Origin: Leucoraja erinacea
Lineage: Eukaryota
Assembly (NCBI RefSeq): GCF_028641065.1
Contig: NC_073408.1
Span: 10,044,001-10,108,000, forward strand
DNA: 64,000 nucleotides
Direction of reading: 5' to 3'
The number at the start of each line of letters is the position of its first letter. Position 1 is the first letter of the stretch. The position numbers and the translations under genes were made by a program. The notes beneath the pieces are model-generated. The model was not told the origin of the DNA and searched no databases. It saw only the letters and a list, made by a program, of their open reading frames with translations. Positions 1-64,000 of the stretch are shown here, piece by piece.

Positions 1-263
1 GTGAAGCCAATCCAAGTCAGGGATTGCTGCCGTCTGTCCTTCTGTTGATGCTGTGAAGTGTTCTGGATGTAAACTGAAACCTCTGATCGGCTGACCTCTG
101 TGCCGAGGTGGGTGGAGCAGCTGTACCATTCCACGCACTGCAGTGAGGAGTCAGAATCAATGAGAAGTCAGCTCCCCCACATGGCCACACTCAGCATCTC
201 CCCTAACCTGGGGCTCAGCAGGTGTTTCTGGCCGTTATATTCAGACAATTAGGTGACAACATT

Positions 264-387
264 CAATAGACAATAAACAATAGGTGCAGGAGTAGTCCAT
301 TCGGCCCTTCGAGCCAGCACCGCCATTCAATGTGATCATGGCTGATCATCCCAAATCAGTACCCCGTTCCTGCCTTCTCCCCATATC
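264..387 (-). mobile_element. CR1-clade LINE 3' end (HER1-like), 5'-truncated
   Basis: Reverse complement of the CR1 tail GATCAGCCATGATCACATTGAATGGCGGTGCTGGCTCGAAGGGCCGAATGG..CTACTCCTGCACC plus (TATTGTC)n; near-identical to 6712-6911. Confidence 0.85.
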
Positions 388-512
388 ATTGCAATGTACC
401 AGGTTGAAACATCACACAATGAATAGAGAACCTTTGTAACATGCTACCTCTGTTTTAAATCTTCTATTACCCTGTACCTTTCTCTTCATTTCAAGTCTGA
501 GAACAACAGATT

Positions 513-557
513 GAAGGGCTGAATGGCCTACTCCTGCACCTATTGTCTATTGTCTAT
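513..557 (+). mobile_element. CR1 LINE extreme 3' tail
   Basis: GAAGGGCTGAATGGCCTACTCCTGCACC followed by (TATTGTC)2. Confidence 0.75.
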
Positions 558-572
558 CTCAGGGTGAGAAAG

Positions 573-637
573 GAGGAACTCAGCGGGTCAGGCAATGCCC
601 CTAGAGAGAATGAATAGGTGACGTTTTTGGTCAGGAC
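573..637 (-). mobile_element. Penelope pLTR fragment, degenerate
   Basis: GGAGGAACTCAGCGGGTCAGGCA...ATAGGTGACGTTT, the same family as 5645-5858. Confidence 0.6.
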
Positions 638-1849
638 AGTTAGCTCCATGCATATTGGGCAGGACATACCATGGGGTTGCCGAAGGAACTACATTTAGAA
701 ACTCATGCTTTTGTATAGACCTATTTATTTACACATTGCTTTTGTGAGAAGTTATAAAGGAGGTTGAATATCACCCTCATTTTTATATGCGAAAAAACTT
801 GCAATCTATTTGGTTTATTGTGGCTCATCTCAATGTCTATGTGGAATTAGAAGTATTCCTTCTTCATTGATGCCATGCAATATTCTTTATATTCCCATTA
901 TTATTTCAGTCAAGGTTTAGAGTTTAGTCCTCAATTCACACTCATTTGTCTCCAATATCCATCAAATCAGTTTCTTCTCCCATGTGCATCTTGTACAAGT
1001 GACATGGTCAAAATCTGCGCCTTGCTACCTTGGACATGCTGGATGTAGATACATATCCTACCATGCGCCCTTTAGTGATCAACTCTCATTCATTTTCTAA
1101 GGCAATGGTGCTGAGATTTGCGAGCCTTTAATATTTAATAAACCTGGAGTTGTACACTCCATCTACTTGACATATAATCTAGAAGATTTTGTCTTCAATA
1201 AATGCGGTCGGACTATTGAATTGCCACCGTACAATCTATCATGATGCTTACAACTTACACCAATAAGTGTGTCAGCAGTCTGATTGATCTTAAGCATTTG
1301 CTGCCGTTAATGTGGCTTTGCTTTGCTTGCCTCCAGAGCCCTCTTCATGTTTTTTCGTACTAAGCTTGACTTTCTGAATAAATTTAGTCCGGTTGAGGAA
1401 ATAAATAGGTCAGGAGAAAAACTTGGTTTCAGTATAAAATGGTGATCCCGTTAGCAGGCACATTTAGTAAATGGTCTGCCCATTCCACAACTGACCCCAA
1501 CAGACCACCACCGTCCAGGTACACAAGGCCACTGGCGATTTTGGCCACATCACTTGTGCTTCTGATGTCAAACCAGGATTGTTCTCCGATCATTAGCGCC
1601 GCCTGTCTCAAAGTAAGTTTAAATGTGAAATCAGTGGAAGATGCATGGTTTGTAAAAGTAAGATGCAATGCAATTTAAATGCTGTAAAATATTCAAAAGG
1701 AACATTTTTAGATAAAGGCTGGCATGGAGCTGGTGAAATTTCAGAATGCAAAAAAACAAAGGAGTGAGAGAGAAAAATAATGAAGTATAGGGAGAGAATT
1801 CCATAGTCTAGGATGTTGGCACAGACATTGATGGTGTAGTCACCTAGTT

Positions 1850-2030
1850 TTAGAGCTATACAACACAGAAACAGGCCCTTCAGCCCACCTTGTCCATGCT
1901 GACCAAGTTTGTATTCTGGGCTTGTTCTACCTGCCTGCATTTGGCCCAGATCTCTCCAAATCTTCCCTACCCTTGTATGTGAAGTAGTATTAATTGTATC
2001 CGCTTCAATGGTGGGGCACAAAGTGAGCAA
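1850..2030 (-). mobile_element. CR1 LINE 3' end (second subfamily)
   Basis: ACAGAAACAGGCCCTTCAGCCCACCTTGTCCATGCTGACC...CCTGCATTTGGCCC; homologous to 9620-9915. Confidence 0.7.
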
Positions 2031-2277
2031 TGTGCTAGGAGCTACAATGGACAAGTACGAAGATCAAAGAAAATCATAGTAAATTTATAACACATAAATG
2101 TTATATAAGAAAATATGTCTCTACAAGGCCATTCTGCCCATTGTTTGCTGGTCCCAACAGTAAGTAGGTGTGAGCACAAAGGCATAAATAGACAGCAGGG
2201 TAAAAAAAGTTACATTTCCATTGAAAATCTTTTTTTTTTCCCCCATTTGCAATTAACCCAGATGCATACATACAATA

Positions 2278-2378
2278 GTCTGAAGAAGGGTCTCGACCCA
2301 AAATGTCACCCATTCCTTCTCTCCAGAGATGCTGCCAGTCCCGCTGAGTTACTCCAACATTTGGTGTCTACCTTCACA
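2278..2378 (+). mobile_element. Penelope pLTR 3' fragment with mutated hammerhead core
   Basis: CTGAAGAAGGGTCTCGACCCAAAATGTC (GAAAC mutated) followed by the family body CAGAGATGCTGCC..CCCGCTGAGTTACTCC. Confidence 0.75.
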
Positions 2379-2524
2379 TACATACAAAGAAGCAGTAAAC
2401 AATCCACTGTCATATCAGAATGAGTGCAAAAACATAATGTGAAAACTTCTATAGGAAGATAAAAGGGAAAAGTCCACAATGGAAAATGTGCTTTAGTTTG
2501 AGTGTGATTGGGAAATTGAATAGG

Positions 2525-2735
2525 GGTGAATAAGAAAATGGCAAAGAATTAAACAAATACTTTGTGTCCGATTTCATGAACACAAACAAAACATCCCGGA
2601 CAGAACCAATGGTCTAGTGCAAATGATAACATAAAAGAACCTAGTAATATTAAAGAAGTGAATGGGCCTGAAAGCTGCTAAGTCCCCAGGACCTGATGGT
2701 CTACATCCAGAGTTTTGAAAGAGGTGTCTATAAGG
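2525..2735 (+). mobile_element. CR1 LINE internal ORF2 relic
   Basis: AAGTCCCCAGGACCTGATGGTCTACATCC encodes KSPGPDGLH, the CR1 RT-proximal motif; ELNKYFVS lies upstream. Confidence 0.75.
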
Positions 2736-2837
2736 ACAATATTCCTCCAGTTTTCCCCTTCATGCTATGATCATTCATTTCTGGGGAACTGTTCTTTTGA
2801 GATTATTTGACTCATTACACATTATCTGATTCAAAAT

Positions 2838-3185
2838 ATGTAGGAAGGAACTGCAGGTGCTGGTTTATACGGAAGATAAGCACAAACGACAGGAGTAACT
2901 GAGCGGGTCAGGCAGCATCTCTGCAGAAAAAGGATGGGTGATGTTTCAGGTCAGGGACTTTCTGAAGGGTTCCCCTTTTGTCCAGAGAACCCTGTTTCTC
3001 CAGAGATGCTTCCTGAGCTGTTCAAGAAGGAACTGCAGATGCTGGAAGATCGAAGGTACACAAAATTGCTGGAGAAAATCAGCGGGTGCAGCAGCATCTA
3101 TGGAGCGAAGGAAATAGGCGACGTTTCGGGCCGAAACCCTTCTTCAGACTGAGCTGCTGAGTTACTCCAGCACGTTGTGTCTATC
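2838..3185. mobile_element. Penelope pLTR foldback element with a nested second pLTR copy (3021-3148)
   Basis: Outer 14-bp TSD ATCTGATTCAAAAT (2824-2837 / 3186-3199); inner 8-bp TSD CTGAGCTG (3013-3020 / 3149-3156). Confidence 0.85.
3120..3147 (-). ncRNA. Minimal type I hammerhead ribozyme core (Penelope-type)
   Basis: Minus strand reads CTGAAGA-A-GGGT-TTCG-GCCC-GAAA-CGTC: CUGANGA box, stem II with a UUCG loop, GAAA, then GUC. Activity unknown. Confidence 0.65.
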
Positions 3186-3229
3186 ATCTGATTCAAAATG
3201 GCTTGTTCCATGACAACCTCCACAATATG

Positions 3230-3365
3230 TCAGAGCACAAAAAATCTGCTGGAGGAACTCAGCGGGTCAAGCAGCATCTGTGGAAGGAAAGAACGTTTGG
3301 CTAATTCCTTTCATTCCGCAGATGCTGCTCAGCCCATTCAGCTCCTCCAGCAGTTTGGTTGCTTT
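3230..3365. mobile_element. Older Penelope pLTR foldback
   Basis: CTGCTGGAGGAACTCAGCGGGTCAAGCAGCATCTGTGGAA is inverted against TTCCGCAGATGCTGCTCAGCCCATTCAGCTCCTCCAGCAG. Confidence 0.7.
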
Positions 3366-3516
3366 TCTCTATTTTGTACCATTTTCACTCATGTCCCTAC
3401 AATGTTTTGCTTTTGAAAACTATCCCAAATCACCTTTGAATTTCTGTTTTGTGTTCCATTTCAAATTGAATTAACCCAGTCTGCATTAGAATTACAGTCA
3501 ACCATGATTAATGCAA

Positions 3517-3704
3517 GGTAGACAAAAATGCTGGAGAAACTCAGCGGGTGCAGCAGCATCTATGGAGCGAAGGAAATAGGCAACGTTTCGTCCCGAAACG
3601 TTGCCTATTTCCTTCGCTCCATAGATGCTGCTGCACCCGCTAAGTTTCTCCAGCATTTTTGTGTACCTTCGATTATCCAGCATCTGCAGTTCCTACTTAA
3701 ACAC
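3517..3704. mobile_element. Penelope pLTR foldback element
   Basis: Near-perfect inverted arms of about 75 bp around loop TCC (3591-3593); 11-bp TSD GATTAATGCAA (3506-3516 / 3705-3715). Confidence 0.88.
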
Positions 3705-4994
3705 GATTAATGCAAAACATTTTGTTTAAAGACCTTCCATTATTCCTTAATTTTAACGTTCCTATAGCAGGACTTATGCCTGGAGGCCCATATTATACTC
3801 TCACCACTACTGCCGTTCCTTCGTATTTTTAACCTTTACCTAAGTATCTCCCAACTGTACTCATTTCATTTCTGATTAGCAGAGATGGCTCGCCACCTTC
3901 TCTTTTCCTGCCTTACAAATATCCCGGCACACCATGTTCCCAGCTTTGATCTCTTTGCTATTGTGATAGCTATCAGATCAGATCCAGATCATTTCTGTTC
4001 ATCACTATTTCTGCTGTTAGTTCATTGATTTTGTTTCAGATACAACATGCATTCAGATAGAGGTCTTAATTATTTGTTTTAACATCTTTCCTTTCATTAA
4101 CCCCTGTTGTGTTTCTGTTTGCCTTCCTTTCTCTTTCTATTCTTCCGCCTTTCATTTCTATCTTTGTTTCCCTCTCCTTTCGCCACTCGCTCAGGTGATT
4201 ATCCCTTTGCGATGTTGGTTTAAAGCCTTGCCAACTTACCCTATGGGGATAGAAATTCCACTCCTGTCTGGGTGCAGGATCCATCTTCTCCAGAACCAGT
4301 TCCAATGCTTTAGGGATCTAGGTCCCACCATTCTACCCCACCATCTAACCACACATTCATCTTATCAATCCTTCCATATCGACTCTCGCTAGCCAGCAGC
4401 ACTGGGAATGTGAAAAGTCGCCCATCCATGTCCAACTGTTTAGTCATTTATAAATCAGATGTTGTACCAAGTTTGGATATTTCATAAATGCTGATGACAA
4501 AACTGTGCAAAATGATAGGAATTATTTGGCAAATACTGTTGATGGTTTTTGAGGCTAAGTGATCTTGAAGGATGTATCGCGAGTTAGAACAATTTAAACT
4601 AGTGCAGAAGGAGATGGCAGATTGCCAATTGACTTCGATGGTGGGTAGTTTATTTTTGGCTGGGTGGCTGTCAGGAAAACACAGGGAGAAAGACTAGGTA
4701 ATGGACTGAGAAGTATTGCTGAATGCATGGGGCTAGACACAGAGGCTGGTCTCACTTGATTAGAACATGGACTACAACAAGATTGATCACCTTTTTGCCT
4801 TCCAGGAGCTGTCTGAATGCTTGCCATATTTCTTAAACACTTGAACCATTGCCTTTGAGTTAGAATTGATTTTTTTTCAAATGTTTGCGTTGAGGATACA
4901 ATGAAAAACCATTAACTTCTCTTACCTGGAGAGGTTTCCAAGTCTCCCAGCCCAGATCTCTGCACGGAGAATTTCCATTGATAATTATCATGCG

Positions 4995-5115
4995 TTAAAT
5001 GCTGTACCCTTTATTCTTTAGCTGTACACTATGGATGGCTTGAATGTAAACATGTAGTCTTATCTTTGACTGGAAAGCACACAACAAAAGTTTATCACTA
5101 AATTAAAATAAACTA
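4995..5115 (+). mobile_element. Rex1/Babar-type LINE 3' UTR fragment
   Basis: CTGTACACTATGGATGGCTTGAATGTAAACATGTAG..GACTGGAAAGCACACAACAAAAG, homologous to 17995-18285. Confidence 0.6.
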
Positions 5116-5125
5116 GATATTTGCC

Positions 5126-5436
5126 AGCATAGTGGCACAGCTGGTAGAGTCTCTGTCTCACAGCGCTAGAGACCTAGGATCAATCTGACCTCAGGTGCTG
5201 TCTGTGTGGAGTTTGCATGTTCTCCCTGTGATCGCATGGCTGCTCTCATTTCCTCCCACATCCCAAAGACGTGTGGGTTTGCGGGTTAATTGACTTCTGT
5301 GGCATTGCCCCCTCATGTGCAGATGTGGATGGGAAAGTGGGATAACACAGAACCAGTATGAACTGGTGATTGGCAGTCTGTGTGGACTTAGTGGGCTGAA
5401 GGGCCTGGCTCCATGCTGCATCTCTTAAACTAAACG
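5126..5436 (+). mobile_element. tRNA-derived V-SINE (HE1-like)
   Basis: A-box GTGGCACAGCTGGTAGAG, V-domain TGTGTGGAGTTTGCATGTTCTCCCTGTG, CR1-like tail GGGCTGAAGGGCCTG plus TAAAC repeat. Confidence 0.85.
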
Positions 5437-5644
5437 ACTGTGTTTATAAAGCTACAGGTTTTGTTTGTTCTTGTGATTTGTTCATCAATTTTAACATATT
5501 TCCTTATCTTATATTTACAATTCCATGCAGCCCACAGCTGACTTCCAGGACAGTTATCCCATCAATTGCATTCCCAATCCCTTTATTTCTCTCTTCTCCT
5601 GCAACTTATTCTCTCCTTTTCTCACATGCCCATCAACTCCACTT

Positions 5645-5858
5645 GGGTAGACACAAAAAGTTGGAGTAACTCAGCGGGACAGGCAGCATCTCTGGAGAGA
5701 AGGAATGGGTGACGTTTCAGGTCGAGACCGAAGAAGGGTCCCGACCCGAAACGTCACCCATTCCTTCTCTCCAGAGATGCTGCCTGTCCCGCTGAGTTAC
5801 TCCAGCTTTTTGTGTCTATCTTCGGTTTAAACCAGCATCTCTTGTTCCTTCTTACACA
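5645..5858. mobile_element. Penelope pLTR foldback element
   Basis: Inverted arms of about 80 bp; 10-bp TSD AACTCCACTT (5635-5644 / 5859-5868). It is inserted in a degenerate minus-strand V-SINE that continues to about 6050. Confidence 0.88.
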
Positions 5859-6711
5859 AACTCCACTTATTAACCTGTACTCATGGGCAGATTACAGTGG
5901 ACAATGATCCTACCAGCACCCATTTAGGAATTGGAAACATGGAAAGGTTAACTCACGCAGTCGCTGAGAAAACATGAAAATTCCCGATTGTCCGAGATCC
6001 ATGCTGCGTTGGAGCTGTGAGGCAACAGCTATACTGCCTTGCCACTGTGCCAGCCTTAGCCGTGGCATTGGGTGGTTGGGGAGCAGAAAACTATTGCCCA
6101 GCAGAATCTGTGGGTGCTCTTAAAGGACATGTCCTGCTTGGTCATGCTCACTGCCAGGGGAAGTGGTAGAATCGGGTATAATGACTCAATTTAAGAGGTA
6201 TTTAGACAGATCCTTCAACAGGTAAGATTAGGAAGAATGCAGTCCTAATGCGTGCAAATCGATTCATTGTACATGGTCTATAAGGTTGTTATGTATGTGT
6301 GGGCCAAAGACCCATTTCTTCACTGCATGTCTCTATTACGACACGACTCTCCCTCCTCTTCCATACAACACAAGGGCTTTCTTGTAGCTATTAGAAGTAT
6401 TAAACAAGAGCGAGCAGGAGATAATTGCCTCGCCTGCCTCTCTTTCCAGGCAGGTTACAAAGAGGATATAAACGGGTTGTATTTCATGCTGGTAATGGTG
6501 AATCTATTGACATTCAGCATCATGAATCCATGAAATTGGCAGCAACTATTGAATGTTCCCATGTGTATATTTTACCGCAGGGCTCGGTGATTCAACTCTC
6601 TTCCACAGACAGTGCTGTGGGCAACTTTTCCATCTGCAGTCAAGGGAAAGCATTGGCCCAAATGTAAGCTGTGTCCACTGAAATAAAATAGCTGAAATTG
6701 ATCCCCTCGTT

Positions 6712-6911
6712 CAGAGGGCAGTGGAGGCTGGTTCTCTGGATACTTTCAAGAGAGAGCAGGAGAGGGCTCTTAAAGAAAGCAGAGTCAGGGGATATGGGGA
6801 GAAGGCAGGAACAGGGTGCTGATTGTGGATGATCAGCCATGATCACATTGAATGGCGGTGCTGGCTTAAAGGGCCGAATGGCCTACTCCTGCACCTATTG
6901 TCTATTGTCTA
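6712..6911 (+). mobile_element. CR1 LINE 3' end
   Basis: QRAVEAGSLDTFKRE-coding end, then GGATATGGGGAGAAGGCAGGAACAGGG and the (TATTGTC)n tail. Confidence 0.88.
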
Positions 6912-8068
6912 CATGAGTCCAAAGTGAATTATTTATAGTATTATATATTTTTATGGAAATTATCTGGAGGTAAATAAAGTCAAATTTTTGTTTTGTCTAT
7001 TGCAATACTCTCTAAATGTTCAATACTAGGTCAGAGAAACCTTTGGGTTTTTTTGTTGAAAGCCAATAATCCAAATGAGGGATATATGAACAGCAAGATC
7101 TCAGTAAAAGCAATGCTATGAATAATTTGTATGTTTAAGAAAGAACTGCAAATGCTAGAAAAATCGAAGGTCGACAGAAATGCTCAGCGGGTGAGGCTGC
7201 ATGAAAAGTGTTTCCTCGTCTCAATCCTAAATGGCCTCCCCTTTATTCTTAATTTGTGACCCCCTGGTTCTGGTTCCAGTGATTTCAGCCAATAAAAATC
7301 AAATAATGGAACATATTGTCAAAGACTGTCAACTCGGATATTTTGCATTGCCCGTAATTGACATTCTCCAGGTACCAGAATCTGGCTCCATATCCTGGAT
7401 ATGTAAGTTGCTACATTTGCTGGGCGATATGTGAAGGGTGATCACACTTTCCGGGTGGCATCATTGAATAAGATTGGATGGTCTACCATGATACCTTGAT
7501 TTTTGAGCTACATGTGGAGTCCTCAAATTGATTCCGCAACCATGTAAATGGCCAGGCAGAATGTCAGCACAATACCTGATCAAAGTATCGGTATATTCAA
7601 TAGTCCAAACAGAAAAGAAAAATCATTCCTAAACATCAGTTCCGTTCCCCTCTCTTCACAAACCACCTGACACTCTGATGACTTTTCAGCGTTTTCTGTT
7701 TTCATTTCAGATTACTAGGATCTGCGATATTTTGCATTTGTGTCCAATATTTTTCTATTCTGATGCTGTTCTCTCCCTGTCTCACTGTTGACAGTGTGAA
7801 AAACACCTTCAGTGTCAAACGGGAGATGTCAGTTTCTTGTTTTCTTCCCATGGGAACAGGCCGCCAGGCCAAGTTGTAAATGAGATACGTCAGGAAAAAT
7901 GATGGCTGAGGTGGCAAAGGGATGCCGGCATTGCAATCGCATGGCTTTTATTCAGGATTAGGTCATTGAACATCAATTTCTCTCTTCTTCCCAAGGAAAA
8001 CGCTGTAATGATCAATTTTCCATGTTTTTCCACATCATTCCAGTAATTCAGCCAGGCATTGCGGGTTG

Positions 8069-8195
8069 TGAAGGAAGGAACTGCAGATGCTGGTTTAAAT
8101 CAAAGATAGACACAAAATGCTGGAGTAACTCAGCGGGCCAGGCAGCATCTCTGGAGAGAAGGAATGGATGACGTTTCGGGTTGAGACCCTTCTTG
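8069..8195 (-). mobile_element. Penelope pLTR fragment
   Basis: GGAAGGAACTGCAGATGCTGG..GGAGTAACTCAGCGGG..GACGTTTCGGGTTGAGACCCTTCTT; further pieces at 8300-8450. Confidence 0.8.
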
Positions 8196-8446
8196 ATGGG
8201 CATGTGAGAAAATGAGAGAATAAGTTGCAGATGAAGAGAAATAAAGGGATTGGGAATGGGATTATTGGGATAACTGTCCTGGAAGCCAGCTGTGGGCTGA
8301 AGGAATGGGTGACGTTTTGGGTTCAGACTGATTCTTCAGAACTATCTCTAGGCCGATCGAAGCACCCACAAACTGCTGGGAGTACTCAGCGGATCAGGCA
8401 ACATCTGTGGAAGGAAATGGACAGATGACGTTTTAGATCAGGTCTC

Positions 8447-8580
8447 TTTAGTTTAGTTTTTTTTAGTTTGGTTTAGAGATACTGGGTGGAAACAGGCCCT
8501 TTGGCCCACTTAGTCCGCAACGACCAGCGATCCCCGCACATTAACACAATCCTACACACACTATGGACAATTTACAATTC
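8447..8580 (-). mobile_element. V-SINE 3' portion
   Basis: (TTTAG)n tail plus GGAAACAGGCCCTTTGGCCCAC..GACCAGCGATCCCCGCACATTAACAC. Confidence 0.8.
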
Positions 8581-9619
8581 TCTGTTCTGCCCCTGGTGCA
8601 GCAAAGCATTTGTCAGGTATTCTGACAACTACCATGAGGTGGTTTGTTGCATAGCTGAGGAAAATTGCCTGAACCATTTGCATGAGAGAATTGTTGCCTT
8701 GCTTGTTTGTTTGTTAGTTAGTTTGTTCCAGTTTAGGCGCTGTGCACACGGCAGCCAGCCGACAGTCCCTTGTACTTTTTCTTTTTCCACTTGTAATTTC
8801 AAGTTTTTGTGTGTTGTGATTTCCCTCCGTGGATGAATAAAGCTTGTTGTATCATAGCGTATTCTGCTGCCTCTTCCAAATATAATTGTTCTGTCAATAT
8901 CCCCGACAGTTGCAACGGGGGAATTAGTTGGCCTCCCATTGCAATCTGGAACGTGGGATTAGATCAGACTTCACTGGGACTCGACCAACCTCGAGCCTCT
9001 CCCCTTCTACTCTACTCTCGGCTCCTCATCACACAGTTACCGGCAGCAGAAGGCAATCTGCCCTCCAAGCTGCCTGGCGTACACTCCCCAGCACCTCAGC
9101 ATTACACATTTTAGAACCTGCGATGTTCTACAACAAATTGCACTTTTATGTCTATCAATTTAAAAAAATGTATATTGTGAATAAGTTGTTGGTTTGTGCA
9201 GCAGAAGGAGCTGACCTTGTTCAATGTTGAGGAAAGAACCAAATGTGTTAATAGTCCTCCACCGCCTACTCTTTATCATTAGTGCTAATGACGCCTTTGT
9301 AATGGTGAGAAGAGACTTGAGATGCCACAACTCTTTGTCGTGTTGAACAGTTCCGTGAACACACATCCCATATCTTGTTCAATTATGCAACACCTTCTTA
9401 AAGTGGGCGGACTACCCTCAGCTGTGCTCTTTCCAGGGATGGCTTCTGGGTTCAGTAGCCCAGGCTGAATCTCATCTTCTCCCAGACAATCAGCTTGATG
9501 TGGAAGCCCTATCATTATGAAAATGGGAATACAAGTGTGAATGGGTGATCGCTGGTAGAGTGGCCTCAGTGGGCCGAAGGGCCTGTTTTATGGCTCTTTA
9601 AGTGCTCACCCTGGTACTT

Positions 9620-9915
9620 AGAGTCATAGAGTCATACAACGTGGAAACAGGCCGTTCAGCCCAACTTGCCCACACCGACCAACATGTCCCAACTATGCTA
9701 GGTCCCACCTGCCCATATCCCTCTAAACTTGTCCTATTCATGTGCTTGTCCAAATGTTTCTTAAATGTTGCGATACTACCAGCCTCAACTCCCCCCTCCG
9801 GCAGTTCGTTCCATACACCCACCACCCTCTGTGTGAAAAATGTACCCTTCAGTTTCCTATTAAATCTTTCCCCCCCCTTCACCGTAAACCTATGTTCTCT
9901 GATTCTTGACCACCA
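9620..9915 (-). mobile_element. CR1 LINE 3' end (tail shared with the V-SINE)
   Basis: ORF 9598-9975(-) gives FFTQRVVGVWNELPEGGVEAGSIATFKKHLDKHM, the CR1 ORF2 C-terminus; (TATGACTC)n tail. Confidence 0.9.
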
Positions 9916-10155
9916 CCCTTTCAGACAAGCCCCTACATTACAATGGGTGAAAATAACATCTTCACCACTTCCCAATTAACTTAAATCTGAGCAGAGTTCT
10001 TGTTCATCCTCAGTGACAATACAATTTACTATCTGTGCTGCCATCGACCAATAACCTAAACTCTGGAATTGGCCGCTTTACACTTAACCCCTCTCTACTT
10101 CCTTCTCCTTACAGCTGCTCCTTAAAACCATTCGTCCGACTGATATTTTGGTCAC

Positions 10156-10222
10156 ATTCAGATTCAGATTCAGATTCAATTTTAATTGTCATTGTCAGTG
10201 TACAGTACAGAGACAACGAAAT
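10156..10222 (-). mobile_element. Rex1/Babar-type 3' tail with (TCTGAA)n, severely 5'-truncated
   Basis: Identical over about 60 nt to 47701-47774 and 58061-58122. Confidence 0.7.
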
Positions 10223-11469
10223 ACATGTTATCCTTTCCAGGTTTTTTCCTGATTGTTTTCCCAAGTCAGTGTAGAACCTTTGTCTGCGCGTACGTCTGTG
10301 GTTGGGAAGGATGTGTCCAAGGAAATATTTTGGGGGAAAGTACGCCGTGTGATAATTATTTCAAAACTGCCTGTCGCATATTGCAAGTTGCATCGGCTGC
10401 TTTGGCCAGTTCCCGGCTTGGTTGCCTTTGGCACATTGTGCAGTTCAACGCACCCTCCGCTGATCTCCAAGTGGACAGAGTTGTTGCAGGATGTATGTAG
10501 GTCAGCTGCAGCCTGTGGTACTGGAGGGGTTCCAGGTACGAGTAGAAGCTGAGAAAATGAAGCCAACGATGAACACAAGTGAGTAAATCACTCCGTGTTG
10601 TTCTTTAATTATACAGATGGGGGAAGGATGGCACAGCCGTGGGCAATCCTTCTTCTTAATGTGTTCCTGTGTATTTACACAGTCACCAAACTGGTCGGTC
10701 TCAAGTCAATTTCACTAATTTAAAACCACGCAACTTGCTGATCTTTAATGTGCTGCAGTTGATTGGAACTGAAGACAATTAGAAGTATCAAAGTATAAAC
10801 AGTCCCTCCGACTGCATCCAAATCACCAGGGGTTTAGATGGTTATTCACTCAATGTAACGTTCAATATAAATGATCTTATTAAGGCCGAGGTAATGGGAA
10901 AACGGTGAGTAAAAAAAATCATAGTTGGCTGAGATTCAGACGGAGAGTTTGAATAAAATGGAGCACACCAGTGGGGTTAGGCTTCAGACACCACCTTCTC
11001 AACCAGCTTTTCCCACTGCAAAACTGGAGTGCTCAATGGGAGCAAAATAATGATGAGCTGACCACGACAGTTATACCTGTGTGAAAAGCAGCAACATCAT
11101 CAAATGGCAGTAACAAAGAACTATTTGTTAAAATACTAAACGGACACTAAGTGGTGCTGGAATAACTCAGCGGGTCAGGCAGGATCTTTGGAGAACATGG
11201 ATAGGTGACGTTTTGGGTCGAGTTTTCGAATCCTCCATTAGACTCGTGGAGAAGCTTTGGTTTCCTCCCACATCCCAAAGCCGTGCAGGTTTGAAGGTTA
11301 ATGGGCCTCTGTAAATTGCCCCTAATGTGTATGTCCAACATAATGCCAAGAGCAAGTCATCTAATCTGCCTATTCCTCCATCCCTGAATGTGCTTATCCA
11401 AAAATGATAGAACATAATACATTTAAGACATACATGAGGAAAAAAATATTCCTGAGAGGCAGCATCCTA

Positions 11470-11695
11470 AACACCACTGTTGTATCTGCCTCAACCATCA
11501 CCCCTGTCAGCATGTTCCAGGCACTCATCACTCTCTGTGTAAAATCACATGCCCCATACATTTCCTTTAAACTTTGCCCAAATATCTCAAAGCTCTGTTC
11601 TCTAGTCTTTCACATTTCCACTTTGGGGAAAAAAAGGTTCTGACTATCCACCCTATCTATGCCTCCCATAATTTTTAATACTGCTATCAACCTCA
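11470..11695 (-). mobile_element. CR1 LINE 3' region, old
   Basis: GTATCTGCCTCAACCATCACCCCTGTCAGCATGTTCCAGGCACTCATCACTCTCTGTGTAAAA, antisense of the FFTQRV..WN motif. Confidence 0.75.
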
Positions 11696-12817
11696 TGTTC
11701 GGCACAGACATTGTGGACTGAAGGGCCTGTTCTACGTTCTACCGCAAATTCCTCATTAGCAAACAATTCCTATGTTGTTTTACGATCAGAAACAACCGGC
11801 CTTCTACCATTTGGGATTGGGAATGAGTTTGTAGCGCTGAATAATTTCTCCTCTTCTCCGCGTCTTGCCTGATAAACAGAAGCCAGCTGAGACATCCCCA
11901 TTTAATAAGAACAATTGCCAAGAAATTGGAAGCATTTTTAAAACTAGTGTGATCCTCAATAGTTTTAGCTTAGTATTGACCGGAATGTTTTGCCTTCAGC
12001 ACAGTTGATGGATTCGACCACACTTTGTTATGAAATATTGATGCGAATGAAAGCCAAAGGCAATATTTTTTACCGTTACACTGCAAATGCCTTGATCCAT
12101 TCACACATGCCATTCTGGAGCTTGAATTCCTCCAGGACAGTGCAAGGGCATATTTAGATAGATATGAGAAATTCCTTGGGCAAAGATTGTTCCAAAAACT
12201 GCACCTATTACCTTGTTAATTTTGGAGTTTTATTTATTTAGCAGAATACACTCCCATCAGTCCCGCGATCGAGAGCCTGAGTGACAGGTCTCTGTTCATT
12301 CTCGTTGCAATCCTTCTTCCGGCTGATGGACTGAGGCTTCAGCTGTTAACCTGTTCCCTCCTTCCATAACCGAGTTCATTTCAACCCATTAAGTTAAGGA
12401 ATTTTGTCGTGTCACGAGTAGGAGAAGAGCTCACAACCCCCTGAGTTTGGTCAGCCATCCAATGAGGTCGTGATTGATCTGACTTCAACGGGAGCTGTTT
12501 CATCTTCTTGACTTACCTACCCCTAATGAATATAGTCAATGCTCCAGTCTCCAGACTTTTCCAGGACAGCAGGCTCCTGATTCACAGCCTCAGAAAAAGC
12601 CTTTTTTCCCCTTTTTCCCTCCACGACCACAATATTTAATATGTAAAAGAATATGTCATTCCGTTCCATTCTGTTTGTAGTTTGTTTGGTTGTTTGTTTG
12701 TTTGTCTTTTTGCACAAAGTCCGCGAGCATTGCCACTTTTCATTTCACTGCACATCTCGTATGTTTATGTGACCAATAAACTTGACTTGACTTCCTTATT
12801 ATGTCCATTTTGAATGT

Positions 12818-13105
12818 TTAGCTTAGAGATACAGTGCTGAAACAGGTCCTTTGGCCCACCGAGTCCACACCGACCAGCAATCACCAGTGCATTATTTTTA
12901 TCCCACACAATGGGGACAATTTACAGAGGCCAATTAACCTACAAACCCGCATGCCTTTTTGGAATGTGGGAGGAAACCTGAGCAAATCCACATGGCCATA
13001 GGGAGATTGTACATACTCCGTACAGACAGCACCCGTAGTCAAAAATGAACCCAGGTCTCTGGCCCTGGAAGACAGCAACTCTACCGCTGCACCACCGTGT
13101 CACCA
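12818..13105 (-). mobile_element. V-SINE (HE1-like)
   Basis: Full head, V-domain and tail in reverse; the head ends at CTACCGCTGCACCACCGTG. Confidence 0.85.
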
Positions 13106-13896
13106 AAAATGGGGGCGCACTTATTCTGAAACTCTGCCTCCTGGTGTAGAATACAAAATACTGGAATAACTCTGTGGCTCAGGCGGCATCTCTGGAGGAC
13201 ATGGATAGGTGACGTTCCAGATCGGGACATGTATTCAGACTGTTCCTATGTCTCCTGGGTCTAGATTCACCAACCCGAGAAAACATCCTCTCTGCATCAA
13301 CCTGTCAGGCCCAGTTATATTTCCAGGTATAAAACAGGTGGAAGCTCCATTTCACTTTATGGGAAGTCTATTTGTTTCACTCTAGCCCGCTGAGTGCACA
13401 TGCCTGTCAATACCATCCTTACAGAGAGCAATTAAAATGGGATCCACTAAAGAACAAAATAATAATAGAAGTATAGAAGTAAAGCCTCCAAAAACATCAT
13501 GACCCCATCAGGTTTGGAGGAGAACAATCAGCTACACTCATTTAATTATATAGATTATAGATTTCAACATAAATTATAGGCATTGCTATCATTCTGCTCA
13601 GAGTCTTGTCTTATTTCTCAAAATAGTAAATTTCAATCCATGAGCCATCATATTTTTCTCCCCTCTCTCGTGGATGGCTGCTGGAGCGGAGTGGCGAGCA
13701 CTATTTTTCACACAGTTTGGACCACTGATAGTCTCTGAGGTTTCAGTACATGTCCCCTGATCCTCCTCCTTGGGTACTGGCTACTGAAACATCCGCCTTC
13801 CCGAACCCCCATCACCAACTAGAAAGTCAAAGGAATTCATGTTAGCCAACTGGATACGAGTATGTCTAAAGTATATCTGAAAAATATATCAACCAA

Positions 13897-14362
13897 GTAT
13901 ATCTGAAAAAGGGTCTCGACCCGGAACGTCACCAATCCATATTCATCAGAGATACAGCCTGACCTGCTGAGTTAGTCCAGCACTTTGTGTCCTTTAGATA
14001 GAAACAAAATGCTGGAGTAACTCAACAGGACAGGCAGCATCTCCGAAGGTCTGAAGAAGGATCTCGACCTGAAACGTCAGAGATGCTGCCTGTCCCGATG
14101 AGTTACTCCAGCAGTTTGTGTCTATCTTTGGTGTAAACCAGCATCTGCAGTTCCTTCCTACACACTCTGTGTCTTTTTAACGTATTAACCAGCATCTGCA
14201 ATTCCTTGTCTCTACATCTGTGGAGGGAACGATGAATCTGAAGAAAGGTCCCAACCCGAAATATCATCTGATCGTTTTCTCCACAGATGCTGCCTAATCC
14301 GCTGAGTTCATGAAGCACTGCGTTTTGTTCAAGATTCCAGCTCCTGTAGTTTGTAGTGTCTA
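13897..14362. mobile_element. Cluster of 4-5 Penelope pLTR pieces in mixed orientation
   Basis: Three hammerhead-like boxes (about 13897, 14051, 14238, all mutated) and repeated GCTGAGTTACTCCAGC / CCAGCATCTGCAGTTCC modules. Confidence 0.8.
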
Positions 14363-14675
14363 TCAATAAAATATCCTTCTTATTCCTAAATCTACAATTT
14401 TTTTGACAGTAAAATTAAAAATATTGAATTAAAATAGAAACCGAAACAAGTAACTGTGTATATCAGCTCATGTGCAGTTGCATCCAGACTAACTTTGAGC
14501 TGTTCCATTCCTGGGCCAGGCTTATGGGTGCAGTGGGCGGCTGTTTGACCCAGATTGACTAACAGATGCAGTAGGGCTGGATGACGCATTTGCCCGCTGG
14601 AGATCCTTGTTGGTGATCAACGGTAGGAACTACAGCTTATTCCCCAAAATGCCACACTGGCCCATGTCCCCATCC

Positions 14676-14837
14676 TAGAAACATAAAAAATAGGTGCAGG
14701 AGTATGCCATTCGGACCTTCGAGCCATATGATCATGGCTGATCATCCAGAATCAGTACCCTGTTCCTGCTTTCTCCCCATATCCTTTGATTTCCATTAGC
14801 TCCAAGAGTTATATCCAACTCTCTCTTGAATACATCA
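14676..14837 (-). mobile_element. CR1 LINE 3' end
   Basis: TAGAAACATAAAAAATAGGTGCAGGAGTA..TGATCATGGCTGATCATCC..TTCTCCCCATATCC. Confidence 0.85.
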
Positions 14838-15114
14838 AAACTCCTTCACTGGGGTCCCCCGCTCCCTTCCCACCCTCCACTTCTCCCTGATGAATAAACC
14901 CTGCTATTGTTAAAAGTTAGCAATGGATCAAGAAACTATCGTTATATTTTCTTAGCCAGTAAACTCCAAGATGCCAGTGTTTCTTCAATGGAAGCACTCT
15001 GATTGCTGGAAGGCAGATTAAGCTTCATCTAGGCTCAGTCTCCATTGAAACACTGATGTATTCCGCATTGTTAAAGGTTCTGTCTGCATAATGAGTTATT
15101 AATCCTGACTTACT

Positions 15115-15442
15115 TTAGTTTAGTTTAGGGATACAGCATGGAAACAGGCCATTTGGCCCACTGAGTCCATGCTGATCATCGACCGCCTGTTCACACTAGT
15201 GCTTTGTTATCCCACTTTTTCATCCACGTCCTACACACTAGGGCTGTTTTTTTTTTCCCACAGAGGCCAATTGACCAACAAACCCGCACGTCTTTGGGAT
15301 GTGGGAGGAAACCGGAGCACCCGGAGGAAACGCACGCGGTCACAGGGAAACTCCACATAGACAGCATCCACAGTCAGGGTCGAACCAGGGTCTCTGGCGC
15401 TGTGAGGCAGCAGCTCTACCCGCTGCGCCACCGTGCCACCCT
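15115..15442 (-). mobile_element. V-SINE (HE1-like), full length
   Basis: Sense strand reads GGGTGGCACGGTGGCGCAGCGGGTAGAGCTGCTGCCTCACAGCGCCAGAGACCCTGGTTCGACCC (A and B boxes), then V-domain and (CTAAA)n tail. Confidence 0.9.
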
Positions 15443-15859
15443 TAAACGCCACCTGTTCCTTCACCACCTTCCTGGATTTCACTAGCAAGCAGAACTTTGG
15501 AGAACTGCTACCGCAGAGAAGGAGTGATTTCAGAAGATGCTCACTGCATTACCTAAAGGGGAATTACAAATGGGAAATAGATGGTGGCAGTGCCAGCTAT
15601 GCTGCCTTGTGTTCACTACTGAAGAAAGTTTACAGATAGACAATGGAATAACCATCAATAGATGAAGAACAGAGGAAATTTCCTTCTCATTTGAAGAATG
15701 TTTAATTAGCAACATTAAAACAGGTGGCAAGGCTATCTATTAATTATTTTTTCCTATTTCCTAATACAAACATATCAAGGAAACTATTGATGCTGGAAAC
15801 TTGAAATGAAAACCAAGTGCTGAAAGCATTCGGGGTGACTTTGCTGGTTTCAGCTTGAA

Positions 15860-16003
15860 CTAATCGTTATTCCCCCATCATGTATCTATCTATACACAGT
15901 AAATGGCTCGATTGTAATCATGTGTTGTCTTTCCCGTTGTCTGGTTAGCATGCAACAAAAGCTTTTCACTGTACCTCAGTACACTTGACAATAAACTAAA
16001 CTA
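15860..16003 (+). mobile_element. Rex1/Babar LINE 3' UTR
   Basis: ..CAACAAAAGCTTTTCACTGTACCTCAGTACACTTGACAATAAACTAAACTAA. Confidence 0.75.
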
Positions 16004-16724
16004 AGGGCTCTGATTAGTTTCACATCTGGATACAAGCAGCCTTTTCTACTGTGGGGTGGAGCAGGGTGACAAGGTTAGACTTGTGTACACTTGTGTGACC
16101 CAGCCTGTGCCTGGGCTACCGGCTGATGAATTGTATCTCTCCCTGTTTTCATTTCAAATCAATCATGTTCTGCTTAACAAGACAATTTTTGTAGAATGTG
16201 GTTGGAAGCAAGACTGTTCTCAAGGCACAAACCAGACATTTTACTCTTGAACAAGCAGTCCAATTATTGGAGATCAGAATGGAGTAGTATCTTTCCCTTT
16301 TATTGGCATTCCCTGGGCATGTTTGTTACAATTATTATTGTATTCCGTCTGTTGGTTTCTTTGGCTGGACAGTCTACTTTTATAAAGCGGTTGTCTGCGT
16401 TTATTTACGCAATATTTGCACGTCCAGGCATTTTTGACAATTATTCCTCTCCAGTTTTTGGCAAATAAAACAGAAATAATGAGCCGTTCCTGTAAAATAT
16501 CCTAACAAAACACACGATATGTTGCATTCAGTTGTAAACTGGAATGGGCCTGGAAACGGAATCCAACCAGTGTTGACTATTATGTAATTGTGGACAAGAT
16601 AGAAATATAGCAATGTGATCTGTTGGTGGTATAGGCTGCCTGGTGGTGGGGAGGCAAGTGTAGAAATAAATAGTTATGTTCATGAACTATATGAAAGGAA
16701 ATTTGCTGTGTGTACTTGTGTGGG

Positions 16725-17012
16725 TTTAGGCTTTTAGACTTTAGAGAAACAGCGAGGAACATTGCCCTTCAGCCCACTGAGTCCACGCTGACTAGCGATC
16801 GTAATGTCCTATCCTACATAATTTTACTGGTCAATCAACCTACAAACCTGTACGTCTTTGGAGTGTGGGAGGAAACCAGAGCACCTGGAGGAAACCCACG
16901 TGGTCACAGGGAGAATGTACAAACTCCTTATGGACAGCACCCCTAGTCAGAATCGAAACCAGGCCTCTGGTGATGTAAAGCAGGAGCTCTACCGCTGCGC
17001 CACTGTACCACC
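16725..17012 (-). mobile_element. V-SINE (HE1-like)
   Basis: GGAGTGTGGGAGGAAACCAGAGCACCTGGAGGAAACCCACG (V-domain antisense), with head and tail present. Confidence 0.85.
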
Positions 17013-17229
17013 TTGATGTGCGAATAGACGGTCTCAGATTTTGCACAGAAAATGCTTTATTAGGGGAAGGCAAGCAAAGCTGAAGAAGTGCGGTAAATGG
17101 TCAGAGTTGAGGAAGTGGAGAGGAGTAGTGGAAGGTAGCAGTGACATGAACATATGGCATTTATGAAGGCATGACAGAATTATGCCTTTATTAGTGCGGC
17201 ATTGATTTTACGAGCAGCAGGGTCAGACT

Positions 17230-17720
17230 AGAAATGTACTAAACGTTAGTCAGGTGTCTCGTTGGTGTCCTGTACATAATTCTGGTGTCCACACTGCAGG
17301 ACATGACAGTACTTGAGAGGGATTTGTAGGGATATCTCTCGGGCTGGATAGTTACAGGGAGAGGCTGGCTCAGCTGTTTTCTTCGGAACAAAGCTGAGGG
17401 GAAATTCAACTGAGGTGCATAATATAATGGGATGTCTAGACAGGATAAATGATAAGAACCTAGACCCTTTAGCTGAGAGATAAGTAACCAGAAGGCATAG
17501 ACTCAAGCTCTGTTACTGGAAGATTTAGACAGGAACCAAGGCAACGCAGACTCCCCAGGCTGAGGGGCCTGCAGACTCTATCTGACTAAGACAATTTTTT
17601 TATAGAATGGTAGAGGTCTGATGATCACTGCCTGGAAGGATATTGGAGGCAGCAACTCTCACCATGCTTGTTATGTATATGAAGTTATGTTTTGGACCAT
17701 GAGCTGAGAAGAGGAATTGA
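17230..17720 (+). mobile_element. Old CR1 LINE 3' ORF2 relic
   Basis: AAGCTGAGGGGAAATTCAACTGAGGTGCATAATATAATG resembles the CR1 motif RLRGDLIEVYKIM. Confidence 0.55.
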
Positions 17721-17787
17721 CTTTACGTCCACTTCAGACATGACAATCACATGAAGTGTGAAAACACAAAACCTTCAGATTCAGGGA

Positions 17788-17985
17788 AGACAAAAATGCT
17801 GGAGAAACTCAGCGGGTGAGGCAGCATCTATGGAGTGAAGGAAATAGGCAACATTTCAGGTCGAAACCCTTCTTCTGACCCGAGACGCTGCCTATTTCCT
17901 TCGCTCCATAGATGCTGCCTCATCCCCCGAGTTTCTCCAGCATTTTTGTCTACCTTCGATTTTCCAGCATCTGCAGTTCCTTCTT
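17788..17985. mobile_element. Penelope pLTR foldback element
   Basis: Inverted arms; 19-bp flanking direct repeat AAACCTTCAGATTCAGGGA (17769-17787 / 17986-18004). Confidence 0.88.
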
Positions 17986-17994
17986 AAACCTTCA

Positions 17995-18285
17995 GATTCA
18001 GGGATAGTTTCTTCCCAGCTGTTATCTGGCAACTGAACCATCCTACCACCAAACAGAGAGCAGTTCTGAGCTACTATCTATCTCATTGGAGACCCTCGGA
18101 CTATCTTTGATCAGACTTTACTGGACTTTACCTTGCCTAAACGTTAATCACATTATTCCTTTTAGCATGCGTCTGTCAACTCGATTGTAATCAGGCATTG
18201 TCTTTCCGCTGACTGGTTAACACGCAACAAAAGTTGTTCACTGTACCTCGGTACACATGATAATAACCAAAACTAAACTAAACAA
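17995..18285 (+). mobile_element. Rex1/Babar LINE 3' end
   Basis: Encodes RFRDSFFPAVIWQLN (Rex1 C-terminal motif R.RNSFFP.AIRLLN), then the 3' UTR and (CTAAA)n. Confidence 0.8.
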
Positions 18286-18344
18286 ATCACTTGGCTGCCT
18301 CCTGCCCTGTTGTTTTCCCTGATCATATGATCCATTCGCTCCAA

Positions 18345-18478
18345 CATCTAAGAAACAGTTGGACAGGTACATGGATTTGGAGGGATATGGACCAAACACA
18401 GTCTGTAGCTGGGACATGTTGGCCAGTGTTGGCAAGTTGGGCCGAATGGCCTGTTTCCACACTGTATCACTCTATGAC
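18345..18478 (+). mobile_element. CR1 LINE 3' end
   Basis: LDRYMDLEGYGP, then GGGCCGAATGGCCTGTTTCCACACTGTATCACTCTATGA. Confidence 0.8.
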
Positions 18479-19164
18479 ACCAACAGCTTCGCACAGTGTT
18501 TTCCTTGGCTTCTCAGTGAAGGTTTACTAATTCAGCATCAGGACCATCTTTGTTGACAAAAGACCAAGACATTCTTCCTCTAACAAACTGACAAATCAAG
18601 TCCCGCAGAGGCGAACCCAGGAAGTAAAAATTTTGGTTCCAGATACACAGAAAGGTTGGAGTAGCTGAGATATTAGTTTTAAAAAGAGACAGACAGGAAA
18701 ACATTAAAAAAAAAAAAATCTTCAAAATATCTAGAGGAGTGAATATATTTTCAGGGTCAGAGAGAGTGTCTAACAGTAATTAACATATATCACACCATCA
18801 AAATGCACTTATACTTGGATGTACAAGACCTATTTTTTTTTTATGCCATTTTTAATGGGATGCCAGAAAGAGAATAACACAAGGTTACAGGTCTGCACTA
18901 ATTTCAGTGTCTATACTATTGGTGAGGAATAGTACCATGCATCCTGAGACAGGGAACAGTACCTGACTCTAAATTGTGAATGCCCATGTTTAGGTGTGTA
19001 AAAGTATACCAGATGTTGCCAGATATCCTCCATTGTAATAGTGAATGTTACAAATCGAACCAGTGCTTTTGTCTGTGATGGGACATGCCAGTACGTTGTA
19101 CGGACACCAATTATAAGCTGAAAATTAGATTGAGTTATAGCATCTAATAGTGTCACATGAACTG

Positions 19165-19690
19165 TTGTCGTAAGGCCATGTCATAAGTGATAGGAGTGGA
19201 ATTAGGCCATTCAGCCCATCAAGTCTACTCCGCCATTCAATCATGGCTGATTTATCTCTCCTTCCTAACCCCATTCTCCTGCCTTCTCCCCCTAACCTCT
19301 GACACATGTACTAATTAAAAATATATCTATCTCTGCCTAAAAAATCTCTGCCGACTTGGCCTCCACAGCCTTCTGTGGCAAAGAATTCCACAGATTCACC
19401 ATCCTCTATAAAGAAATCCACACTCTAAAGAATCCTCTAAAGAATTCCACAGATTCACCATCCACTAAAGAAATTTATCTTCATCTCCTTCCTAAAAGAA
19501 CGTCCCTTAATTCTGAGGCTATTGCCTCTAGTCCTAAACTCTCCCACTAGTGGAAACATCCTCTCCACACCCACTCTATCCAAGCCTTTCACTATTCTGT
19601 TAGTTTCAATGAGGTCCCCCCTCATTCTTCCAAGCTCCAGTGAGTACAGGCCCAGTGAGTGCAGGCCCAGTGCTGCCAAACGCTCATCAC
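19165..19690 (-). mobile_element. CR1 LINE 3' about 0.5 kb
   Basis: ORF 19455-19679(-) gives LGLYSLELGRMRGDLIETNRIVKGLDRVGVERMFPLVGEFRTRGNSLRIKGRSFRKEM. Confidence 0.92.
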
Positions 19691-20004
19691 AGGTTGTATG
19701 CTACCTTTTTCATGTACAAAAAAACACTGCATCTAACAAAATATTGTCATTAAAAACATCCAGGCCCTTTGTAAAAAAAAGTAGAAATGGCTTGGTTATA
19801 AAACTGGGAATATAATGATCACAAATTATACTATGTAAATTAAAATAAAAATTCATTGTGACATAAAAGGGGATGTTTTAGGTTAAACTTCTCACATTTC
19901 TAAACTGTGCATCTTTGTGTCAGTTGTCTCCATATACTGGGCTGTTAACTGGCATGTTAAACAATTTGGTCTCACCCCATTGAGGATATTCCCTTTATCC
20001 CATC

Positions 20005-20650
20005 TAAGTCATACAAGCTGAAACAGGCCTTTCGACTCAACTCATTCATGCCAACCAAGATATCCATCTACGCTAGTCCCATTTGCCCATGGTTGAGACA
20101 TTTGCCCATGTCTCAACCTTTCCTGTCCAACTATCTGTCCGAATTTCTTTTTAAATATTGAATCGGAATTTGAGTTTATTGTCATGTGTACTGAGGCACA
20201 GGGAAAAGCTTTTGTTGCATGCTAACCAGTTTGTAGAAAGACAATACATGATTACAATCGAGCCATCCACAGTGTACCTGGCTCAACCACTTCCTCTGGC
20301 AGCCAGCTCTATATCGCCACCACTCTTTCTGAAAAAGTTGATCCTCGGGTTCCTATTAAAACTTTCCCCGCTCATTTTAAACCAATCCCCTCTAGTTCTT
20401 GAGTCGCCAATATGCCTCTATATTCACTCTATGCGCCCCTCATGATTTTATACACCTCTATAAGATCACCCGTCAGCCTCCTGTGCTCCAAGGAATAAAG
20501 TCCCAGCCTACTCAACCTTTCCCTACAGCTCAGTCCCTAGAGTCTTGGCAACATTGTGGTCAATCCTTCATGTACCTGTTGCATCTTTCCTACATAAAAG
20601 TGACCAAATTGAATGTAATAATCCAGGCACACGCTCGCCAAAGTCTTGGA
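20005..20650 (-). mobile_element. CR1 LINE 3' region interrupted by a Rex-type tail (about 20165-20278)
   Basis: GATTTTATACACCTCTATAAGATCACCCGTCAGCCTCCTGTGCTCCAAGG is antisense of LEHRRLTGDLIEVYKI. Confidence 0.8.
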
Positions 20651-21164
20651 CCTCCTCTGCCACTGAAAACTAATTTGTTTTCACTCGCTCCCATTTCTGA
20701 TAAAGAATCCGGGCTCTGAAACATTAATTGTTTCCCCTTCCACAGATGCTGGCAGACCAAGTGAGGTTTTCCAGCATTTTTCTGGGTTTTTTTTCTCTTC
20801 AGATCTCCAGCATCGGCAGAATTTCTTTATTGATTTTTTTCCTCCATGGCTGTCCTGACTCTGTAATATGCAAAGTGGGAAAATAATGAGTACCCATGAG
20901 CGAGTTGGAGGCTGTGATTAAATCGCAGGGTTTTTTGATTTATATATAGAATAATGGATACCCTGGAGCCTGGAATTCATTGAAGGAATTTGGAAAATGA
21001 TGTGAAATGAAAGAAGCCACATCTAAACCTTGAGATCAGATCACTGAGTGGTAATCATTTCCTCTCCTCAGCTGCTCTGTGTTTCAGTCATAGGAGGCTG
21101 GGGCAAGGACGTTGCCCTGGTTTGGATTAGGTTTTACGGCCAGTGCTGTTTTCTGACATTTGGC

Positions 21165-21650
21165 AAGGGCAGCGGTAGAGTTGCTGCTTTGCAGTGTCAG
21201 AGACCCAGACTGACTACATTTGCTTACTGTACGGAGTTTGTATGTTCTCCCTGTGACCGTGTGGGTTTTCTCTGGGTGCTCCGGTTTCGTCCCACATTCC
21301 AAAGACGCACAGGTTTGTAGGTAAATTGGCTTTGGTAAAATTGTACGTTGTCCCCAGGGTTCAATCCTGACCTCAGGCGCTGTCTGTGGGAAGTTTGCAC
21401 CTTCTCCCTGTGACTGCGTGGGTTTCCACCGGGTGCTTCAGGTTATATCCCACACTCCAAAAATATGCAGCTCAATAGGTGAATTGGACTTTGCAAATTT
21501 GTCCTTGTTTGCTGATGAGCGGTAAAATATGGGGGGGGGGGGGGGGGGGGAGTTGATAGAATGGAGTGAGAATGGGATTAATATAGGGGATGGTTGACAG
21601 GACAGACATGGTGGACTGAAGCTCCTGATCCCTGCTGTATCTCTCCACGT
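21165..21650 (+). mobile_element. Two adjacent or nested V-SINEs
   Basis: Two V-domains (21230-21300 and 21385-21455); the second continues through G20 to the tail. Confidence 0.75.
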
Positions 21651-23244
21651 CTCTGTGGCTGTATAACAGTGTGAAAACACATGGCAATGCATCTCACTGG
21701 TATAATTCATTAACTACCTTGAAGAAGTTCTCCTTCTTAATCACTGGTATAATTGCTGTCTAAATCCAGAGGTTGGGATCAGATCAAAGGGATCAACATG
21801 CATGGAACCGGACTGACACCACACTAATTTACCCTTATTCTACACCAGCAACGAGAGTCAATCGCTCATAGAATTCACACACATTTCCTTCAGAGGCGCT
21901 GCCTAATCCGCTGAGTTACTCCAGCACTTTGTGTCTTTCATCGTAAATGCGCATGGCTATGTGCCCAGTACTGCCCCCTGCTGCTCACCTCAGTCTTTGT
22001 AGGAACGGCAGCCTTCCGATCCCCATTTGCAAACTGTCCCAGTCAGGGTGCGTTGCTGATGTTCACTCTTCTCCAATCATAGGTCACTCCAAAAATAGCG
22101 CAATTTGCATTTACCTAATATATTGTGAGATGGTTTGAGTTGAAAATAATCAGATGTGTCGTGGAATGGAAGGAGGTCTCTCAGCCCATTCTATGCTGAG
22201 AATGTTATAAAAGAGGTGTGGATGCAGTTCAACAATGATAGGACTGTAGAGTGAACACAACTGCCTTCTTCCCATGAGACCCGCTTCCATGAATATCCAC
22301 AGAGTAGCTGCTGGGAGATCTCCATCTACTTCCCAAGGGAAATGGCCAACACGCATGCTGACTGAGAGAGCACCAGGAGATTGAATGGTTGTACACGTCC
22401 TAATATTCCACAGTGGCCTTCACATTGTAAAATCTAGCATATACAAGCAATGCCAAATAACCTCCGTCTCCATGGCTGGCCCAGATTTTGTCTTTCAACA
22501 CACAATTGGCAATTGAAGAGCGGAAGTGAAGCCCGGGCAAGTGTGTTGGGAAGTGAAGTCTGACAAGATGCGAAATGTCCAGTGGGTTCACACCTGATTT
22601 CATGGTGAAGCTAAGAACCGCTAGCTATAGTTCATAGCATCAGTGGGACCCATCCATTCGGTTGCTGCTTGCATTCATTAACACAAATGCAAGAGAGAAT
22701 TGCCCATTAACAAGTTGCAGGTGTTCCCATTAAGAGATGATTAATAGGTTGCAGATGCGTCTGTATCCCATGACTAACAGTGAATGGAATCTCTATGCCT
22801 CTGTCTGTGTGGGGTGGATTTAAAAACTAGGACATTGCAGGGTGCTTGAAGTTAAATATATACATTCTCCATGGGAAGGTGGCTAGATATCACCAAAGCA
22901 GCAATTTTCATTGTATGACTCCTACTGTGGAAAAGCATTTGTTTACAGCAGTCTCAGAAAGGTGAAACCGTGTTATTTCCTGATTATTTAGCCCAGTGTT
23001 TTGGGTATTTTTTTACTACAGTGCAAGAAGATTTCAACTGTTCTTTACTTCAATATTTGCTGGGAAAAGTCATCAGGTCAGACTGCATCAACAGATAGAG
23101 AAACAGTTAAAGCTTCAGCTACGAGACCCCTCGTGAGCTGGGAAAGAGAAAAAGTAAATTAGTTTTCAGTAGTGGGGAAGGGGGAATATGTAGAACAAAG
23201 GGAATACATGAGACTGTGAAACCAAAAGGGGAGAAATCTTCGGG

Positions 23245-23400
23245 TATAGACACAAGGAGCTGGAGTAATTCTGATGGTCATGCAGCATCTCCAGAGTCCC
23301 CGTCCTTTTCTCCAGAGAAGCTGCCTGATCCATTGAGTTACTCCAGCATTTTATGTCCATCTTTGGTGTAAACCAGCATCTGCAGTTACTTGTTTCTATG
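23245..23400. mobile_element. Penelope pLTR foldback
   Basis: GCTGGAGTAATTCTGATGGTCATGCAGCATCTCCAGAG is inverted against CTCCAGAGAAGCTGCCTGATCCATTGAGTTACTCCAGC. Confidence 0.75.
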
Positions 23401-23580
23401 TCTTGGCCTTAAAACTGATATGTCCTGGTTCAGGAACAGTTTTTTCCCAACTACCATTAGGCTATTGAAAACTGTGAACTCCAACTAAACTCCGAACTAC
23501 AAACCGCCTTGATTGCACTAGAGTCTTTTTGCTGTGTGTTTTGTTTTTTGCACTACATATTTTTTACTTTTTGTTGTTTA

Positions 23581-23979
23581 CTAGACCAAATGGGACCCGT
23601 TGGGTCCCTGTCACACGGGAGGCCTGGTCCCCTAGCTCCACCCATTCCCCAACACAATATTCTACCACTCACCCATTTCCCCAATGCAATATTCCACCAC
23701 TCACCGATAGCCCTCAACTGCGCAGAATGGCTCACTTCCCCTTATTCACCCTCCCTCTTTTTAAACTTAAAAAAAAAAAATCAAATTGCAATCGCTGTCA
23801 GGAAAAAAAATCCAATTACACTTGCTTCCAGGACTCAGTGTCCTGGGATTTGCAACATTGTCATGGGCAAAAATGTTAGCGCTATCGTGTACCGTTTTGG
23901 CGTAATTTCAGGAAACCCGCACAGACAGACATACATAGAAACAAACAAGATGAAAGTTTTAGTAATAAATATAGATAGA
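23581..23979 (-). mobile_element. Non-autonomous Helitron
   Basis: Minus strand: A|TC...CTAG|T termini and no TSD. GC hairpin GGGACCC-GTT-GGGTCCC (23592-23608) sits 11 nt from the 3' end, with a (CTGT/ATGT/TTGT)n tract near the 5' end. Inserted in a Rex-type 3' UTR (about 23428-24110). Confidence 0.85.
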
Positions 23980-24257
23980 TTATAGGTTGTACTGAGGTTA
24001 TTGTTACATGCCTGTGTGCTGCTGCAAGTAAGAATGTCATTGGATGATAAATGTTTCATTATTCTTTTTCGTGACATGTGGCAATAAACCAATCATGACT
24101 CTTCACTCTTGACCAAATAATGTGGAAACTGCTTTGGCGGGAAACCCGTAAGACACCGTCACAGATCCCTAACCATATTAATAAAGTGTGATTTTTCCAT
24201 TTCTGATTATGTGTTCCTTTGCTCTATCGCTTTTGGGGCAGGTCTGATTTGTTGACC

Positions 24258-24575
24258 TTTAGTTTAGTTTAAAGATACGGCACGGAAACAGGCCCTTCGG
24301 CCCACCGAGTCCGCACCGACCAGCGATCCCCGCACATTAACACTATCCTACACACACTAGGGACAATTTACGCATACACCAAGCCAATTAACCTAATACC
24401 TGTATGCCCTTGGAGTGTGGGAGGAAACCAAAGATCTCGGAGAAAACCCACATGGTCACGGGGAGAACGTGCAAACTCCATACAGACAGCTCCTGTAGTC
24501 AGGATTGAACCCGGGTCTCCGGCGCTGCAAGCGCTTTAAGGCAGCAGCTTTACCGCTGCACCACCATGGCCGCCC
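24258..24575 (-). mobile_element. V-SINE (HE1-like), full length
   Basis: (TTTAG)n, GGAAACAGGCCCTTCGGCCCACCGAGTCCGCACCGACCAGCGATCCCC, V-domain and head. Confidence 0.9.
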
Positions 24576-24944
24576 GTGACCACCAAAAGAGCACTCTCTT
24601 AAAGCTGCAAGTGTAACAACACCATCCTCCAGAGAGGTCCCAGTGGGAGGGGATTGTGTCTGGGTCCATTTGAAAGCTTGCATGATGTTGGTGTGCCATT
24701 ACAGGCATAACTTACTCTGCCCATTTACACTCACCAGTTCCCTTTGTGAATCCAAGTTTGTGAAGGCAAACAAAAGCTTGACATTTTATAATTTAGCAGT
24801 TAGCATCAGGTGATGCTTCTTTCTTGATAAATCTTTGATGTTGTCCTGAAGCTCAGGCTTGTATCGTTCATGGTACTTGTCCCATGTGTTCTGGGCAAGG
24901 GAAGGTCCATTGATGCAGTACATGTCCTTGCCATGTACCTGCAG

Positions 24945-25057
24945 GCAGCATGGTGGCACAGCGGTAGAGTTGCAACACTGTAATGTGCGGGGATCACTGG
25001 TTGGGGCAGACTCGGTGGGCCGAAGAGCTTGTGTCTCTAAACTAAACTAAACCAAAC
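24945..25057 (+). mobile_element. Internally deleted V-SINE
   Basis: Head GGTGGCACAGCGGTAGAGTTGC is joined almost directly to the tail TAATGTGCGGGGATCACTGG..(CTAAA)n. Confidence 0.75.
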
Positions 25058-25704
25058 CATCATTGCCATCTCAACTCCAGGAAACAGGCGAGTTTCAAAT
25101 CTTTTATCTCTTCCGTCACTAAAACTGAAACACTAGGTCTGGTGATGAGAGTGCAGGTGGCTCCTCTATGACAGTATCTCTCCTGTGCATGCTGCATTCT
25201 CTCCTGGCAATTAATGTTTTGAAGTGCTTTATTTTTCATGTTGTGTTGGCGCAGGTAAGTCTGCCACAGTTCTGATTTAGACCGATGCTCCAGAGTATTT
25301 GATAATGATCTGTTCATGATCAGGAGAGGTTACATTGGATGATAAATGTTCTCCGTGTCTCCTTGTCCCATCATGAATGATCAACCACGGCCCCAACTTG
25401 CAGCTCATTGGAGCACTCCTTAATGCTGCCTGCCTGGATATTCTATCAGTTAGCATATGCAGCGTTGAGGGAGATTGTGCTTTGATGTTCACCATTCCCA
25501 CTGGACCCTTGTAATGACGCACTGTCGCTGTGAATTACCACACTAAAGGCCCAACTCCCAATGCTAGCAGTGACTCACACCTGGTATGATATAGCAACTG
25601 CTTTGACAGGAGTTCTGGCGGAAGCTGGCATGACCCAAACAGTGGCAATGAAGTACTGGGTATGGATTTCCAACCAGTCTTGCATTTCTAATCATGGTTT
25701 ATAG

Positions 25705-25980
25705 TTTTAGCTTAGTTTATAGATTCAGTGTGGAAGCAGGCCCGTCTACCCACCGAGCCTATGCCGATCAATGATCACGCATACACGAGTTCTATCCTAC
25801 ACACTAGAGATAGTTTACAGAAGCCAATTAATCTGCAAATCTGCACGCCTTTGATAACCGGAGCACTGGGAGAAACCCCACGTGGTCACAGGGAGAACAT
25901 GCAAACTATGTACAGACGGCACCCATAGTCAGGATCGAAACCAGGCCCTACGCTGTAAGGCAGCAATTCTACCACTGTCC
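25705..25980 (-). mobile_element. V-SINE
   Basis: GGAGAAACCCCACGTGGTCACAGGGAGAACATGCAAACT..GTCAGGATCGAAACCAGG. Confidence 0.8.
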
Positions 25981-26069
25981 CGCGTTCCTTCATTCAGTGG
26001 CTTTTATGGTAGCTTTGATTTAGTGTCCAATTTTGACACACTGGCCACCAGAAGGTGAAACCTAACTGT

Positions 26070-26455
26070 ATCTTTGAGAGCAAACAACAGAAAGATAGGC
26101 CAGGCAACATGTGTGGAGGGATATGGATGGATGACATTTCAGGTTGACCCTTCTTCAGTTCTTCATTTTTTCCCTCCACCGATGCTGTCTGGCCTGCTGA
26201 ATTCCTCCAGTGCTATGTTTTTTTGCACAAAACTCCAGCATCTGCAGCCTCTTGTGTCTCCAGTAACTCACAGAGTGGGTGCAGATAAGGTTTGGGGCAC
26301 TGTTCCAAGGGGTTACATGATGCTGATGCGCTGTTATTTGATGTAAACTGTTCTTCCACCAGTTTTGGTGAAGAAGAATCCCAACCCCAAATGTCACCTA
26401 TCCATGTTCTCCAGAGATGCTGCCAGACCCGTTGAGTTACTCCAGCACTTTATTT
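26070..26455. mobile_element. Penelope pLTR pieces (old foldback plus a plus-strand copy at 26368-26455)
   Basis: GGATGACATTTCAGGTTGACCCTTCTTCAG; GAAGAAGAATCCCAACCCCAAATGTCACC..GAGTTACTCCAGCAC. Confidence 0.7.
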
Positions 26456-26942
26456 CTTCCAACAGTTTGCCTCTGTGATTTTAGACTCGGGCTGCAGAAA
26501 CAAACAAAGGCTTTGAGTTTTGCAATATAGACCTCTCTAAGCTGCATGAAATAAGACCCCAGAGGACCTATCATTCATGACACTATGCTGTATTCACTAT
26601 GACAGTACAACTCCAGCAAGCAAGGTATCTTCACCATGAGGGTGGAAGATGGTGTGGAGGGGAAGAGAGGGAGGAGGTGGATGAAGATCAGTGGATAAAT
26701 GAGCATGTTGAAAGTAATGGAGTGGGATTGCCATTGTAGAGTAAATGAAATTGAGTCTATCAAAATGCCCTGAAGATTCTGAAAGGCTAAAACTCTCACA
26801 GCTGTTGGTCACAATAAAGTGTACAATCTCACCAAATTCCAATTGTATCTTTGTCAAGTAGAAGCTGAAGATCAAGGACCATCATTCTGAACTTCATAAG
26901 ATATAAACTACAAGTTTATTTTTAAATGTGATGCTTCTGAAG

Positions 26943-27341
26943 ATTGAGGGGGGGTCTTATAGAAACTTACAAAATTCTTAAGGGGTTGGACAGGCTAGAT
27001 GCAGGAAGATTGTTCTCAATGTTGGGGAAGTCCAGGACAAGGGGGTCACAGTTTAAGGATAAAGGGGAAACCCTTTAGGACCAAGATGAGAAAAACATTT
27101 TTCACACAGAGTGGTGAATCTCTGGAAATCTCTGCCACAGAAGGTAGTTGAGGCCAGTTCATTGGCTATATTTAAGTGGGAGTTAGATGTGGCCCTTGTG
27201 GCTAAAGGGATCAGGGGGTATGGAGAGAAGGCAGGTTCAGGATACCGAGTTGGATGATCAGCCATGTTCATATTAAATGGCGGTGCAGGCTCGAAGGGCC
27301 GAATGGCCTACTCCTGCACCTATTTTCTAGGTTTCTATGTT
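26943..27341 (+). mobile_element. CR1 LINE 3' about 0.4 kb, young
   Basis: Encodes RLRGGLIETYKILKGLDRLDAGRLFSMLGKSRT; CTACTCCTGCACCTATTTTCTA..TTTCTATGTT tail. Confidence 0.92.
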
Positions 27342-28244
27342 TCCAATGGTAGAATAACAATCTGACTAGTTTAATACACACTTTGTTCTTGTAGAATTTT
27401 AGTCCAGTGTTGCTTGCAGCTGAGTAAAGGGGACAAAGATGAGGAGAATTATAAGGACAATAAAAACGTCTTGCTCTTAATAAGAGTGAGTTGCTTTTCT
27501 CCTGATTACATTGGATGTACACGTACAGCATGATAGCAGACTATTTGGCACGTCTGACTGCATGCTACTTGTCCTCCCGTGTTGCTACCTCCAATCTGAT
27601 TATTCTAACGTTCTGATTCCTTGTGGGATAACTTCTTTCATTTCAGTCATTAAATTATGCATTACGAAACTTGCTATTCAGCAGGAGTTTATAAAATAAG
27701 TATTGTGCGTTAATAGTATCAATGCAAGATTGCTGATAAAACGTGCGTTTGGAGTTCTGCTTGGTATAATGGGCTGTCGAGGAGTTGATATTTCCACCCT
27801 GGTAATGTATAACCTGTTAGTGCAGTGCTGTGTGAAGGATGTCAGGGATTTGTTCTGAAGGTTACCAAGATGTGACTTTACATCTGTAAATCCATTCACG
27901 CTTCACAGCTCAGGCGGAAGAGAGAACCACGTGACTGTGAGTTCAGTCTGCTCTCTCGTGTACTGTATGTGTCTCTGCGTGTGTGCTTTTTATGTGCCAC
28001 TGATGAATTAACCCTCGGCCTCCCAGTACTTTTCTTGAAGTGAATTTCCTTAGGCTTGTGGTGGAGCAAGCGCGACAGAGATTCACGACCCAGCTAGCTC
28101 AATCAAGAATGAGGCGGTTAACAGAACTGCCGCGCTTTTATTCAAGGGATGCGTGCAAATGTCGGCTATTGCCAGGGGGAGCGACCTGCCTTTAAACTGT
28201 AGCTTGTAAGGGCTGTTTCTGGCGATCGTTGAGAGCTGACAACA

Positions 28245-28525
28245 TTAGTGGTGCTGTTGTAGAGTTGCTGCCTTACTGCGCCAGAGATCTGGGTTCAACC
28301 CTGACTACTTGTGCTGTCTGCATGGAGTTTGTACGCTCTCCCTGTGACTGCGTGGGTTTTCTCCGGGTGCTCTGGTTTCCTCCCACATTCCAAACACGTG
28401 CAGGTTTGTTGGTTAATTGGCTTCTGTAAAAATTGGCCCTTGTATATAGGATAGAACGAATGTATTAGTGATCGCTGGCCATCACGGACTCGCTGGGCTG
28501 TAAACCCTGTTTCTCTAAATTAAAT
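28245..28525 (+). mobile_element. V-SINE
   Basis: GTAGAGTTGCTGCCTTACTGCGCCAGAGATCTGGGTTCAACCC plus V-domain. Confidence 0.85.
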
Positions 28526-28679
28526 TTGGGTCTGGCGGTAAACACATGCCAGATAAAATAACTGGGCTTATTTCCTTTCCTGTAGCCTATCAGTTATAGT
28601 AATAATTTGATTGTTTTGCAAATATTTATATTTATTTCAGACTTTTACTTTCCCAAGTTGCATGGTGTGACTTGGTGTT

Positions 28680-28980
28680 AGAGCCGGGAAGCAGGCCCTT
28701 AGGCCCACTGAGTCTGCCACAACCAGTGATCACCCCATACACTAGCATTATCCCACACACCAGGGATAATGTACAATTTATAGAGGCCAATTAACCTACA
28801 AACCTGTACGTCTTAGGAGCGTGGGAAGAAAACGAGTACCTGGAGAAAACCCATGCAGTCACAGGGAGAATGTAAAACTCCGTACAGACAGCACACATAG
28901 TCAGGATCAAACCCGGGTCTCTGGCACTGTAAGGCAGCAACTATACCACTGTGCCCACTATGCCACCTCTGCCACCCTGT
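28680..28980 (-). mobile_element. V-SINE
   Basis: V-domain and head in antisense; forms an inverted pair with 28245-28525. Confidence 0.85.
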
Positions 28981-29007
28981 GTTCGTTTAATCTTTTTTTA
29001 GGGGTAA

Positions 29008-29258
29008 CATGAGGGGGAACTTCTTTACTCAGAGAGTGGTAGCTGTGTGGAATAAGCTTCCGGTGGAAGTGATGGAGGCAGGTTCGATGTTATCATTTAA
29101 AAATAAATTGGATAGGTATATGGACGGGAAATGAATGGAGGGTTATGGTCTGAGTGCAGGTAGATGGGACTAGGGGAGAACAAGTGTTCAGAACGGACAA
29201 GAAGGGCCGAGATGGCCTGTTTCCGTGCTGTAATTGTTATATGGTTATTATATGGTTA
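29008..29258 (+). mobile_element. CR1 LINE 3' end (third subfamily, (TATATGGT)n tail)
   Basis: Encodes MRGNFFTQRVVAVWNKLPVEVMEAGSMLSFKNKLDRYMDG. Confidence 0.9.
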
Positions 29259-31294
29259 ATCTGTGGCTCGACCGCTCTACTGCACTACTGTGCGGTCCAT
29301 TACTGGGAAAGGATGGAGCTGGATTTCCTTGGCTTCCTTGCTGGCAGCCTCCTAGTTTTGATATTTACATCCTTGCCTAAGATGCTGCTTATAATTTATT
29401 TCATTCAAAGGTTTTGGTTTCACCCTCTCATCTCTTTCATTGGGTTATACTGGGTCATGTTTTGTCTGATTGTACTCATGTGAAGACCCACTGGAGGCAC
29501 TATATCAATTCACTCTGCTGTTGCTCTACAAGAGACTATCGAATCGTATGGTGAGACTTGTTTTCAAGTACGGGGGAAGTTTTTCTTCAGTCCATTGGTC
29601 TGAGTAGGTGTAATTCATCCTTTGCTTCCTCATAATGATGCCCCTGGCAAGGATGTCATCACTTCTGCCAAGAACATACATAGGTCAGTCGAGTGATTCA
29701 TAATGTCAGATCAGACTGTGGTTCTGCCTCAACGCACTGTCCAATGTGAATTCATTGTGGCAGTAGTCACAGCAAGGACAAAGCAATGGTTAGAAATAAA
29801 CAAGGCAACTGGGAGTGCTGCAAATCTAATTCAGAACAGATGCAACTGTAAACACATTCAACATGGGGATCAGAATTAAAAAGGAGAAAGTTCGACCAAC
29901 ATAATATCTCCAGAAACATTAACCTTGTTTAAATACTTCTGGATCTCCTGTGAGTTTACACCATTCACTCTATTTTACATTTAAACCAGGTGTTTTGCAA
30001 TGACAGCTTATAACATTGACCAAACACATGAGAAAATAATAGGTTTAAGTATCAAACTCAATCTAGTCTACATTGTGAATGTAGACTAGATTCATAATGT
30101 AGACTGCCATTTAATGATGGAATTCTAGCAACAATCCCTGACTCAGGAAGGCACCAATTTAATCTTTCAAAAATCATTCTCACAGGCAATATGGAGTTGT
30201 GAGATTAGTCACTTATAACATTTTATATTTTCAGTCCTTTTTATTTTTAGATTCTTTTTCTCGGTATGGCTTTCCCTATCTTTATTTCAGTTTCTGTATC
30301 CAACTTGATTCCAATTCACTCTGTACCCTCCAATGTCATTTGCCATTTCCTTAAATCTTCTTGCTTAAGGACGATGGACTGTCGATTGACTTTTGAACAA
30401 AGTCCCAGACGTCCCATTATCATTCCCAGCTACACTAACTCAAGAGGGGAAAAAAAAGATTCAATTGAAAGAGAGGAAAGAATTCTAACTTGGCACACAG
30501 CATGATATCCAATTCAAGGAAATGCAGGATGATTGTGTCTGAGTTTGATGGATTCAGATAGTTAGATTGTTAACATTTTCAAAACAGAGATTGTAAAGGG
30601 TTTCTCAATGGTAACAAACAAACTTGATGGCAGATTTCTTAGAAAAATAAATGTAATGGGGCACAATTTAGTTAGTGTTGTGATTATTGTGTAAACTCTT
30701 AGCAGGTACACTGGCAGTCCTCAATGATTTTATAACTGCAGGGATCTGCATTTGGATATCCACGTTACTGCTGAAGATCATGTTGAACCTTATCAATACT
30801 GCAGCTCATTTGGGGATATTTTCTTTTTAAGATTCCACTTTGAACCATAAGGAGTATTTAACCCATCAAATGCATATCAACTCCTAGCAGTGCCTTCCTT
30901 CCACCCCAAAACATTCCCGTTCCTCCAATCCACCTTCTTGCAGCCCTTGTACTTTTTTAATCTGTACTTTCTTCGTAGCTGAAACACCATATTCTGCACT
31001 GTTTATTTTCCCTTTTGAAATACTTGTGATTTTATTTTCCTGGATAGCACACAAAACAGATTTTATCACTTCATTTTGATACATATGGCAATATTAAATC
31101 AGTACCAATATCACTGTAGTTATTTCCCTATAGCTGCAACTTATTCTCTCTCACATGCTATAGTGGTGTTCTGAATGGACAATTGTTTATGACAAGGTGA
31201 TATTTACTCCTTGGAGCTTGAAGCTCTCGACCATCTCCACTTCAGCACCATTACATTTTGGATTTGCAGTGATGTTGGTAGCCCGTCGTGAGAG

Positions 31295-31620
31295 GTAATC
31301 TCATATAACATTCTAACAGGACAGGACAGTTTAGATTCAGGAAAAATGTTCCGTGGGCGGGAAGGGCAGGGCAGGGCGGGTTTGTGCAGACACACACTGA
31401 GGATAACAGGGTGAGTTATTCAAGAGTGAGGTGAGATAAATGTCTTCTTTCAGAGAGTGGTGAACCTGTGGAATTGTCCACATTAGGAAATGGTTGAAGC
31501 CACATCATTAAATATATTTAATCACTTAAGTATTGTTCTTAGAGCTGGAAGGATAACGAGATATGGGGAAAGCAGGAACAGGGTACTGACCAGGGTACTA
31601 AATTTCAATGGTCAGTCGGG
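31295..31620 (+). mobile_element. Old CR1 LINE 3' region
   Basis: TTCAGAGAGTGGTGAACCTGTGGAATTG encodes QRVVNLWN. Confidence 0.7.
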
Positions 31621-31634
31621 AACATATTTTTTAT

Positions 31635-31955
31635 AGTTTAGAGTTTAGTTTACAGATACAGCATGGAAACGGGCCCTTCGGCCCACCGAGTCCATGCCGA
31701 CCATCGATCACCCATCCACGTTAGTTATATGTTTCCACACTTTCACATCCACTCTTTACCCACTAAGGGCAATTCACAAAGGCCAATTAACCTACAAGTC
31801 TTTGGGATGTGGGAGGATACCAGAGCACCCGGAGGAATAGCACAAAGTCACAGGGAGGGTGTGCAAACTCCACACAGACAACACCCAAGGTCAGGATTAA
31901 ATCCAGGCCTTTGGCACTGTGAAGCAGCAGCTCTACCATTGCTACAATTGTGCTG
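31635..31955 (-). mobile_element. V-SINE
   Basis: Tail, V-domain and head in antisense; explains spurious ORF 31663-32148. Confidence 0.85.
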
Positions 31956-33627
31956 CTTGGTATTGAATGGGCTGGCAGTGATGAATAGCCATCTTCTGCT
32001 CCGATTTACTGTGTTTCTATGTTCTAAATGGTATAAGGAGCCAAGCATAAACCGATCCAAATCTAACTTAAATTTGGTATTGAAGTATACAACTGAGCCT
32101 TCCCAGCCTGTCTCAACCCACACCTCCTACTTGATGTGCTTGGGTTAATTTACCAGATCTACAATAGAAATATTTCTCCTACTTATATCATCCATCTCCT
32201 AGTCCTTGGAGCCTGCCTGAATATTTCCTCGTCATTTCTCTCCCATTGCTGCATTCTGCAATCCAGTCGGTTCTTTTAACTTGCCAACAATAAGTGTTTT
32301 CAAAATGTAAGAGGTTGTTTCTGAAAGCTGTCTCTGAATTGAACAAGGGTTCCATTCCCATTTGATAAGCACATTTAAAGAAGAATCACCTGTACAGGAA
32401 ATATCATTTCACCACTTAACTCATAAAAGGCCTTTGCAGTTAAGCCCATTACAAAGAATTCCAATGTACCGCTGACTTGCTGCTAAATCGTGCAGTGCTC
32501 CATCTTACTGTCACAATAAAACAAGAATAAAACATACACTTAATCATTGCCTTAACCAAATAATACCATCCAAAGTATTTTGCAGAGAATCTGCGGAGAA
32601 ATCTTGGCGCGGAGCCAAGAGTGGTGTCACTGAGAGTTGCAGTGAAGAAGTCGGCTTTGTTAAGCGTTTCAAAGGAGTAAGAGAGGTCAAGAGGTGAAGA
32701 GATCTGGGAAAAGACAGAGCAAAATAACAGAGCTTTTATACAGCATGTCTAACTTAATGAAATATCCCAAAGAGGGCAATCCAACAGAAAATTGGCAACA
32801 TTCAACTTTGGGGGTGAGAGGTAGACAGAGAGATGACTAATGACCAGCTGAGACGCGCAGGTTTTAAGGGACATCTTTTCAGAGGTGGACAGTTTCCGAG
32901 AGTGAATTCTGGAGATTTGGGGTCACGGCAGCTCAAAATGCTGGGACAGGTAAAATCAGGAGATCCCAGAATTACAAGATAAAGAGACCAAGCAAGGTGA
33001 TAAGGCAGGATGAGATGGCACAGATTAAAGGTGGGGATTGAAGGGAAGGGAGTGACCCTTGATGCATGGACGATAGGATGAGGAGTTGACATTCAAAATA
33101 TTGCTCAAATGAATGCACAAAGGAAGAATAAATGGATCTCTAGTCAGAGCCAGAGGTGTTGAAAAAAGGGCAGGTTTTGAGAAATTACCAAATAGAACAT
33201 TTTAGTTTTTAACGTTATGACTTTGTTGATCCATTTGCAGAATAGCTACAGATTAAATATAAATTAAAACCCTCTTGATAACTCCATTTACCCTGGTTAT
33301 TTGAGCCTGAAATCTCCTCATTCATTCCCTGCCCTGCATTACAAAGTTCGAGTGTTTGTATAGAATTTTGTCTGTAGCCTTGTTCACATTTGGGTGCAGC
33401 TTGTTGAGTTTAGCTTGCATTGGGTGATAGGGTGAACTTTGATTTAATCACCAGTAATCTGTTTGGTTGTATTAGTGCCCATAGACATTCTGATCAGAAA
33501 GTAATGAGTTTTTGAAGAATACCTCGATGATTCAGCTACGTTTTGTAAACAGGAATCGATTAATATTGATTCCACTTCTATTTCCGTGAAACAAATACCC
33601 TAACATATAGAACACAGAACAGTAAAA

Positions 33628-33875
33628 TGTTCAAGAAGGAAGTGCAGATGCTGGAAAATCGAAGGCAGACAAAATTGCTGGAGAAACTCAACGGGTGCGG
33701 CAGCATCTATGGAGCGAAGGAAATAGGCAACGTTTCGGGCCGAAACCCTTCTTCAGACTGATGCAGGGTGGGGGGGGGGGGGCGGGAAGAAGAAAGGAAG
33801 AGGAGCCAGAGGGCTGAGGGAGATCTGAGAAGGGGAGGAGACAGCAAGGGCTACTGGAGATTGGAGAAGTCAATT
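33628..33875 (-). mobile_element. Penelope pLTR, longer copy with intact hammerhead core (33729-33756)
   Basis: Minus strand reads CTGAAGA-A-GGGTTTCGGCCC-GAAA-CGTT and extends upstream to ATTGACTTCTCCAATCTCCAGTAG (IDFSNLQ*), resembling the Penelope ORF end. Confidence 0.85.
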
Positions 33876-33877
33876 TC

Positions 33878-34185
33878 AGCCCACAATGTCCATGCCAAAT
33901 ATGAGACCAGATTCAACAAATGTTCCTGGCCTGCACGTCGTCCATTGCTTCCATTCCCTGCATATCCTCGTGTCTACCTAAAAGCATCTTAAATGCCACC
34001 ATCGTACCCGCCTCCACCACCACCCCTGGCAGCACATTCCAGATACTCTGCACACTCTGTACAAAAATAACTTGTCTTGCACATCTCCTTTAAACCTTGC
34101 CCCTCTCTTCTCAAAGCTGTGCCCTCTAGTCTTTGACATTTCACCCTTGAGAAAAGGTCTGCCTGTCTATTCTATCCATTCCTCA
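33878..34185 (-). mobile_element. CR1 LINE 3' region (host of the Penelope insertion; tail at about 33600-33627)
   Basis: GCCTCCACCACCACCCCTGGCAGCACATTCCAG..ACTCTGTACAAAA. Confidence 0.75.
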
Positions 34186-34388
34186 TCCGATGCCACTTGG
34201 TGGCTGGTGCAATTCCCCTCTGTCTGTGTAGTTTGGTGAGATGGGATTGAACTTGGCTTATGGAGAGTGCTTCAAAGGACCAGCACCTGGATCAGGATCA
34301 AACCCAGGTCTGTGGCACTGTAAGGCAGCAGCTCTAGCCACTCTAATGCCACTTAAGGATGCAAACAGATGCAAAGGGTTTTGTGTTG

Positions 34389-34715
34389 TTTAGTTTAGTT
34401 TAGGTTAGAGATACAGTGCAGAAAACAGGCCCTTCGGCCCACCGGGTCCCCACCGACCAGCGATCCCCACACATAAACACTATCCTACACCCACTAGGGA
34501 CAATTTTTAATTTACCAAGCCAATTCACCTACAAACCTGTATGTTTTTTGAGTGTGGGAGGAAACCGAAGATCTCGGAGAAAATCCACGCAAGTCACGGG
34601 GAGAGCGTACAAACTCTGTACAGACATGCACCCGCAGTCAGAATCGAACCCGGGTCTCCGGCGCTGCATTTCCTGCAAGGCAGCAACTCTACCGCTGCGC
34701 CACCGTGACCGCCCC
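34389..34715 (-). mobile_element. V-SINE (HE1-like), full length
   Basis: Sense head GGGGCGGTCACGGTGGCGCAGCGGTAGAGTTGCTGCC; B-box GGGTTCGATTC. Confidence 0.9.
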
Positions 34716-35199
34716 TGAAGGTTTGTTTGACCTTATTTGATCATGTCGACATTTCATGTCAGCAACAGCCACATCCATCGCACTTGCGACGCCCACTCCA
34801 GCACTTGCTCTGCCTCTGTGTCACAACGTTAAACAAGCCCTGTAAACAAGGGGGCGAGCACTGCTGCACTTCAGGGGGGTGTGTGGGACCTGACTGTATA
34901 TTCAATTCATAGAACATAATGGAGCATGTCAGAGGACCAGTGCTGCTGCCAGGTTAGTCAACCACTTTCAGAGACTTGGGAGAAATTGTGGTTAATAGAA
35001 AACAGGATGGTTCAACCTTTTAGATTGCAAGCCAGCTCCAATAGTGAACGTGTTTCACAGGGTAAACAGAGATACAAGCTGCTGTGTACAAAGGCATACA
35101 TACAATAGTGACGTCACACTGCAGGAGAGGAATCCTGCAGATTATACCTTTTGAGTGTTCATTCTTTCTTCATCTCTATCAGTGGTTCACATTGTATCT

Positions 35200-35620
35200 G
35201 TACCTACCCGCGCCCCATTCATGTTGTGCTCACACACCCTCGCCCACTAATTCCCTCAACCTGACATCACACTCTCTCTGCTCCTTGCCTCCATTTGTCA
35301 TTGCATCCTACCACTCTTGCCCTCATCCCATCTCCTCAACCTTCCCCCTGCTGTCTCATCCCATCCCCTCTCACCCTCATCTTGTCCACCTGGCCCAAGC
35401 CTGTTCCCTTCAACAGGAACCTCACTTGGTTCCCCTCACACTCTGCACCAATGTTCACTCAATACCCCTCACTTCACATCTCTATCCCGCTCGCTCTTTC
35501 CCCATCACTTAGCCCTTCACCCTTCAGCCCTCTTGTTCTCGTCCCATCTCCTTTTGCTTCCCTTCATCTCATCCATCTTCCTGTCTCCTTTGTCTTCCTT
35601 TCCATTAGTGGGCTATTTCT
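35200..35620. repeat. Pyrimidine-rich low-complexity tract
   Basis: C/T-dominated sequence; generates Pro/Ser/Leu/His ORFs in all three plus frames. Confidence 0.75.
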
Positions 35621-35990
35621 TGTTGCTCTGGGCTGGCTGACTGGCCAACCACCTCCTTGAAGACCGTTGTCCAAACTCATGGCCACGATAGCGTCTGTAG
35701 GCCTGGAAAGTCTTCTTTGCTTCTCCTTACAGCACTACACTCCCAGTCACATCTCCTGTCACCAGGGTTCAGCCAGTGCACACGTACTTCAATCACCACA
35801 CCTGCCCCTGTGGAGAAATCTTCAGATGTTTCCTGCGGTCCCCACCCTCAGTTACACTCTTTCTCAACAACCCACTTATTTGTAAATTAAGATAATGAAG
35901 TGCTAGAAAAAGAATTGTTTTTATCACAAGAGTAGCATTCATTACCCATATTGAGCCAGTTTATTGAGCTTCTGCAATAATTCTGGAATG

Positions 35991-36018
35991 GTGGGTTCGG
36001 ATCCCACTTCTGACACCA
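35991..36018 (+). other. tRNA-Leu 3' fragment including CCA (extended primer-binding site, read on the minus strand)
   Basis: GTGGGTTCGGATCCCACTTCTGACACCA equals the vertebrate tRNA-Leu 3' 28 nt (GTGGGTTCGAATCCCACTTCTGACACCA, from memory) except for A58>G. Confidence 0.85.
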
Positions 36019-36227
36019 TGTAAAGAAGTCTCACCAACACATCGTGTCTTTACTAATAGTTTATTGATAGTTCACAAGCATTGCTGTTCTAGCTGTACGT
36101 GGTCTGTCACCGGAGCTAGAGAGAGAGAGAACTATGGGTGGGGAGGTTGCAATTATACATCTAATAAGGGGAGTGGTTAGCAGTGGTGAGGTCACTATGT
36201 TAAAGGCACATGCACTAGTCATCTACA
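36019..36227 (-). mobile_element. Single LTR of a Gypsy-like retrotransposon
   Basis: Minus strand TGTAGA...TTTACA termini, TATA-like TGTATAAT and AATAAA (36060-36065), immediately followed by the PBS TGGTGTCAGAAGTGGGAT. No internal domain follows. Confidence 0.85.
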
Positions 36228-37474
36228 GGTAATAAGGACAGAACATTCGTCTTCATGGATGGTTGATGGTGGGCACGGTCTTGATGGGCAAAAGGATTTG
36301 TTCCCGTGGTGTGTGTCTCCATGATGCAAAATCTTATCATTTTCATATTTCCCCTATTTCAATGTCGCAGTTCCGACATTGAAAATTAGGAATTTACTTT
36401 CGTCGAATTTTGGTTTTGTTTCAAGTGAATTTGCCAGTCTGCAGTAATGTTGGACAAATAGCCACACGGGCACAAGGGAAAGGTTAGTCTCCAAGTGGTC
36501 ACGATGTCAACCTGGAGAGTGCAAGAGGATCTGATCTGGTGATCAGAGGTGGTGAGAGGTGAAAAACATAGAGATTAACCTGAGATTATAGAACCCTTTG
36601 TGAATGTTGGCACTCTCTTTATGATATGCATAATTTAGTACAATTCAACACCTACAAAGATTAAACGTCTCGGTAACATATTGCCGAGCTAGTCATTGTA
36701 CCACCCACTGTTTTCATTACAAGGTAGACAATGGTTGCCTCCCTGAATTATAACACAGCAATCCAATCATAGGTTTTAAATTGCAACACAAAGTACAAGA
36801 GCCAAGCTTGAGCAGCTTACAGACATTATTGCAGCCCTTGAGATTCATTTAGATTCTTAAATCCATTTTGAGCTCTCTGTATTCATTTCATAATAGATAC
36901 GGTATCAAAGATAGTATACTTTCATTTTCAAATGTATTTTTTACAAGAGTCTGGTGCAGCCTTGAAATCAGTTTGCTTGATAAAAAGTGTCAATGCGTGG
37001 GGATTTTTAACTGTTTATCAAGAGACGGAGTACAGTGTAACTTATTTTTTAAATTATATTGGAAGAAAATTATCTGAACATAGATTGAAATCGCCAGATC
37101 TATTTCAAGCATTGGATAGAATAGATGATGGGAGGAGTGGGCAGGGAGGGGGGTGTGGTGGTGATGGGTGAATCTTGAAAGGGAACAGGTTATGCATGAA
37201 AACTTTATGGTCCATCCTGTAGGGTTGGGTCTTGTGAACTACTTCAACTTAAGACAATGGCTAGAACTTTAACCCAACCAAATCCTGAAGAGAAAGTTAA
37301 TAAGATGAGGGCCAATGCTTTGATAGGGGTTAAACAGTGAGTATAATGGCTTGGAACGCAAAATGCTGGAGTAACGCAGCGGGTCAGGCAACATCTCCGC
37401 AGGACATAGAAAGCATACTGTCGGATTGGACCACAGCTTAGTTTGGGAACAGCTTTGCCCAAGACCTCATTAAA

Positions 37475-37950
37475 TTATACAAAGATGTAGATGTACCCAG
37501 TCCATCACAGACCAGACTTCCCATCTACATGACACGCAGCCTCAAAAAATCAGCTGACATTAATCAAAGTCTTGTCCCACCCCGGTCCTTCTTTCTTCTC
37601 CCTGCTCCCATCCGGCAGAAAGTACACAAAGCTTGAAAGTACACATCATCATATTCGGGAATACTCTCTTCCTCCCTGTTATCAGGCTCCTGAACGGTCC
37701 TTCCACAAACTAGGGTACTGTCCAATGCACCTCTACCCCATTGTGGACTTTGGACTTTGTCTTTGCAGCTGATGCACTACAATGCTGAGAACTATATTCT
37801 GCACTCTGTATCTTCCCATTTGCTCCATCTTTTGTACTTAAGTTTGACTTGATTGTATCAATGTTTGGTATATTCTGATCTGTTTGGATTGCATGCAAAA
37901 GATAGCTTTTGGCTGGACCTTATATAATAATAAATCTAATCCTAAACCTT
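37475..37950 (+). mobile_element. Rex1/Babar LINE 3' end
   Basis: SHPGPSFFSLLPSGRKY resembles the Rex1 motif HP.H.LF.LLPSGRRY; a 3' UTR follows. Confidence 0.82.
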
Positions 37951-38182
37951 GTGTCTAAATGTAATGGAGTGATGGGCTGAGAGAACTCTGAGGAACTGGC
38001 CCAGGGTAACCAACTGCTGTCATAAGGTCATAAGTCTTCTTCTTATTGAGTCCACACACAAGATTAGAAGTTGTTCAGCCAGAGCTGACACACTTCTCAG
38101 CATCTGCACAATGGTGTCTGTTTTGTGCTTCTTGTGTGTGGTGGTGGAAACAGGGCATGAACGCTCTTTCCTTGACCCCATG

Positions 38183-38570
38183 TCATAAGTAATAGGAGCA
38201 GCTTTAGACCATTCAACTCATTCCACCATTCAATCATGGCTGATCTATCTCTCCCTTGCTAACCCCATTCTCCTACCTTCTCCTCATAACCCCTGACACC
38301 CGCACTAATCAAGAATATATCTATCTCTGACTTAAAAATATCTATTGACTTGGCCTCCGCAGTCTTCTGTGGCAAAGAATTCCACAGATTCACCACCCTC
38401 TGACTAAATAAATTTCTCCTCATCTCCTTCCTAAAAAAGTAACGTCCTTTAAAGCTGAGGCCAAGACCTTTAGTCCTAGACTCTCCCACTTCTCACTCAT
38501 ATACTCTCCACATCCACTATATCTAAGCCTTTCAGTATCCAAGTTTCAATTGGATCCCTCTCATTCTTGG
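38183..38570 (-). mobile_element. CR1 LINE 3' end
   Basis: ORF 38259-38489(-) gives FRKEMRRNLFSQRVVNLWNSLPQKTAEAKSIDIFKSEID. Confidence 0.9.
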
Positions 38571-39589
38571 CATTGGGTTGGTCATTGAGTCTAGGCATTG
38601 GGTTTGGTCAACCTTGTGGGAATTGCATGAGCACGCTGGAATCCAAAAAAACGTGATGTTTTCCTCATTAGCCTGAGAGCAGTGAAGCCCATCATAGTCC
38701 CAAATGTGAAGATGTAGTTAGCAGAGAAGTACAATTAGCTCGGATCATTATAGATTGACTTCAATAATACAAACTCCATTCCAACCTGTTAACTAATGAA
38801 CAAATTCTGGGCACTGAACGAAAAAGAACAATTGCATTTGTCTTTATTATGCACATTCAAAAAGCAGGGTAATATTAGCCTGGAGGATAGTTATCATTTA
38901 ACATAATATTACAGTGAAGTGTCAGGACAGATGTACTGCGGGCTGCAAATGTTCGTCAAGGTACAAGGCTGTTAATGAATGTCTCCACATTGCTGCACTG
39001 GGTAATGGAAAAAATAGCATTAGTGTGGCAGAGAGGTTGTAATGAGAGTGAGAATAGGAATATGCCGATATATCATGTCTTACATTGTTCATCTGCAGAG
39101 AGAAGACTATTGGGATTATTAAAATGTCACAGGTTGATCCCGGTTTAGAATTCCAGCTGTACATCTTCCTGTGCAGCTGCCTTCTGAGCCTCTCATATAC
39201 AAACTGCAGCCATGGAGTGAATGAAACCATCAGAATTAACAGTAGGAGGCTTGTCTTTGAGGCTTTTGGACAAGTTACATTATCTGTCTTACAGTGCTCT
39301 ATGTTGTTACTGGTTACTGGTACATTAAAAAAAAAATCCTTGTATCTAGCAGTCCAGCCAGTTTAGCATGGGTTGTATCTGATGTTAAATGAAAATTTAC
39401 TGGGTTGTAATCAATGGTCAGAACGTTTGTCTTCATTTCGTTCTTGCCCGACTCTGAAATGCTTCCTCATCCCCTCTTTCTTATTCAAGAAAATGAAATT
39501 GACACGAGCTAGGATTGCCAGGAACGGAAGCTCACTGGAATGAAAGGTTGTTTTCAAGAACGTGGTTACAAAAGAATTCCATGGAGAAA

Positions 39590-39845
39590 TATAGAGACAC
39601 AAGGGACTGCAGATGCTGGAGTCTTATGACAGAGTGCTGGAGTAATACTGCAGGTCAGGCAGCATTTTTTGTGGGGGGAACTAGATTGGCGGCATTTCAA
39701 GTCGGACCTTCTTCAGAGAGAGAGGTGATTTTTCAAGACACTGCTTCAGCCTCTGAAGAAAAGTCCCGACCCGAAACATCTCTCGTCTATTACCTCCAGT
39801 CATGTTAATTGACTTGCTGCGTTGCTCCAGCACTTTGTGTTTTGC
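39590..39845. mobile_element. Old Penelope pLTR foldback
   Basis: CTGCAGATGCTGG..GGACCTTCTTCAG (minus) followed by CTGAAGAAAAGTCCCGACCCGAAACATC (plus). Confidence 0.7.
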
Positions 39846-40462
39846 AGGGTGAAAATATAATTGGGGCACCGAATGGAACAAAGTTGAATTAAGTTAATAC
39901 CCTTTGATATTTTTGTTTATTATTGCATCTTATATGTTGGTTGCCTGATGATTGTTTTTTGAAGGAAATTGTTAGGAAATGCTATAAAATAATACCAGGG
40001 GCACCCGGTCTCAGATCTCCAAGGAAGTTAGTTACCGCAAGGCAAGAAAATAATCATACCGAGAACACTAGATTAAAAGATTAGATGGTGGATAAACCTT
40101 GGCAAATGTATAAAGAAATAATTCAGAATCTCCAATGAGTACACTTGAAGGAATACAAAACCCACAGGGCGAGTGTCTAAAAATGGTGAATGAGAGAAGC
40201 TCAGAATAAAAAGAAAGGTTTCATTGTTCAAAAGCGCCAGTGAATGAGGAGAAAGTCATCAAATCGCGATCAAAGAATTGTTAAAGAGCCCAAATTTAAT
40301 GTAGCAGAATACAGGGTACAAGCAAAGGGATTAAAACATTATTTAAAAAAAGCCCTGGAGATAGAAAATTAAAGATTGACAAAAATGAACATGGGTAGAT
40401 ATGAGAATGGACTACTAAAGAAATAGCAGAGCCATCAACCAAAACATTCTGGAATGTTGTTA

Positions 40463-40868
40463 CATAGAAACATAAAAAATAGGTGCAGGAGTAGGCCATT
40501 CGTCCCTTCGCGCCAGCACGGCCATTCAATATGATCATCCAAAATCAGTACCCCATTCCTGCTTTCTCCCCATATCCCTTGTTTCCATTAGCCCTAAGAG
40601 ATATATCTAACTCCCTCTTGAAAACATCCAGTGAATAGGCCTCCACTGCCTTCTGTGGCAGATAATTCCACAGATCCACAACTCCCAGGGTGAAAAGGTT
40701 TTTACTCATCTCAGTCCTAATTGGCCTACCCATTATTCTTACACTGTGAGCCCTGGTTCTGGACCCCCAACATCGGGAACATTTTTCTTTCATCTAGCCT
40801 GTCCAATCGCTTAAGAATTTTATATGTTTCTTTAAGATTCCCTCTCATCCTTCTAAATTCCAGTGAAT
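40463..40868 (-). mobile_element. CR1 LINE 3' about 0.4 kb
   Basis: ORF 40545-40793(-) gives SRTRAHSVRIMGRPIRTEMSKNLFTLGVVDLWNYLPQKAVEAYSLDVFKRELD. Confidence 0.9.
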
Positions 40869-41217
40869 GTTACAAACAAGCAGGGAGAAATATAAATGAG
40901 GCATTAAATGAAACGGAGTCCACTAACATTAATATCATTATGCCTAGAAGTTCACTTCTGATCCATTGCACTGAGTCTGATAAATATCAGAGGCTGTGTT
41001 TTTCTTGCTTCTGAAATTTAGATTCATTGAAGCTATCAGTTTCTAAGCATTTCTATCTGTGTCATGACAGACCAAAATAAATTCCAGAAATAGTCGAGTG
41101 TTAATGAAAAACTGAAAGAGCATGTGTTAGAAAAAAAATAGAATTGTTGAAATTAATGTGAATAAAAATAACACAACTAATCCACTGAATCTGATGGCCT
41201 ACATACAATGTTCATGG

Positions 41218-41520
41218 TTTGTTTGTTGTCACGTGTACCTGCTATACACTTGTGAAATACATAGTGAAATAAATCTTTTGCAAACAGTCTATCCCCGTAC
41301 ATAAACACAATCACCCCAGTCAGTACAGAATGTACAGAACACCCCACTGAGTCCATATGCAAGGGGTGCCATTATGGCATCATTTTACAGTCCCACAAAG
41401 GCCCGTTGCAGCTGTCCCCTCCATTTTGGTGATCTGACGTCCCTCTCCTCGCCCGGCCCTCTTCACCCCTCGTTCCCCGCGGGACCCCCCGCCCTCAGCC
41501 GTCCTTGAGGCGCAGGATGT
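41218..41520 (-). mobile_element. Non-autonomous element with Rex-type tail and GC-rich 5' part
   Basis: TTTGTTGTCACGTGTACC..GTGAAAT tail motif, no ORF, CpG-rich end. Confidence 0.45.
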
Positions 41521-42000
41521 AAGACCGCCGGTTCTTTCATCTTCAGATGAAACATAGTGTTTGTGTTAGATCTGATCTTCCTGCATTCACCAGATTTTAG
41601 AATGATACTTGGAAGGCAAAAACATATATAGAGCCCAGCTAGTTTTAGAAAGGAAGAAGTGAGATCCTGCGTCAGTAGCAGGGGAATGTTTAGAATCTAT
41701 CATTAGGGATGTATTGACAAGGCAGGTAAATTGTAAAATGATCAGATGGAATCAACATGAATATCTAAAAGCTGATTGAGATTGTAACCAGTGTGGTAGA
41801 TGTGAGGAAAGCAACAGGGGCGGTGCATTTGGTCATAAAAAGGCATTTAATGAAACACCACGCAAGGTTATTAAACAGGATTATATTTAATTCCATTGTG
41901 GCAATGACACAGATTGAGGACATGTTAATGGATACAAAACAGACAGTGGGGATATCCATGTCAAATACAGGTTGGTTGACTGTAATGAGCTGTATTTAGT

Positions 42001-42145
42001 GGTAGATGCAAAATGCTGGAGTAACTCAGCGGGACAGGCAGCATCTCTGGAGAGAAGGAATGGGTGACGTTTCGGGTCGAGACCCTTCCTCAGACTGAGA
42101 GTCAGGAGAGCGGGAGACTAGAGATATGGAAAGATAAGGTGTATT
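42001..42145 (-). mobile_element. Penelope pLTR with intact hammerhead core (42066-42093)
   Basis: Minus strand reads CTGAGGA-A-GGGTC-TC-GACCC-GAAA-CGTC. Confidence 0.82.
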
Positions 42146-42894
42146 TAATGGTAACTGGACAGGGAAACAACAAGGCATAGGGAACATTCCTTGATAGCGT
42201 GTGTAAGAGAGCAGGGTGATTATGCAGGAACTCTGCACAGCACTAGATTGGCCACCGTCTGAGTATGGTACAGGGTTCTATGTGCTTTTATGGATAGATA
42301 TGCTTGTACTGCAGAGATTTTGGAAGATTTTGCTAGAACTGAGAAACTGGAGCAATGAGGAAAGATAAGCTAATATTTCTTTCTTTGCACAGAGGATTAA
42401 CAATTTTATAGAGTCACACAGAATGGAAACAGCCTCTTGCGACCACCGTGCCTGTGCCAACCACTAATCCAATTTTTTTCTCCCCACATCCCCCCCCACT
42501 CTCCCGTCCCAAGATTCTACCACTCAGCCACACAAGGGTGATTTATGTGGGCTAATTCACCTGCAGACTCGCAAGTCTTTGGGATATTGGGAGGTAAAAT
42601 GGAGTACCCTGAAGGAACCCATGCAGTCACAGGGAGAATGTTCCAACTCCACACACCCTTGGTCAGGGTTGAACTTGGGTCACTGAAGCTGTATCATAGC
42701 AAGTAGGAAATGGACTGTGAAACGTTGATTCTCAGAGAATTTGCAGCATTTAAGAAAGGAAGCGATATATTTGCCTTTATTACACAAGGATGGGATGAGG
42801 ACAGTGAAGAAAGCTCAGTGATGTTATTTAAAAATCTTGATTTGAAGTTTTGTGTTTTGGACTCCTTCCTGAAGAAGAAAATACTTATTTGGAG

Positions 42895-43078
42895 AGACAT
42901 GTCGGGGGGGGGGGGGGGGGGGGGGGTGACGTCTGTATGGTCGTGAGTAGTCATCCAAAGAGTCGTACCTTTTTCTGGTCGCCGCTGGATTTTCAACACG
43001 TTGATAATTTTTGCAGACCTGCTGAGACTATGACGGGTGTCGGCAAGTCGCCGAAGAAATCGCGTATGTGCCTTAAAG
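42895..43078. mobile_element. CpG-rich MITE fragment (possibly PIF/Harbinger-type)
   Basis: Repeated GTCG motifs, G23 and an abrupt CpG-rich insert in AT-rich CR1 debris; no complete TIR pair seen. Confidence 0.4.
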
Positions 43079-43873
43079 CATTCACTCGGCCAATTTCTAG
43101 GATGAGAAGATTGTCCATTGAGGAGAATGTAAATAGACTAGGCCCATATTCCTACAGGTTTTGAAGAAAGAAGAGATATCATGAAGCCGTTAAGGTACTT
43201 GTTAGTGCTAGATGGATGATTCTACTGGTTCAGCCTAGTTACTGAGGAAGGTCTTGTCACAGGTTTGGAATAAAGGATAAGGCATTTAGGATTTCATTAA
43301 AAGTATTCAAGAGAGAGAATAGATTTTTGGGCAGGCAGGAAACTGAAAGGACATCATAGAAAAGATGGAGATCAGAGATATGAGTGGGGCAGGCATGGTT
43401 TTATATGGGAGTGCAGGAGGCTTGAAAGGCTGAGGAGAAGGCTTGTGATCATATTCTCGTCAAGAAACAAGAAAACAAAATGAGGGAGCCATTGACTGAT
43501 GGAAATGTGAGCAGCTGAAGTAATTTATCATGGTATGTAAACAAAGTGTGTTCCTGTCAGCACTGGAGAGAATAATCATTTGAAATGGATTGAAGATTGA
43601 CTTTTCAAATTGATTTCTTCCACTACTCTACCAACACCTAATGGAGTGATGTTGCTCTCTGACCCTCATTAATGCCTCTACATAACATGCTGTATGGAAC
43701 TGTGGTTGAATCTTTTACAGTTTTGATCTTCTCACTTCTCCCATCCCTCTCCACTAAAGCAATAATAAAGGATGACCATGTTCAATGTATGGGGGAAGGT
43801 GAGTTGCCCCATTGCACCTGACCTGATGAAAATCCATCCATTTTATCTTTCTTATGTGTCTGTTCTCCTCCAC

Positions 43874-44160
43874 CAGGGGCGGTAAACCCGGGGGGGGGGG
43901 CCAGAGGGGACACGTCCCCCCCATGTTTTGAGAGGTGGGCGACATCCCCGCCAGGTTAACCTGCCTGGGCTTGCGGGAAATATGGCCAGCGCGGAGAAGC
44001 AGCGCTGGTGTCCCATCAGTCCAGACAGGGCTGTTAGTAAACCTGGTGAGACAGGCAGAGTTGAGCTGCATTTAGCGCTGGATTGAGCCTCCGAAGCCTC
44101 GTGCGCCAAAAAATTGTGTCCCTCATCCCCTCCATGTTTTGATAGTGAGTTCCGTTCTTG
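43874..44160. mobile_element. Non-autonomous hAT DNA transposon (MITE)
   Basis: Perfect 8-bp TSD TCCTCCAC (43866-43873 / 44161-44168); left end CAGGGGCGG, degenerate right end TTCCGTTCTTG; internal repeat CCATGTTTTGA. Confidence 0.82.
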
Positions 44161-44334
44161 TCCTCCACGGTTCTCTTTGTTCCACCCCTCTTCAGATATG
44201 TTTCAGGGTAGAATCCCTCTTTCAAAATCTCACCCTGAACATCTGTCCAAGGTCAGACGGGCATGATTATCATTCACCCTTTGGTTAGTTATAGGCTGCA
44301 GACTGTGCCAGTCGTGATATTAGAGATATAGAAG

Positions 44335-44908
44335 CTGCAGTTCTACACAGTCTTTCACAACTTCAGGGCACTCTGGTGTGCTTTAAGGCCATTGAATTAT
44401 TTCTGAACAGTGAGATGCTAGCAACAGATGGATGTTAAGACCAGTTCATTGCTGAGTGATACAAAGTTCTGGAGTCATTCAGCAGGCCAGGCAGCATCCA
44501 GGAAGAATATGGATAAGTGACGTTCCGGGTCAGGACTGAAGACGGTTCCTGACCCAAAATGTTACCTGTCCATATTCCTCCCGGATGCTGCCTGACCTGC
44601 TGAGTTACTCCAGCCTTGTGTATCTCTTTCTGTAAACAAGCATCTGCGGTTTCTTGTTTCTACATTGCTAAGTGATGTTAGATGTTGAATAAATATCTGA
44701 CTGATCACTGGGCTAACTCTAATAGTTTTCTTTGGCATTGGGTTGTTCGGATTGTTTATGTTTAGGGAGTAAATATGGGCTTGATTTAATGATTCATTCA
44801 TAAATATGGCCCCTCCAACGATGTGGCACTCCTGCAGTCCTACGTGGTATTGGAAACTTACATTGAGACTCTTGGATGATATTTGAACCGACAAACTTTT
44901 GGCTTAGT
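44335..44908 (-). mobile_element. Ancient DeuSINE (SacSINE1/AmnSINE1-like), split by a Penelope foldback at about 44460-44662
   Basis: GTTGAATAAATATCTGAC, GGCCCCTCCAACGATGTGGCACTCC and TTTGAACCGACAAACTTTTGGCTTAG resemble the antisense Deu-domain and tRNA head (recalled consensus). Confidence 0.55.
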
Positions 44909-45459
44909 ATTGGAGGATTCTTCATGCTGACGTACAACCACCTTCAACAAAATACTTTTGCACCATCCTATTTAATTGTTGAAATGATATTTAGCAAAGC
45001 TTTCGTCATTAATATTGCAGGACATATTTTGAACAAAATCTCGAATGCTATATCAAATTGCTGGGCTATGGCATAATCCCACTCAATAATGAAAACTCCA
45101 ACCTCTTTACATGCGAGTGTAAGGACCCAGCTTTACTTTTTGGAGAGGGATTTTAGTCAGAAATCTCCAAGTTGTTCCTGCATTATATGAGATATATATT
45201 TTTAAATGTTCAAAGGAATATATCCAATAAAAAAAATCTCAGGGAATCTGTCGAATGCTTGAAGCCTGAATAATGTATATTTTAAAGAAATATGAAAATA
45301 ACATTTGGGAAAAATGTATTAACATCTCTTGTTCCCTAACATACATACTCTCACTCTTCTTCCATCTCATGCTAAAGCCTCATCGTGGTCTTGCACACCA
45401 AATGTTGTGTTTGCCTACGCTGGGGGTATAGTGGCAGGTGGGAGCTGTTTGGATCTAGT

Positions 45460-45770
45460 GGCGGAACAGTGGCTCAACTAGTAGAGCTGCTTCCTCTCAG
45501 TGCCAGAGACTGGGTTCGATCCTGACCTCAGGTGCTGTCTGTGTGGAGTTTGCCTGTTTTCCCAGTGACCCCGTGGGTTTCCTCCAGGCGTGCCGGTTTC
45601 CTCCCACATCACCATAGATGTGCGGGTTTGTAGGTTAATCAGCCTCTGTAACTTGACCCTAGTGTGTAGGTTGTGGATGCGAAAAGTGGATAACCTAGGG
45701 GTGATAAATGGTCGGCATGGGCTTGGTGGGCCAAATGGCCTGTTCCATGCTCTCGAAACCAAACTAAGCT
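45460..45770 (+). mobile_element. V-SINE
   Basis: GTGGCTCAACTAGTAGAGCTGC..GGGTTCGATCCTGACC, V-domain and tail. Confidence 0.87.
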
Positions 45771-47279
45771 TACCATCTCCAAATTAAACCATCAAAATCT
45801 ACACATGATCAATTGCCAGGATGGACAATTGCACTTTGAGTAGATGTGGCTGGATTTATTTGCCTGCTCCCCACTCTTTTAAGCTTCTGAAAGAAAATAA
45901 CAGTCTTTATTTCAAATAAACTCACCAGTATCTTTTTCATTTCAAAAATGAATCGAATAATCTCAAAATGTGTGTGGATAGATTGAAATTCCTTTACTTG
46001 TCACTTCCGCTGATTCAAACTCTCCCAGTTATCACCTCTAGCACTCTCCTGGGTAATCAGTATCATATCATACTATGTTTACATATTCAGTTGTGCTGCA
46101 GCTGGGAAGAAATGCATTGTTCTATCTGGGATATATGACAATAAAACACTAAAACACTCTTGACTTGACTTCACTCACCCACTCCCTCCCCATCCCACCC
46201 TATCTCTCCTTCCCTCTCCATCTATCTTTCCCCACCTCCAATTCCTCACCCACTCCCTCCATTCTCCACCTTGCTCTCCCTCACATTTTAGACATAGATG
46301 TGGAAAATTGTATTTCCTGAGAGGGTGGGACTGATTGTAATCCAAGGGAGCCAAGGGATATGGGGAGAGAGGGGGAAAGGTGTGATGAGACCAACATTGG
46401 AACAGCCACAGTTATAGTTCACAGCGAAGAGAAGGCTTGAAGAGCCTGCTGGCCTTCCGCCACATCAGCTCTTATGAGCGTCCTGAAATGCAGGCCGTGA
46501 TTTCAACGGAATGACTTTTGTTTCACAATCCACTGATGTGAATATATGGGACATTTAATGCTACCGAGAGAAGGTGACCAGGAAAACATCCCCACACTGT
46601 TTCTGAGTCTGGTGTAAAACTTCAGAATGAATTACCTGCAATTAGTCTTCAGGTTGTAATGTGAAGTACAACACGTTTGGGGCAATCAATTGAGCTCGTT
46701 CAGGCGAGGAACCAATTTCTTTCACTGGATTGCTCTGTCTAAAAGGATCTGGAAAATCACAGATATTGGCATCTCACGGCAGCCACGTGCTTATTTCATC
46801 TCTTGTTTGTGTGGGCTGATATTAAGTCATACTTGTCCACATCTATGCACTGGTGCATGAGAGTTCAGTGGCAGCACAGACTATTTCACCTGTAGCAAAG
46901 TTCATTTGTCAATTGCCATTCATTCTCGTTACAGAGAACTCCGTATTATTATTTTATCAAGCCTTTGATGAGGGCTAGCGAGCCAGGGTTCAATTTCAGG
47001 TGATGTTGATCTCTATACTTGCAGGAATGCAATTCTCTTTTCCTGACGTGTTACATTGTGATTCCCCCCCACCTGCCCCAAGTGCCGTTAGTTCGGAGCT
47101 AGGCTTTAGCCAGCAGGCACACAAATCATGAATTCAATCTGATCCTTGTTGCTCTTAGACTAGGGCAGAGTCTTCATATGATGCACTGGTTACATTCATT
47201 ATCACACAGATGTCGAGAAATACAATTGCATTACATTTTTTTCCCCAGTCTAACTAAGCAGGATGAATGCGAAGATATC

Positions 47280-47513
47280 GAAACAAAGAACTGCAGATGC
47301 TGGTTTATACCAAAGGTAGACACAAAATGGTGGCGTAACAGCGGATCAGGCAGCATCTGTGGAGAAAAAGGATAGGTGACGTTTTGGGTTGGATCCTTTC
47401 TTCAGATTGGGAAGCATCTGAAGAGGGGTCCCAACCCAATTCATCACAGATGCTTTGTCTCCAGAGATGCTACCTGATCCATTGAGTTACTCCTCCATTT
47501 TGAATCTACCTTT
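47280..47513. mobile_element. Penelope pLTR foldback
   Basis: Two opposed hammerhead-like boxes (TTTCTTCAG and CTGAAGAGGGGTCC) with inverted family bodies. Confidence 0.78.
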
Positions 47514-47700
47514 GAATTTGTAGATATCCTTTATACATGCATTAAGCATATAAAATTATGACTTTACCACAGATTGTATGGACAGAATATTGATGTTGAG
47601 AAGCCGACATCTTTTCTCTTGCCTATCATAATAGCCAGAAGCTATATTTGAAACAAAGCGACATTGAATTGTGTGATTACACTCATATTAACAACTTTCC

Positions 47701-47774
47701 AGATTCAGATTCAGATTCAGATTCAATTTTAATTGTCATTGTCAGTGTACAGTACAGAGACAACGAAATGCATT
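47701..47774 (-). mobile_element. Rex1/Babar-type short 3' tail with (TCTGAA)n
   Basis: Identical to the 10156-10222 core. Confidence 0.7.
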
Positions 47775-47904
47775 GTTGGCACGAAACGCAAATGCAACTA
47801 TCCAGATCCGATGTATGTATGAAGTAACTGTATACCGCAGGAACAATCCAATACCAGAGGAATCATTCAGATAAAAATGATGGTGAAACAGTGTGATTCA
47901 TAGA

Positions 47905-48180
47905 AAAAGATACAGAGTGCTGGAGTAACTCAACAGGTCAGGCAGCATATCTGGAGAACATAAATAAGTGACGTTTCAGGTCAGGACTCCTTTTCTACAC
48001 ATTGATTGCGAGGGGGGTGGGTGGGTGGTGGGGGTGAGAAAGTTGGAAGAGAGCAGGGGCTGGATAAAGTCCAGGGAGTGATAGGTGGTTACAGGCGAGG
48101 GGGATTTTGATTGACAGATGTTTGGAGAAAGGGCAGAGATGAAAAGACACAAGGTGTGAGATGAAAAGATTTGAAAAATC
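47905..48180 (-). mobile_element. Penelope pLTR, longer old copy
   Basis: GTGCTGGAGTAACTCAACAGGTCAGGCAGC..GTGACGTTTCAGGTC, then a purine-rich antisense 3' UTR. Confidence 0.72.
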
Positions 48181-48534
48181 CTCATTAATAGGCTTACTGT
48201 TGATTAACAGTGACCCCTACTTCTAGGGGGGAGGGGAGACGAGATCTCACTGCGGTTCACTGCTGACTTAATAATAAAATCATGATGCAATGATATGTGA
48301 CAACAACATAATTTCAGTTGATTCCGGTCGATTTCCCCTCAGCCCAATTAAATCATTTAGGCATCAGCTGTACTAATGCACAAATAGCCCACAGTCTGCA
48401 TCAGCAGTGTCACAATGAGGTATCTAACACTCTTTATAACTGAACATAGCAACACAATCAACCAAAGCCTTTGGAGGCTGGAGCAGATTTAGCCTTGTGT
48501 ATGTTATATTAATAATTATGAATTGATTAAAAGA

Positions 48535-48810
48535 CACAATGTGGAAACAGGGCCTTCATCCCATCAATCACCTGTTCACACTAGTTGTGTGTTATCCCAC
48601 TTTTGCACCCACTCCCTATCCACTAGAGCCAATTTACAATGGCCAATTAATCTGCAAACCCCCTACGTCTGTGGGATGTAGGAGGAAGCCGAAGCACCTG
48701 GAGGAAACCCGCGCAGGGAGAAGGTGCAAACTCCACACTGACAGCAGCTGAAGTCAGATCAAACTCATATTTGTGGCACTTTGAGGCAATGTCTCTGCCC
48801 GCTCTGTTAC
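48535..48810 (-). mobile_element. V-SINE, old
   Basis: GGAAGCCGAAGCACCTGGAGGAAACCC..GTGCAAACTCCACAC. Confidence 0.75.
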
Positions 48811-49314
48811 CCTTTGTCTTATAAGCGGTTCCATGCGGAGTATTAATAGGCAGTTCCACTTTGTTAAATTGCCCCTTCTCGGTTTGTGTGGAATTGATAT
48901 TTGACAGTCCACACATCTGTCTGAGCAGCTTCACTGCTGACACACAGACTTGCTATGTTGGATGACACATCATTTCTAGCAGAGTGTTGTTGTGTTTATC
49001 TGCTGACCTAGATGGCACCAACATTCTCTGCACAATTTGTCACATAGACTATAATTTTCCTTGCTTGTCAAACGTGGGCCCAGACATGGAGTATTGGGAT
49101 TCAGTCCAACAATTAGATTCCTTTGTCTTAAAATCACCCCAGCACGGTACGCAGTGTTTGCCATTGGACAACCATAATGTTCTTTCTCCAACGTTAAGAT
49201 ACTGCAAATCCACTCTAAGCCACAATGACTTTAACACAGTAGAATGGTCCTTCAAAGTTTCACACAGCATCAGCGAGTAAGAATGATGTTAACCATACAT
49301 AGACCGTCTATGAA

Positions 49315-49678
49315 GTGATTTTAAAGCATGGACAGAGAGGGAGGTTTAAGCTGATTGCAAGCTGGTAATGAGAAGATGTGGAAGGGGAACTCCAGTTTAG
49401 GGTTCAGCTTTAAGGAAAACTTTAAAGTAGATGTGCGGAACAATTTTTTTACACAGATACTGGTGGCCGCCTGGAATGTGTTTTCTGGGGCAGTTGGGGA
49501 AGTAGTTACAATAATGGCCTTCAAGAGGCTTTTGGACAGACACATGGGTAGGGAATGCAAGGATATGAATCCCATGCAGGCAGAGCAAATTAGTTTGACT
49601 TGCCATTACGTTTGACGTGGACATTATGTGATAATAGGTCGACAGTTTATCTGTGCTGTACTGTGCTATGTTCTGTTC
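49315..49678 (+). mobile_element. Old CR1 LINE 3' end
   Basis: FKVDVRNNFFTQILVAAWNVFSGAVGEVVTIMAFKRLLDRHM. Confidence 0.85.
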
Positions 49679-50125
49679 AGTTTAGCTTATTGTCACTGGT
49701 GCCGAGGTACAGTGAAAAGCTTTTGTTGCATGCTAACTAGTCAGCAGAAAGACAATACATGATTACAATCAAGCTATTTACAGTGTATAGATACATAATA
49801 AGGGAATAACATTTAGTGCAAGTTAAAGCCAGCCAAGTGCAACCAAAGCAAGTCCGAGCGTCACCAATGAGGTGGATAGTAGAAACATAGAAACATAGAA
49901 ATTAGGTGTAGGAGTAGGCCATTCGGCCCTTCGAGCCTGCACCGCCATTCAATATGATCATGGCTGATCATCCAACTCAGTATCCCGTACCTGCCTTCTC
50001 TCCATACCCCCTGATTCCCTTAGCCACAAGGGCCACATCTAACTCCCTCTTAAATATAGCCAATGAACTGGCCTCAACTACCCTCTGTGGCAGAGAGTTC
50101 CAGAGATTCACCACTCTCTGTGTGG

Positions 50126-50157
<32 letters not shown>

Positions 50158-50190
50158 CAGGACTGCTCTTTAGTTGTGGTAGCATGATTC
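49678..50190 (-). mobile_element. Rex1/Babar 3' UTR interrupted by a young CR1 3' end (49881-50125)
   Basis: Antisense of the 17995-18285 family; the CR1 insert is near-identical to 26943-27341 and ends in A29 (50126-50154). Confidence 0.85.
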
Positions 50191-50720
50191 TGAATTGAAT
50201 TGAATTGAATCCTTTATTTGGCATTCAGACCTTTCGGTCTGAACGAAATGTCGTTGCCTGCAGCCATACATGTAATAATAAACAACACACAATAAACACA
50301 AATTAACATCCACCACAGTGAGTTCACCAAGCACCTCCTCACTGCGATGGAGGCAAAAGTCTTAGGGTTGCTGTCTCTTCCCTTCTCTTCTCCCTCTGCG
50401 CTGAGGCGATACCCCACCGGGCGATGATAAGTCAGTCCCGCGTTTCAAGCTCCGCGGCCCGGGGGTGGTCGAAGCTGCCGCCCTCCAGTCCAGCGGATGC
50501 AGTTGTTGCCACGGGAGCTCCGGAAAACAGGCATCAACCTGTGACCCGCGAGTTCCTGACGATGTCATCCACTGGCCCGCGGCCGAGCCCCGGATTCAGG
50601 TCGCCGCCGGCCAGAACGCCGCCTCAGCCACCGGTGCACCGTCTCCGCCCCGCCCCCACGGGAGCGTCTCAGCCCCGCACCGGGCCGCCCTCACGGGAGC
50701 GCCTTCCAGCCGGGAGCCTG
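50191..50720 (-). mobile_element. GC/CpG-rich non-autonomous retroelement with (ATTCA)n tail
   Basis: (TGAAT)4, stem-loop TTCAGACC-TTTC-GGTCTGAA, then CGAAATG; the body has three CACGGGAGC repeats and is related to 54413-54627. Confidence 0.65.
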
Positions 50721-50959
50721 TTCTATAACTGAAAGTACGACACTCAATTGATACTCCCAGTATATCAAGGTGTGAAAAGTTAATAATTGGAGGAGTGTGG
50801 AGCATTGGAGAGGAAGAGGGGGGTCATAGAGATGGGGGGGGGGAGTGAGACCATGTGCAATTAACACAGGGATTAACACAATCACTGTTGCTCTGCCCAC
50901 TGCGACCACCAAGGATTTTTTACTCACAATATGCTGGCATCAGTTGCAGTATGATTGCC

Positions 50960-51500
50960 GCAACTTCCTGGTCCATCATGGGTATTGACTTCCCCAACAC
51001 CGAAGGGATCTACAGGAAGCACTGCCTCAAGAAGGCAGCTAATGTCAACAAGGTCCCTCACTACCATGGGGAAGAAGTTGAAGGAGCCTGAGAATTGTTG
51101 CCTCCAGGTTTAAACACAGCTTCTTCCCATTGATCACTAGGTTCTTGAACCATCCTGCACAAACCCTAACCACAAGCCGACCTCAGCACCGATCTACTAC
51201 GAACCTTGCATTACTATGATTGCTCTAGGTACTTTTGTACTTGCACTAGCATGATCCAGTTTACCGAGAATAACTGGCAACTCATTTCATGTTTATTGTT
51301 CGAAGAAGGGTCACGACCCCAAACTTCACCCATTCCTTCTCTCCAGTGTTACTCCAGCATTTTGTGTCGACCTTCAATTTAAATCAGCATCTGCAGTTCT
51401 TTCCTACTCATGTTTATTGATGCCTTTAATATGCCTAGAGAGCTGAATTTCATTGTTCCGATTCATATCCGGTGCATATGACAAATCAAAACTCTTAATC
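50960..51500 (+). mobile_element. Rex1/Babar LINE 3' end with a Penelope piece at 51301-51410
   Basis: SIMGIDFPNTEGIYRKHCLKKAANV.K.PH and RFKHSFFP motifs. Confidence 0.78.
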
Positions 51501-51834
51501 TTATCAGCTAAAATAGTTTTATTGGTGGCATTAAAGTCAATACACGTCTATTGATTTCTGTTTTCAAATCTTTCATATTTCACATCCACTATGGAAGTAT
51601 TGCTGACAAACCGATTAAGTTGCTGGCAGTACCTGTCTCATTCAACCTCTTTGCTGAAGCCTAGTCTGAACTAAATAGCCACTTTTTCTGCAGTCATTTT
51701 TTTTTCAAGGACTTCGACTGTGGTTTTTGTTATCTCCTTCATTCTTTCGTCTGAAAAATTCGGAAACCTTTGATCAGTGCCTCTTGCTTCAGAGTGAAGT
51801 AAGCTAATGTAGCAGCAGCACGCTGGCTCTGAAT

Positions 51835-52260
51835 CTGCAGATCCAAGGCAGCTCTGGAGATCTAAAATAAAAACACCGAACCTTCGGAAATAGCCAGCAA
51901 GCCAGGCAGCAACCGTAGGAGGAGAGCAATGGGTGAATGGGAGCACTTGGAGAGTGAGATCACACATGTATATGTGTCCTCCACTTCCAGAGGGAAAATA
52001 CAGGAAAAATACAGAGACAAGCTGAGGCAACATGACAAATGGAGGGAGGATACAGAAAGAGAAATCAGATTACCTCAAGTTGTGGAATTCAATATTGAGT
52101 CCAAAAGGCTGCAATGTACCCTGGTGAATGCTGGGATGTTGTTTCTCAAGCCTGCATTGGATCTCATTGTAACATTGGCGGGAGGCCAATGCCAATCGGT
52201 CAGTGGGAGAGAGATGGGGAAGTGAAATGGCAGTGAATGGGAAGCTCCCTGAGGGCCTAA
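51835..52260 (-). mobile_element. Penelope 3' end (ORF C-terminus plus pLTR), inverted
   Basis: ORF 52070-52318(-) gives QCYNEIQCRLEKQHPSIHQGTLQPFGLNIEFHNLR, resembling the PLE C-terminus R.LEEQHLI..LGTLQP.GLN. Confidence 0.8.
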
Positions 52261-52299
52261 TGCTGGTATTCCACAAAGCTGTTACCCCCCCACCCCCAG

Positions 52300-54080
52300 A
52301 CTGTGTTTGATTCCCCAAAGGCTTTTTCAGGCTTATCTTGCAGACTCAATGTTATTTCCTCCTACTCTGATTCTATCCTCTCTCCAGTCTTTTATCATAT
52401 ATATCCATGATATCTCTAATGCCCTCCGCCACGTTGACTGTTCCCCATTCCTTGGTTCCAACAGGCTCACCTTCATGAGGGATGTTTACACTCCATCGCA
52501 CATCAGGATAGTCTGAGGGGCCTTCTGCTTCTTTCTGGAGGCAGAACCCCAACCAGTTCCCCTCAACCAAGTCAGTCATTCACCTGGAAGAACTCGTTGA
52601 GCAACTTCTCCAACTCCAGTCACATTCTCCAGATCAGAGATGTAGGTGGTTTTGTTTAGTTTAGTTTAGAGATGCAACGTAGAAACAGGCCCTTCGGCCC
52701 ACCGGGTCCGTGCCGACCAGCGATCCCCGCATATCCCCACACACTAGGGACAATTTTTACATTTACCAAGCCGATCAACCTACATACCTGCACGTCTTTG
52801 GAGTGTGGGAGGAAACCGAAGGTCTCGGAGAAAACCCACGCAGGTCACGGGGAGAACGTACAAACTCTGTACAGACAGCACCCGTAGTCGGGATTGAACC
52901 CGGGTCTCCGACGCTGCATTCGCTGTAAGGTAGCAACTCTACCGCTGCGCCACCGTGCCGCCAGTTGTCAGCACTCGTATACGCCCAAGCTCTGCTTGTC
53001 TTCTTGTGGGATACATTGGACAGACTTTGTTTCAGACTTATTCAGGAACACACTTTCAACTCTTTTCCCAGTATATCAATGACTACTTTGGTACAGATTT
53101 CATTACCTTTGTTGCCAAGTTCCATCCCTCAACTTCACGTCTCAGAATCTTTCTTTCCTTTTCTGTATCTCTACCTTCTCCACCTTCAAGTGATAGGCTC
53201 ACTACTAATAACCCTAATAAGCCGACTGGCTCCCACAACTATCTCAACCACTCTACCTCCCACCCTTCCTTCTGTAACGACTCTAATCCATTCTTCCAGT
53301 TCCTCAATCTCCGTCGTATTTCTTCCAAACATTCTTCCTGGACAACAGCTCCTCCTCTACCATCGTCAACGAAACTCTTCCTGCACCACTGCTCTCGGCT
53401 CCTCTTCTCCATGACAGAACAAGAACAGAGTTCCCCCGTTCATCATCCATCATCCAGCCCACCAGGCTCTGCATTCAACACATCATTCTCTGCAGTTGAT
53501 ACCACATTGAAAGAGATTCCACCACCAGGTTTCCCTCTCCTCTCCTTTTATTATTCACAGGGTCTGTTCATTTTGCCTCTCCCCGGTTAACTCTTCCATT
53601 CTCACTACTGCTTGCTTCTCGTGGCACTTTGCCCTGCATCTGCGGATGATATGAGACATCTGTCCTCCCCTTTTCACCATCCTGGCAGCAAAATGTGTGT
53701 TCAGCTGCTTCCAGTCCAACGGTGTTGGAATCCAATCACCTGGTGTTCAAGATGTGGTCTCTTCTACGTTGAAGGTACCAAACGCAGATCACTTTGCCAA
53801 CCACCAAGCTTCCCGTTCCCTGACTCTTTAATTCATCCTGCTTCCACTCTTCCCTATCAGTCTCCTGCTTCCTGTACTGGTATAATCAGGCCCATTGCAA
53901 ACATAATGAACAGCACCTTATCTTTCACTTAATTTCTCAGCCTGTATCAGTCGTCCATCCATGATATAGGCCCACCTTGTTTTTTTCCATCCTGTTATTC
54001 CTTGTTTTCCACGGGGAGTGGAGGACATGCCCAGCCTGATCTGCCAGTAATTTTCCTGCTCTGCATTTCACAACTCCTTT
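52300..54080 (+). pseudogene. Decayed Penelope-like element ORF (reverse transcriptase plus GIY-YIG endonuclease)
   Basis: YIHDISNAL..RLTFMRDV; RPSSACLLVGYIGQTLF..SQYINDY (YIDD equivalent); KPTGSHNYLNHSTSHP..QFLNLRRIS; WCSRCGLFYVEGTKRR (GIY-YIG). Frameshifted and split by the SINE at 52654-52962. Confidence 0.85.
52654..52962 (-). mobile_element. V-SINE (HE1-like), young, full length
   Basis: CpG-intact head GGCGGCACGGTGGCGCAGCGGTAGAGTTGC, V-domain and (CTAAA)n. Confidence 0.92.
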
Positions 54081-54179
54081 GTCTGTGTTCCCACTCTCAC
54101 ACTCGATTCCCGATTCACTCATTGTGCAGATAACCCTGTTTACAGAGTATCCCCATGGTCACCCCAAGGACCCCCACAG

Positions 54180-54663
54180 AACCGGGTTTGATCCTGACTA
54201 TGGGTGCTGTCTGTACGGAGTTTGTACGTTCTCCCTGTGACTGTGTGGTTTTTCTCCAGGTGCTCTGGTTTCCTCTCACATTTCAAAAATGTACAGGTTT
54301 GTCGGCAAATTTGGCTTCAGTAAAAATCATAAATCGTCCCTAGTGTATAGGATAGTGCTAGTGTACGGAGATCGCTGGTCGGCATGGACTCGGTGGGCCG
54401 AAGGGCCTGTTTCAATAGTCAATAGTCAATTTAATTGTCATTTCGACCCCTTGAGGTCCAAACGAAATGCCGTTTCTGCAGCCATACATTACAAACAAAT
54501 AGACCCCAGACACAACATAATTTACATTTTACATAAACATCCATCACATTGCTGTGATGGAAGGCCAAAAAAAACGTATCTCTCCACTGCACTCCCCCCC
54601 CCCCCCCGATGACAGAGTCAAAGTCAATTTCCGTGCTGTTTCCCTAAACTAAACTAAACTGAA
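54180..54663 (+). mobile_element. V-SINE with an insertion in its tail
   Basis: The tail GGGCCGAAGGGCCTGTTTC resumes as TTTCCGTGCTGTTTCCCTAAACTAAAC after the insert. Confidence 0.82.
54413..54627 (-). mobile_element. Non-autonomous Rex-tailed element with (ATTGACT)n tail
   Basis: TTTAATTGTCA-stem-loop-CGAAATGCCGTTTCTGCAGCCATACA, shared with 50191-50720. Confidence 0.65.
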
Positions 54664-54714
54664 ACTCAAGATATTTCAGGCTGGTTGACTTGGCCTTGTG
54701 CAATTGAACAGTCA

Positions 54715-54990
54715 CCGGTCAGGGACAGTTTTTTCCCAGCTGTTATCAGGCAACTGAATCATCCTACCACAACTTGGGAGCAGTGCTGAACTGCTACCTA
54801 CCTCATTGGTGACACTCGGACTAATATTGATCGGACCTTTCTGGTTTTACTTTGCAATAAATGTTATTCCCTTATCATGTATCTATAAATGGCTCAATTG
54901 TGATCATGTATTGTCTTTCGGCTGACTGGCGAACACGCAACAAAAGCTTTTCACTGTACCTCGCTACATGCGATAATATACTAAACTGAA
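54715..54990 (+). mobile_element. Rex1/Babar LINE 3' end
   Basis: RDSFFPAVIRQLN plus a 3' UTR homologous to 17995-18285. Confidence 0.82.
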
Positions 54991-55104
54991 CCATACAGGC
55001 TCAAGGGCATAATTGTAGCAAATCGTCAGCGTAGCACCGAGTGTGTGTTGGATAATCTGGGGTTAAATTGAGATCATTTTTGCTCTCACAAATGAAAGCA
55101 ACAG

Positions 55105-55325
55105 ATCCAATATCATTATTTGAAGGAATCCAGGAGAGTTCCCCTTAATGTCAGGCCACCAATTATCCCTTTACTAACAACATTATAACAGATGATCGGA
55201 CTAGAACCACATTAACCTTTATGGAAGCTCTCTGCACAAACTAGCTTCTTTGTCTCCTGCATTACAGCTCGAACCACACTTTACGCAAGCTGCAAGCATT
55301 CTGATTCATTCCAAGGCTGATAAAG
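55105..55325 (+). mobile_element. Ancient DeuSINE relic
   Basis: CATTATTTGAAGGAATCCAGGAGAGTTCCCC..GGCCACCAATTATCCCT..AACAGATGATC resembles the Deu-domain (recalled). Confidence 0.5.
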
Positions 55326-55612
55326 GCGCTATGTGAATGCAAATTCTTTCTTTTTTGGGGGGATTTGGCTGCCAATTCGTGTTTCCACAAGTTTCTGCAC
55401 AGGAAGGGAGCCAATGTTTCACAAAAAATAAATAGTCTTCAACCTGAAAGGTAGCATCCCTGGAGAACATGGATAGGTGATGTTTGGGATTGGGACCCTT
55501 CTCCAGATGCATCCACATTCTAACTGCTCTATGTGTTTCATCATTTAATCTCCATTTGGCTTTGTTTGTGACTGTTTTACGGTTGACAATCCCTGGTTTG
55601 GGACGGGACTCC

Positions 55613-55613
<1 letters not shown>

Positions 55614-55649
<36 letters not shown>
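55614..55649. repeat. Poly-C run (36 nt)
   Basis: Directly visible; other runs are G20 21531-21550, G23 42904-42926 and C23 62621-62643. Confidence 0.95.
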
Positions 55650-55652
<3 letters not shown>

Positions 55653-57027
55653 TGCATGTGGAGACCCGTTGCCTGTGTCCATCCCGGCACACTCCTTCAA
55701 TGATCTTCAAGAACTCTGTCAAGTCAACCCCTGTCGCTCTGAGGTAATGTGCATGTTGGTGCATGGGCAAGAAGCACTGCAGTAAACATCACTGAAACCT
55801 TGCATTGCATTGAGGCGGAAGAGCAAATGCAATGCGACAGCATGGTATGCGGCCTCCATGCTAAGCAGATGATGATTATGAGCTTGTATCTGATTGTGTT
55901 TCCATCAGTTACGTATCGTTCACACACAAACACTGTGCCAATGCATGCATGTCACCCAGACTGAATGCTCCCCACAGTTAGCGTCTCTGCTTGTTGGGGT
56001 ACACCACGGCTACATTGTATTCCCCATTCAATCTCTTGAGCAGGACATAAATCCTCATTTTGAGATGGCTCCGCTGCATTATATTTATAATCGCATCTTT
56101 AATGCTTTTGTAAGCAGAGCATTCGAGGATTAAAATAACCCTACATGCCTTACTGGCAAAGGAATTGCAATTCACGGCAACCAGAGCTGTGGTGTGCTCT
56201 GACTGCCAGTCATTACAGGCGTATGTGTGCGATCGGGAGAGTGTCGTATGACAAAGAGGGCATCGTTGACCAAACCAAAACAAGCTGCGGAGAGAAGCCA
56301 AGGCAGTAGAAGCCAGGAAGCGTGAATTTCATTCAACGGAAAAATATTTCCTCTTGCCATATCTGTATAAAAACAGGTCGTTACATTTACACGAGATCCG
56401 CATGAGCGAGACTCCACAGAAATGGTTATTGGGAAAAGGTATTGCAGGTCATCCAGCGTCTGAGGGGGAGAGTTAGTATTTTGGCCGATTTCCATTGGAT
56501 TTTTCTCAATTAAAATTTGTTGCATCTGAGGCTTTTTTCCCCCTTCCCCTTTGCATTCACGGAAGGCGTTAAATGCGGGTTTGGGTTATACGGTATCTGT
56601 TTGGGGACATGGATGAGGGACCAAAGGGCCTATTTCCATGCTGTGTAACACTATCACTCCATGATCTCCATCTTTCAAGAATCAAGAATTACTGCAACAG
56701 AACAATGAAGTTCTTACTTGAGGCAGCATTACAGATCTGTAAACATTGTACTCAATAGATAACATGATAAAGAAACCAAAAAACAGTGTAATAAAGAAAA
56801 GAACAATGTTAGTGTCTCCCATAGATCCCTTTTATATTGGGGAATGCAGCACCTGTAATGGACCAGGCAGTGTTCACCACTTTTTGAAATCCCCATCGTT
56901 CCTGGGCATATGTATCTGTTTCAGCACATTGCTAAACACTTCACAGCCAATGGAGTTCACCTCTTCAGACTGTAGTTCTGTGCAAGATTCTAGTATCTGC
57001 AGTTCCTTGTGCCTCTATTGTCCTCGT

Positions 57028-57318
57028 AGTTTAGTTTAGAGATCCAGCGCAGAAACTGTCCCTTCGCCACACCGAGGCCCCGCACACTAACACTATCCTA
57101 CAAACACACCAGGGACAATGTACAATTTTACTGAAGCCAATTAGCCCACAAACCCATACGACTTTGGATTATGCTAAAGCGGAGTACCCCGGAGAAAACC
57201 CACGCAGGTCACAGGGAGAACGTACAAACTCCGTGCAGACAGTGCCCGTGGTCAGGATCGAACCCGGGTCTCTGGCGCTGTAAGGAAGCAATTCTACCGC
57301 TGCGCCACTGTGCCGTCC
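57028..57318 (-). mobile_element. V-SINE (HE1-like)
   Basis: Head, B-box GGGTTCGATCCTGACC, V-domain and tail in antisense. Confidence 0.88.
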
Positions 57319-57850
57319 ATAGTTGGTACAATGCCTGCTGGTTTGATGTTTCACCATCATCAGTGCCTTCCTGTATCATGTTCATTCTTTCCTCATGCAA
57401 CCATGGATAACCATGCAGGTGCACTCCTGGTCCGGGTACTGATGGTCTGTCCGACCTTTTGTGGGTTAGGTGTAGTCATCCATGGAGATCAAAGGCAGAT
57501 ACCTGGAGTTGAGGATGAATGTTGAATCAGCCTCTAGAGAACAAATAGCTCCTGTTATTTCCAAATTGCTATACAAGGCACCCGTACTGAGGGTAACTCC
57601 GCTCCTCTCCATGTCAGGGGAGTTGTGCAGCCAACAATTCTGCTGTCTCACAGCCCCAGTGACCCTGGTTTGGTTCTGTCCTCAGATGCTGTTAGTGCAG
57701 AGTTTGCATGTTCTCCTTGGCCCTTGTTGGTTTCCCTGGATTTCCTTCCACATCCCGTCCATAACTATAAATCCCTGAAAGTGAGCACAAGTAGAAATAT
57801 TCAGGTCCTGAAGCCAAATCATCCCGGGATCAAATATCACGCTCACCAAT

Positions 57851-57981
57851 GTCTGAAGAAGGGTTTTGACCCAAAACGTTGCCTATTTCCTTCGCTCCAT
57901 AGATGCTGCCGCACCCGCTGAGTTTCTCCAGCATTTTTGTCTACCTTCGATTTTCCAGCATCTGCAGTTCCTTCTTAAACA
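57851..57981 (+). mobile_element. Penelope pLTR 3' fragment
   Basis: CTGAAGAAGGGTTTTGACCCAAAACGTTGCC..CCAGCATCTGCAGTTCCTTCTTAAACA. Confidence 0.85.
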
Positions 57982-58060
57982 CCCTGACCAATTGGTTTGT
58001 TTTCCGGGAAGAAAGATGCAGAGTGGACCCATTACAAGTGCAGCAGTCAAGATGTTCTAC

Positions 58061-58122
58061 TCAGATTCAGATTCAGATTCAGATTCAATTTTAATTGTCA
58101 TTGTCAGTGTACAGTACAGAGA
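58061..58122 (-). mobile_element. Rex1/Babar-type short 3' tail with (TCTGAA)n
   Basis: Identical to the 10156 and 47701 copies. Confidence 0.7.
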
Positions 58123-58734
58123 CCTGTCAAGTGTAACGTTACTCCTGTCAAGTGTAACGTTAAATCCAATGTGGAACTGCCCTCTCGGGTCAACATAGGA
58201 GATCAGCAAGAGCGTAATGTAGACAATGTTTATCCTTTGATCATTTTTTTAAATTTCTCTCTTTTATTATATTTGTTATAGTGTACTATGTTCACATATT
58301 CTGTCGTGCTGTTGCAAGTTATAATTTAATTGTTCTATCTGGGACATATGAGAATAAAACACTCCTGACTCTCTTGACTATTGGAACTGGCAAGCTCACT
58401 GCTTTCATCTCAGTTGCTTGTATTAAATCTTCAATGTACTCACAGGCTGTGCATTATTTGGACTCTGCTGAAATTTGGTTTGCTGGTGCCATTGAGCTGA
58501 ATTTCAGAAGCAGAGGAGAATGTGAAGACACTTATACATTTAATGCAAGAAGTAACATGTTTTAATAAATGCAATTGGGAAAGCTCGTATAGTAACATGA
58601 AAATTGTATTATGCACCGTGCAGGACTTGGTGAGAGAAAGGTCTATTCCAGTGTAAAGAAATTGCAATAAGATGGCAGAAAATTGACGCACTGCTGAAAT
58701 TTCCCTGGAATTGCACCGCTGGAAATTTCCCTGG

Positions 58735-58860
58735 AATTGCACCGCTACAAAACTGGCCACGCCGTGTCATTTGTGACATTCGTGCAATTTATTCGCCTGC
58801 GAATAAATTGCACGAATGTCACAAATGACACGGTGTGGCCAGTTTTGTAGCGGTGCAATT
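58735..58860. repeat. 126-bp near-perfect palindrome
   Basis: 62-bp arms (58735-58796 / 58799-58860), 2-nt loop CT and one G-T mismatch; preceded by a 25-bp direct repeat. Confidence 0.95.
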
Positions 58861-59480
58861 ATCAGCAGGCAGAATTCATGGTCAGCCTCCAGAGGTCTTA
58901 TGTATCCCCAATTCTTGTGTCCATTTCAGTTCTTTTGATTGCCTTAGTCGTCCAAAGGTTGTGCATATGTGACATCTCCTTGGGTAGCAAATACAGAGAA
59001 CATTCAATATTAATATTCATTAAACTTTACACAAGGCACCTGTCTGTGGTAATTCCACTCCTCTCCATTTCTGGGGAGTTGTACAGCCATTATTTCGGCG
59101 ACCCTGGTCTTGGTTCTGACCTCAGATGCTGTTGGTGAGGAGTTTGCGTGTTCTCCTTGTGCCCTTGTTGGTTTCCCAGGATTTCCTCCCACATCCCAAC
59201 TCTATAACTTTAACTCCCTGAAAAGTGGCAACGCAAGTAGATGGAGTGGTAAAGGCAGCATGTCTTATGCTTGCTTTCATAGGTCGGGGCATTATTTATA
59301 TGAGTCAGTACGTCATGATCAGGACCCACTCCAGAGATGTAAGCACAACATTCTACAGCAATGCAGTACTGAGGGAGGAACACTGAGTCAGGGGAAATAT
59401 TACACCAGGCTGCCGTCTACTATCTCAAGTGCATGCAGAGATTCCATCAGTGTGGTTTTTTTTTTGCTCAGAGCAAGGCA

Positions 59481-59570
59481 AGTCTGAAGAAGGGTCTCGA
59501 CCCGAAACATCACCCATTCCTTCTCTCCAGAGATGCTGCCTGTCCCACTGAGTTACTCCAGCTTTTTGTG
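59481..59570 (+). mobile_element. Penelope pLTR fragment with near-intact hammerhead core (59484-59511)
   Basis: CTGAAGA-A-GGGTCTCGACCC-GAAA-CATC. Confidence 0.82.
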
Positions 59571-60032
59571 CCCCTCACGTTACGGCAACACTTACCCCCA
59601 GTCATGGCACAGATAAGAGCAATGTTACAATATGAGGAGGAACGTGGATAAGAATGGAGTGGAGGAGATGGATGATGTGCATTATTTCAGCATTATGGTC
59701 AGCACAGACAATGTGGGCTGAAGGGCCTGTTCCTGAGCCGTACCTTTCAATGTTTGATGTTTCATTTTGATCCATTGAGCATTGACAACACAGTTCCCAA
59801 GACCAGTTGCATTTAATGACTTGGGCAAGGCAGAAACAGAGGGAGAGAAGTGAACTGCATTAAGCATTGCTGGGGAGAATGGATGATTCGCAACTTTGCT
59901 GTTCATTCATGTTTTAAAGGGTAAACCGTTGCATGAATATTGAAGCTAGGAGAGGGTACAAGTAAAATTGCAGAAGGCAGATAGCAGAGAGGATGCACTT
60001 CAGTGGAAGGTCCAGCAATAAGTATCTGACCA

Positions 60033-60270
60033 TGTAGAAATAAGGAACTGCAGATGCTGGTTTACACAAAAAGACAGAAAGTGCTGGAGTAACTCAGCGG
60101 AACAGGAGGCATCTCCAGAGAATATGGATGGGTGACGTTTCGATTTGGGATCTTCCTTCAGATTCTTCAAAGCAGGCGTATCTTGCGGAGATTTTGCAGC
60201 GGTGCAGTTAAAATGTAGAAACAAAGAACATGGAGATGCTGGCTTACACAAAAGGACACAAAGTGCTTGA
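60033..60270 (-). mobile_element. Two tandem Penelope pLTR fragments
   Basis: TGTAGAAATAAGGAACTGCAGATGCTGG.. recurs as TGTAGAAACAAAGAACATGGAGATGCTGG. Confidence 0.75.
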
Positions 60271-61617
60271 CCATGAGTGGCCTCTCCCCAACACAAGTCC
60301 GACTCAGTAAAATCTAAAGCAAACTAAATGAACCACTGCTGAGTTGTACCGCACGGAACAGCAGTAACTGAAGCCCATATCCTGTGACCGAGGTGGAGGA
60401 AATGAATTTTAAAAGCTGTTGTCGGACAGGTGTTTGTTGAAAGGTTATTGACACATGGGACTTCTCCCTAAAAGAGGATGATGGTGATTTATGGTTCAGG
60501 TGGGTGGCGGGGGGGGGGAGGGGGGGGAGATAGGCCTGAGGCCTGCAGGGAAGCCCACTAGTGTTAGCAAAACCCACGGCATGAGGGCAGCAAGCTAAAA
60601 TGGCTGTTGATTTTCTTTGTGCTCCTCAGTGTAACTTTAAGCAGCTTAATAGCTGAGGAATTTTCTCCTGTGCAGCTGGGAATGTTGTGTCAGGAGAACG
60701 GTTTCCCTGCCTGTGGGGTCTTGGTTGCATCAAAGGTAACGACATTGATATGCACTCACAGTACAGTCACATCCTTGATGATTCTTTAAAAACTTTCCAC
60801 CTTATAATTCAGATACCTGTCCTTATCACCCATGCATGCTCAGGAGAAAGCAGCCAGGATTTCCTTCACTGCTCCCTATTGTCGAGGTTCCTGATCAGAA
60901 ATTGCATTCCCTGCCTCCCTAATGTAGGGAGATGTCCAGATATTTTGCTGTGTGTCCCCCCCCTTCCATCATTATTAAACAGCCCAATATCCTCCCTCCC
61001 CCTCTCCCACCACGGCTGCTATCCATCTCCATGTCACTGAACGAGTCAGGGTTCTGGGTTTCACAGCCTCACTCGTTCTCCCAGGGACCGTATGAATTAT
61101 GAACCCTCCTCTGGTTGCCATGGCGATGATGGACTTATTTCTCTTCCTAAATCTAATTACTGTCTAATATCCAGCACTTCACAAAGAACACCAGAGATGC
61201 AGAGTGCAGTGGCAGCTGGTGGAATATGGGCCTGCTTGCCTGAGCAGCAGCTGTGACAAATGAATAATTTGTACCCTATCAGTCTGAAAGGCTCGTGGAA
61301 TGTAAATGTTGCCCCATCCATCATGGGGGAGTGATCCAAAGGAGGGACACACCAAAAGAGCCATCAACTGCCTGCAGATGACAGGAGGACTGGCCACAGC
61401 AGCTTGAGGGGATTCGCCTGTCATTGTTGGTTAGACTGAGGCAGTGTCCAGTAACATTTATATCCTAAGCTCCCACAAGGAGGCTTGCCTTGCGTTGGTG
61501 GACATCCTCCCATTTTTTGTTTGATTTGGATTAAGCTTCGGTAATCAGTTCAGATAAAAGCCATCGCCTAGGAGATGCTGTTCTGCTGTCCGCAACAGGT
61601 GGCATTTTGATTTGACG

Positions 61618-61812
61618 ATAGACACAAAGTGCTGGAGTGACTCAGTGGGTCAGGCAGTGTCTCTGGAGAAACAGGATAGGTGACGTTTCAGGTCAGAACC
61701 CGTTTTGAGACTGATCCTTTTTCTCCAGAGATGCTGCCTGAGACCCACTCCAGCCAGCACTTAGTTTCTAACTTCAGTATGAACCAGCATCTGCAATTCA
61801 TTTCTGTACATT
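61618..61812. mobile_element. Penelope pLTR foldback
   Basis: GTCAGGCAGTGTCTCTGGAGAAA is inverted against TTTCTCCAGAGATGCTGCCTGA. Confidence 0.75.
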
Positions 61813-61847
61813 TTGATTTGAGTTGCTCCACTTGTGTTCACTTGGAT

Positions 61848-62260
61848 TCAGGTTCAGGTTTGTTCTTGTCTCGTGCACTGAGGTACAGTCAAAATCTTTC
61901 CTTTGCATGCTATCCAGTCAAGTCAACTAATACTATACATAAATACAATCAAGTCAAACTCTAGTACAATAGGTAAAAGAGATGTAAAGTGCATCATATA
62001 GTTCTCAGCATTGTAAGGCACGAGTTCCATAAAGTCCAATGTCTGCAATGGGGTAGAGGTGAATTGGACAGGATCCTAGCTTATGTTAGGACCATTCAGA
62101 CTCAGGAACAGTTTCATACCCTCTGTTATTGGGCTTGTGAATGGTCCTAACATAAGCTAGGATCCTGATGATCGGTGTGGAAGAAGTCTTGGTGTTGGTT
62201 GTTTCCCCAAGGCATTGTGAAGTGTAGCTGGAGTCAATGGTGGGGAGTCTGGTCTCAAAG
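61848..62260 (-). mobile_element. Rex1/Babar LINE 3' end
   Basis: Antisense of the 37475-37950 family; TRLPTIDSSYTSQCLG on the minus strand; small internal inversion at about 62085-62170. Confidence 0.7.
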
Positions 62261-62454
62261 TCAAAGTCGTAGTCAAAACCACAATGAAACCAGTGGGCTT
62301 CATTGCATCTTCCCAAATGATGCCACTGTGGAAATTGCCCAGGAGAAACCAACAATGAACATAACCCTGAACCATGATTGATTGCTTTAGCATTCCTTGT
62401 GTGATCTAATTTCTGCTCTTGAAGAATGCCAGTATTGAGGAATAGGGATAGGAA

Positions 62455-62680
62455 TACTTTGTCACATGTGACTAGGCACAGTGAAATTCTTTGCTTGTAA
62501 CCACAATGTATACAAATAGCAGCCACCTACGGCACTGACAAAGTTACAAAACACAACGCACCCCCCCATTTGACCCCCTCCCCCCAACAGTTCCTCCACG
62601 CCAGGCCCTTCGTTATCCTTCCCCCCCCCCCCCCCCCCCCCCCACTGTGATCCTCCACCATTTTATTATGTTTGAGCTTT
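62455..62680 (-). mobile_element. Non-autonomous Rex-tailed element
   Basis: TTTGTCACATGTGACTAGGCACAGTGAAATTC tail motif and a C-rich body. Confidence 0.45.
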
Positions 62681-63197
62681 ATATTACAGTACTGATATAG
62701 ATTGAGCACCACACACTGGCAATATTTTTTCCATTCAATAGGCAATAAAAATGAATGATTAGAATTATAGAGGCAGTCCGTTCTGCCCGTCATGCCGTTG
62801 ACAGCAACTCTGACAGAGCGTTCTAATTGTTCACACTGCTCTGCTCTTCACCATAAGCCTGGCAATTCTCTTGGAACTTATGCACTTTCTAAAGCTGCAT
62901 ATTATTGGAATCTGGTTCCAGCAACCTTTCAGGCAGTGCCTTGCTGCTCACAACTCACTGGGAGAAGAGAGAAAACCCAACACCTCTCACATCCAGAAGG
63001 ACCGTGGTTCAGTGGGTTATTTGGCCATAGTTACTTTCTCCTAGTGTGTAGACGTGTGGTGGAATCTGGGTGGGAAAGCTGTTGAGAGGAATATGGAGAG
63101 AATAAAATAGAATTTATGTAGATCGGTGCTTGGTGGTCAGTGTGAATTCAGTACGCCAAAGGGTAGATTTTCATGCTGTTAGACTCTATGACTAATA

Positions 63198-63396
63198 CAG
63201 ATGCTCCCCGACTTACGATGCTTCGACTTACGATATTTTGACTTTACGATCGGCAAATGCTGGGCAACGGCAGCGAGCCGCACGCCACTTACGGACACGT
63301 GATCGCAATGTATTAAATGCGTTTTCGACTTGCGACATTTTCGATTTACGAAAGGTTTATTAGAGAGTAACCCCATCGTAGATCGAGGAGCAGCTG
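63198..63396. mobile_element. TcMar-Tigger MITE (Tigger5/MER47-like)
   Basis: TA TSDs (63196-63197 / 63397-63398); TIRs CAGATGCTCCCCGACTTACGATG and CATCGTAGATCGAGGAGCAGCTG; subterminal CGACTTACGA repeats. Confidence 0.9.
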
Positions 63397-63789
63397 TACC
63401 CCACTCCCACCCCACACTCTACACTTATTTTGTGATGTGCCACTCTCCGATATCTGAGCACTGACGAGGTCATCTGTCTCATTAAACCCATCAGTCCAAC
63501 TTCCCCACGATTTCTCCATAATTCTGCAAAGTGATTTTCTCTGAAATACACGGGCAATTGTCTATTGGAAAGCCCGATTCTTGCGAGCAGGTGATGAACA
63601 CTGCATGAAACATTTACCTCACACACCCCTGTACTTTTGTTTGAGAAACTTTAAATCAGTTTCTGTGAGCCTTGACCCTCTAATTGCCCTTTGTAAATCA
63701 GACATAATCTTGTGCACCTTGATCACATCTCCTCTCTACCTTCCTGGCTCCAGAAGGAGCAATCCAAGCATTTCCATTACATTTGTCTA

Positions 63790-64000
63790 TTTGTCTATTA
63801 TTGTCACATGCACCAAGGTACGGTGAAAAGTATTTGCTTGTGCGCTATCCAGTCTAAAGAAAAGACTATACATCAAGATAATACAATCAAGCCATCCTCT
63901 GCGCAAAAATATAGGATAAACGATAGAATATTTAGTGCACAGATCTAACATTGACGTCCGATAAAGTCCAATTAAAGAAACTTCAAAGGTCTTCAATAAG
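63790..64000 (-). mobile_element. Rex1/Babar LINE 3' UTR (runs off the window)
   Basis: TTATTGTCACATGCACCAAGGTACGGTGAAAAG..CTATCCAGTC. Confidence 0.75.

What the first reader, a model, noticed from the sequence alone, without database searches (positions are those of the whole stretch)
35991..36227. Lone LTR fused to tRNA-Leu sequence read through m1A58, with a substitution exactly at position 58
Seen: a 209-bp TG..CA LTR (minus strand) followed by the canonical 18-nt tRNA-Leu PBS (36001-36018). tRNA identity then continues 10 nt further through the T-loop and stem (35991-36000), and no gag/pol follows. The single mismatch (G at 36000) is tRNA position 58. Established: m1A58 normally stops plus-strand strong-stop synthesis, which fixes the PBS at 18 nt, and RTs misincorporate when they read through it. 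Inference: this is an integrated plus-strand strong-stop intermediate, a genomic fossil of an RNA modification, rather than a recombination solo LTR (which would carry no PBS). No clean TSD is visible, consistent with aberrant integration.
Basis: partly seen in the sequence, partly recalled or inferred. Interest (0 to 1): 0.75.

Follow-up and report, generated by a model that had tools for sequence, protein, structure and literature searches.

The report
Retrotransposon fossils recording tRNA methylation marks
This is a dead end of a gypsy jumping gene joined to an over-long DNA copy of its tRNA-Leu primer, one of hundreds in this genome whose copying errors and stop points cluster at three tRNA positions that are likely methylated, so the genome would hold a dated record of tRNA chemistry.

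Summary
36019-36227 is a gypsy LTR followed by 28 nt of tRNA-Leu 3' end; the one mismatch (G36000) is position 58. All 28 tRNA-Leu(CAA/CAG) genes seen have A58, and full-length copies lack the extension.

It is not a one-off: 320 LTR-adjacent copies reach about position 46. In the first 100 (47 LTR clusters), position 58 reads A50/T35/G9/C6, against 3% mismatch in neighbouring non-CpG columns. C47d is non-C in 46 of 59 copies reaching U38 (genes: C), and only 2 of those 59 run 10 nt past G37, across the spliced junction. This fits m1A58, m3C47d and m1G37 (inferred).

Most copies are not lone. They jump into gag/pol and often end in a second LTR with a target duplication, i.e. faulty second-strand transfer.

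The window copy is a rarer lone type. Related organisms hold an empty site (3 bp lost, no duplication). One holds the insertion with G58 and 10 more tRNA bases, so the '10-nt extension' was trimmed by a later 27-bp deletion.

Verdict: a real genomic variant of a known retroviral error; no such genomic record turned up in ten literature searches.

The parts
36019..36227 (-). LTR of a Ty3/gypsy family, TG..CA, 209 bp; a 5'-type LTR (no polypurine tract before it)
   Evidence: family ORF with RT-RNaseH-integrase order
36001..36018 (-). DNA copy of tRNA-Leu positions 76-59 (CCA included), at the PBS position; only its first 8 nt match the family's usual PBS
35991..36000 (-). DNA copy of tRNA-Leu positions 58-49, the remnant of a longer extension; 35991-35992 fit host and tRNA alike
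36000..36000 (+). G at tRNA position 58 (genes have A); likely misincorporation opposite m1A58; shared with run X18
35990..35992 (.). Scar of a later 27-bp deletion (17 host + 10 tRNA bases, 2-nt microhomology), present in this assembly and run X1, absent in run X18
   Evidence: tables 4 and 8
36228..36232 (.). Host flank flush with the LTR's first base; not duplicated on the other side; empty site in runs X3 and X20
   Evidence: (tables 5, 5c)

Best explanation
The locus is a gypsy LTR joined to a DNA copy of mature tRNA-Leu, likely made when the element's reverse transcriptase ran past the m1A58 stop during plus-strand synthesis, misread it, and never completed a normal second strand transfer. 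Steps: (1) Shown: the family's usual PBS matches the tRNA over only 8 nt. Inferred: this makes the normal transfer weak. (2) Shown: hundreds of copies carry extensions of varying length, with mixed bases at 58 and 47d and few going past 37. Inferred: these are m1A58, m3C47d and m1G37 on the primer. (3) Shown: most copies continue at scattered places inside gag/pol or the 3' LTR, many with a second LTR and a target duplication. Inferred: template jump, then integrase. (4) Shown for this locus: flush LTR end, 3 bp of target lost, 3-nt microhomology at the tRNA end, no duplication. Inferred: one-ended integration or capture at a break, finished by host repair. (5) Shown: a later 27-bp deletion cut the tRNA part from 38-41 nt to 28 nt. 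The copy is a dead by-product with no function implied.
For: Position 58 is non-A in 50 of 100 copies against 18 of 600 cells in columns 50-55 (p about 1e-48, rows treated as independent); 48 of 97 after dropping three duplicate-like rows. It is not ageing: non-A in 31 of 64 copies with both CpGs intact and in 8 of 19 with LTR pairs at least 97% alike. Bases are mixed within single LTR clusters. C47d reads T37/C13/A5/G4 in 59 non-gene hits of a whole-genome pattern, on both isodecoder backgrounds; all 12 gene hits are C; 47d and 58 vary independently, p=0.76. The template was mature tRNA: CCA present, and 3 copies cross the splice junction without the intron that all 15 genes carry, as does L120. 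Only 2 of 86 tRNA-bearing LTRs have a purine-rich run before them against 30 of 31 second LTRs. 54 of 100 match gag/pol in sense within 60 nt, landing from residue 28 to 1319. 53 of 100 have a second LTR in the fetched flank, 25 with an exact 5-6 bp duplication. Empty and longer alleles.
Against: No modification was measured; all three are inferred from position and error pattern. The window's G is the minority outcome (9 of 100) and is a transition, so a later mutation is not excluded for this one base. m3C47d is reported for Leu-CAG and Ser, not Leu-CAA, in zebrafish (PMC11417395, passages). One of 13 Leu-CAG genes has T at the equivalent loop site. tRNA genes missing from the assembly cannot be excluded. 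Copies with older LTR pairs were more often non-A at 58 (17 of 25 against 8 of 19). Junction overlaps are mostly 0-2 nt (9 tested), so annealing by homology is not shown. In 23 unnamed-host metagenome loci the same architecture shows T58 in only 2 of 14 distinct rows, probably one insertion. The longer allele rests on one contig of one run.
Confidence: 0.78

Rival explanations
1. Same read-through origin, but this copy was first integrated as a two-ended, internally deleted element with a 5-bp duplication, and a later deletion removed the interior, the far LTR and the duplication.
For: Two-ended forms are the majority (53 of 100), some with only a few bases of far LTR (L057, L165, L166). This locus has demonstrably suffered one later deletion.
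Against: Against the empty site only 3 bp of host are missing at the tRNA junction, so a later deletion would have had to end within 8 bp of the element's edge. No LTR tip or duplication is left in either filled allele.
Confidence: 0.13
2. The variants at 58 and 47d come from unseen tRNA gene variants or from ordinary mutation after insertion, not from RNA modification.
For: The gene list comes from pattern searches of one assembly. One Leu-CAG gene has a loop T. For the window alone, A-to-G is a common transition.
Against: All 28 genes seen have A58; every non-C 47d hit is a non-gene copy; all three other bases occur at both sites, independently; neighbouring columns stay near 3%; young copies show it too.
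Confidence: 0.05
3. The LTR is a 3' LTR whose tRNA primer was not removed, so the final plus strand was copied into the tRNA.
For: It would give the same LTR-then-tRNA order; such products are recalled from retroviral circle junctions (not read here).
Against: No polypurine tract or interior lies before the window LTR; 2 of 86 tRNA-bearing LTRs have a purine-rich run before them against 30 of 31 true 3' LTRs.
Confidence: 0.02
4. The extension is an inherited feature of one family or of an amplified non-autonomous derivative, followed by loss of the interior.
For: A few copies share junctions (L071/L077, L128/L132, L137/L138, L165/L166).
Against: Full-length copies lack it; it occurs in 47 LTR clusters with different lengths, bases and landing sites.
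Confidence: 0.02

Closest known systems
Retroviral plus-strand strong stop at m1A58 and its over-extended by-products (HIV-1 with tRNA-Lys3; PMC8599865 and PMC13191261, passages read)
   Same: Plus-strand synthesis copies the primer's 3' end; minor products run past 58 and stop at later modified bases, including position 37.
   Different: There the 58 stop is the major product and over-extended DNA is described as unable to complete synthesis and integrate. Here over-extended products entered the germ line in hundreds of copies, 17 of 30 sampled copies with an exact 18-nt PBS are read-through, and the usual PBS is 8 nt.
Large deletions by strand-transfer errors in retroviral vectors (Pulsinelli and Temin 1991; title seen in a reference list, text not held, content recalled)
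   Same: Internally deleted proviruses whose 5' junction lies at the PBS; tRNA-derived inserts are recalled, not verified.
   Different: Single-round vector experiments, against endogenous gypsy elements across 47 LTR clusters with position-specific error spectra.
Misincorporation-based tRNA modification sequencing (PMC11417395, PMC11019740, PMC11897884; passages read)
   Same: Errors or stops at m1A58, m3C47d and m1G37; A-to-T above A-to-G at m1A (given there for chemically reduced m1A) and C-to-T commonest at m3C.
Solo LTR from LTR-LTR recombination
   Same: A single LTR without coding sequence; true solo LTRs of this family with 4-5 bp duplications exist (L014, L015, L022, L030).
   Different: Solo LTRs have a duplication and no tRNA sequence; this one has 28 nt of tRNA and no duplication.

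Membership tests
Ty3/gypsy LTR retrotransposon (parent family) | RT, RNase H, integrase in that order | tested here: met
   Pfam on the natural ORF of L091: RVT_1 542-695, RNase H 761-891, integrase 1000-1156
Ty3/gypsy LTR retrotransposon (parent family) | TG..CA LTRs, polypurine tract before the 3' LTR, short target duplication | tested here: met
Mag clade of Ty3/gypsy | Placement in an RT phylogeny | not tested
   Label recalled from the tRNA-Leu PBS and 5-bp duplication; no tree built
Recombination solo LTR | Target duplication on both sides, no PBS | tested here: not met
Over-extended plus-strand strong-stop product | Whole LTR from its first base, then mature (CCA, spliced) primer sequence past position 58 | tested here: met
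   Window; spliced template shown in sister copies:
Over-extended plus-strand strong-stop product | Not preceded by the polypurine tract or interior | tested here: met
Aberrant second-strand-transfer provirus (two-ended) | Jump into the element, far LTR end and target duplication | tested here: not met
   Not met for the window copy; met for many sisters
RNA-modification signature (m1A58, m3C47d, m1G37) | Position-specific mixed errors or stops absent from the genes | tested here: met
RNA-modification signature (m1A58, m3C47d, m1G37) | Loss of the signal after demethylation, or mass-spectrometric identity | not testable with these tools
   Needs tRNA from the organism

The most novel reading that the evidence does not exclude
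Gypsy elements with a short PBS routinely overshoot their primer, and the integrated errors form a natural tRNA modification sequencing record of the germ line. It can be dated by LTR divergence and orthology, reads m1A58, m3C47d and m1G37 from DNA alone, predicts an unreported m3C47d on tRNA-Leu(CAA) in this lineage, and shows that m1A58 is only a leaky stop for these enzymes in vivo.
Probability: 0.6. Interest if true: 0.8.

Novelty: new variant of a known kind. Interest (0 to 1): 0.66.

Why it matters
Whether m1A58 is the real stop for plus-strand synthesis in vivo has been argued mainly from HIV-1. Here hundreds of independent germ-line events give stop positions and error spectra for endogenous enzymes. 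They also let one infer tRNA methylation in a species, and at past times, without any RNA. In practice they explain a source of internally deleted elements, and warn that a perfect 18-nt PBS in such families often marks a faulty product rather than the native primer site.

Tried and rejected
ARAGORN found no tRNA in the window or in 10 loci, even an intron-containing gene. Rfam at 35500-36500 gave only chance hits.

Inherited extension: rejected. Genomic G58: not found. Retained primer on a 3' LTR: rejected. CpG decay or age as the cause at 58: rejected. C47d is followed by T, so it is not a CpG.

Homology-driven jumping: inconclusive. Overlaps were 0,0,0,1,1,1,1,2,7 nt in the 9 of 100 copies that could be aligned, against a control mean of 0.32, using imperfect reference copies.

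A pile-up of ends at positions 45-46 (19 of 100) is unexplained; the hairpin end or a ribose methylation at 44 (recalled) are untested options.

Ten paper searches found no report of such genomic records. The library lacks most subscription journals, four look-ups of three older primary papers failed plus one by a recalled id, and no supplements were read, so absence from print is not established.

Full report
Observation. The window is G000:C32:10044001-10108000 of a 2.19-Gb genome. On the minus strand, 36019-36227 is a TG..CA LTR, 98.6% identical to its closest copies. It is followed by 28 nt matching tRNA-Leu positions 76 to 49, with one mismatch, A58 read as G at 36000. No interior or second LTR lies in the window. 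The flank behind the tRNA part is single-copy, and the flank before the LTR has only four weak short matches. A natural full-length copy encodes RT, RNase H and integrase in gypsy order.

Full-length copies do not carry the extension: 23 copies have 8 tRNA-matching bases and then their own leader, and two have 14 or 18. So the 18-nt PBS is not the usual state. All 15 tRNA-Leu(CAA) gene rows have A58, C47d and an intron; all 13 Leu-CAG genes among 16 hits have A58. Neither test refutes.

Genome-wide class. A pattern anchored on CCA+TG and on the variable arm, with positions 49-58 left free, has 320 matches. I analysed the first 100 listed (contigs 1-6). Position 58 is A50/T35/G9/C6; columns 50-55 differ in 18 of 600 cells; CpG columns decay as expected, 16-19%. 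Dropping L132, L138 and L166 as duplicate-like gives A49/T33/G9/C6. The 100 fall into 47 LTR clusters, with mixed bases inside clusters. The signal persists in young copies: 31 of 64 with both CpGs intact and 8 of 19 with LTR pairs at least 97% alike, although older pairs are more often non-A, 17 of 25. Of 30 sampled copies (of 149) with an exact 18-nt PBS in related families, 17 read through; by eye 11 stop at 18 nt and jump, and 2 continue in a native-type leader.

Two more positions. All 71 matches of a pattern reaching U38 were examined: 12 are genes or gene remnants, all C47d; 59 are not, and read T37/C13/A5/G4 at 47d, on both isodecoder backgrounds. In these 59, position 58 is A26/T24/G5/C4 (two rows have indels there), independent of 47d (p=0.76). 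Only 2 of 59 run 10 nt past position 37, and two more match 3-4 nt. A direct search for the spliced junction gives 3 copies, and L120 is a fourth; none has the intron, so the template was mature tRNA. Ends pile up just 3' of 47d (22 of 100, of which 3 by eye are Leu-CAG type), at 45-46 (19) and at 37-40 (29). m1A58, m3C47d and m1G37 give errors or stops in tRNA sequencing (PMC11417395, PMC11897884, PMC11019740; passages), and HIV-1 makes a minor product ending at modified 37 (PMC13191261, passages). The assignment here is inference; m3C47d on Leu-CAA is a prediction.

What follows the tRNA. 69 of 100 copies have a sense gag/pol match behind it, 54 within 60 nt, landing anywhere from residue 28 to 1319. 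53 have a second LTR within the fetched flank (4 kb for 77 copies, 1.5 kb for 23); 25 of these have an exact 5-6 bp duplication and 9 a weaker one, found with a flexible boundary. The tRNA-bearing LTR is the 5' one: a purine-rich run precedes 2 of 86, against 30 of 31 second LTRs. Of 21 copies with neither feature, several proved to be antisense jumps, fold-backs or minimal two-ended forms, and roughly six to ten remain lone like the window (judged by eye). The bulk are therefore products of a faulty second strand transfer (inferred).

This locus. Four of 24 listed runs were laid. Runs X3 and X20 (organisms B, F) have a contig joining 35992 to 36228 with 18 host letters between: the empty site. 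Run X18 (organism E) has the insertion plus 27 letters behind 35990, 17 matching the empty site and 10 continuing the tRNA, with 47d read as A. Its 10 other differences are all listed and exclude 36000, so G58 is shared. Run X1 (organism A) has the window's form. So the original copy held 38-41 nt of tRNA, met the host at a 3-nt microhomology with 3 bp lost and no duplication, and was later trimmed by a 27-bp deletion with 2-nt microhomology. A flush LTR end with a repaired tRNA end fits one-ended integration or capture at a break; these cannot be told apart here. Loss of a far end after normal integration is less likely, since the break would have to fall within 8 bp of the element's edge. 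The longer allele rests on one contig.

Beyond this genome. 23 metagenome loci show the same layout with unrelated sequence on the LTR side, and T58 in 2 of 14 distinct rows. Two earlier notes of this scan describe like cases in other genomes; they are unchecked AI notes, not support. Three other look-ups returned nothing.

Known and new. The stop at m1A58 and its over-extended by-products are known from HIV-1, where they are described as unable to integrate (PMC8599865, passages). Strand-transfer deletions in vectors are known (title seen, content recalled). PMC7472051, PMC12789967 and PMC9278108 were searched for passages and showed nothing on genomic read-through copies. Ten searches found no genomic record of this kind, within a library that lacks most subscription journals; no supplements were read. 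Verdict: real, a new variant of a known kind. Interest 0.66.

Noticed in passing
L009, L004, L072, L146, L161, L170: Fold-back forms: the tRNA copy is followed by an inverted LTR piece; L009 has two left ends facing outward and a 5-bp duplication.
   Followed up: partly
L057, L165, L166, L002, L008: Minimal elements: LTR, tRNA copy, then only the last few to about 30 bases of a second LTR and a 5-bp duplication.
   Followed up: partly
L092, L079 against L091, L094: PBS match of 14 or 18 nt in front of the usual leader, where most full-length copies have 8 nt: likely patches copied from the primer.
   Followed up: partly
L193, L198, L207: LTR-side copies primed by tRNA-Leu(CAG) show the loop C of the genes read as T, T and G, matching the m3C site reported for that tRNA.
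   Followed up: partly
L120, L232, L233, L234: Copies crossing the splice junction read G37 as C, T, G and G.
   Followed up: partly
L209-L231 (metagenome contigs): The same tRNA-Leu 3' half next to a TG start occurs in 23 loci with no similarity to this genome's LTRs; the loop has no C and does not vary at that place, and two identical rows cross the splice junction.
   Followed up: partly
L098-L104 (G000:C12 about 6.29-6.33 Mb): Seven clustered tRNA-Leu(CAA) genes have A57 instead of G57, yet only 6 of 100 retro-copies show A57, suggesting these genes supply little of the primer pool.
   Followed up: no
L071 and L077; L093: Two copies share one deletion junction (a possibly re-amplified derivative); L093 holds two LTR-PBS units in tandem with nearly the same jump.
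   Followed up: no
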